A stretch of DNA of 36,909 nucleotides from an uncultured Desulfobacteraceae bacterium. Its GTDB lineage: Bacteria > Desulfobacterota > DSM-4660 > Desulfatiglandales > HGW-15. Location: NCBI GenBank assembly GCA_964449025.1, contig CAYUYB010000001.1, forward strand, positions 1 through 36,909. The letters run 5' to 3'. The notes beneath the pieces were generated by a model. The model did no database searches and had not been told where the DNA came from. It was given only the letters and a program-made list of their open reading frames with translations. How positions within the stretch are numbered: the stretch's first letter is position 1; the number at the start of each line of letters is the position of its first letter. This document shows positions 1 to 36,909 of the stretch, piece by piece. Position numbers and translations under genes: made by a program.

Positions 1-1955
1 GATGTGTGATAATACACGGTATCCAACAGGTTCTTGACTGTTAGATGGATATCCCATCCCCCACAATTCCAGCCGATGTTCCCATGGACCACAAAGGCGC
101 TGTCAATCTCGTCACTTTGCGTGGCCGTTATGGTTTGAGGATTTGTCCTCTCTCCCAGATAATTGCCCCGGAGGTTAAAGGTCCAGTCCCTGTTCAAGGT
201 ATAGGTCATGCCGACATTGGCATTATGTCGGGCTATCTCGGGCGCCTGACCGCCGTTTTCATATTCTGAGTCGTTAAAGGTGTAATTCACATATGCAACC
301 AACTTTTTAAAGGCGTAATCAACGGTTAATTCAAGGCCGTTTGTTTTCAACACCCCTTGGTTTTCCCATCGGTTGTCTTTATTATCAAACGTCAGAATAT
401 CTCTGATCCTGTTATGATATATTGATGCCTCGGCATGGAGGCCGGAGTTGAATTGATATCCAACGACACCTTCATAACTTCGCATTCTTTCCGGTTCAAG
501 GCCACTGTTGCCGGCGCCGAAGTTGTAATCCCAGGGCTTAGGCGCCCTGAATGCCTCGGAGTATAATAATTTCCCCGTTAATCTATCCCCGTGATAAACC
601 AGACCACCCCTGGGGATAATGACGCTTTCATATTCTGTACTGTCATCCCATCGAAATCCGAGGGTAAGTTCCGAGGCCTCAATAAATCTGTATTGCGACT
701 GCAGGTAGATGCTGGTGAATTGTTCCGTAACCTTGTTAGGCTCCCCCGGCGTGGGAGGGGCCTGATTCTGGGAATCGCTGTAGGTCTTTGAATAATCTTC
801 AGACAGTCTCTCCCTTTCCCAGATAATGCCCCCGATGATGTTTAGCCTGTCATCGGCCCGGTAGTTGACCTGCTCTTCTATCCCTATATGGTTGTTGGGA
901 CGGTAATACCCCACCTGCTGCCCCGGATCGAGTCCTTCCGCCTTGTCAATAAAGGCGATAGTATCCTCTTCAACGGTAGCATCCCGGTAATACAGGAAGG
1001 AATTCAATTGAAAATTGTCTCTAATATCATATCTATTGTTGAGCCAAAGATTCATAAAAGTTATATGCCATAGTGTTCCATAATCAAGCTTATCCGAGTT
1101 GACGGTTCTGTAATTAGTGGTTCGGGAAGACTCTTTGTCCTGATACAGGAACCCGAGGGTCGAATTTCGGAACTTTAGTTTACCATCAAAGGCAAAGTCA
1201 TTCTCAAAATTGTGCATCTCTTCAGTCCAGTTGTTATCGCCTTCACTGCCTTTTAGGTCGGCCTTTTCCGTTGTCTTGTACATGCCTGAGAGACTATACC
1301 CGAATTGTCTTTCCGTGTCATAGGATGCGGTGCGGAAATCCGCTGTCCAGGTATCAAAGCTACCTACTGTCGCGCTCGCCCAAGTGCCCTGCGCGTCCTT
1401 ATCATCAGGGTCCCAAGTAATGATATTGATGATACCCGACATTGCGTTTGTGCCGTACAGGGCGGAGGCCGGGCCATAGACCACTTCCACTTTTTTCACA
1501 TTCTCCAGATTGAACTGCCCCCCGCCGTAAAACCCACCCGAATTCAACTCATTAATCTCAACACCGTCCACCAGCAACAGAATTAGATTATTCTGGCTCG
1601 GTACGCCACGTATGAATACATAGCTGTTAAAACCCTGAATATTGCGAAACTGGATGCCGGGGATATCCGAAAGGACCTCCTCCAAGGTCATATACCCTCT
1701 TTGCTTGATCTGTCGCGCGGTAATCACTCTGACCGTCGCAGGCGTTTCACTTAATTTCTGAGCGGATTTTGTCGCGGTCACTATGGTCTGGTTAAGGAGT
1801 TCCTCCAGACTGACTTCAAACAATCCCTTAACAGGCATATCCGTAGTGTCTGAACACATAACGGTAGGAAGATATGCAAAACACAGGGCACCAATGATTA
1901 TGAGGTACAGAATCTGTTTTCTAAAAATAATGGATATTTGTTTAGCCAATTTCAT
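1..1955 (-). CDS. TonB-dependent outer-membrane receptor (3' end runs off the window; N-terminal ~651 codons present)
   Basis: Absent from the ORF track because it has no stop codon in the window. My reverse-strand translation from ATG 1955-1953 gives MKLAKQISIIFRKQILYLIIIGALCFAYLPTVMC (signal peptide). It continues into a plug domain: TATKSAQKLSETPATVRVITARQIKQRGYMTLEEVLSDIPGIQFRN...RGVPSQNNLILLLVDGVEINE...VEVVYGPASALYGTNAMSGIINIIT. The frame stays open to position 3 (...GWDIHLTVKNLLDTVYYHT, barrel-like). Confidence 0.85.
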   Translation of the reverse strand, partial: MKLAKQISIIFRKQILYLIIIGALCFAYLPTVMCSDTTDMPVKGLFEVSLEELLNQTIVTATKSAQKLSETPATVRVITARQIKQRGYMTLEEVLSDIPGIQFRNIQGFNSYVFIRGVPSQNNLILLLVDGVEINELNSGGFYGGGQFNLENVKKVEVVYGPASALYGTNAMSGIINIITWDPDDKDAQGTWASATVGSFDTWTADFRTASYDTERQFGYSLSGMYKTTEKADLKGSEGDNNWTEEMHNFENDFAFDGKLKFRNSTLGFLYQDKESSRTTNYRTVNSDKLDYGTLWHITFMNLWLNNRYDIRDNFQLNSFLYYRDATVEEDTIAFIDKAEGLDPGQQVGYYRPNNHIGIEEQVNYRADDRLNIIGGIIWERERLSEDYSKTYSDSQNQAPPTPGEPNKVTEQFTSIYLQSQYRFIEASELTLGFRWDDSTEYESVIIPRGGLVYHGDRLTGKLLYSEAFRAPKPWDYNFGAGNSGLEPERMRSYEGVVGYQFNSGLHAEASIYHNRIRDILTFDNKDNRWENQGVLKTNGLELTVDYAFKKLVAYVNYTFNDSEYENGGQAPEIARHNANVGMTYTLNRDWTFNLRGNYLGERTNPQTITATQSDEIDSAFVVHGNIGWNCGGWDIHLTVKNLLDTVYYHT

Positions 1956-2025
1956 AACGTATCTCGCAATCGTTAATCTCCATCTTCAATATCCAGTCTT
2001 TAATAATTAATCCTCCCATTCTTCA

Positions 2026-2616
2026 TTATTGTCTTCCGTGGGATACACCTTCTGAGTCCCTTAATAATGAATCCACCTCTCTGATCAGCTTATTCCCGTG
2101 CAGTGGTTTGTGCAGGTAACTATCCGCACCTGCATCCATGATGCGTTTCATGTTCTCGGGAGTATCGTAGCCGGTAACGGCCAGGATCTTTATATCTGAA
2201 GTGTCGGGATTGTTCTTGAGCCGGCCGCATGCCTCAAAACCGTCCATCCCCGGCATGAAGAGATCCAGGATCACCAGGGACGGCTTGAAGAAAACCACCT
2301 TGACGCCTGCTTCAAAGGCGTCCGAAGCTGTTTCTGTCAGATACCCGTGATGGTTCAATATACGGCTGAATAAATCCCGGATCTGCGGGTCGTCATCCGC
2401 TATAAGTATCTTTGAGTTTTTAGCTTCGTAGGTCCCCAGGGGATATATACTCTTTGCCCGCATAAATGACTCAAGGTCTTTTCTATGGACCCTGAAATGT
2501 CCGCCAGGCGTGCGTGATGCCTTAAGTATGCCTAGCTTGGCATATTTCCATAGAGTCACTCTGCTTAGAGAACAGTAACCGGCAGCCTGGGGTATGGTCA
2601 GGATATCCTTGTTCAT
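2026..2616 (-). CDS. Response regulator with an N-terminal excisionase/MerR-type HTH domain and a C-terminal CheY-like receiver
   Basis: 196-aa ORF. The N-terminus MNKDILTIPQAAGYCSLSRVTLWKYAKLGILKASRTPGGHFRVHRKDLESFM resembles HTH_17/excisionase-type DNA-binding domains. The C-terminus KILIADDDPQIRDLF...LVILDLFMPGMDGFEACGRLK...ILAVTGY...HKP has the receiver signature residues (acidic pair, phospho-acceptor Asp, T, K). Confidence 0.85.
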   Translation of the reverse strand: MNKDILTIPQAAGYCSLSRVTLWKYAKLGILKASRTPGGHFRVHRKDLESFMRAKSIYPLGTYEAKNSKILIADDDPQIRDLFSRILNHHGYLTETASDAFEAGVKVVFFKPSLVILDLFMPGMDGFEACGRLKNNPDTSDIKILAVTGYDTPENMKRIMDAGADSYLHKPLHGNKLIREVDSLLRDSEGVSHGRQ

Positions 2617-2815
2617 AACAAGCCTGCCCTTTTAATAAAGAAGGTAAAAGGGATTAACATTACGAACATAATTAACGAAATTAACAAAATGATTATATAT
2701 TTTCTAAACGGGGAGTCAAGGTATTTCCGGTGTGATGTTGGTAGGTCCTTCATCAAATATCCGGATCATTTGCCAAGGTGTTACAAGAGAAGTTTGGAGG
2801 GTAAAAAGGCCATTA

Positions 2816-2869
2816 GGAGTTACAAACTCCGGGCGGCTTGGTGTCTTTCTTCTTATCCTCAAGCCGCCC
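2816..2869 (-). terminator. Two adjacent hairpins downstream of the hsp20 pair (possible terminator or attenuator)
   Basis: A perfect 10-bp stem pairs gggcggcttg (2831-2840) with caagccgccc (2860-2869) around a 19-nt loop. A second hairpin, ggagtt-aca-aactcc, lies at 2816-2830. On the minus strand both are followed by taatggccttttta. The T-run is not directly adjacent, so this is not a textbook intrinsic terminator. Confidence 0.4.
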
Positions 2870-2890
2870 AGAGAAAAAAGCGGGAAATTA

Positions 2891-3298
2891 TTAGCTCTTA
2901 ACCGTTATCTTGCGAGGCTTTGCGGCTTCAACCTTGGGAAGCCTCAAGCGAAGCACGCCGTCCTTCATTTCAGCATCTATTTTCGGCTGGTCAATAACCT
3001 GTGACAGGGTGAACTGCCTGTGGTATTTGCCTGTATGATATTCCCTGATCACATCCCCCTCGTTTTCCCCTTCGGGAGGCTGTACCTCGCCATCCAGAGT
3101 GAGCACGTTATCATTGAGATCGATGTTCAGGTCCGCTGCTTTCACACCGGGCATATCGGCCAGCACGGTGATCTCTTTGTCCGTTTCAAATATATCCACG
3201 GCAGGCGTAAACACCAGGCCGGGTCTCGTCTGCTCGGCGGGCGTGGTAATTTCAGCCTTCTCTTTTGCCTGAAGGGCCTTGCTTTGAGTGTCTGTCAT
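2891..3298 (-). CDS. Hsp20/alpha-crystallin family small heat-shock protein
   Basis: 135-aa ORF with an alpha-crystallin domain: DIFETDKEITVLADMPGVKAADLNIDLNDNVLTLDGE...REYHTGKYHRQFTLSQVIDQPKIDAEMKDGVLRLRLPK. Confidence 0.92.
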   Translation of the reverse strand: MTDTQSKALQAKEKAEITTPAEQTRPGLVFTPAVDIFETDKEITVLADMPGVKAADLNIDLNDNVLTLDGEVQPPEGENEGDVIREYHTGKYHRQFTLSQVIDQPKIDAEMKDGVLRLRLPKVEAAKPRKITVKS

Positions 3299-3326
3299 TT
3301 CGCGTTCCCTCCTTTCATCTCAAAGA

Positions 3327-3797
3327 TTATGATGCCTTGATGGTGATCTGCTTGGGTTTTGCCTCTTCCGCCTTGGGCAGGGTAACCGTCAGGATACCAT
3401 CGTTACATTTTGCTTCTACCTTGCCTGTATCCATCTGGGAGGGCAAACTGATGATCCGGCTGAACCTCCCTGTTTCCCTTTCCCTCCGGTGATATTGGGC
3501 ATTCTCGTCCTCGCTGGGAAGCTTCCTTTCGCCGGAAATGGAAAGGGTGTCTCCGGTCACAGAGAGGTCCAGTTCATCCGACTTGATGCCAGGCAACTCG
3601 GCGCGTACATAGTAGTTATCTTTGTCCTCGGTGACATTCATCAGAGGGAACACGCCGGCTCTGGGCTCTCTCCACAGCCCTCTGGTAATACCTTCGGTAA
3701 GCAAGTCCATCTGCCTCCTCATACGGTCCAGGTCCTCAAACAGACCTGTACGGCCCCATTCGGGCCAATCACTTGTTCTTCTCAATAACATGATCAA
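3327..3797 (-). CDS. Hsp20/alpha-crystallin family small heat-shock protein (second paralog)
   Basis: 156-aa ORF: NVTEDKDNYYVRAELPGIKSDELDLSVTGDTLSISGERK...ERETGRFSRIISLPSQMDTGKVEAKCNDGILTVTLPK. An RBS (aaggagg) lies upstream on the minus strand. Confidence 0.92.
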   Translation of the reverse strand: MIMLLRRTSDWPEWGRTGLFEDLDRMRRQMDLLTEGITRGLWREPRAGVFPLMNVTEDKDNYYVRAELPGIKSDELDLSVTGDTLSISGERKLPSEDENAQYHRRERETGRFSRIISLPSQMDTGKVEAKCNDGILTVTLPKAEEAKPKQITIKAS

Positions 3798-4061
3798 CCC
3801 CTCCTTTCATGCCATAGATATTTAGCACATCGTTAAAAAATCATAAGCCGTAAGAACATTGTCATAGAATCCTTAACCCGAAACTTTGATTAACCATCTT
3901 GAGGACTCTTGAGTTATTCCACCCATCGCCAGGTAGTCAGCCTCTACAAAAAAAATAATCCGTGTTTTCTGCTTGTCAAGATGAATGAAAGTTTTTTTAG
4001 TCCGTCCGCTTAATGAGAACGTAAAGGACTAAATGGATTGAATTGACCGAGAACAAAAGGC

Positions 4062-4090
4062 CTTGAAAATTGTTCAAGAGGTTCTTGACA
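4062..4090 (+). promoter_or_regulatory. Inverted repeat CTTGAA-aattg-TTCAAG followed by CTTGACA, upstream of groES (candidate operator and/or -35 elements)
   Basis: Read directly from the sequence: cttgaaaattgttcaag at 4062-4078 and cttgaca at 4084-4090, about 160-190 nt upstream of the groES ATG. CTTGAA(A) resembles a sigma32 -35 element, but I found no matching CCCCAT-type -10 at the proper spacing. Confidence 0.3.
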
Positions 4091-4251
4091 AATGCTTAAG
4101 AATGATTAGTTTAGGGTCAAATAATATTCTATAATATCAAATAGTTATAAGGTTTTAACCGCTTGCAGATCATTTTCCCAAATACCATAGATAACAAAAG
4201 ATTTTTGGATCTCTAAATTTTTCAATTCTTGGATAAAGGAGGCTTTAAGAA

Positions 4252-4542
4252 ATGAAGATCAAGCCTTTAAGTGACAGGGTATTGGTCCTGAGGATCGAAG
4301 AAGACGAAAAGACCTCCGGGGGAATCATGATTCCGGATACGGCCAAAGAGAAGCCCCAGGAAGGGAAAGTGGTCGCCGTGGGTCCCGGGAAAACGGATGA
4401 TGACGGAAAGCGGCGGCCTCTTGAAGTGAAAAAGAATGACCAGGTGCTGTTCAGCAAATACGCTGGAACACAGATCAAGCTCGACGGTGTGGAACATCTT
4501 ATCATGAGAGAGGATGATATCCTCGGGATCATCGAGAAGTAG
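4252..4542 (+). CDS. groES: Co-chaperonin GroES
   Basis: 96-aa [49 protein letters not shown]...[19 protein letters not shown]. An AGGAGG RBS lies upstream and groEL follows immediately. Confidence 0.97.
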
Positions 4543-4561
4543 TCAAAGGAGGTACGGAGAA

Positions 4562-6127
4562 ATGGCAAAGAAGGAGATCAAGTACAGCGCGGAGGCACGT
4601 GAAAAGACAATCAAGGGAGTGGATACCTTGGCCAATGCCGTGAAGGTTACGTTGGGCCCGAAGGGACGAAACGTGCTCATTGAGAAGTCATGGGGTTCTC
4701 CCACCATCACCAAAGACGGAGTAACGGTGGCGAAAGAGATCGAACTGGAAGACAAATTCGAGAACATGGGAGCACAGATGGTCAAGGAAGTGGCATCAAA
4801 GACATCAGACGTTGCCGGAGACGGCACCACCACGGCAACCATTCTTGCACAGTCCATCTACCGGGAAGGTTCCAAACTGGTAGCGGCAGGCTCCAATCCC
4901 ATGGCTATTAAGAGGGGGATGGAAAAGGCCGTAGAAACCACTATAGAAGAACTGAAAAAGATCTCAAAACCTACCAAGGATAAGGCGGAGATCGCTCAGG
5001 TGGGCACTGTTTCTGCAAACAATGACAAGACGATCGGCGATATTATCGCAGAGGCCATGGAGAAGGTAGGCAAGGAGGGCGTAATCACGGTTGAGGAGGC
5101 CAAGAGCATGGAGACCACTCTGGAAATTGTTGAAGGTATGCAGTTTGACCGTGGTTATGTGAGCTCCTATTTTGTCACGGATCAGGAGAAGATGGAGGCC
5201 CACCTGGAAGAGCCTTATATCTTGCTGCATGAGAAAAAGATCAGCAACATGAAAGATATGGTACCTATCCTGGAGCAGATCGCTAAATCAGGCAAACCGC
5301 TGTTGATTATTGCGGAGGATGTGGAAGGTGAAGCCTTGGCCACCCTGGTTGTGAACAAGATTAGAGGGACTCTCAATTGCGCTGCCGTAAAGGCACCCGG
5401 GTTTGGCGATCGCCGCAAGGCTATGCTGGAAGACATAGCGATCTTGACTGGCGGACAGGTTATCAGTGAGGATCTTGGAATTAAGCTGGAAAATATAACA
5501 ATAAATGACCTGGGTACCGCCAAAAAGATCACCGTGGACAAAGATAATACTACCATCGTTGACGGCGGCGGCACCAGGAGCGCTCTAGAGGGTCGCGTAA
5601 AGCAGATCAGGGCGCAGATTGATGAGACCACCAGCGATTATGACCGCGAAAAACTACAAGAACGTCTGGCCAAATTAATCGGGGGCGTGGCTGTAATCAA
5701 CGTAGGATCGGCTACTGAGGCGGAGATGAAGGAGAGAAAGGCCAGGGTCGAAGATGCCCTCAATGCCACGCGTGCCGCGGTTGAAGAAGGTATAGTTCCA
5801 GGAGGAGGGGTTGCCTTAATCCGCGCGATAAAGGCCTTGGAAAAGATGGCCCTGGAGGGCGAGGAGCAGTCAGGTGTAAATCTTATCAAACGAGCCCTGG
5901 AGGAACCTGTAAGGCAGATTGCAAATAACGCGGGATTCGAGGGATCGGTTGTGGTACAGAAGGTTATGGAGGGAAAAGGTAATTTCGGATTCAATGCGGA
6001 GACCGGGGAGTATGAAGACCTGGTTACAGCCGGGATTATTGACCCCACCAAGGTCACCAGGTTTGCCCTTCAGAACGCCGCATCCGTGGCCGGGCTACTC
6101 ATGACCACGGAGGCCATGGTGGCCTGA
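4562..6127 (+). CDS. groEL: Chaperonin GroEL (reading frame ends prematurely; the C-terminal tail continues in the next frame to 6185)
   Basis: I chose ATG 4562 ([15 protein letters not shown]..., RBS aaggagg at 4546-4552) over the track start 4514, which overlaps groES. Canonical motifs are present: [50 protein letters not shown]. The ORF stops at TGA 6125-6127 right after ...TTEAMVA. Confidence 0.97.
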
Positions 6128-6316
6128 AAAGCCGGAGGAGAAGAAACAACAAGCTGTCCCACAGATGCCTCCGGATATGTATTAGGTCTCCGTCCTGCAA
6201 TGGATGTTTTCTGGACGAAACTATCAGCCATTAGCAATTAGCTTACTGAGCTGAAAGGAAACCGAAATTAAGGTGGGGAACCCCGCGTCTCTGCGCTGAG
6301 TTCATATGAGATTTGA

Positions 6317-6688
6317 ATGCATGAAAAGATAGACCATGATGCCTTAAAGAACGAGATCGAGAGCGGCCGTTTCGCAAGGGCCGTTCTCATTGCGGAGCAA
6401 ATGGGTTTGCCAGGAGAGGAGACCAGGAATCTCCGCTACAAGGCTATATGGCAAATGTCCGCCGTTAACAGGAATGCCCATGGAACCAAGGATCTTGCGC
6501 GGCAATACGGGCTTTCCAGGGAGGAGGTAAAGAAGGCCTTAGAAGAGCATGCTGATGAAATGAAGAAAGAAGGAAAAACAAAAGCCCTTGAGCCCTGCTA
6601 TGATTACAGCACAGGCAGATATCTCTCTTTCGAAGAATGGGTGGACCATTATCTTAAAATCTGGGATAAGATAAACATATTAGGATGA
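6317..6688 (+). CDS. Hypothetical protein (123 aa, probably helical, charged)
   Basis: ORF only. I recognise no family motif. It is co-oriented downstream of groEL. The sequence is MHEKIDHDALKNEIESGRFARAVLIAEQMGLPGEE...EEWVDHYLKIWDKINILG. Confidence 0.45.
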   Translation: MHEKIDHDALKNEIESGRFARAVLIAEQMGLPGEETRNLRYKAIWQMSAVNRNAHGTKDLARQYGLSREEVKKALEEHADEMKKEGKTKALEPCYDYSTGRYLSFEEWVDHYLKIWDKINILG

Positions 6689-7027
6689 CTGTTTCCCTTA
6701 TATTATTTATAGATAATCAATCCATTGCTCTGAATATGATTTCCCCCTAAGGCGATAAATGTGCCATTTGTCTGATCGGAGGATAGGTAATGGGCAGAAG
6801 TGTCCTATTGGGTGAAGTCCCCACAAGCATCAGCCATTATAGGGAACCAGTTTCCCCGCCAATGCGATATTGCTCCATTCACCACGGACATCTTAATTCA
6901 CCTTCTGATGGGGCCGAGGGCCCTGGCGAATCTGCAATTATAGATCTGGAGTTTTGAGGGTAACCGCGAAAAGTGCGTGTATAAAAACTAATTCAGGAAT
7001 GAATTTCATAAGAGATAAAAGGTACAG

Positions 7028-8389
7028 GTGCTAGGAATGGAGAAAGGGATATTCAGAGAATACGATATCAGGGGAATTTTGGATAAAGATTTCAACCTGT
7101 CGGATGTGAAAAGTATAGGTCATGGATATGGAGATTATCTTACTCAAAATAAAGGGGAAAAAGCAGTAATAGCTCGAGATTGCCGTCTCAGTTCACCGCA
7201 CATCCGGGAAGCCATTGTTAGCGGGCTTATGAACTCAGGCGCTCACGTAATCGATGTAGGTATTTGTCCCACTCCGCTTCTTTACTTCGCTATCCGCCAT
7301 TTAAAGGCCGACGGTGGTCTCATGATCACGGCAAGCCACAATCCCCCGGAGTACAACGGGTTCAAGATTTGCCTGGGTCCTGATACCATCTTTGGAGAGG
7401 AAATCCAGAATTTCAGGCGCTTCCTTGAAAAAGGGCAGTTCATTGATAAGAAAGGCTCTCTGGAATTCTATGACATCATGAAATCTTATTCTGATTACCT
7501 CGTTAATAACATTAATTTAAAAGGCCCTGTCAAGCTTGCGATGGACGCGGGAAACGGTACTGCCGGAATGGTGGCAGGCCCGATATTAGAAAGGCTTGGT
7601 TGTGAACCTATAGAGCTTTTCTTTGAGATGGACGGCCGATTTCCCAATCATGAGCCGGACCCCACTGTGCCCGGAAACATGTCAACCCTTATCAATACGG
7701 TCCGAGAAAAGAGACTGGATCTGGGAATCGGTTTTGACGGGGATGGTGACCGTATCGGCGTAGTAGATGAAAAGGGCAATATCATCTGGGGTGACATGCT
7801 CATGGTAATCTTTGCAAGAGAGATACTGAAGAGTCATCTGGGTGCGACTTTCATTGGCGAGGTCAAGTGTTCCCAGAATATGTACGATGACATCGAGGCG
7901 CATGGCGGAAATCCCATCATGTGGAAGACAGGCCACTCGTTGATCAAAAGGAAGTTGAGAGAGGAAAAGGCCGTGCTAGCAGGTGAAATGAGCGGGCATA
8001 TGTTCTTTGCAGATCGCTATTTCGGCTATGATGATGCTATCTATGCTGCGTGTCGTCTTGTGGAAATCATATCAAGTCGTCAGGATCCACTCTCTGGGTA
8101 TCTGGCAGACCTTCCCGAGACATATAATACACCTGAAATCAGGGTGGAATGCGAAGAAGATAAAAAGTTCAAATTAGTGGATATGGTCAGGGAAGAGCTT
8201 AAGAAAGACCATGAGATTATCGACATAGACGGTGTTCGTGTCACTTTCCCGGATGGCTGGGGACTGTTGCGTGCGTCAAATACCAGTCCTGTCCTTGTAT
8301 TGAGATTTGAAGCCCAGAGCAAAGAGCGCCTCCAGGAAATTCGTTCCCTTGTGGAAGGCACACTTCTTATAATGAAGGAAAGGTTATAG
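7028..8389 (+). CDS. Phosphomannomutase/phosphoglucomutase (alpha-D-phosphohexomutase family)
   Basis: The active-site Ser loop ITASHNPPEYNGFK, the Mg loop GFDGDGDRIGVVD, the sugar loop GEMSGHMFF and the C-terminal phosphate loop LRASNTSPVLVLRFE are all present. The start could be GTG 7028 or ATG 7037 (MEKGIFREYDIRG). Confidence 0.92.
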   Translation: MLGMEKGIFREYDIRGILDKDFNLSDVKSIGHGYGDYLTQNKGEKAVIARDCRLSSPHIREAIVSGLMNSGAHVIDVGICPTPLLYFAIRHLKADGGLMITASHNPPEYNGFKICLGPDTIFGEEIQNFRRFLEKGQFIDKKGSLEFYDIMKSYSDYLVNNINLKGPVKLAMDAGNGTAGMVAGPILERLGCEPIELFFEMDGRFPNHEPDPTVPGNMSTLINTVREKRLDLGIGFDGDGDRIGVVDEKGNIIWGDMLMVIFAREILKSHLGATFIGEVKCSQNMYDDIEAHGGNPIMWKTGHSLIKRKLREEKAVLAGEMSGHMFFADRYFGYDDAIYAACRLVEIISSRQDPLSGYLADLPETYNTPEIRVECEEDKKFKLVDMVREELKKDHEIIDIDGVRVTFPDGWGLLRASNTSPVLVLRFEAQSKERLQEIRSLVEGTLLIMKERL

Positions 8390-8533
8390 AATTATATGAG
8401 AAATTTTGAAACATTTGAAAGACTTGTTCCGGTTATGCCGCCAGAAGACAAGGATGAGGCCCTGGTTCCGGCCGTCTTCCGAGGACGCAGGGCAATACTT
8501 CATCGAGTTTTGTGAGGATAGGTACAACAAGAT

Positions 8534-9673
8534 ATGGACGACAAGCGCGATTACTATGAGATCTTGGGTGTGAACAGAAACGCCTCGCATGAAGAGATCA
8601 AAAAGAGTTATCGACGCCTGGCCCTGAAATACCACCCTGACCGGAATCCAGGTGACAGAGACGCTGAGGAGCGTTTCAAAGACGCGGCCGAGGCCTATGA
8701 GGTACTGCGTGATCCGGAAAAACGTCAGATATACGACCACTACGGCCATGCAGGCCTTCAGGGGACAGGCTTCCGGGGTTTCAGAGGTTTTGACGATATC
8801 TTCTCGTCTTTCGGGGATATATTTGAGGATTTCTTCGGCTTCGGCGGGGCTTTTGGGTCTAGCAGGCGAGTGAGGAGAGGGTCCGACTTAAAATACGACC
8901 TGAAGATCAGCTTTATTGACGCGGCGTTTGGCAGGGAAAAGGAGATCGAGGTTCCCAAGGTGGAGACCTGTCCGAGGTGCGGCGGTACTGGCGTGAAAAA
9001 GGGATTTGATAAGGAAACCTGCCGGACATGCGGAGGGACAGGCCAGATTGTGACATCCCGGGGATTTATCCGTATGGCCACCACCTGTCCTGATTGCCAC
9101 GGCTCGGGTGAGGTTATTACTCATCCTTGCAAGGAATGCGGGGGTACAGGACACGTGCAGGTGATGAGAAGAATCAATGTAAAGATCCCTCCAGGCGTTG
9201 ATAATGGTATAAGCCTGAAATTGAGCGGCGAGGGAGAGCGAAGCATCGACGGTGGGCCTTCCGGAGACCTCTATGTCCAGATCCATGTGGAACCACACGA
9301 GTTTTTCGAGAGACAAGAAGACGATATCATTTGCAGGGTACCTATCTCCTTTCTCGAAGCTGCTTTGGGAACCACTTTGGATATCCCCACCCTTGATGGG
9401 TCTGAAACGATGCGGATCCCGGCCGGGACCCAGCCCGGGGATGTGTTGAGATTAAAGGGTAAAGGCATCCCTAGTCTGCGAGGACAGGGAAGGGGTGACC
9501 AACTCGTCAAGATAGATGTTAGAATACCGAGGGACATGAGCAAAGAGCAGGAAGAACTTCTAAGGGAGTATGCAAGGCTGGAATCTGAAGAACGGGATGA
9601 AAAATCCCATACATGGAGGGGGTTCTCCAAACAGAAACATGACGGCGGCTATAAGGGTGGTTCCATTCACTAG
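8534..9673 (+). CDS. dnaJ: Molecular chaperone DnaJ (type I Hsp40)
   Basis: The J domain is [39 protein letters not shown]-rich linker follows, then four CxxCxGxG zinc motifs ([32 protein letters not shown]). No dnaK or grpE is adjacent. Confidence 0.96.
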
Positions 9674-9809
9674 GGTCTCCTTATTTTGCGCAAACCCGAG
9701 AAAAAACATGGAATCATAGGTATAAATGAACCATGTCTAATATTAAGATACATGGAATGAAGAATGAGGATTCGCATAATGAATGTAATATTCATGGTAA
9801 GAGGTAATC

Positions 9810-10124
9810 ATGCCTATCTATGAATACGAGCATCTGAAAAAAGGCTGTCTTCGAGGAGATGTCTTTGAGATCGCCCAGTCGGTTTACGATAAACCTTTGA
9901 CTGTGTGCCCTGACTGTGGACGACCGGTTCGTAGAATTATTTCCAGGATCAATATCAGTATGCCCAAAACCAACAACGAGCTGCGTGATCTTGGTTTTAC
10001 CAAGCTTGTCAGAAGAGATGACGGTGTTTATGAGAACGTAACTGCACGAGAGGGCGAGAGCAAGGTCATGCTTAGAGACAAACCGGAGACATATCCGAAT
10101 TTAAAAAAGACCATCAGTGACTGA
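9810..10124 (+). CDS. FmdB-family (CxxC_CxxC_SSSS-type) zinc-ribbon protein, with a degenerate first knuckle
   Basis: The N-terminus MPIYEYEHLKKGCLRGDVFEIAQSVYDKPLTVCPDCGRPVRRIIS matches the MPIYEY...CPxCG pattern of FmdB-like zinc ribbons. The first CxxC is replaced by KKGC, a single Cys. Confidence 0.6.
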   Translation: MPIYEYEHLKKGCLRGDVFEIAQSVYDKPLTVCPDCGRPVRRIISRINISMPKTNNELRDLGFTKLVRRDDGVYENVTAREGESKVMLRDKPETYPNLKKTISD

Positions 10125-10127
10125 ATT

Positions 10128-11402
10128 CTAAGATTTAGAGGCCCAATCATCCGGTTTCCTATATGTGTTGATTACCTCTTCCAAGAGGGGGAGAAGTTTT
10201 GCGTGGTAGAGGTTGTCCCAGACGTAATTCTTTATGACCTTGCGAAACATCTTATGGGGTTTCAACCCATCAATAAAATCCAAGATCTTTCGTGCTATTT
10301 CCTCGGGGCCGTCGGACAAATCAAAGAAACACACATCCTCCCCGCCGATTTCTGAAAAGGGCGGGATGTTTGAACAAACGATGGGCAATTTGATCATCCC
10401 CGATTCCAGGAGTGGGATACCGAACCCTTCCTGTAAACTAGGGAGAAACAGGATATCCGAGATGAGATAGAGATCACGCATAATGATTCGGTCGGCCGAG
10501 AGAGTCTCACCGCTTTTGAAGGCATATTCCGCCATAATCAGCACATCATCCTCAATGCCCAGCTCCGCGGCAAGATCCTTCAACTCACGATAATATGTCA
10601 ATGTTTTGGGCTCATGGGGGTTATGTGCCCCGGTAATAAGAAGGCGGGCCTTCAGCCCAAGGTCCTGAAGGCACCGGGTCACCCGGATGGACAACTCCGT
10701 GTTTTTTCTCTTGTGAAGACGGGAAGGTTGCACCATAAGGAATTCCGCCTCAAAGAGATGCTGCTCTTGGATAAGCCGGACTGTGTCCGGGGCAAGCAGA
10801 AAAAAACGTATGGGATCAATCCCGTTGGGTATGACATGAAGCTGATTCCCTGCACCATAGAGATCGGCGAACATCTGCTTGCGGCTTTCGGAAATGACCA
10901 CATAATGAATTCCTGCATAGGCACGTTTCAGGATGTTCCAAGGGAAAATATTTAGATATTCAGGGCGATCCGGATAGAAATATGGGGAATCATGATTCCA
11001 GCTGATGATAGGGATCAGATCTCCCTGACCAATCCGGTGCAGAGCGGCGCTGAGGGGTAGATTGAAGGGCATGGTGAGCACATTGTGGGCAATCAGCACA
11101 TCAAAGCCTTTCAAAGAGCCAAGCAGATAATCATATATCTTATTGGCAAGCCGTTCTATCTTCCCGGATTTGCCTTCCATGCTTAACTGATGGGCATTCA
11201 CCACCTGCCTGTTACGCGAGCCAAAAAGCGGATTGATCTCGATGTCTATATTGTCCGCGAATTTCCCGCCATCTCCGGAAAATACCTTCACATTGTGATA
11301 ATACCGGCTAAACAATGAGGCATGCTGACGTATGATCTCCTCCACACCACCTACAACGGGCGGGCATGAATAATGAAGAAGGGCGATATTGTATTTTATC
11401 AT
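10128..11402 (-). CDS. Glycosyltransferase, GT-B fold, GT4-like
   Basis: 424-aa ORF. The C-terminal half carries the GT4-type EX7E region (LPSLQEGFGIPLLESGMIKLPIV). It lies 2 nt downstream of the preceding glycosyltransferase ORF, which suggests operon coupling. Confidence 0.8.
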   Translation of the reverse strand: MIKYNIALLHYSCPPVVGGVEEIIRQHASLFSRYYHNVKVFSGDGGKFADNIDIEINPLFGSRNRQVVNAHQLSMEGKSGKIERLANKIYDYLLGSLKGFDVLIAHNVLTMPFNLPLSAALHRIGQGDLIPIISWNHDSPYFYPDRPEYLNIFPWNILKRAYAGIHYVVISESRKQMFADLYGAGNQLHVIPNGIDPIRFFLLAPDTVRLIQEQHLFEAEFLMVQPSRLHKRKNTELSIRVTRCLQDLGLKARLLITGAHNPHEPKTLTYYRELKDLAAELGIEDDVLIMAEYAFKSGETLSADRIIMRDLYLISDILFLPSLQEGFGIPLLESGMIKLPIVCSNIPPFSEIGGEDVCFFDLSDGPEEIARKILDFIDGLKPHKMFRKVIKNYVWDNLYHAKLLPLLEEVINTYRKPDDWASKS

Positions 11403-11404
11403 GG

Positions 11405-12694
11405 CTAAAGCGCACTTTGAATTTCTAACATTTTGACCAGATGGAGGAGCAGACGTTCCAGAACTTCGTAGGAGAAATAAAGATTGCCCAGTTGATAATT
11501 CTTTTCCACCATCTGCCTCCGGCGTTCCTCATTGGTCAAGATCTCGGATATCCTTTCAATGGTATGATTGCTCACGAACCCCTCGATGGTGATGGTGTCA
11601 AAACCTCTGGGCTCTATATCGGCAATGTAAATGGAATATCTATTCACCACGATAGGTTTTCTGTAATAGATGGACTCCAGGAATGCGTTTCCAAAGCCCT
11701 CGTATCCCGAAGGATAACAAATAAGGTCAGCACATTGATATATATCGCCTATGCTGTATCTCTTTGTGGAATTCGTGTTATTATGTCCTCCAGGCCCCAC
11801 GAGATGTTCGATGGAGATCAGCTTCACGCCCAGTTTGCGTGCATATTCCTGCATGCGGTGTTTGTATTCGTCTCCCTCGTCATCTGCCGAATGAGAGAGC
11901 ACTAACACAGGGTTTTCCTGTTCCATGAGATTGATGATCTCAATGCTGCGTTCAATCCATTTTCTGGGGACAACCCTGGTGGGTTGTAAGATAAAAAGGT
12001 CCTTTTCCTTTAATCCGATCTTCCCCTTTATGTCCCCCGGACGGAGGGCCGAAGTGGCAGGGGGATTAGCGAAGTCGTATACATTGGGGATAATGGTGTT
12101 GGAAATGCCTTTTCGATAGCTGAGTTGATGGCTGGCTATGGAATTGATGACAGCATGTTGCATTGTTGGGAGATTAGGAGGAAATGCCCAGGTAAGATAA
12201 TCCTCCACTGCATTGACCAGGAATCTTTCTCTTTCCCAGGGAAAGTCATGGTGGTGAGCTATGGCAGGGAAACCGGTCTCTGCGATGAACTCAGCCAGGG
12301 CCAGACCGAGGGGGATGTTTAACGGAATAGCTAAAGCGTTTTCGGGGATTATGAGATCAATATCGAAACGCCGAACGAATTCGTATATCTGTCCTTTGAG
12401 GTGTTGCCGAAGATCATGTATCCTTTTAGTGATACCTCTGGATCGAACCCGTTTGCCATAGCAGTCCTCGTGGATCTTCAGGATATCAGGGTGCTGGAAA
12501 TGGGCCTCTTCAAGGAGCATGCATTCCTGGGGAGCGCGGTCGTTTTCTCCGGACAGATAAAAGCAACGATAATCATTCCTTTCCAGAACACTGGCCCACT
12601 TCTTGATTTCCAGAGAAACCCCGTCCGTTCCTGCTATCCTTGTGGATATGAACCCGATATTCCTGAAGCGCTTGCTGTATACCAGAAAGATCAC
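11405..12694 (-). CDS. Glycosyltransferase, GT-B fold, GT4-like (paralog of 10128-11402)
   Basis: 429-aa ORF with YPSGYEGFGNAFLESIYYRKPIVV. It shares an N-terminal-domain motif with its neighbour: ENALAIPLNIPLGLAL here versus HNVLTMPFNLPLSAAL there. Confidence 0.8.
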   Translation of the reverse strand: MIFLVYSKRFRNIGFISTRIAGTDGVSLEIKKWASVLERNDYRCFYLSGENDRAPQECMLLEEAHFQHPDILKIHEDCYGKRVRSRGITKRIHDLRQHLKGQIYEFVRRFDIDLIIPENALAIPLNIPLGLALAEFIAETGFPAIAHHHDFPWERERFLVNAVEDYLTWAFPPNLPTMQHAVINSIASHQLSYRKGISNTIIPNVYDFANPPATSALRPGDIKGKIGLKEKDLFILQPTRVVPRKWIERSIEIINLMEQENPVLVLSHSADDEGDEYKHRMQEYARKLGVKLISIEHLVGPGGHNNTNSTKRYSIGDIYQCADLICYPSGYEGFGNAFLESIYYRKPIVVNRYSIYIADIEPRGFDTITIEGFVSNHTIERISEILTNEERRRQMVEKNYQLGNLYFSYEVLERLLLHLVKMLEIQSAL

Positions 12695-12808
12695 CTCCTC
12701 CGGATATTTAATAGGTTAATCCTTACCATTTATGAGTAGAGCCCCCTGCGTGCTTAGCAGGAGTGCTTTAGGATATCCCAGGATTAAAAGGGGAAAAAGG
12801 GTCTGTTC

Positions 12809-14512
12809 TTATCGTTCCACAAGTTGGCTTTTTATGCCTTTAAGTGATAATTCAGCACCTTGTTCTTTTGCCCGTTCCTCTTGGTAGAAGACACCGACGT
12901 AAAGTCTGTAGACATTTTCAGTATCGCTAATAGTATAAGGGCTGTATCCGAGGCCTTCCAGTGTCTCTTTCTGTATACCGAGCTGTTCCTCCGAGGCATA
13001 AATACCGATCAGGTTGGCATATGGTGTGTTTTTTGTATCAGCACCCGGTATCTGCCGAGTCTTGATGAATTCATCGGCATCCTGTCTTTTTTGGAAATAA
13101 CCCTCGAACAGCCTAAACCAGATCCCTTTGTCTCCCAGATCAAGTTTAACCCAATAGGGTGATAGCCCCATTTCCTCGTAATCGGATGCGGCTTTTTTGA
13201 CCGCGGCATGGGAGCTGTAAGAACCCAGATAGATTGAATACGGGTATGACAGGGACTTGGTTTCCAAGACTGCGGTATGGTCAGGCATGGGTTTTCCTGG
13301 AGAAGAGGGCTCGGTAGACACGGCGGTTGCTTCCTGTTCTTCAGAAACTTCTTCAACAGTACTGACTTCTTGGGTCTTGGTTAATGAAAGCGTTTCTTCA
13401 GGGAGCACGTTCTCAATGGACACGCTACTTATTGCGGGAGGCGCCGACTTTGTTGTTGCCAGCGGATCATGGATATTAGAAATTTCTATCTGCGATTTTT
13501 CATGGGTCTTTACCGGTGAAGACCTCCTTGAGCTTTCGGTGGTCTGTGTGTTAGCCTTAAAGTATCCTGTAATGTTTAAACGATCAAGCACATCTCCATA
13601 ATCCAAAATCATGCCGGTCAGCATAGACACAATTACCAGGACAACAATGGATGATATAAATACCAGAGTATTTACACCTTTCTTTGCCTTAGTCTGGGAC
13701 CTTCTTCTTTCGCCGGACAAGCCCAATGGTGCAGAGGGTAATTTTTCAGTCGGCGGCACCGGTGGCCCTTTTTGGGGTCTAGGTGTTTGCTGCGGTTTTT
13801 TGAGGGGTGGGGATGGGGATATCTTGTCAGGGGTTGGCCCGGGTGGTTGGACTTTACCAGGAGGCTCTTTTTCAGTGGGTCTAACCACAGGCCCTGGCAT
13901 CTGCATCCCCTGACGCTTTTCAGGTTCAGGTCCTCTCTGGGCCTTTTTGACGGGTGCGGGCGGAGATATCTTGTCAGGGGTTGGCCCGGGTGGTTGGACT
14001 TTACCAGGAGGCTCTTTTTCAGTGGGTCTAACCACAGGCCCTGGCATCTGCATCCCCTGACGCTTTTCAGGTTCAGGTCCTCTCTGGGCCTTTTTGACGG
14101 GTGCGGGCGGAGATATCTTAGGGGTTGGTGCGGGTTGTTGCGGTTTAACAGGAGGGGCCGTTTTAGTGGGAGAAACCGGCTGCCCTGGCATCTGCATCCC
14201 TTGCCGCTTTTCAGCTTCAGGTCCTTTCACCGTCTTTTTAGTCGTTGCGGGTGTTGTTTCCTTGCCCGAAGGGCCAGGTTTCTCGATGTCCGTGTCCTCA
14301 TGGAATATATCATCAAATAATTCCATGCTATCGGAGAAGGCCCCATCTTGCGAATCCGAATCAGGTGTTACTGGATTTTGAGGGGATGACTCGTCTTTAG
14401 GGGTTGGCTTTTGGTCAACCTTTTTCTCTTCATCGAAGATACTATCAAATAATTCCGTGCTGTCGGAAAATGGATTATCTCCTGAATTAGAATCGTTGTT
14501 TTTTTGGTTCAT
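12809..14512 (-). CDS. SPOR-domain membrane protein with a Pro-rich tandem-repeat linker
   Basis: 567-aa ORF. An acidic N-terminus is followed by about three 49-aa Pro/Lys-rich repeats and one TM helix (LVFISSIVVLVIVSMLTGMIL). Two C-terminal SPOR-like repeats follow: YSIYLGSYSSHAAVKKAASDYEEMGLSPYWVKLDLGDKGIWFRLFEGYF and YANLIGIYASEEQLGIQKETLEGLGYSPYTISDTENVYRLYVGVFY. Confidence 0.82.
   Translation of the reverse strand: MNQKNNDSNSGDNPFSDSTELFDSIFDEEKKVDQKPTPKDESSPQNPVTPDSDSQDGAFSDSMELFDDIFHEDTDIEKPGPSGKETTPATTKKTVKGPEAEKRQGMQMPGQPVSPTKTAPPVKPQQPAPTPKISPPAPVKKAQRGPEPEKRQGMQMPGPVVRPTEKEPPGKVQPPGPTPDKISPPAPVKKAQRGPEPEKRQGMQMPGPVVRPTEKEPPGKVQPPGPTPDKISPSPPLKKPQQTPRPQKGPPVPPTEKLPSAPLGLSGERRRSQTKAKKGVNTLVFISSIVVLVIVSMLTGMILDYGDVLDRLNITGYFKANTQTTESSRRSSPVKTHEKSQIEISNIHDPLATTKSAPPAISSVSIENVLPEETLSLTKTQEVSTVEEVSEEQEATAVSTEPSSPGKPMPDHTAVLETKSLSYPYSIYLGSYSSHAAVKKAASDYEEMGLSPYWVKLDLGDKGIWFRLFEGYFQKRQDADEFIKTRQIPGADTKNTPYANLIGIYASEEQLGIQKETLEGLGYSPYTISDTENVYRLYVGVFYQEERAKEQGAELSLKGIKSQLVER
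13818..14235. repeat. 147-bp in-frame tandem repeat: two nucleotide-identical copies plus one diverged copy
   Basis: The marker gatatc recurs at 13818, 13965 and 14112, a period of 147 bp (49 codons). Reading the sequence, 13818-13964 and 13965-14111 appear identical. The third copy, from 14112, is diverged and has a 3-nt indel. Each copy encodes PPAPVKKAQRGPEPEKRQGMQMPGPVVRPTEKEPPGKVQPPGPTPDKIS on the minus strand. Confidence 0.9.
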
Positions 14513-14777
14513 ATCCTTCTACGATCCTTGAAAGATAACAATAATACGGAATATTGATTCATGTATTGCATATATTTTATTATAGCATGTTAATCTTCTT
14601 GATTCAATAGAAGGCCTTTAGCGCACTTTACCGGTTTTCAGCCCCATAATACCCGCTCATCCGCTTAATGACTGGGGTAGTTAATCATAGTCTCTAATAT
14701 CCGCTCACGGCGATGCTTTTCAAGACGATATTTATCATGATTCAAGGATTCTAGGCTTCAAGGGTTCGGGTTGAAAT

Positions 14778-14842
14778 AGGTTCGTTCAGGGAACGAACCT
14801 TACAACCATCATGACCTGTAGGGCCCATTCGGGGAATGGGCC
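14778..14842 (-). terminator. Two perfect short hairpins downstream of yjbQ (possible terminator region)
   Basis: The first is aggttcgtt-caggg-aacgaacct (14778-14800). The second is ggcccatt-cgggg-aatgggcc (14822-14842). Both lie between the yjbQ stop (14893) and the SPOR gene start (14512). No clear U-tract follows either one. Confidence 0.3.
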
Positions 14843-14892
14843 GTCTTTGTGCTTGAATCCTTGGCCCCTTATCTGTTTCTTTAGGTACTCAT

Positions 14893-15285
14893 TCACCGGA
14901 TCAAACATAACACCCTTCGCGATCTCGGGCCATCGAATTCACAGAAGAATATCTTCTGCCAAGTCCCGAGGACAAGACGTGCATTCTGAACTATCACGGA
15001 AACTGAACTCCCTATCAAGGAGGCCTTGATATGGCTGTCCGCGTTTCCCTCCATATGTCTATAGCCAGCGCTGGCTGGAACTAACTGGTCTAATCTGGTA
15101 ATTATGTCTTCACAGACTGCCGGGTCCGCGCCCTCATTAATGGTTATTCCAGCTGTTGTATGCGGCACATAAAGAATGCAGAGCCCTTCTTCTATTCCGG
15201 ATTTTGATAGCTCTTTCTGGACCGATGAGGTGATGTCGACCATCTCAATCCTGGAACCGGTTTTTACATTAATATGCTCAGGCAT
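14893..15285 (-). CDS. YjbQ/UPF0047 family protein (annotated in databases as secondary thiamine-phosphate synthase enzyme)
   Basis: 130-aa ORF with the family-typical sequence ...MVDITSSVQKEL...GLCILYVPHTTAGITINEGADPAV..D......VP....YRH.EGNADSHIKASLIGSSVSV.V....L.LGTWQ.IFFCEFDGPR.R.V. Confidence 0.85.
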   Translation of the reverse strand: MPEHINVKTGSRIEMVDITSSVQKELSKSGIEEGLCILYVPHTTAGITINEGADPAVCEDIITRLDQLVPASAGYRHMEGNADSHIKASLIGSSVSVIVQNARLVLGTWQKIFFCEFDGPRSRRVLCLIR

Positions 15286-15328
15286 GCCTAGCTCCTTTCA
15301 TAAAAGGAAAATTAAAGGGCCCGTGTCC

Positions 15329-16522
15329 TCAGGGCTTGATTATGGGTGAGAAAGGGTTGCCTTCCTTTATCTGCGGGGAGGTGTTTTTCCCCATTATATT
15401 GATATAATAATTTATGCTGTGTTCCATATAGGCCTTCAGGAATCTATTGCTCCTTATGGGAGAATCCTTTTCAGTCATCGTGCAGGCGGCTGCCAGGCAA
15501 AGCCCTGCGGGTCGCTTTTCGCCAAGTCTAAAAAAAACATACGCCATTTCCTCTAAATCATATTTTAGAGACAACCGCCCGGATTCCGGGTAGATTTCTT
15601 GAATCGCCTTTTCTTTTATGTCTTCTATACGATCGGTAAATTGCCCCTCGGTGAGAATGATAGGGCTTTTTTCAGCAGTTGAGATCTCTTTTAGAACAGG
15701 CTTCATCTTTTCCGGGCTCACTATCCATGAGGCCAATAAATCGTGTCCTAAAAGCTCTTCAATGCGTAAATCAGTAAGGAAATCCGCGGAAGTATCTCCC
15801 TGTGGAATCAGATCATATATGGCCGACCGATCAAGGAGAGAAGTATTTTTAAGCAACCAGGACCTGAATCCAAGGTAGTCTTGAGCCTGTTCCCCCAGAT
15901 CTTTTTCATTCTTCCTGTAAGCCGTCTCCAGTATGGTAGCGGCATGAGCCAGGGTAGCCTCAACCGCCGTACCGGCGCGATCAAAGAAAGCCTTTTTTAT
16001 TTCCCTTGATTGTTTCCTGCTGTATCTTCCATAGATAAAGTTATCTACCCCGGTATCTCTATTGACAGCCGCGATCCCCATATCAACTCCCTTAGGGACG
16101 CGGCAGACTGCTATAAAGACACCCCGGCTGCCGGCGCCATCAATGGGGGTCAGGTATGCCTCGGTTTCAAGGGTATTTTGCCTTTTGATTATTAACTGAG
16201 GGCCTTCTAGATCTTCGTGTTCCGGGATGGGTATTCCCCTTCGCTTCACTTTGAAGAGGGCCTTTTTCACGGCCTTTTGGACGTCCCTTTGCCCGAAAGA
16301 ATCCTTAATACCAAGTAGCAGACGGACTTCTTCCTGGTCAGTTCCGGGGAGTTTCTCTGTTATGGCCATGGCAAGCCGCGGGCTGTTTATGTTTTCTCTG
16401 ATACTATTAAGTTTAATATCTTTAAGGTGCGCGAGGAGGTAATCAAGGAGTTCTTCTTCTTGCATGGTAAGCAGAGGCACGGCCTGTCTCTTCTTGCTTT
16501 TTGGCTTTTTCCCCCGCTTCAC
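15329..16522 (-). CDS. Hypothetical protein (397 aa) with a basic N-terminus
   Basis: A long ORF whose ATG (16522) lies 2 nt after the pyrR stop. I recognise no family motif. The N-terminus is MKRGKKPKSKKRQAV. Confidence 0.6.
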   Translation of the reverse strand: MKRGKKPKSKKRQAVPLLTMQEEELLDYLLAHLKDIKLNSIRENINSPRLAMAITEKLPGTDQEEVRLLLGIKDSFGQRDVQKAVKKALFKVKRRGIPIPEHEDLEGPQLIIKRQNTLETEAYLTPIDGAGSRGVFIAVCRVPKGVDMGIAAVNRDTGVDNFIYGRYSRKQSREIKKAFFDRAGTAVEATLAHAATILETAYRKNEKDLGEQAQDYLGFRSWLLKNTSLLDRSAIYDLIPQGDTSADFLTDLRIEELLGHDLLASWIVSPEKMKPVLKEISTAEKSPIILTEGQFTDRIEDIKEKAIQEIYPESGRLSLKYDLEEMAYVFFRLGEKRPAGLCLAAACTMTEKDSPIRSNRFLKAYMEHSINYYINIMGKNTSPQIKEGNPFSPIIKP

Positions 16523-16524
16523 TG

Positions 16525-17082
16525 TCAGGAGGCCTTCCTTCTTTCGATGGTTACATGGTCTTCATACCCCTCTTCCTTGAGATAGACATTAATGGTTTCA
16601 TCAGCGGAGATGTTCCATATCCCGCCTGCATAGTTAGCCTGAATCGGTAGTTCTCTATCATTATCCCCTCTGTCTACAAGGGCGGCCAGCTCGATCTTCC
16701 TGGGGCGTCCGAAATCTATCAAGGCATCCATAGCGGCCCTGACCGTTCTCCCGGTGAAAAGTACATCATCTATAAGGATGATCGTCTTATCATCTACGGA
16801 AAAGGGGATCTCCGTTTTGCCTATCTTGGGGGTGGAGCTTATCCGGGTCCAGTCATCACGATACAGGGTTATATCAAGGACACCCATGGGCGGTGACAAC
16901 CCACCCAGCCGTGATATTAATCCCTGAAGTCTTTTGGCCAGAAAGGCGCCTCCGGTTCTTATGCCAATTAGTACGACATCTTCCATATACCTGTTTTTTT
17001 TGACGATTTCTCCGGCTATCCTATGGAGACTACTTTCGATGTCTTCACTTTTGAAAATAACCCTTTTCCCCTTCTTGGCCAT
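16525..17082 (-). CDS. pyrR: Bifunctional pyrimidine operon regulator / uracil phosphoribosyltransferase PyrR
   Basis: 185-aa ORF with VLIGIRTGGAFLAKRL, ITLYRDD and the PRPP-binding loop IILIDDVLFTGRTVRAAMDAL. Confidence 0.9.
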   Translation of the reverse strand: MAKKGKRVIFKSEDIESSLHRIAGEIVKKNRYMEDVVLIGIRTGGAFLAKRLQGLISRLGGLSPPMGVLDITLYRDDWTRISSTPKIGKTEIPFSVDDKTIILIDDVLFTGRTVRAAMDALIDFGRPRKIELAALVDRGDNDRELPIQANYAGGIWNISADETINVYLKEEGYEDHVTIERRKAS

Positions 17083-17190
17083 CTATGCGCACCTCTTTGA
17101 TTTTAAAAAATAGGTTTCATCTGGTCAATGAGTACGCCAGTTAATCATATCTAAATCCATTTTGCGCTATATAGGCCATGAGTTTCTATT

Positions 17191-17367
17191 TTAAGCGGCG
17201 AAATCGTCTATGTGCGGTGACACCGCACAAAACAGAACGAGCCAGGCGTTTACCCTTTCCCAGACTCGACCTCCTGTCTAAAATCTTCTGTTCTCGCTTA
17301 AGCACTCGGCCCGCGCCTTAGATCCACCTCAAGTAATTAGCATATTACTGATCATTTCGCCTCTTAA
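17191..17367. other. 177-bp element bounded by 14-nt inverted arms (candidate structured ncRNA, leader RNA or MITE-like element)
   Basis: ttaagcggcgaaat (17191-17204) is complementary to atttcgcctcttaa (17354-17367) at 13 of 14 positions. Inside lie a perfect hairpin gtgcggt-gac-accgcac (17212-17228) and a 7-bp pairing of aacagaa (17231-17237) with ttctgtt (17286-17292). No ORF is present. Strand and identity are unresolved. Confidence 0.25.
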
Positions 17368-17581
17368 GAGAGGTCCGCATGGGGCATTAACGTACTTATA
17401 ATAATGCCTAATGTCTTACTTGTTTAGGTGTTCATTAACCGAATTAAACAAAAATTTTAGCATATCGCTTACCAAAAATAAAGTTAATTAAATGGATTTT
17501 CTTGACTTGACGGTATAGCTTATATTTAATGGATTATGAGAGTTCAGCCTTTTCCGAATAACCGGGTGCGCAACTCTTTTT

Positions 17582-18325
17582 ATGGGAGAGGTTATGCCCT
17601 TCATTGCCGGTGATCGTGAGATGAAAGATACCAAACAACTGTATCAACGCCTACGGTATAGCTTTAAAGATCCTGAGCTTTTGGCAAGGGCCTTCCGGCA
17701 CTCTTCATACGTAAATGAACTCAGATCCCCGGACCTTGAAGATAATGAAAGGCTTGAATTCCTAGGGGACGCTGTCCTGGATCTGGCCATCAGCCATACC
17801 CTGATGGATATTTATAAGGAGGCCAGTGAAGGCGATCTGTCCAGATTCAGGGCTATGGTCGTAAATGAAAAGGGCTTGTATCGGGTCGCAACAGATCTGA
17901 AATTGGCAGAATTTTTGCTCCTTGGGAAAGGGGAAGAGCTTACCAAGGGGAGAAGCAAGCCGTCCATCCTGGCCGATACCATGGAATCCCTTTTAGGTGC
18001 GCTTTATCTGGATGCAGGTTTTGATAGGACAAAGGAGATAATACACGGGCTCTTTCTCCCTCTTATTCAAGAGCTTGAATCCGAAAATATGAACTACGAT
18101 TATAAGAGTATATTTCAGGAATATACCCAGGAGGCTTATAAATCCTTGCCTGAATATATAATTACTGAAGAAACCGGCCTTGCCCATGACAAGACCTTCA
18201 AGGTAGCTTTGCTTCTGAATGGTAAGTTAATATCCGAAGGGAAGGGTAAAAGCAAAAAAGAGGCGGAGCAGAGGGCGGCCAAGGAGGCGTTTTTGTGTCT
18301 TTCAGAACATCAAGACGAACCTTGA
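17582..18325 (+). CDS. rnc: Ribonuclease III
   Basis: The RNase III signature NERLEFLGDAVLDLAIS is present, with ...ADTMESLLGALYLD. A C-terminal dsRBD is also present (DYKSIFQEYTQ...PEYII....G.AHDK.F.V......G.GKSKKEAEQRAAKEA). Confidence 0.94.
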   Translation: MGEVMPFIAGDREMKDTKQLYQRLRYSFKDPELLARAFRHSSYVNELRSPDLEDNERLEFLGDAVLDLAISHTLMDIYKEASEGDLSRFRAMVVNEKGLYRVATDLKLAEFLLLGKGEELTKGRSKPSILADTMESLLGALYLDAGFDRTKEIIHGLFLPLIQELESENMNYDYKSIFQEYTQEAYKSLPEYIITEETGLAHDKTFKVALLLNGKLISEGKGKSKKEAEQRAAKEAFLCLSEHQDEP

Positions 18326-19332
18326 TTGTACCCATCTTTATCCCCCACCAGGGTTGTCCCCACAAGTGCATCTATTGCCAGCAGGAGAAGATAACAGGAC
18401 AATCGAAGGCCCCGATAAGCACGCGGCATATAACGGACATACTGGATATGGCCATCAAATCGCCGCGATTCTCTTCCAATGGAGAAAGGGAGGTCGCCTT
18501 TTTCGGGGGCTCCTTTACGAGTCTCGGCATAGAGAGGATGACGGAGCTGTTGAAAGCGGTGAAACCCTATTTGACTGAAGGATTTTTCAGGTCGATAAGG
18601 GTGTCCACCAGACCTGACGCAATAGACGTGGAAAGGCTCGAATTGATGAAGTCTTATGGTGTTGCGACTGTCGAACTGGGTGTGCAGTCCTTGAATAACG
18701 AGGTCCTCATGCTTTCTAAGAGGGGGCATACCGTTGCCCATACCGAGGAGGCCGCGGAGCTGCTAAAGCGATTCGGTTTTAGGATGGGTGTCCAGTTAAT
18801 GCCTGGATTGCCTGGGGATTCCGAGGAGATATTTTTACAGACCGTGAGGAAGGTTGTTGAATTACGGCCTGCTATGGCCAGGCTTTATCCGGCTGTTGTT
18901 ATTGCCGGCACGGAACTGGCTGACTGGTACAACCATAAAAGGTACAGGCCTTTGGCACTTGAAGATGCGATCAAGATATGCGGAGAGAGCTGTATTCTCT
19001 TGGAGGAGAGAGGGATACGCGTAATAAGGATTGGTCTAATGTCCTCTCCCTCCCTGCTCGAGCAAGGAACGATCCTGGCTGGTCCCTGGCACTGTGCGTT
19101 CGGATTTCTGGTCAGATACTGGATACATCAGAAAAGAATTGAGCGTTTTCTGCCCGGACCTGGAGAATCCTCAAATATAGGTATCAGGGCGCCACACAGG
19201 GAAATCCCGCTCGTAAGGGGTTATAAAAACCAGGGAATAAGATGGATGGAGAACAGGACCGGAGCCAAGGTCGAATATGTCAGGCGTGATGACTTTGTCC
19301 AGGATGGCCGGATCGAGGTTGATTTGCTTTGA
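18295..19332 (+). CDS. Radical SAM protein (ELP3/COG1243-like core, no acetyltransferase domain)
   Basis: PIFIPHQGCPHKCIYCQQ supplies the CxxxCxxC cluster motif right at the N-terminus. A TIM-barrel-like region follows (VAFFGGSFT, VELGVQS). The start is either GTG 18295 (31-nt overlap with rnc) or TTG 18322, which overlaps the rnc stop as TTGA. Confidence 0.78.
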   Translation: MSFRTSRRTLIVPIFIPHQGCPHKCIYCQQEKITGQSKAPISTRHITDILDMAIKSPRFSSNGEREVAFFGGSFTSLGIERMTELLKAVKPYLTEGFFRSIRVSTRPDAIDVERLELMKSYGVATVELGVQSLNNEVLMLSKRGHTVAHTEEAAELLKRFGFRMGVQLMPGLPGDSEEIFLQTVRKVVELRPAMARLYPAVVIAGTELADWYNHKRYRPLALEDAIKICGESCILLEERGIRVIRIGLMSSPSLLEQGTILAGPWHCAFGFLVRYWIHQKRIERFLPGPGESSNIGIRAPHREIPLVRGYKNQGIRWMENRTGAKVEYVRRDDFVQDGRIEVDLL

Positions 19333-19375
19333 TCGGACGAGCCTACCCGGGGAGATAGGCCCTTGGCCTATATTT

Positions 19376-20290
19376 ATGGATATGACGGAAACGCAAACCG
19401 GTGACAACAGATTCCTGTTCGGCTTTATTGCCATTGTTGGTCCCCCTAATGCGGGTAAATCCACCCTCCTGAACCGGTTAATAGGGAAAAAGATCGCCAT
19501 TATAAGCCCGAAACCACAGACGACAAGAAATCGCATCCTGGGCATATATAACGGCAAGAGGTGTCAGATGGCCTTCCTGGATACCCCAGGCATACACAAG
19601 GCGATTACTCCTCTCCATAATAGTATGGTCTCATCCGCTCGGGGGGCCTTGTCCCAAGTGGATGTCATAGTCTTGGTGATTGAAATCTCCCGGCCCTATG
19701 ATCCGCAGATACCGCCCATATTGAAGGATATAAAAGGATGTGGGAAGCCAGTAATCTTGCTTATAAATAAGATCGATACCCGCCCCAAAGGGGATATCCT
19801 GTCGGTACTGGATTATTACTCCGGACAATATTCGTTTGATGAAATAATCCCCGCATCTGCGCTCCTGGGCGATGGTGCAGAGGTACTCCTTGATGTATTG
19901 GTTAAAAGGCTCAAGCCAGGACCTCAATTATTCCCGGATGATATGACAACGGACCAGCCAGAATCATTCCTTGTATCCGAGGTCATAAGGGAGAAGATAT
20001 ACATGAATACAGCAAGAGAAATACCCTATTCGTCAGCCGTTACCGTGGAGGACATGAAAGAGGAACCTGAAAGACGTCTACTGCGCATCTCCGCCATAAT
20101 CCATGTTGAGTCGGATTCTCAAAAGGCGATTATGATCGGCAATAAAGGGGGAAAGATCAAAAAGATAGGCGCGGCCTCACGGGTTGAGCTCGAAGGGATT
20201 TTCGGATCAAGGGTTTACCTGAAACTATTCGTTCGTGTGGATAAACACTGGAGCAGGGATGCAAGGGCCTTGAGAAGATTGGGATACTAA
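19376..20290 (+). CDS. era: GTPase Era
   Basis: I chose ATG 19376 (MDMTETQ...) because the track start 19277 overlaps the preceding gene. The G motifs are present: GPPNAGKSTL (G1), DTPG (G3), NKID (G4). A C-terminal KH domain is present (REKIY...EIPYSSAV.VE...). Confidence 0.94.
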   Translation: MDMTETQTGDNRFLFGFIAIVGPPNAGKSTLLNRLIGKKIAIISPKPQTTRNRILGIYNGKRCQMAFLDTPGIHKAITPLHNSMVSSARGALSQVDVIVLVIEISRPYDPQIPPILKDIKGCGKPVILLINKIDTRPKGDILSVLDYYSGQYSFDEIIPASALLGDGAEVLLDVLVKRLKPGPQLFPDDMTTDQPESFLVSEVIREKIYMNTAREIPYSSAVTVEDMKEEPERRLLRISAIIHVESDSQKAIMIGNKGGKIKKIGAASRVELEGIFGSRVYLKLFVRVDKHWSRDARALRRLGY

Positions 20291-20296
20291 AAAAGA

Positions 20297-20323
20297 AAGC
20301 CAGCCCTTAATTCGGGCTGGCTT
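20297..20323. terminator. GC-rich hairpin between the convergent era and ntrC-like genes (bidirectional intrinsic terminator candidate)
   Basis: aagccagccc-ttaattc-gggctggctt forms a perfect 10-bp stem. An A-run lies on its left (aaaaagaa). On the minus strand that A-run reads as a T-run following the hairpin. Confidence 0.6.
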
Positions 20324-20580
20324 CCCAGGAGGAAAAAGCTTGAAAAAATTGTTATGCTTTATTCTATAAGATATGCAATATCCTTGCCAAAACCTCATTT
20401 TATCGTTTAAAGTCTTTAACTAATTGTTATATATAGATAATTTATCAATCAAGATTTAAGGGATTCAATCGTTTTTTATACAGCCGGTACAAAATTTTAT
20501 ACCACTAGATCATCAAATCCGCACCCTTAGCCATAACTATCTTATCTTATTATATAAAACCAAGTTCAACTTTTTAAACC

Positions 20581-21945
20581 TTATATTGTTATATTGTACT
20601 TTTTCATCTTGTGCTGGAAAAGGCTTTTTGTAATTCCTATCATTTCAGCGGCATGGGACTGCACATTATTGCATTCCTTCAGCGCCCTCCTGATCAATTT
20701 CTCCTCGATCTGGTCAAGTGTCTTTTGAAGGGGGGCATTCAGGGGAATAAATCTCTCGATATCCAACTCCTGTTCTTCACATGATAGGTTGTCAGGTAGA
20801 TCCTCAGGTCTGATCACTCCCCCGGAATTCAGAACCACGGCCCTCTCGATTACATTCTCCAATTCCCTTATATTACCAGGCCAGCTGTAATTATATAGGA
20901 ATTTCCAGGCCTCGGGACTTAATTCGATCCTCTTTTTCTCTTCACCCACTCGATACTTGTCAATAAAGTGATTGACTAAAAGCCTTATATCCTCTCCACG
21001 TTCCCTTAAAGAAGGCACCTCGATATGTATCACATTAAGCCGATAAAACAGGTCTTCCCTGAAAAGGCCCGCTTCCACATCCTCTTTTATATCCCTGTTT
21101 GAAGCGGACAGTATCCTGACATCCACTTTAATTGTCCTTGTCCCTCCCACCCTTTCAAATTGCATCTCCTGGAGCACCCTTAAGAGCTTAACCTGAAGGG
21201 AAGCTGACATCTCGCCGACCTCATCAAGAAAAAGCGTCCCGCTGTCCGCCAGTTCGAACCGTCCCTTCTTCATGGAGATAGCGCCTGTAAAGGCGCCTTT
21301 CTCATGACCGAAGAGTTCGCTCTCCAGCAAAGTCTCTGTCAGGGCGCCGCAGTTTATTGAGACGAAAGGCCGATCTTTCCTAGGGCTGTTATAATGGATT
21401 GCGTTGGCGATAAGCTCCTTACCCGTTCCTGACGGACCGGTTATGAGCACGGAGGCCCTGGATTGGGAAACCTTCCTGATGAGATCGTAAACATTTAACA
21501 TGGGCTTGCTTTTACCGATGATGTTCCCGAATCTATATCGGTCGGAAAGGGCCTCGTTCAGGAGCCGGTTCTCCTTTACAAGCCTGTATTTCTCAAGGGC
21601 CTTTTTAATGGTTAGCTTTAATTCCTCATTCTTGAAGGGCTTAGTGATATAATCATAGGCATCCCTTTTCATGGCCTCCACGGCCATCTCTATTGTCCCG
21701 TAGGCGGTCATTATAATAATGGGCCTTTCACGGTCTATTGTCTTTGCTTCATCCAGGAGTTCTATACCGTTCATGCCGGGCATCTTCATGTCCGTAATAA
21801 CAAGATCCAAATCATAGTCTCTAATCATGCGGAGTGCATCGTGGGCGTTGTCCGCCGTAATAATCTCATAACCCTCATTACCTAGAAGGGCCTCGAGAAC
21901 GACCAAATAGTTTTTTTCGTCATCTACTATCATAATTGTTTCCAT
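20581..21945 (-). CDS. Sigma54-dependent response regulator (NtrC family: REC + AAA+ + Fis-type HTH)
   Basis: The receiver is IMIVDDE...DLVITDMKMPGMNG. The AAA+ domain has Walker A GPSGTGKE and the sigma54-contact loop EKGAFTGA. The C-terminal HTH is NVQSHAAEMIGITKSLFQHKMKKY. Confidence 0.93.
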   Translation of the reverse strand: METIMIVDDEKNYLVVLEALLGNEGYEIITADNAHDALRMIRDYDLDLVITDMKMPGMNGIELLDEAKTIDRERPIIIMTAYGTIEMAVEAMKRDAYDYITKPFKNEELKLTIKKALEKYRLVKENRLLNEALSDRYRFGNIIGKSKPMLNVYDLIRKVSQSRASVLITGPSGTGKELIANAIHYNSPRKDRPFVSINCGALTETLLESELFGHEKGAFTGAISMKKGRFELADSGTLFLDEVGEMSASLQVKLLRVLQEMQFERVGGTRTIKVDVRILSASNRDIKEDVEAGLFREDLFYRLNVIHIEVPSLRERGEDIRLLVNHFIDKYRVGEEKKRIELSPEAWKFLYNYSWPGNIRELENVIERAVVLNSGGVIRPEDLPDNLSCEEQELDIERFIPLNAPLQKTLDQIEEKLIRRALKECNNVQSHAAEMIGITKSLFQHKMKKYNITI

Positions 21946-22004
21946 GGAATAATCCCGTCTCCATATTTTGTGATGGAAATCCGATGCGTTACATTGGCGC
22001 TTAT

Positions 22005-23444
22005 TTAAATTGCCTGCAACTTTTTGGGTAAACGAATAACCACTTTTGTGCCGGCACCCTCTTGACTCTCTATATCTATAGTCCCTTGGTGCCCTTCCAC
22101 GATCTTTCTCACGATAGGCAGACCGAGGCCGCTACCTTTTTCCTTGGTAGTAAAAAAAGGGTTGAATATCTTTTTCATGTTTTCCTTGGTAATACCGCAT
22201 CCGGTATCCTCCACCTCTATGCGGTAACCGCCCTTCTCCTCATCCACGCTCACGGAGATGGACCCGGCATCATCAATAGCCTGTATTGAATTTATGAATA
22301 TGTTCATCAAGGCCCTGTAGAGAAGATCATAGTCAGCCTGCAACTTGAAAGTACGGCTGTTCACTTTATCATTTACAACAATTCCTTTACTTTCAAGTTC
22401 AGAATTAAGAAATGAGATGTTTTTTCTTATAATCTCTTCAAGATAACATTCATGAATATTTAATTTATGTGGACGGGCAAAATCCAGGAATTCAGTTACG
22501 ATTCGATTCAAGCGTATGGATTCCTCTGTAATAACCTTGGAAAGCCGCTTATGTGTTTCATCGCCATTAGGCATACTGGTCAGTAACTCTGAAGTGCTCT
22601 GGATAATGCCAAGAGGATTTTTTATCTCATGCGATACACCCGCGACCATCTCACCCAGCGCCGCTAAACGTTCCGCTAGGTATAGCTGTTCTTCAAGCTC
22701 TCTTTGTTCCAGTGCTCTCCGCCGAATAATCTTCTCGGCGTTATGGACTATTAGGAGGAGTGCGAAAAAGATAAGGGCCATGATCAATATAGAGAGACCG
22801 AATATCAGATACTGGAGTTTTACAATAGCGTTATATTGCGTGGTCATATCCAGAATCACTTCAAAAACACCCGAGACGAATTCTTCTCCTGTGGAAGAAA
22901 GGTACCCTGTCATCGGGATGTATGTCCTTATCTTCTTACCGCCCCCTATCTTTTCAATACCCAATCCCCAGAGGCCATCTCCTTCGGATATCATGGATGA
23001 AGACTGTTCTCCCTCCAGAGCCCTCTTATAACCCTCGGTCTCAACAACCTTCTCTCTTATGAGAGTGGCATCAGTACTGTAGACAACCATACCCTGTTCA
23101 ATGGAATAGAGATTGACCAGATCTACGTCAAGGTCCTTGATGGCGATTTTTACAACTTCGTCCATCAATCTCATTTGTCTCTCATCGCTCAATTTGGATC
23201 CCCCATACTGGATCATAACAGGCAGACTATAATATTGAAAAACCAGATTGTTTAGGTTTTCACCTACTACGCTCGCGTAATCCTCCACATTCTTTAAGAG
23301 TATATCCTTCGCGCCCTGTGAGATAAACACCGCAAAGGGAAAGCTGAAGGCTATCAGAACCAAGAAACTGGCGGTCGCAAAGTATTTAACAAGCCGGAAC
23401 GGCTTGCCTTCGGCTTGTCTTTTCTGCTGCTGTCTTGTATCCAT
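22005..23444 (-). CDS. Sensor histidine kinase (two TM helices, periplasmic sensor domain, HisKA + HATPase_c)
   Basis: The TM helices are FATASFLVLIAFSFPFAVFIS and LIFGLSILIMALIFFALLLIV. The H-box is VSHEIKNPLGII, the N-box is LMNIFINSIQA, and the G-boxes are DTGCGI and GSGLGLPIV. Confidence 0.9.
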   Translation of the reverse strand: MDTRQQQKRQAEGKPFRLVKYFATASFLVLIAFSFPFAVFISQGAKDILLKNVEDYASVVGENLNNLVFQYYSLPVMIQYGGSKLSDERQMRLMDEVVKIAIKDLDVDLVNLYSIEQGMVVYSTDATLIREKVVETEGYKRALEGEQSSSMISEGDGLWGLGIEKIGGGKKIRTYIPMTGYLSSTGEEFVSGVFEVILDMTTQYNAIVKLQYLIFGLSILIMALIFFALLLIVHNAEKIIRRRALEQRELEEQLYLAERLAALGEMVAGVSHEIKNPLGIIQSTSELLTSMPNGDETHKRLSKVITEESIRLNRIVTEFLDFARPHKLNIHECYLEEIIRKNISFLNSELESKGIVVNDKVNSRTFKLQADYDLLYRALMNIFINSIQAIDDAGSISVSVDEEKGGYRIEVEDTGCGITKENMKKIFNPFFTTKEKGSGLGLPIVRKIVEGHQGTIDIESQEGAGTKVVIRLPKKLQAI

Positions 23445-23512
23445 TCCGGATTTGATCCCTGAATTATGTCTTAATGAAAGAGAACCCGATAGTATATTTT
23501 AGCCTATAGCAC

Positions 23513-23537
23513 TGCCAAAATATATAGATTTTTGGCA
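23513..23537. promoter_or_regulatory. Perfect 8-bp inverted repeat TGCCAAAA-N9-TTTTGGCA between the kinase operon and the radical SAM gene (candidate regulator binding site)
   Basis: Read directly from the sequence: tgccaaaa (23513-23520), spacer tatatagat, ttttggca (23530-23537). It lies about 70-90 bp upstream of the kinase start on the minus strand. Confidence 0.3.
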
Positions 23538-23964
23538 ATTTAGGTTTATGTAGATACTCTGGGGCCAGCAATCTTTTTCTGTGATCCAAGCATAACAGAG
23601 TGGCATAGGTATAAGACTCAAGGCATAGGATTGTGTTATATATCTTTAGTGGTTAATAGATAATTTCGCTTCTGCCGTGCGCCTTGAGCTCCGCACCTGA
23701 ATTAATGACCCCCCTACTTCCAACTTGGAACTGCCTTTTCAAAAAGCTGAAATTATATCGATTTGATATATAACATCTATGATCAAAATAGTAAATTCTT
23801 AGTAAGCATTCGTGGGGGGATCTGATATTTCTGGAGGCGACAGTCCTATTCGAGGGGAGCTGTTAGGATTTGACTTAAGGCCATGCTGAATGTAAAAATT
23901 TGGTAATATATAAAGGTTTGTGTGTTTCTTTTTAGGGAGTAGCAGGTATCGCTTCGACACGCAT

Positions 23965-25245
23965 ATGGATATAAAGCATCTACCATATATGTTATACGCT
24001 GACAGAAGAGGCAGGGTATATGAACATCCTTATTACAGGATGGCGGGATTTTCAGGTTCCTCACCGGCCGTTCCAAGGGATGAAGAGCTCATGCCGATGC
24101 CTGGATTGAGCAAGCTCTTTTTTATACCGGATTGTGCCCCCATAGGTCTGGATCCTTCTACTTGGGAATACAAAAGGGTCCCTGAGATTAGAGTTAAAGG
24201 TGCGTTACAAAAGTGCTATGCGGTAGCATCCTTTCTTGAGCCCGGGTTGGTACGAAGTTATCTGCCGGCCGTGGATTACAGTGGCAAATCCTATATCCTG
24301 CCCATGTGGGGATATACGGCGGTGGGCTTTAAAAATAATAATTACTGGACCGCAGGTTTCAGGATCGAATACAATCATAAATGGGACCCCAGAAATTATG
24401 ATGATAAGGTTCTTATTCCGGCCATAGAGGAATACAAAAAGACCGGGATGAGGGGACCTCTTGTGGAGCACCTGGTTAATTGCGCTGTCAACAACCATTG
24501 TTTTGCAGCCAAGAATCTCTTTCTTAGAAGATGGGAAGCCCCGTTGCCGGTCAGCAGGTGGTGCAACGCGCAGTGTATCGGATGCCTCTCACTTCAACCG
24601 GATAATTCGTGCGAAGCCTCACATAACAGGATCTCCTTTAAGCCGGAGAAAGAGGAGATTGTTTCTATTGCCGTGAGGCACCTTGAACAGGCCGAAGAGG
24701 CTATTGTAAGCTTCGGCCAGGGTTGCGAAGGAGAGCCCTTAACGGAGTCTCTCCTGATAACGGAAAGCATCAGGGAGATCAGGGCTAAGACCCCCAAAGG
24801 GACCATCAACCTCAATACGAACGGGAGCATGCCTGAAAGGGTCCGCAAATTGGCTGAAAGCGGTCTGGATTCAATCAGGATAAGTCTTAACAGCGCCCGT
24901 CCAGAGTTTTACACGGCCTATTATCGCCCCAGGGGCTATGATTTTGAGGATGTTGTTGAATCCATAAGTCTGTCCAAGGGTCTCGGCCTTTATACCATGA
25001 TAAACTATCTAGTATTTCCAGGTATCACGGACCAGGAAGATGAGATAGAGGCCCTTATAAGACTCATCAGCAAAACGGGAGTTGATTTTATTCACCTGAA
25101 GAATCTGAATATTGATCCCCAACTATACATGAAAGTGATGCCCGTGAATGATTCAAACGCGGTCGGCATGAGAAAGATGGCCGAGATAATGAAGGAGCAA
25201 TTCCCCGGAATAGAACTGGGTTATTTTAATCAGCCGGTGAGGTGA
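23965..25245 (+). CDS. Radical SAM protein with an uncharacterised ~200-aa N-terminal domain
   Basis: I prefer ATG 23965 (MDIKHLPYMLYADRRGRVYEHPYY...) over the track start 23920. The cluster motif CNAQCIGC (CxxxCxxC) sits about 215 residues in, followed by SFGQGCEGEPL and NTNGS, which are typical of the radical SAM core. Confidence 0.8.
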   Translation: MDIKHLPYMLYADRRGRVYEHPYYRMAGFSGSSPAVPRDEELMPMPGLSKLFFIPDCAPIGLDPSTWEYKRVPEIRVKGALQKCYAVASFLEPGLVRSYLPAVDYSGKSYILPMWGYTAVGFKNNNYWTAGFRIEYNHKWDPRNYDDKVLIPAIEEYKKTGMRGPLVEHLVNCAVNNHCFAAKNLFLRRWEAPLPVSRWCNAQCIGCLSLQPDNSCEASHNRISFKPEKEEIVSIAVRHLEQAEEAIVSFGQGCEGEPLTESLLITESIREIRAKTPKGTINLNTNGSMPERVRKLAESGLDSIRISLNSARPEFYTAYYRPRGYDFEDVVESISLSKGLGLYTMINYLVFPGITDQEDEIEALIRLISKTGVDFIHLKNLNIDPQLYMKVMPVNDSNAVGMRKMAEIMKEQFPGIELGYFNQPVR

Positions 25246-26528
25246 TTCTCTCGCTCCACCGCCCGGTAACCTATATCCGTGCGATAATAGACGTTATCCC
25301 ACTTTATCCGGGCTACAAGGCCATATGCCTTTTTCTGGGCATCCTTCACACTGGATCCCAGGGCGGTTACGCACAGTACGCGGCCACCGTTGGTAACCAC
25401 TTTACCCTTATAAACCTTGCTTCCGGCATGGAAGACCTTTACATCCTCCTGGTCACGATCAGGGAGTCCAGATATGGGATCGCCTTTTTTATAGCTTAAA
25501 GGGTAGCCCCCCGCCGCCATAACGACCCCAAGTGAGGCCCTTTGATCCCATTTAACCTGGACCCGGTCCAATCTTTTATCCAAGGCAGCCAGGCACATTT
25601 CAACCAGATCCGATCTGAGCCGGAGCAGGATAGGCTGGGCCTCAGGATCACCGAAACGACAATTGTATTCAAGCACCTTGGGGACGCCGTCCTTCTGTAT
25701 CATGAGACCTGCATACAAGAATCCCGTGTAGTGATGGCCCTCCGCCGCCATACCTTTTACAGTCGGTATAATGACTTCTCTCATTATACGGTCGTGGAGC
25801 TCAGGGGTCACCACCGGTGCAGGAGAATAGGCGCCCATGCCGCCGGTATTTAGGCCAGTGTCTCCATTATTAATGGCTTTGTGATCCTGGGATGTTGCCA
25901 GTGGAAGTATGTTCACTCCATCAACCATAACAATAAAACTGACCTCTTCGCCCTTTAGATACTCTTCGACCACCACTCTCTTGCCCGCCTCACCAAAGTC
26001 CTTTCCGGAGAGCATGCCTTCAGCCGTGTCAAAGGCCTCCTCCCGGGACCGCGCAATGATTACTCCCTTGCCCGCAGCTAGGCCATCCGCCTTCACAACG
26101 ACGGGGAGATTCTGCAACCTGATATAGGCCTTTGCGGGTTCCAGTTCAGTGAAGATCCCATATCCGGCAGTGGGGATATTGTGTCTGTTTAGAAAGTCTT
26201 TAGTAAATACCTTGGAACCTTCGAGTTGAGACGCCCTTTGAGTAGGGCCGAAACATCTAATGCCAGCCTCGTTAAAGGCGTCGGTGATACCTGCCACAAG
26301 GGGCGCTTCAGGCCCTACGATAGTGAATTCAATATCCTTTTGAACGGCGAATCTTATCAGGTTATCGATATCTGTGACTCCGATATTGATATTCTCAATC
26401 TTTGGCTCCCGTGCCGTGCCGGCGTTTCCAGCCGCCACGAAAACCCTATCAACAAGGCTTGATTGGGACATCTTCCATGCGATGGCATGTTCACGACCGC
26501 CGCTCCCCACAACAAGTATATTCATCAT
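25230..26528 (-). CDS. purD: Phosphoribosylamine-glycine ligase PurD
   Basis: MNILVVGSGGREHAIAWK, an ATP-grasp region (VVVKADGLAAGKGV, EEYLKGEEVSF) and a C-terminal domain (TNGGRVLCVTALG) are present. Candidate starts are ATG 26528, ATG 26525 and GTG 26534. Confidence 0.94.
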   Translation of the reverse strand: MMNILVVGSGGREHAIAWKMSQSSLVDRVFVAAGNAGTAREPKIENINIGVTDIDNLIRFAVQKDIEFTIVGPEAPLVAGITDAFNEAGIRCFGPTQRASQLEGSKVFTKDFLNRHNIPTAGYGIFTELEPAKAYIRLQNLPVVVKADGLAAGKGVIIARSREEAFDTAEGMLSGKDFGEAGKRVVVEEYLKGEEVSFIVMVDGVNILPLATSQDHKAINNGDTGLNTGGMGAYSPAPVVTPELHDRIMREVIIPTVKGMAAEGHHYTGFLYAGLMIQKDGVPKVLEYNCRFGDPEAQPILLRLRSDLVEMCLAALDKRLDRVQVKWDQRASLGVVMAAGGYPLSYKKGDPISGLPDRDQEDVKVFHAGSKVYKGKVVTNGGRVLCVTALGSSVKDAQKKAYGLVARIKWDNVYYRTDIGYRAVERENHLTG

Positions 26529-26968
26529 ATACACCTCTGTCTTTCTATGATGATTTCCACCCCAGAAATAGCGTCATATATCAGGCGTTCCCTTTGCTGA
26601 ATGCCCAAACCTTAGATATTTCTTTTAGAAACCATCATTTAGAAATTTTGCAATACTGCTATCTTTTCTAAATAGCACAAATAGGTCTAAAATTCATTCA
26701 GCTTTTAACTGGAAGTATGGGCTTGCGGTTTTATGGCAACAATGAACATGAAAAAATGCTAGAAACGAAGCCTGAATGCCCGGCCAGTTTAGATGGTAGC
26801 GAGTCGCACCAAACTGCCCCACCAATCTCTATAAAACAAGTCTCTCTTTAGACCTTTTGAATTTACACAAGAAATGTTATGCTAAAAGGTGAAAGAGATT
26901 CAAATCATAGCGTAGGCTTCATGGGATATTCTTAAGCCCTCGCATACAAGGTATATATAAGGTATAAC

Positions 26969-27817
26969 ATGAACCGGGATAAGCTCTTCATTACCGCGCT
27001 TCGTGCCGCGTTGCTGGCAGGCCGTGAGATTATGGATGTATACCAAACGGACTTTGCCGTTGAGCGCAAACCGGATAACTCACCCCTGACCCAGGCCGAT
27101 AAGCGTGCCCACAAAATCATCACCAAACTCCTCACGCCCTTGGGGGTCCCCATCTTGAGTGAGGAAGGAAAAGATATCCCTTATTCCGAGAGATGTAAGT
27201 GGGAGGCCCTCTGGATTGTCGATCCTTTGGATGGAACAAAAGAATTCGTTAAAAAGAACGATGAATTTACCGTAAACATCGCCCTGATCCAGCACCAGTT
27301 TCCCGTATTCGGGGTAATTTATGTGCCGGTAAAGACCATCTTATACTTTGCAATCCCAGGTAAAGGAGCCCATCTCCTCCAAGATCCCAAAATGCTGATC
27401 CGCCTCTCCGCTATTGAGAGCTCTGCCTATCAACTCCCGAACATTGCCGAGGTTATCGAAAAAAGCCGACGCCTTCCAGTTAACCGGCCCAGCCGGTCTC
27501 CCTATGTTATCGTAGGTAGCCGTTCACACGCCACCCCGGAGCTTGAAAAGTTTGTGCAAGACCAAAAGAAATATTTCGAAAAGGTAGAATTCGTTTCTGC
27601 CGGAAGTTCTCTGAAATTCTGCCTGGTGGCGGAGGGCAAGGCAGCCATCTACCCGAGACTGGGTCCCACCATGGAATGGGATACGGCCGCTGGCCATGTC
27701 ATCGCCGCCTCTTCAGGTGCGAGGATTTACCGCCATGACACTGGTGGTCCCTTATTATATAACCGCCCCGACCTGCTGAACCCTTGGTTTATTGTCGAGT
27801 TCCCGGGGCTCAAGTAG
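26969..27817 (+). CDS. cysQ: 3'(2'),5'-bisphosphate nucleotidase CysQ (inositol monophosphatase superfamily)
   Basis: KPDNSPLTQADKRAH, LSEEG and WIVDPLDGTKEF are the metal-binding motifs. The C-terminal sequences GSSLKFCLVAEG and EWDTAAGH are typical of CysQ. Confidence 0.85.
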   Translation: MNRDKLFITALRAALLAGREIMDVYQTDFAVERKPDNSPLTQADKRAHKIITKLLTPLGVPILSEEGKDIPYSERCKWEALWIVDPLDGTKEFVKKNDEFTVNIALIQHQFPVFGVIYVPVKTILYFAIPGKGAHLLQDPKMLIRLSAIESSAYQLPNIAEVIEKSRRLPVNRPSRSPYVIVGSRSHATPELEKFVQDQKKYFEKVEFVSAGSSLKFCLVAEGKAAIYPRLGPTMEWDTAAGHVIAASSGARIYRHDTGGPLLYNRPDLLNPWFIVEFPGLK

Positions 27818-27827
27818 CCTTGTGCTA

Positions 27828-28133
27828 CTATTTTTTTAATTTTTCGATCTCTTCTTCTACCTCTTCTGCTCCTTCTTTATAGTATTCTTCTTCATCCGGC
27901 GCTAATTCTCTTAACAGACGCAAAAACTCACCGGCATGTACTCTCTCTTCGTTGGCGATATCCGTTAACACCTTGATTGCCAACTTGTTGTCAATTGATT
28001 CAGCCAATTGCATGTATAACTGAACCGCCTCATATTCAGCGGCTACCATAAAACGAATCGCGCGAATCAACTCTTCTTGTGTGAGTTTTCTGTCCTTAGC
28101 AAGTCCTGAAAATGGATTACCGAAATCTGGCAT
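27828..28133 (-). CDS. Encapsulated-ferritin-like (EncFtn/Flp family) small ferritin-like protein, stand-alone
   Basis: 101-aa ORF. ELIRAIRFMVAAEYEAVQLYMQLAESIDNKLAIKVLTDIANEERVHAGEFLRLLRELAPDEE closely parallels the ferritin-like domain I recall from encapsulin cargo and fusion proteins, with its E-x-EA-x-x-Y ... EE-x-x-H-x-GEF iron-ligand pattern. An AAGGAGG RBS lies upstream. Confidence 0.8.
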   Translation of the reverse strand: MPDFGNPFSGLAKDRKLTQEELIRAIRFMVAAEYEAVQLYMQLAESIDNKLAIKVLTDIANEERVHAGEFLRLLRELAPDEEEYYKEGAEEVEEEIEKLKK

Positions 28134-28274
28134 AATGCACCTCCTTTTTAGTTTGTTTGTCTAATTAAATCCTTCCCGCTCCAGGCAGGGCGGGCACTTG
28201 TTTGTGGATCTTGGAAACTGGGAGTCTACAATTTCTAGGGTTCGCGTCCGGGTTAATCTTTATGTTGTCATTCC

Positions 28275-28286
28275 CGGATATATCCG
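28275..28286. promoter_or_regulatory. Perfect 12-bp palindrome CGGATATATCCG next to an AT-rich tract, in the EncFtn/araC divergent region
   Basis: Read directly from the sequence. It is followed by aataattaataattttattttataacatattatttat (28290-28327), which loosely resembles repeated NATWAT hexamers of Fur-type boxes. Confidence 0.2.
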
Positions 28287-28541
28287 AAATAATTAATAAT
28301 TTTATTTTATAACATATTATTTATCCTATGTTAACTCATTTTGCAACCTTCAAGATTTATATTCCGATTTCTTTACCTGGACCACGGCCTTGGGTCATAC
28401 AACCCCATAGACCCCTTCTTCTATTTCTCTGGGGAAGGTTCGCCTCAACCAGCGCAAAGGCGTGAATGGCTCTCTCAACATTACCCTTGAATTACAGGCA
28501 GTTAAATGTAATACTAATTGGTATTTTCTAACGGACGCTAG

Positions 28542-29492
28542 GTGGAAACCGTATCCGGAAACAAAAATACTGTTGAAAATAAAGGAATCTGTGCGATGTC
28601 AATAAGACACGAATCCAAAAACCTGCCCGTGCATACTCTTGACAAGGTAGGCAAAGGTGAAACCAATTTTAATATTAGCGAATTCGGTCAGATGTGCGCA
28701 CTATCCCACTCTCCATTTCCGCATCGTCATGCCTTTTATGAGATAATGTATATAGAAGGGGGGAGAGGTACTCATATAATAGATTTTGAACCCTATTCAG
28801 CAACACCTGATTCACTGTTCTATCTTTCGCCAAGCCAGACCCACTTCTGGAGACTAACCTCTCCGGTTCAGGGCCGTACCATAAGATTTACTGAAAATTT
28901 TCTGCTATTCTCTCCCTCTGAACAGCTTCTCCATTCGGATCTAGATGTGTTTCACACCCTATCATACCCCCCCCATATCAAACTGGGCAAAGGCAGGGGA
29001 CAAAAAATAAAAACCTTTTTCAATCAAATAGAGAAAGAATACCGCTCGAATGATCATGGCCGCGAGCTTAGCATAAGAGCCTATCTGGTCATCTTACTCG
29101 TTGAGATAGAGCGTCTTTTTATGGCGGATAATCACAGAAAAAGCATAATGAAAAGCTCAGCACTTATAAACATGTTTAAGAAAATGGTTTCAAACGAACC
29201 CCTACCTAAAAAACCCGTAAGCTATTATGCCAGCAAATTGGGGTTAAGTGAGGCCTACTTACATGAACTCTCCAAAGAGAATACAGGATTGACGCCGGGC
29301 CAGATCATCCGGAAAGAGATAGCACTGGAAGCGAAACGGCAGCTCGCACACACAGACAGCACAGTTGCGGAGATCGCCTACAGACTTCATTTTGATGATC
29401 CCTCATATTTTGGACGGTTTTTCAAGCGCGAAACAGGCCACAGGCCCAAGGCATTCAGGTCCTATATCCGAAAAAAGTACCATATTTTATAG
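28542..29492 (+). CDS. AraC-family transcriptional regulator (cupin-type sensor + HTH_18)
   Basis: The N-terminal AraC-binding/cupin-like region is HRHAFYEIMYIEGGRGTHIIDFEPY. The C-terminal double HTH is SYYASKLGLSEAYLHELSKENTGLTPGQIIRKEIALEAKRQLAHTDSTVAEIAYRLHFDDPSYFGRFFKRETGHRPKAFR. The start is GTG 28542 or ATG 28596. Confidence 0.88.
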   Translation: METVSGNKNTVENKGICAMSIRHESKNLPVHTLDKVGKGETNFNISEFGQMCALSHSPFPHRHAFYEIMYIEGGRGTHIIDFEPYSATPDSLFYLSPSQTHFWRLTSPVQGRTIRFTENFLLFSPSEQLLHSDLDVFHTLSYPPHIKLGKGRGQKIKTFFNQIEKEYRSNDHGRELSIRAYLVILLVEIERLFMADNHRKSIMKSSALINMFKKMVSNEPLPKKPVSYYASKLGLSEAYLHELSKENTGLTPGQIIRKEIALEAKRQLAHTDSTVAEIAYRLHFDDPSYFGRFFKRETGHRPKAFRSYIRKKYHIL

Positions 29493-29566
29493 AATTAGTA
29501 CCTTCACATATATGGGTTCATTTATAATAATGGATTATTTATTTTCCAATAATTACAACAAAAATC

Positions 29567-29592
29567 CCGGGCCGGAAGGCCCGGCTTTGATT
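29567..29592 (+). terminator. Intrinsic terminator after the araC-family gene
   Basis: ccgggcc-ggaa-ggcccgg forms a 7-bp GC stem with a GGAA tetraloop, followed by ctttgattt. Confidence 0.6.
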
Positions 29593-29659
29593 TCACCTGC
29601 GGTGACATCTTTGCGAAAATTTTACTAAACATCAATTGAATAATAGGGGGATAAAATTA

Positions 29660-32176
29660 ATGTCTGAACAGGTATTCACTAACTGTACCAATGAAGGTCC
29701 CATATCGGTGTATGTGAGGGCCGGAAAGGTAGTCAGAATAAGACCTTTGGTTGCAGATGAAACGGATTTCAAGCCATGGACGATAGAAGCCGGAGGAAAA
29801 AGCTACACACCGCCGAAGAAATTTAACTTGGCCCCTTTCATACACGCAGAGAGAAGAAGATTATACTCGGACGACCGAATAAAATATCCCATGAAAAGAA
29901 AAGATTTCGATCCGGAGGGCAAAAGAAATCAGGATAAGAGAGGGATATCAGGATACGAACGCATAACCTGGGATGAGGCCCTCGATATTGTTTCGGGAGA
30001 GATTAAACGAATAAGGCAGCAGTACGGTGGTCCGGCAATAACCGGGATGACTTCCTCCCATCACTGCTGGGGGATAGTTGGCTACAAAATGGGGCCGTTT
30101 TCCCGTTTCATGGACATGCTTGAATATACCCCCGTATTTGATAATCCGGATAGTTGGGAAGGATGGCACTGGGGGGCCACCCATACTTGGGGATTCTACT
30201 GGCGTTTAGGTGTTCCGGAACAATACGATCTTCTTCAGGATGTCCTGAAGAATACCCAAATGATAGTGTTCTGGTCAAATGACCCAGATACGACCAGGGC
30301 CATCTACTCAGGCCAGGATTCCGTTATATGGAGGCAATGGCTCAAGGAAAAAGGTGTAAAAATGGTCTTCCTAGATCCCTATTTCAACTATACAGCGGCC
30401 CATATGGATGCCACATGGTTTCCTCTGCGTCCCGATTCCGGCACTGCCGTGGCACAGGCTATCGCCCACGTATGGCTCATCGAAGACACATATGACAAGG
30501 ATTATGTAGAAACACATACTGTGGGGTTTGAAGAATTTAAGAGACACATACTGGGCAAAGACGACGGGATACCCAAAACCCCTGAATGGGCATCGGTAGA
30601 GTCAGGTATTCCCGCCAGAAAAATAAGGGGTCTGGCCAGGGAATGGGCTTCCAAGCGTACTGTTCTTTCGGCAGGCACCCGAGGCGGAGAAGGCAGCGCC
30701 TGCAGGACGGCGTTCGCAACCGAATGGGCGAGGATGATGGTCCTGCTTCAAGCAATGCAGGGACTCGGTAAACCAGGAGTGGCCATATGGGGAACCACGA
30801 TGGGCGCTCCATCCGACACGAGTATCTATTTCCCCGGGTATGCGGACCCGGATTCAAGAATGGGCATCTCCCGAGCAGCGGACAGGCGGATAATAAATCC
30901 AACCAAACAGCGTCTCTACAGGCTTACATTACCTGAAGCCATACTCAATCCACCTATAGAATGGTACGGGGAAGGATTTTGCGGCCAATCGCTGGATCAG
31001 CAGTTTATCCATTATACCTATCCCATGGATGGATATCCCGAAGTCAAGATGTTTTACCGCTACGGAAGCAGTTTTATAGGCACAATGTTAGATACCAGTA
31101 AATGGGTACGGATGTATCAGAGTCCGAAGCTCGAATTCGTGGTCAATCAGGATGTGTGGTGGGGTGGAGAAACGAGTCTTGCTGATATCATCCTCCCGGC
31201 ATGCACAAACCTTGAACGCGAGGATATCGGAGAATCCTCTGCCGCCGGTGGCTACAGCATACACGGAAGCAACGGCAATAATTTTAGGGTCGTGGTGAGG
31301 CAAAAAAAGTGCATAGAACCCCTCTGGGAATCCAGACCGGATTATGAAATATTCACCCTGCTTTCCGAAAAACTCGGCATGAAGGATCTATACACTGAAG
31401 GCAAAACCGATCTTGACTGGGCTAAAAGGTATTTCGAGATATCCGACCTACCTAAATACATCAGCTGGGAAGAATTCGACAAAAAAGGATATTTTATCAT
31501 TAATCCCGGTGAGCACTATAAACCTACCCCGGCCCTGCGCTGGTTTTATGAAGGACGTCATTGCGACACCCCTGATCCCTTGAATCCCAAAAGGAATACT
31601 GAAAAAGGGAATGAACTCGGCACCTATAGCGGCAAGATAGAGTTTGTGTCCCAGAGTCTTTTAAAGAACTTTCCGGACGATGATGAACGCCCGCCGGTGC
31701 CGCACTTTATACCAAGCTGGGAAGGCTACAGGAGCGATCTATATAAAAGATATCCCCTGCAGATGGTAAGTCCTCACCCCAGATTTTCATTTCATACCCA
31801 TTATGACAAGCATACCACATGGCTAAATGAAATACCTACACATCGAATTATTAAAGACGGTTATGCCTGGTGGCCAGCCCGTGTCCATCCGGAGGACGCC
31901 GCGAAGAGAGGTATTAAAAACGGAGACATTATCAAGCTTTACAATGACCGGGGTGCGGTCTTGTGTATCGCCGTTATAACCGAGAGGGTGATGCCCGGAA
32001 TTGTTCACAGTTATGTCTCTTCGGCAAATTACGATCCGCTTGAACCGGGGAATCCGAATTCAATCGATCGGGGAGGATGCGTGAACATCCTGACCTCGTC
32101 AAGGATGATGTCAAAACACGCCCCCGGTATGACGCCTAATTCATGTCTTATAGAGATAGTTAAGTGGGAGGTTTAA
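29660..32176 (+). CDS. athL: Pyrogallol-phloroglucinol transhydroxylase-like molybdopterin oxidoreductase, large (alpha) subunit (DMSO reductase superfamily)
   Basis: I chose ATG 29660 (MSEQVFTNCTNEGPISVYVRAGKVVRIRPL, RBS aggggg at 29643-29648). Long stretches match my recollection of Pelobacter acidigallici transhydroxylase alpha: IKYPMKRKDFDP, YERITWDEALDIV, TSSHHCWG, DNPDSWEGWHWGATHTWGFYWRLGVPEQYDLL, IVFWSNDPDTT, TPEWASVESGIPARKIRGLAREWA, MQGLGKPG. There is no twin-arginine signal and no N-terminal Cys cluster. Confidence 0.85.
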   Translation: MSEQVFTNCTNEGPISVYVRAGKVVRIRPLVADETDFKPWTIEAGGKSYTPPKKFNLAPFIHAERRRLYSDDRIKYPMKRKDFDPEGKRNQDKRGISGYERITWDEALDIVSGEIKRIRQQYGGPAITGMTSSHHCWGIVGYKMGPFSRFMDMLEYTPVFDNPDSWEGWHWGATHTWGFYWRLGVPEQYDLLQDVLKNTQMIVFWSNDPDTTRAIYSGQDSVIWRQWLKEKGVKMVFLDPYFNYTAAHMDATWFPLRPDSGTAVAQAIAHVWLIEDTYDKDYVETHTVGFEEFKRHILGKDDGIPKTPEWASVESGIPARKIRGLAREWASKRTVLSAGTRGGEGSACRTAFATEWARMMVLLQAMQGLGKPGVAIWGTTMGAPSDTSIYFPGYADPDSRMGISRAADRRIINPTKQRLYRLTLPEAILNPPIEWYGEGFCGQSLDQQFIHYTYPMDGYPEVKMFYRYGSSFIGTMLDTSKWVRMYQSPKLEFVVNQDVWWGGETSLADIILPACTNLEREDIGESSAAGGYSIHGSNGNNFRVVVRQKKCIEPLWESRPDYEIFTLLSEKLGMKDLYTEGKTDLDWAKRYFEISDLPKYISWEEFDKKGYFIINPGEHYKPTPALRWFYEGRHCDTPDPLNPKRNTEKGNELGTYSGKIEFVSQSLLKNFPDDDERPPVPHFIPSWEGYRSDLYKRYPLQMVSPHPRFSFHTHYDKHTTWLNEIPTHRIIKDGYAWWPARVHPEDAAKRGIKNGDIIKLYNDRGAVLCIAVITERVMPGIVHSYVSSANYDPLEPGNPNSIDRGGCVNILTSSRMMSKHAPGMTPNSCLIEIVKWEV

Positions 32177-32178
32177 AA

Positions 32179-33018
32179 ATGTCCAGATACGGTATGGTTA
32201 TAGATATCGATAAATGCAATGGCTGCTATAATTGTTTCCTGGCATGTAAGGATGAATTCGAAGGTAATGATTACGTACCGTATTCGATTTCCAATGCCAT
32301 TGAAGGCAAATCATGGATGCGTATACTTGAAAAGGAAAGGGGATCCACACCCAAGGTAAAAGTTGATTATATCCCTATCCCTTGTCTCCAATGTGAGGAT
32401 GCGCCATGTGTAAGGAGTTCTTCAAACGGTGCGGTTTATCGACGGCCTGACGGCATTGTAATAATAGACCCTGAAAAAGCAAAGGGTGACAGGAGCATCG
32501 TTTCAAGTTGTCCCCACCGGCTCATCTACTGGAACGAGGAAAAAAACGTCCCCCAGAAGTGTACATTCTGTGCACATTTATTGGACAAAGGCTGGAAAGA
32601 GCCCCGTTGCGTTGAGGCGTGCCCAACCGGGGCCCTGATATTCGGTGATCTTGACGATCCCAAATCCAAGATCTCCAAGCTTAAGGCATCCTCCGAGACA
32701 GAAGAACTCAACCCGGAATTCGGATTGAAGCCAAATGTCACCTATATCGGACTGCCCAGGAGATTCATTGCCGGCGAAATAGTCCTGGGTGATAAGAATG
32801 ATGAATGCGCACCACGTATTAAGGTTTCCTTAATTGACGGCGCCAGAATGATGGAATGCGAAACAGACAGTTTCGGCGATTTTGAGTTTGAGGGGCTGGA
32901 CCAGGGGAGGGAATATACCATAAGGGTTCATCATCCGGGATATATCGCCAAGGAAATCCCCGTTGTCACCTATACCGATGTAAATATGGGAGTCATTGAG
33001 CTCGAGCTGGAAAGATAA
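32179..33018 (+). CDS. bthL: Transhydroxylase-like small (beta) subunit: 4Fe-4S ferredoxin-type with a C-terminal beta-sandwich domain
   Basis: ATG 32179 follows RBS gggagg and overlaps the end of the alpha gene. The motifs are MVIDIDKCNGCYNCFLACKDE, PCLQCEDAPCV, GAVYRRPDGIVIIDPEKAKG, YWNEEKNVPQKCTFCAHLLD and RCVEACPTGA. The C-terminal ~80 aa (GDFEFEGLDQGREYTIRVHHPGY) look like a carboxypeptidase-regulatory-like fold. Confidence 0.85.
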   Translation: MSRYGMVIDIDKCNGCYNCFLACKDEFEGNDYVPYSISNAIEGKSWMRILEKERGSTPKVKVDYIPIPCLQCEDAPCVRSSSNGAVYRRPDGIVIIDPEKAKGDRSIVSSCPHRLIYWNEEKNVPQKCTFCAHLLDKGWKEPRCVEACPTGALIFGDLDDPKSKISKLKASSETEELNPEFGLKPNVTYIGLPRRFIAGEIVLGDKNDECAPRIKVSLIDGARMMECETDSFGDFEFEGLDQGREYTIRVHHPGYIAKEIPVVTYTDVNMGVIELELER

Positions 33019-33133
33019 TTGACGATAAGGATATATCTCCCCGGATTATCCCCCCGACCAAAGAGGGGAATGAAATGAGCCAAAAAGATATGACCTCATC
33101 CCTTGCTTAAGGATTTTAGGCAAGCGCAACCTG

Positions 33134-33162
33134 TTGACAGGGAGCTCCATGAGGTTTATCTT
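33134..33162 (+). promoter_or_regulatory. Candidate sigma70-type promoter for the downstream phloroglucinol-module genes
   Basis: TTGACA (33134-33139), a 17-nt spacer, then TATCTT (33157-33162). It lies in the 350-bp gap between the beta subunit and the BKACE gene. Sequence match only. Confidence 0.3.
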
Positions 33163-33305
33163 TAGAATCATGGGGTTTCATCAAACAGGGTCTTGAGATT
33201 AAAGAGATGGACCTTAATCTCCTTATGACTCATGAAATGGAGGAGTGCCATTGATGCAATAGGCGTCCTGGGAAATCATGAGGTTAAAAGGGTGGAGACA
33301 GCCAA

Positions 33306-33321
33306 ATTGGCTAAAGCCAAT
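33306..33321. promoter_or_regulatory. Palindrome ATTGGCT-aa-AGCCAAT, about 50 bp upstream of the BKACE gene (candidate operator)
   Basis: A 7+2+7 inverted repeat read directly from the sequence. It overlaps a second small palindrome, gccaaattggc (33301-33311). Confidence 0.3.
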
Positions 33322-33369
33322 CTGTAAAATCTATCAGAATTTTTAATAACACAGGAGGTCATTATCTAA

Positions 33370-34209
33370 ATGAGAAAAGTTATAATAACGGTTTCATTAA
33401 CCGGTGGAGTTCAGACAAAAGCCCAGAATCCCAATATACCGGAGCAACCCGATGAGATTGCCGAGGACGCGTATAATTGTTATAACGAAGGGGCAGCCAT
33501 AGCTCATATCCATGCGCGTGATAAAGAGGGTAAACCCACCGGCGATGTGGACATATTCAAGGAGATACATGAGGCAATTCGCGCAAAATGCAATATGATC
33601 CTCCAGGACAGCACAGGCGGAGGTCCGGGGCTTAACTTTGAACAAAGACTCGCGTGCCTTGATGCCGCCCCTGAAATGGCCTCCTTGAACATGGGTTCCA
33701 TGCTTAGAACCATAGGAAAGACCGCCGGCACCACATGGGCCAATCCGCGGCATGAATTGGAAAGATTCGCAGAGGAAATGGCAAAAAGGAGCATCAAGCC
33801 TGAGATGGAGATTTACCATCACGGCATGCTCCGGGAAATGAAGAATTTCATTGATAAAGGACTTATTCAAAAGCCTTACTATGTGAATCTGGTAATGGGC
33901 ATGGCTTATCAGGGTGCAGTGGACGCCACTGCGGAAAACCTGGTCACCCTTACCAACCTGTTACCCCCTGACACCATCTTTAATTGCTGTGCCATCGGCA
34001 GAGCACAGCTACCCATCACGACCCTTTCCGTGCTCCTGGGCGGGAACGCCAGGGTGGGCATGGAAGATAATATATATTATGCAAAGGGAGTACTTGCAGA
34101 GAGCAACGCCCAGCTTGTGGAGAGAAGCGTCCGTATCATAAAGGAAATCGGTTACGAGATTGCTTCGCCACAGGAAGCACGTGATATCATCGGGCTAAAA
34201 AGTGTCTGA
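33370..34209 (+). CDS. BKACE family (beta-keto acid cleavage enzyme, DUF849; 3-keto-5-aminohexanoate-cleavage-enzyme-like); predicted triacetate (3,5-dioxohexanoate) acetoacetate-lyase
   Basis: 279-aa ORF. The family-typical N-terminus is KVIITVSLTGGVQTKAQNPNIPEQPDEIAEDAYNCYNEGAAIAHIHARD. Later motifs are ILQDSTGGG, ...EMEIYHHGM and GGNARVGMEDNIYY. An AGGAGG RBS is present. The specific substrate is inferred from context only. Confidence 0.82.
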   Translation: MRKVIITVSLTGGVQTKAQNPNIPEQPDEIAEDAYNCYNEGAAIAHIHARDKEGKPTGDVDIFKEIHEAIRAKCNMILQDSTGGGPGLNFEQRLACLDAAPEMASLNMGSMLRTIGKTAGTTWANPRHELERFAEEMAKRSIKPEMEIYHHGMLREMKNFIDKGLIQKPYYVNLVMGMAYQGAVDATAENLVTLTNLLPPDTIFNCCAIGRAQLPITTLSVLLGGNARVGMEDNIYYAKGVLAESNAQLVERSVRIIKEIGYEIASPQEARDIIGLKSV

Positions 34210-34297
34210 TTCTTATATAATATGTAAAGGATATAACAGAATTTAGTTTTGAACAAATTAAAAACACAATTAAATATAAACCGGAAGGAGAAATATT

Positions 34298-35185
34298 ATG
34301 GCCTATATGCCTCTTGACAAAAGCAAGCTCTATCTTGACAGAAACAAGATGACAAAGATTCATGACCTTAGCCAGCCCTGGGGCGTGGACACGCCTCTGT
34401 GGCCTTTTCCCGGCCCCCGACAGGATCTTATTTTCCCACGCGGACAGTATCTGGGCCGTTTTCACAAGCGTACCATGACCTATACCGGTACGCTCCACGC
34501 CGGCACTCACATAGATGCCCCTAACCACGTCCTGCATGAAGAAGAGGTTGATCGTGAACGTAACGGGTATTCTCTCAACGAGATCCCTCTTGAATACTGT
34601 ATCGGCTCCGGCGTGATTCTGGATATGCGCCATCTGAGGGATGATTTCGAGAAGAACTTCGGAGACGGCTTCAACGGCGATCTGTGGAAGATACTGATGC
34701 CAGAGGATGTCGAAAAGGCCTGCCAGAAGGACGACCTTGAGATCCGTGAGAACGACTGGGTAATCGTCAATACAGGCTGGCACCACTATTGGAGAAAAAA
34801 CAACGATAAGTACTATAACTACTATGCTGGAATGGGCCCTGAGCTCGCAAAGTGGCTTACCTACGAAAAACACATCAAGGGTATCGGCGGTACATGGGGT
34901 GCGACTGACGCTCCTCTGTGGCATTACCCTCTCAAAGAGCAGATGCCCTGGCTAGATAATGCGTATCGAAAAGCCACCGGCAAGGACCCGGATGTTGAGT
35001 TCCCGGATTATGAGCCCTGTCACCGTATCTACATGCAGGCCGGCGTTGTTACTGTCGAGAATGCCGGCGGCGACATAGACGATGTTACCGGCAGGCGTAT
35101 GACCATCGCTGCCTTTCCGTTCCGTTGTGAGATGGCGGACGGCGGATTTGTGCGACTTGTCGCCTGGGAAGAGGGGTCATTCTAA
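34298..35185 (+). CDS. Cyclase-family metal hydrolase (kynurenine-formamidase-like, PF04199-type); predicted dihydrophloroglucinol cyclohydrolase
   Basis: 295-aa ORF with the cyclase-family motif HAGTHIDAPNHV (HxGTHxDxPxH) and a later ...NTGWHHYW... region. RBS ggaaggag. The specific function is inferred from gene context. Confidence 0.8.
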   Translation: MAYMPLDKSKLYLDRNKMTKIHDLSQPWGVDTPLWPFPGPRQDLIFPRGQYLGRFHKRTMTYTGTLHAGTHIDAPNHVLHEEEVDRERNGYSLNEIPLEYCIGSGVILDMRHLRDDFEKNFGDGFNGDLWKILMPEDVEKACQKDDLEIRENDWVIVNTGWHHYWRKNNDKYYNYYAGMGPELAKWLTYEKHIKGIGGTWGATDAPLWHYPLKEQMPWLDNAYRKATGKDPDVEFPDYEPCHRIYMQAGVVTVENAGGDIDDVTGRRMTIAAFPFRCEMADGGFVRLVAWEEGSF

Positions 35186-35345
35186 ACCGGCTTTTCCTTT
35201 CATTTCGAGATCCTGGACAGCGGGGTAGCTTGCCGTGCCTCGAGCAATGAGCCGTGGTGCAGGCCCACAAAATTCCGCTGCCCAGTAAATCAACAGATTA
35301 TTCAAATAGTTTAACTATTATATAATCATATTTTCGGAGGTCGCT

Positions 35346-36104
35346 ATGTTCAGACTTGACAATAAGATTGCTGTTGTCATAGGCGGAGCGGGAGGAATCG
35401 GTGAGGCCTGCTGCACCGCTTTGGCGCAACAGGGGGCAAAGGTAGTGGTTGCCGATATGAATCTGGAAAAAGCGAGCGAGGTAGCTAAAAGAATAAATAC
35501 AGACACGGATTCCGAAGCGGTTGCAATGCCGCTTGATGTTGGAAAAGAGGAAAGCATTGCAAATCTAGCAGATGATGTAGTGAAGAAATACGGCACAATC
35601 GATATCCTGGTTAACTCACAGGGTATCAACGCCAAGATGCCAGCAGTCGATATTGACGTTAACAAATGGGATTCTCTGTTTAATGTTAATGTTAGAGGGG
35701 TGATCTTGCCTTGCAAGATTATTGGTAAGATAATGGTAGAAAAGAAACAGGGCAAAATAATCAATCTCTCTTCAGTCCGTGGCATACGCGGTACAGACGG
35801 AGGTAACGTGACTTATGGCGCGACAAAGGGTTCGGTTGACATGATTACGCGCATGCTTGCCGCGGAATGGGCTCCATACAATATCAACGTTAACGCGATC
35901 GGCCCTTCCGTTGTAATGACTGAGGCGATCAAGAAGGCTGTCGCGCCGGAACGTTTGGAGATGCTGCTTTCTAAGACCCTTTTTAAGAGATTTGTCACAC
36001 CCGAAGATGTAGCGGCTGCGTGTGTCTATCTTGCATCCAATGAGGCGGACAACATAACCGGTCATATCCTCTACGTTGACGGGGGACTCACCGCGATAGG
36101 TTAG
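35346..36104 (+). CDS. Short-chain dehydrogenase/reductase (classical SDR); predicted phloroglucinol reductase
   Basis: The cofactor motif is VIGGAGGIGEA. The catalytic Ser is in NLSSVRG and the YxxxK motif is YGATK. The C-terminus is PEDVAAACVYLASNEADNITGHILYVDGG. The specific substrate is inferred from context. Confidence 0.85.
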   Translation: MFRLDNKIAVVIGGAGGIGEACCTALAQQGAKVVVADMNLEKASEVAKRINTDTDSEAVAMPLDVGKEESIANLADDVVKKYGTIDILVNSQGINAKMPAVDIDVNKWDSLFNVNVRGVILPCKIIGKIMVEKKQGKIINLSSVRGIRGTDGGNVTYGATKGSVDMITRMLAAEWAPYNINVNAIGPSVVMTEAIKKAVAPERLEMLLSKTLFKRFVTPEDVAAACVYLASNEADNITGHILYVDGGLTAIG

Positions 36105-36307
36105 TGTTAAATATCCGACTGCTTGAGCGCCTTTCGGCCCTGAGCTACGCGACATGGAGATGATTCCTTCGACGGTGCTTAGAACCATGACCTTCCTAAT
36201 GTCTCGTCGATATATCTCAAGTCCGATGGGCAACCGCTAAAAGCTTCATTCCGGGATCTTCGCTTTATGGCTGTAAAGCAAGCAAAGAATCCTATTCGAG
36301 GATTGTC

Positions 36308-36909
36308 ATGAAAAGTAAAGATATAAAAAAGATATTCATAGTGGGCGCGGGAACAATGGGCCACGGCATAGCCCAGGTATTTGCCACTGAAGGATATAAT
36401 GTTTCCCTTTTTTCACGCACCCGTCAGACCCTGGACAGAGCTATATCCCTTCTGGAAACCAGCCTGGCTACTCTTACCCAGGAAGGTCTCGTCGATAAAG
36501 AGCATATCCCGGGAATAATGGGGCGGATCAATATGACGCAGTCCCTTGAGGAGGGATCAGCCGATGCTGATATCGCCTTTGAAACGGTTGTGGAAAACAG
36601 GGAAGCAAAGGCAGACATATTCAGTAAGCTGGACCAACTATGTCCTGAAAGGACTCTCCTTGCCAGCAATACAACCGCACTCAATATCTTTGATTTCGTG
36701 AAGACCTCCAGACCTGACAAGGTCCTTATAGGCCATTGGTATACACCTCCCCAATTAATACCTCTGGTGGATATTGTTAAGGGGCCGGAGACAAGCGATG
36801 AGTCTGTTATGTTAATGGCAGAATTGATCAAACAGGTGGGGAAAACCCCGCTTATTATGAAAAAATTCAGCTCAGGCTATGTGGTTTCACGTATCCAGAT
36901 CGCTACTCT
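36308..36909 (+). CDS. 3-hydroxyacyl-CoA dehydrogenase family protein (N-terminal ~200 aa; runs off the window); possibly 3-hydroxy-5-oxohexanoate dehydrogenase
   Basis: Absent from the ORF track because it has no stop in the window. My translation from ATG 36308 gives MKSKDIKKIFIVGAGTMGHGIAQVFATEGYNVSLFSR...AFETVVENREAKADIFSKLDQLCPERTLLASNTTALNIFDF...IGHWYTPPQLIPLVDIVKGPETSDE. This is the Rossmann GxGxxG motif plus HAD-family core motifs. Confidence 0.82.
   Translation, partial: MKSKDIKKIFIVGAGTMGHGIAQVFATEGYNVSLFSRTRQTLDRAISLLETSLATLTQEGLVDKEHIPGIMGRINMTQSLEEGSADADIAFETVVENREAKADIFSKLDQLCPERTLLASNTTALNIFDFVKTSRPDKVLIGHWYTPPQLIPLVDIVKGPETSDESVMLMAELIKQVGKTPLIMKKFSSGYVVSRIQIAT

Follow-up and report, generated by a model that had tools for sequence, protein, structure and literature searches.

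In the reconstituted phloroglucinol pathway of Clostridium scatologenes, PGR is a short-chain dehydrogenase/reductase (SDR), DPGC belongs to the cyclase family, TfD to the 3-hydroxyacyl-CoA-dehydrogenase (HAD) family and TAL to the BKACE family (Zhou et al. 2023, PMC10470551); the first-pass annotation of the DNA described here had given these assignments correctly. Pelobacter acidigallici possesses the transhydroxylase AthL/BthL (PDB 4V4C), and an NADPH-forming dehydrogenase is reported for this organism (Brune and Schink 1992).

Gene content and conservation of the island

The window, the whole stretch of 36,909 nucleotides that was analysed, ends in an island of seven co-oriented genes (28542-36909), which encode one AraC regulator, the alpha and beta subunits of one Mo enzyme, one BKACE, one cyclase-family hydrolase, one SDR and one truncated HAD-family dehydrogenase (Table 1). 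Elsewhere the window carries housekeeping genes (GroEL, DnaJ, RNase III, Era, PurD and CysQ-like). All seven ORFs are on the plus strand and the final one exits the window; the families proposed in the first pass agree with the Pfam matches, and its ORF coordinates stand apart from corrections to the alpha, beta and HAD genes, the HAD ORF starting at 36308. Judged from the upstream sequence, the alpha subunit most likely starts at ATG 29660 (RBS AGGGGGA), giving the same length as in the relative L002, rather than at TTG 29636. The beta subunit most likely starts at ATG 32179 (RBS GGGAGG), two bases past the alpha stop; the first start of its ORF is GTG 32164. Pfam and family searches of the island gave no protein-family matches beyond those listed.

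Table 1. Features of the island, in window coordinates
Feature	Coordinates	Strand	Description
AraC-family transcription regulator	28542..29492	+	316 aa from first start codon, true start uncertain; Pfam HTH_18, HTH_AraC, AraC_binding
G+C-rich hairpin CCGGGCC-GGAA-GGCCCGG	29567..29584		flanking T-rich tracts; 7 pairs, all G-C; consensus scan only
Alpha (large) subunit, pyrogallol-transhydroxylase-like bis-MGD molybdoenzyme, clade 'TH1a'	29660..32176	+	838 aa; Pfam AhtL-like_1st, Molybdopterin, Molydop_binding
Beta (small) Fe-S subunit	32179..33018	+	279 aa from ATG; Pfam Fer4_11 and weak CarboxypepD_reg
Acyl-CoA synthetase relic (ADP-forming, ATP-grasp_5 type)	33027..33236	+	C-terminal ~70 codons, pseudogene fragment; tblastn
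BKACE-family beta-keto acid cleavage enzyme	33370..34209	+	279 aa; Pfam BKACE, 324 bits
Cyclase-family (PF04199) metal hydrolase, 'W-type'	34298..35185	+	295 aa; Pfam Cyclase, 106 bits
Classical SDR	35346..36104	+	252 aa; Pfam adh_short_C2, 218 bits
HAD-family protein	36308..36909	+	first 200 of ~320 aa, runs off window; Pfam 3HCDH_N, 169 bits

The AraC protein scored below every NCBIfam equivalog cut-off (top model HpaA, 111 versus 275); its identity to the protein at the equivalent position is 84% in L002 and 59% in locus L004. The putative hairpin between the araC gene and the alpha and other catabolic genes is terminator-like on both strands; the AraC-type regulator is probably transcribed separately and probably controls the island genes. 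Judged from tblastn alignments, the 351-bp gap between the beta and BKACE genes is one acyl-CoA synthetase relic, not empty spacer. Against the intact 728-aa gene of L027, the window relic showed 31% identity over 71 aa (E 0.002); with the same query, the relics at the equivalent site in L002, L082 and L084 showed 50-52% (E 1e-12), with the frameshift spanned. The window and L002 share conserved sequence across the relic, and the synthetase gene is intact in L003.

The gene order repeats at 84-96% amino-acid identity in one Desulfobacteraceae MAG (L002) and three JGI metagenome contigs, so the arrangement of the island is not an assembly artefact; JGI contig Ga0307421_1062736 encodes a protein identical to the window SDR. 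Among the best-matching 80 of the 260 genome loci retrieved with the cyclase, HAD genes were found in 60, SDR genes adjoining the W-type cyclase in 43, BKACE genes in 38 and transhydroxylase (TH)-like alpha genes in 22. All four ring-cleavage genes are present in 26 of these 80 loci, and in 14 they are accompanied by the TH gene, with the five genes within 10 kb; the window is therefore not unique in joining a Mo enzyme with ring-cleavage genes. Carriers of this 'W-type' cluster are numerous anaerobes, including Desulfobacterota, Sporobacter, Oscillospiraceae, Sporomusa, Synergistales and Spirochaetia.

Acetoacetate CoA-transferase and thiolase genes are often located in W-type clusters; the Firmicute versions have added genes for a CtfAB-type CoA-transferase and a thiolase, as acetoacetate and acetoacetyl-CoA would require. 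In the Desulfatiglans-type versions, the SDR and cyclase are paired with an acyl-CoA synthetase, which points to a carboxylic acid as the product of the cyclase. A gallate decarboxylase, transporter, CoA-transferase or thiolase had been expected 3' of the island. In the closest relatives, however, this region encodes a second, more divergent transhydroxylase-like pair (TH2) and a 102-aa ORF, followed by housekeeping genes (CoaE, SelA and one SIS protein), with no decarboxylase, transporter or thiolase. Genes for phloroglucinol production (for example phloretin hydrolase or gallate decarboxylase) were not found in any W-type locus.

The predicted enzymes and their characterised relatives

By alignment and clade placement, each island gene falls into a lineage that is sister to the studied enzymes and itself uncharacterised; identities to characterised enzymes are 28-49%, and no island gene is a close orthologue of one. 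The one-to-one mapping proposed in the first-pass annotation holds at the family level, but not at the level of orthologues. AthL and BthL are indeed by far the best solved relatives of the Mo enzyme, but its alpha subunit (TH1) is placed in a clade sister to AthL. The alpha subunit matches AthL (4v4c_A) with 896 bits, the runner-up being TMAO reductase (295 bits), and the beta subunit matches BthL (4v4c_B) over its full length with 223 bits. The alpha subunit retains His144, Tyr152, Asp174, Ser175 (the Ser ligand), Trp176, Tyr404, Phe468 and Tyr560; the TH1 clade has two fixed active-site changes, R153K and W354E or W354F, of which the window protein carries R153K and W354E. As read from the alignment, the cysteine motifs of the beta subunit align with those of BthL.

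The W-type cyclase is a predicted ring-opening cyclohydrolase. Its closest characterised relative is CsDPGC (28% identity, 94 bits), and the top PDB match, isatin hydrolase, scored 29.6 bits. Like CsDPGC, it retains the metal-binding H/H/D/H/E set along with the WP, EPCH and VENxGGD motifs; isatin hydrolase has neither EPCH nor VENxGGD, nor the Trp of WP[YF]. The W-type clade is 70-96% conserved across phyla, and intermediate cyclase clades also adjoin BKACE and SDR genes. None of the 524 DPGC entries in the compilation of Zhou et al. is a W-type cyclase, nor does any match its length.

The SDR is predicted to be the ring reductase. It was equally close to dozens of characterised SDRs, and neither NCBIfam nor PDB searches gave a specific relative. 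Its cofactor motif, VVVADMNL, ends beta-2 with an NADH-type Asp, and its relatives have ASRNL or SSRKE; the PGRs carry the NADPH-binding TR(S/N) motif, whose absence from the window SDR speaks against the proposed match to PGR. The HAD protein is a predicted NADP-dependent 3-hydroxy-acid dehydrogenase with 33.5% identity to CsTfD. HBD Lys56 is replaced by Leu and the Rossmann Asp31 by an NADP-type Ser-Arg; Asn221 is also lost in the full-length L002 orthologue (320 aa, 94% identical), from which this position was read. Both CoA-contact residues are thus lost, as in CsTfD. The Ser-Arg pair and the lost CoA contacts fit the NADPH-forming dehydrogenase reported for P. acidigallici (Brune and Schink 1992).

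The BKACE is predicted to be a triacetate-type, acetyl-CoA-dependent lyase. It falls below the NCBIfam cut-offs of both Kce (302 versus 382) and the 3,5-dioxohexanoate model (229 versus 430), so the proposed match to the characterised lyase failed at this level. It retains the equivalents of Kce His46, His48, Glu143, Arg226, Glu230 and Asp231. The amine-binding Kce Glu14 is Val in the window and Trp16 in CsTAL; Val fits an uncharged 5-oxo substituent and excludes the lysine-type (Kce) reading, which the first pass had named as evidence that would count against its proposal.

Candidate pathway and alternative readings

We infer the reactions and substrates of the island from its gene families and clade placement, together with the conservation of the cluster and of catalytic residues, all described above. 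Its chemistry is likely of the anaerobic phloroglucinol-pathway type plus one Mo transhydroxylase-like enzyme, with putative substrates. In our best reading, to which we assign a probability of about 0.6, the island is one copy of the conserved, uncharacterised W-type cluster and would degrade a trihydroxybenzene by phloroglucinol-type chemistry; the cluster would then represent a second, uncharacterised lineage of trihydroxybenzene/phloroglucinol-type ring-cleavage modules. The cytoplasmic TH1 enzyme would move one hydroxyl of pyrogallol or another polyhydroxybenzene, yielding a 1,3,5-oxygenated ring whose keto tautomer would be reduced by the SDR. The cyclase may open the resulting cyclic 1,3-dione by retro-Claisen hydrolysis to a 3-hydroxy-5-oxo acid; the HAD protein would oxidise this free acid, probably with NADP+, and the BKACE, using acetyl-CoA, would cleave the beta-keto acid to acetoacetate and acetoacetyl-CoA. 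Weighing against this reading are the family-level identities, the fixed TH1 changes, a genome with both AthL-clade and TH1 enzymes, the NADH-type SDR motif, the low BKACE score on the 3,5-dioxohexanoate model, the Val in place of the CsTAL Trp, the missing W-type cyclases among the DPGC entries of Zhou et al. and the W-type loci lacking phloroglucinol-producing genes.

In the narrow case of this reading, the Mo enzyme is a pyrogallol-phloroglucinol transhydroxylase, and the SDR, cyclase, HAD and BKACE have the same functions as PGR, DPGC, TfD and TAL. It shares the evidence of the broader reading, and the alpha active-site residues checked are kept save two. Sporobacter termitidis, which according to its species description is said to cleave the ring of methoxylated trihydroxy-aromatics, has a W-type cluster (L019). 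Sporobacter is also absent from the C. scatologenes-type DPGCs in Data set S3 of Zhou et al. However, AthL-clade enzymes group apart (at least 61% identity), and their genes adjoin gallate decarboxylase genes (UbiD, LpdB, LpdD) and a flavodoxin-like gene. In genome OW818648.1, an AthL-clade enzyme is encoded alongside a TH1 enzyme with a W-type cluster, which argues that the two are not redundant. The five catabolic genes have all diverged together from the characterised set, suggesting shifted specificity, and the SDR cofactor motif is unlike that of the PGRs; we hold the narrow case as tentative. It is also conceivable, albeit unlikely, that the same enzyme logic serves a different aromatic input, with TH1 and TH2 converting hydroxyhydroquinone or another tri- or tetrahydroxybenzene, or with the ring-cleavage enzymes acting on a substituted phloroglucinol analogue. 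The clade-specific TH1 changes, the strongly remodelled TH2 pocket (Tyr404 to Ile/Val/Met, Tyr560 to Phe), the occurrence of TH1 and TH2 pairs together in many loci and the coexistence with an AthL-clade enzyme are in favour of this, as is Pelobacter massiliensis, which reportedly converts hydroxyhydroquinone to phloroglucinol by stepwise transhydroxylation, with genes not assigned. Against it, the HAD, BKACE, CtfAB and thiolase best fit a triacetate-type intermediate, and the window carries TH1 alone.

Resorcinol hydroxylase RhL and the transhydroxylase belong to one family, and the Mo enzyme might act as an RhL/PgtL-type redox hydroxylase or dehydroxylase, resembling resorcinol hydroxylase for instance, and not as a transhydroxylase. 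The known resorcinol route, however, is oxidative and proceeds via hydroxyhydroquinone dehydrogenase, which is absent from the island; the neighbours in the window are reductive ring-cleavage genes and the alpha subunit retains Tyr404, His144 and Asp174, making this reading improbable. The top NCBIfam models, Kce for the BKACE and bisC/dmsA-type for the alpha subunit, would fit a lysine/carnitine-type beta-keto acid pathway comprising BKACE, HAD, SDR and cyclase, next to an S-/N-oxide reductase. All these scores are far under the curated cut-offs, the AthL score is threefold that of any such reductase, Kce Glu14 is missing and the island has no other protein-family match; this reading is effectively refuted.

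Likeness to described systems

Compared to Kce of lysine fermentation, the window BKACE shares the TIM-barrel family, the Zn ligands and the catalytic Glu/Arg/Asp; different from Kce, it lacks the Glu that binds the 5-amino group, and no lysine-fermentation genes are located near it. Resorcinol hydroxylase RhL/RhS of Azoarcus (Aromatoleum) anaerobius probably shares the RhL/PgtL branch of the Ser-ligated DMSO-reductase family with the Mo enzyme, but it functions in a nitrate-dependent oxidative pathway and has other neighbour genes. An aldolase branch is reportedly present in Collinsella; in loci related to the window, acyl-CoA synthetases accompany the same SDR and cyclase, and no aldolase was seen. 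With respect to the CoA-dependent downstream branch described for P. acidigallici (Brune and Schink 1992), related loci have these synthetases in place of HAD and BKACE, whereas the window retains the synthetase relic and now has the HAD and BKACE branch.

Like AthL/BthL, the window enzyme has the full-length alpha/beta architecture, with an AhtL-like domain at the N terminus, a Mo site with a Ser ligand, most of the pocket residues, and a beta subunit that carries Fe-S clusters and a beta-barrel domain at its C terminus; the Tat signal is absent from both. It differs in sequence (49% identity by BLASTP for alpha, 43% for beta) and in being linked to ring-cleavage genes instead of gallate decarboxylase and flavodoxin-like genes. 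The C. scatologenes cluster (PMC10470551) has the same four ring-cleavage families, and its accessory genes (CtfAB, thiolase, transporter, regulator) have matches in other W-type carriers. The cyclase metal ligands are common to both systems, and both have lost the HAD CoA contacts and the amine-binding Glu of the BKACE. However, the cyclase and HAD identities are only 28% and 33%, Tyr22 is replaced by Phe in the W-type system, the BKACE has Val at the position of Trp16, the SDR lacks the NADPH motif and the HAD resembles NADP-type enzymes, in contrast to the NADH preference of CsTfD. Different from the C. scatologenes cluster, the window locus also holds one Mo enzyme.

Organization and boundaries of the island

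The island consists of seven genes in one orientation, as identified by ORF listing and Pfam (see table). Ribosome-binding sites favour ATG 29660 as the start of the Mo-enzyme alpha gene and ATG 32179 as the start of the beta gene; the latter is located 2 bases past the alpha stop codon. The hairpin found between araC and the alpha gene could serve as a terminator for transcription from either side; araC would accordingly form its own transcription unit. Outside the island, the window contains housekeeping genes; the island is therefore sharply bounded on its upstream side, where its neighbours are one CysQ-like gene and one small rubrerythrin-like gene. The rubrerythrin-like ORF adjoins the CysQ/inositol-monophosphatase-family gene, and the same pair forms the upstream boundary of the corresponding island in L002, a locus from a Desulfobacteraceae MAG.

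Coordinates of the features in and next to the island
Feature	Position	Strand	Identified by	Remark
Rubrerythrin-like ORF	27828-28133	-	Weak Pfam match	101 aa; directly upstream of the island
AraC regulator	28542-29492	+	ORF listing, Pfam	
Hairpin	29567-29584			Between araC and alpha; perfect, 7 bp, all G+C, T-rich tracts on both sides
Mo-enzyme alpha	29636/29660-32176	+	ORF listing, Pfam	
Fe-S beta	32164/32179-33018	+	ORF listing, Pfam	
BKACE	33370-34209	+	ORF listing, Pfam	
Cyclase-family protein	34298-35185	+	ORF listing, Pfam	
SDR	35346-36104	+	ORF listing, Pfam	
HAD-family protein	from 36308	+	ORF listing, Pfam	Runs off the window end; 200 aa present

There are four copies of the palindrome GATATATC in the window of 36.9 kb (positions 28277, 32939, 33030 and 36209), compared to ~1 copy expected; all four lie within the island, three of them in or near intergenic regions. 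As a candidate operator it was dropped, because the corresponding sites of L002 are not conserved; the copies may thus be due to chance. Rfam scans, including a permissive one, returned no match.

The Mo-enzyme pair and its clades

The alpha protein contains the Pfam domains PF21423 (AhtL-like N-terminal domain), PF00384 and PF01568. Its best solved relative is AthL, the alpha subunit of the Pelobacter acidigallici transhydroxylase (4v4c_A), with a score of 896 bits compared to 295 bits for the next match, TMAO reductase. The beta protein matches the partner subunit BthL (4v4c_B) with 223 bits across residues 1-274, which is the full length. The Cys motifs align, and the alignment reveals three Fe-S cluster motifs and one C-terminal beta-barrel domain, where Pfam reports Fer4_11 and a sub-threshold CarboxypepD_reg. 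In BLASTP, the identities are 49% between alpha and AthL and 43% between beta and BthL. When the AthL query sequence, rebuilt from the PDB alignment, was run against a large protein collection, more than 120 proteins proved to be 61-96% identical to AthL; with 49% identity, the window alpha therefore falls outside the AthL clade proper. A midpoint-rooted neighbour-joining tree of 49 sequences, RhL not among them, resolved three clades: AthL, its sister clade TH1 and the distant TH2. TH1 includes the window alpha (subclade TH1a) and the copies located beside W-type cyclases, our name for the clade and conserved cluster of the window cyclase, in Sporobacter, Papillibacter and Desulfobacterota.

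In AthL we take Ser175 to be the Mo ligand and His144, Asp174, Tyr404 and Tyr560 to be pocket residues; the list is said to go back to Messerschmidt in 2004. All five are kept in the window alpha, and TH1 retains His144, Tyr152, Asp174, Ser175, Trp176, Tyr404, Phe468 and Tyr560. Almost every AthL-clade sequence sampled has Arg153 and Trp354, whereas the window alpha has Lys153 and Glu354, both fixed throughout TH1a; TH1b has Lys at 153 and Phe at 354. TH2 is devoid of Tyr152, Arg153, Trp354 and Tyr404 and carries Phe at 560; owing to the loss of the former four residues, its reaction or substrate is probably a different one.

Gene context also separates the AthL clade from TH1. Among six AthL-clade contexts, four contain a flavodoxin-like neighbour, three contain UbiD, LpdB or LpdD gallate-decarboxylase genes and one contains phloretin hydrolase; no ring-cleavage gene was found beside the AthL-clade gene in any of the six. 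The homologue that is 96% identical to AthL adjoins gallate-decarboxylase-type genes, with no ring-cleavage gene within 10 kb. TH1 genes, in contrast, adjoin the cyclase, SDR, HAD and BKACE set, and no phloretin hydrolase, UbiD or LpdD gene was found in W-type loci. Genome OW818648.1 possesses both types, one AthL-clade enzyme (L110) and one TH1b enzyme with a W-type cluster (L035).

One small cupin of about 110-120 aa is encoded beside athL in a Pelobacter-like genome (L107:9098-9442). This cupin recurs, 52-58% identical, in a number of W-type loci (e.g. L043:2812-3174 and L010:12263-12586) and, more distantly, in a cupin-SDR-cyclase arrangement in Desulfatiglans; the window island does not contain it. 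AthL-clade loci often have another AhtL-like Mo-enzyme gene a few kb away (L113:21114-22661, L114:8081-10684 and L115:17045-18253), and two of these extra genes are ~1000 aa long, indicating that paralogue expansion is general in the family.

The predicted ring-cleavage enzymes and signs of remodelling in the cluster

In Clostridium scatologenes, PGR (SDR), DPGC (cyclase family), TfD (HAD family, here the 3-hydroxyacyl-CoA-dehydrogenase family) and TAL (BKACE, beta-keto acid cleavage enzyme) convert phloroglucinol to acetoacetate and acetoacetyl-CoA (Zhou et al. 2023, PMC10470551). The first-pass annotation had pointed to this cluster, and correctly so. The window cyclase belongs to the Cyclase family PF04199. 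Its closest characterised relative is CsDPGC, the C. scatologenes enzyme, with 94 bits compared to 29.6 for isatin hydrolase. The identity is ~28%, an approximate value since CsDPGC was taken from machine-read supplement text with reading errors. The His/His/Asp/His/Glu metal site (H67, H71, D73, H242 and E254) is aligned with the CsDPGC ligands and invariant in the W-type clade; of two substrate-pocket residues of CsDPGC, Trp20 is kept as W35, and Tyr22 is replaced by Phe (F37). The W-type clade is tight, with 70-96% identity across Desulfobacterota, Clostridia, Negativicutes, Synergistales and Spirochaetia. Clustering of 1.8 billion library representatives at 50% identity places it in a single cluster of its own, and the Cs-type representative matches at 78 bits. 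One intermediate cyclase clade, 45% identical to that of the window, is also flanked by BKACE and SDR genes. 'Cyclase family protein' and 'kynurenine formamidase' are the only annotations that databases give to the W-type cyclase and its partners.

The BKACE retains His46, His48, Glu143, Arg226, Glu230 and Asp231, the Zn ligands and catalytic residues, which are invariant. In Kce, the BKACE of lysine fermentation, Glu14 binds the 5-amino group, and CsTAL has Trp16 at this position (Zhou et al. 2023, PMC10470551). The window BKACE has Val there; in related loci, 47 BKACEs extend over this position, and all of them have Gly, Ala, Val, Ile or Leu except for one with Arg. The protein scored 302 bits against the Kce model NF052387, below its cut-off of 382, and 229 bits against NF053538 (3,5-dioxohexanoate:acetyl-CoA transferase), below its cut-off of 430. 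The sub-cut-off Kce score, together with Val in place of Glu14, led us to reject a lysine- or carnitine-type reading.

The SDR is a classical one (Pfam adh_short_C2). In PGR (EC 1.3.1.57), the TR(S/N) motif holds the 2'-phosphate of NADPH (Zhou et al. 2023, PMC10470551). Residues 33-40 of the window subclade read VVVADMNL, which is NADH-type, with A-D-M at the TR(S/N) position; SDRs from related clusters, 62-75% identical, have ASRNL (S-R-N, NADPH-type) there. The 60 best PDB matches score 114-156 bits and are of sorbitol, gluconate and FabG types, with no PGR-named entry among them, and neither NCBIfam nor PDB yielded a specific characterised relative. An exact look-up returned one 1.3-kb JGI contig as the sole match. 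In the HAD protein, Leu takes the place of Lys56 of 3-hydroxybutyryl-CoA dehydrogenase; Asn221, which lies beyond the window end, is replaced by Ala in L002, whose orthologue is full-length. The CoA contacts are thus lost, as in CsTfD. The acidic residue of the Rossmann fold is replaced by Ser-Arg, so NADP is predicted as the cofactor, and the window SDR and HAD appear to use different nicotinamide cofactors. Identity to CsTfD is ~33.5% over 194 aa (approximate, as CsTfD also came from machine-read text with errors), which is below the 43-55% shared with the more divergent HAD homologues of W-type loci. The best match to the HAD fragment in a scan of metagenomes was 94%.

The cyclase search retrieved 260 genome loci. 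Among the best 80 of these, HAD was found in 60, SDR in 43 (no more than 10 kb from the W-type cyclase), BKACE in 38 and a transhydroxylase-like alpha in 22; all four ring-cleavage genes occur in 26 of the 80, and in 14 they are joined by the transhydroxylase-like gene. Firmicute versions add a CtfA/CtfB-type CoA-transferase, thiolase, SSF transporter, MerR regulator, MobB and a small cupin; acetoacetate and acetoacetyl-CoA would call for the CoA-transferase and the thiolase. In Desulfatiglans-type versions, cupin, SDR and cyclase are accompanied by an ADP-forming acyl-CoA synthetase, and in L010 TH1 is linked to an AMP-forming synthetase, cupin, SDR and cyclase. Comparison of these versions indicates that SDR and cyclase form the constant core, which would thus yield a carboxylic acid, and that the downstream branch is variable.

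The content past position 36909 was inferred from the closest relatives, L002, L082 and L084, in which the order is AraC, TH1 alpha/beta, BKACE, cyclase, SDR, HAD, TH2 alpha/beta and one 102-aa ORF without Pfam match. The L002 proteins are 84-96% identical to those of the window; its TH2 pair (L002:12973-16690, 3' of HAD) shares 39% (alpha) and 47% (beta) identity with that of the window, and CoaE, SelA and a SIS protein come next. The decarboxylase, transporter, CoA-transferase and thiolase that had been expected downstream do not follow in these relatives.

The 351-bp gap between the beta and BKACE genes contains the decayed C-terminus of an ADP-forming acyl-CoA synthetase (33027-33236). This synthetase is intact in L003 and positioned after the cyclase in Desulfatiglans loci, which suggests that in this lineage the BKACE branch has taken over from a CoA-ligase branch. 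The BKACE at the corresponding position of L003 (2885-3748) and L004 (8323-9186) belongs to a different subfamily and is 32% identical, with GAGTK or GAATK compared to GGVQT in the window. The cyclase and SDR of both loci, and the alpha of L003, are 81-89% identical to those of the window, and we interpret this as BKACE paralogue displacement within one cluster. The relic and the BKACE swap are both signs of recent remodelling.

Predicted route and comparison with known enzymes

The enzyme logic proposed in the first-pass annotation is the best-supported one, and the island is predicted to work like the phloroglucinol pathway. Kinship with the characterised enzymes lies at family level, with no close orthologue among the island genes, which by sequence represent a lineage of their own, uncharacterised and parallel to the enzymes studied so far. 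For alpha and beta, the AthL/BthL-like assignment holds in family, best solved relative and Mo ligand, but not in AthL-clade placement or in Arg153 and Trp354. The cyclase fits DPGC in family, metal site and nearest characterised relative, but it is ~28% identical and placed outside the DPGC clusters. The SDR stands as a classical SDR beside the predicted ring hydrolase, although the NADPH motif of PGR is missing. HAD agrees with TfD in family and in the missing CoA contacts, but only at ~33.5% identity, and the BKACE resembles a TAL-type lyase in its catalytic residues and the uncharged residue at the Glu14 position, but does not reach the NF053538 cut-off.

Alternatively, rather than duplicating the known pathway, the W-type cluster may encode a distinct route, in which TH1, together with the TH2 of the relatives, would transhydroxylate non-pyrogallol substrates and feed a parallel ring cleavage with its own cofactor logic. 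In this subclade, that logic would pair an NADH-type reductase with a dehydrogenase of the NADP type. A candidate reaction is the stepwise conversion of hydroxyhydroquinone to phloroglucinol, an isomerisation reportedly described physiologically in Pelobacter massiliensis, for which we know of no genes. We consider a distinct route unlikely.

In guts, peat and sediments, phloroglucinol is the funnel for anaerobic mineralisation of flavonoids and tannins, and genome surveys of this capacity depend on AthL, PGR and DPGC reference sequences. If the W-type enzymes run this pathway or one related to it, surveys in their present form would miss the capacity of gut Oscillospiraceae, termite-gut Sporobacter and sulfate-reducing Desulfobacterota. 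The TH1 and TH2 clades are also candidates for transhydroxylase reactions still without genes. Two carriers are in culture, Sporobacter termitidis DSM 10068 and Sporomusa silvacetica DSM 10669, so the hypothesis can be tested directly.

AthL/BthL (EC 1.97.1.2) transfers a hydroxyl group from 1,2,3,5-tetrahydroxybenzene to pyrogallol. The window pair shares its domain architecture, Ser175 and the pocket set, and differs in R153K, W354E and its sister-clade position. No entry of 295, 300 or 301 aa is present among the 524 DPGC entries of Zhou et al. (Data set S3), and the W-type cyclase lies outside the DPGC sequence clusters as defined in 2023 by these authors. Nevertheless, CsDPGC and the window cyclase have metal ligands and motifs in common that are missing from isatin hydrolase.
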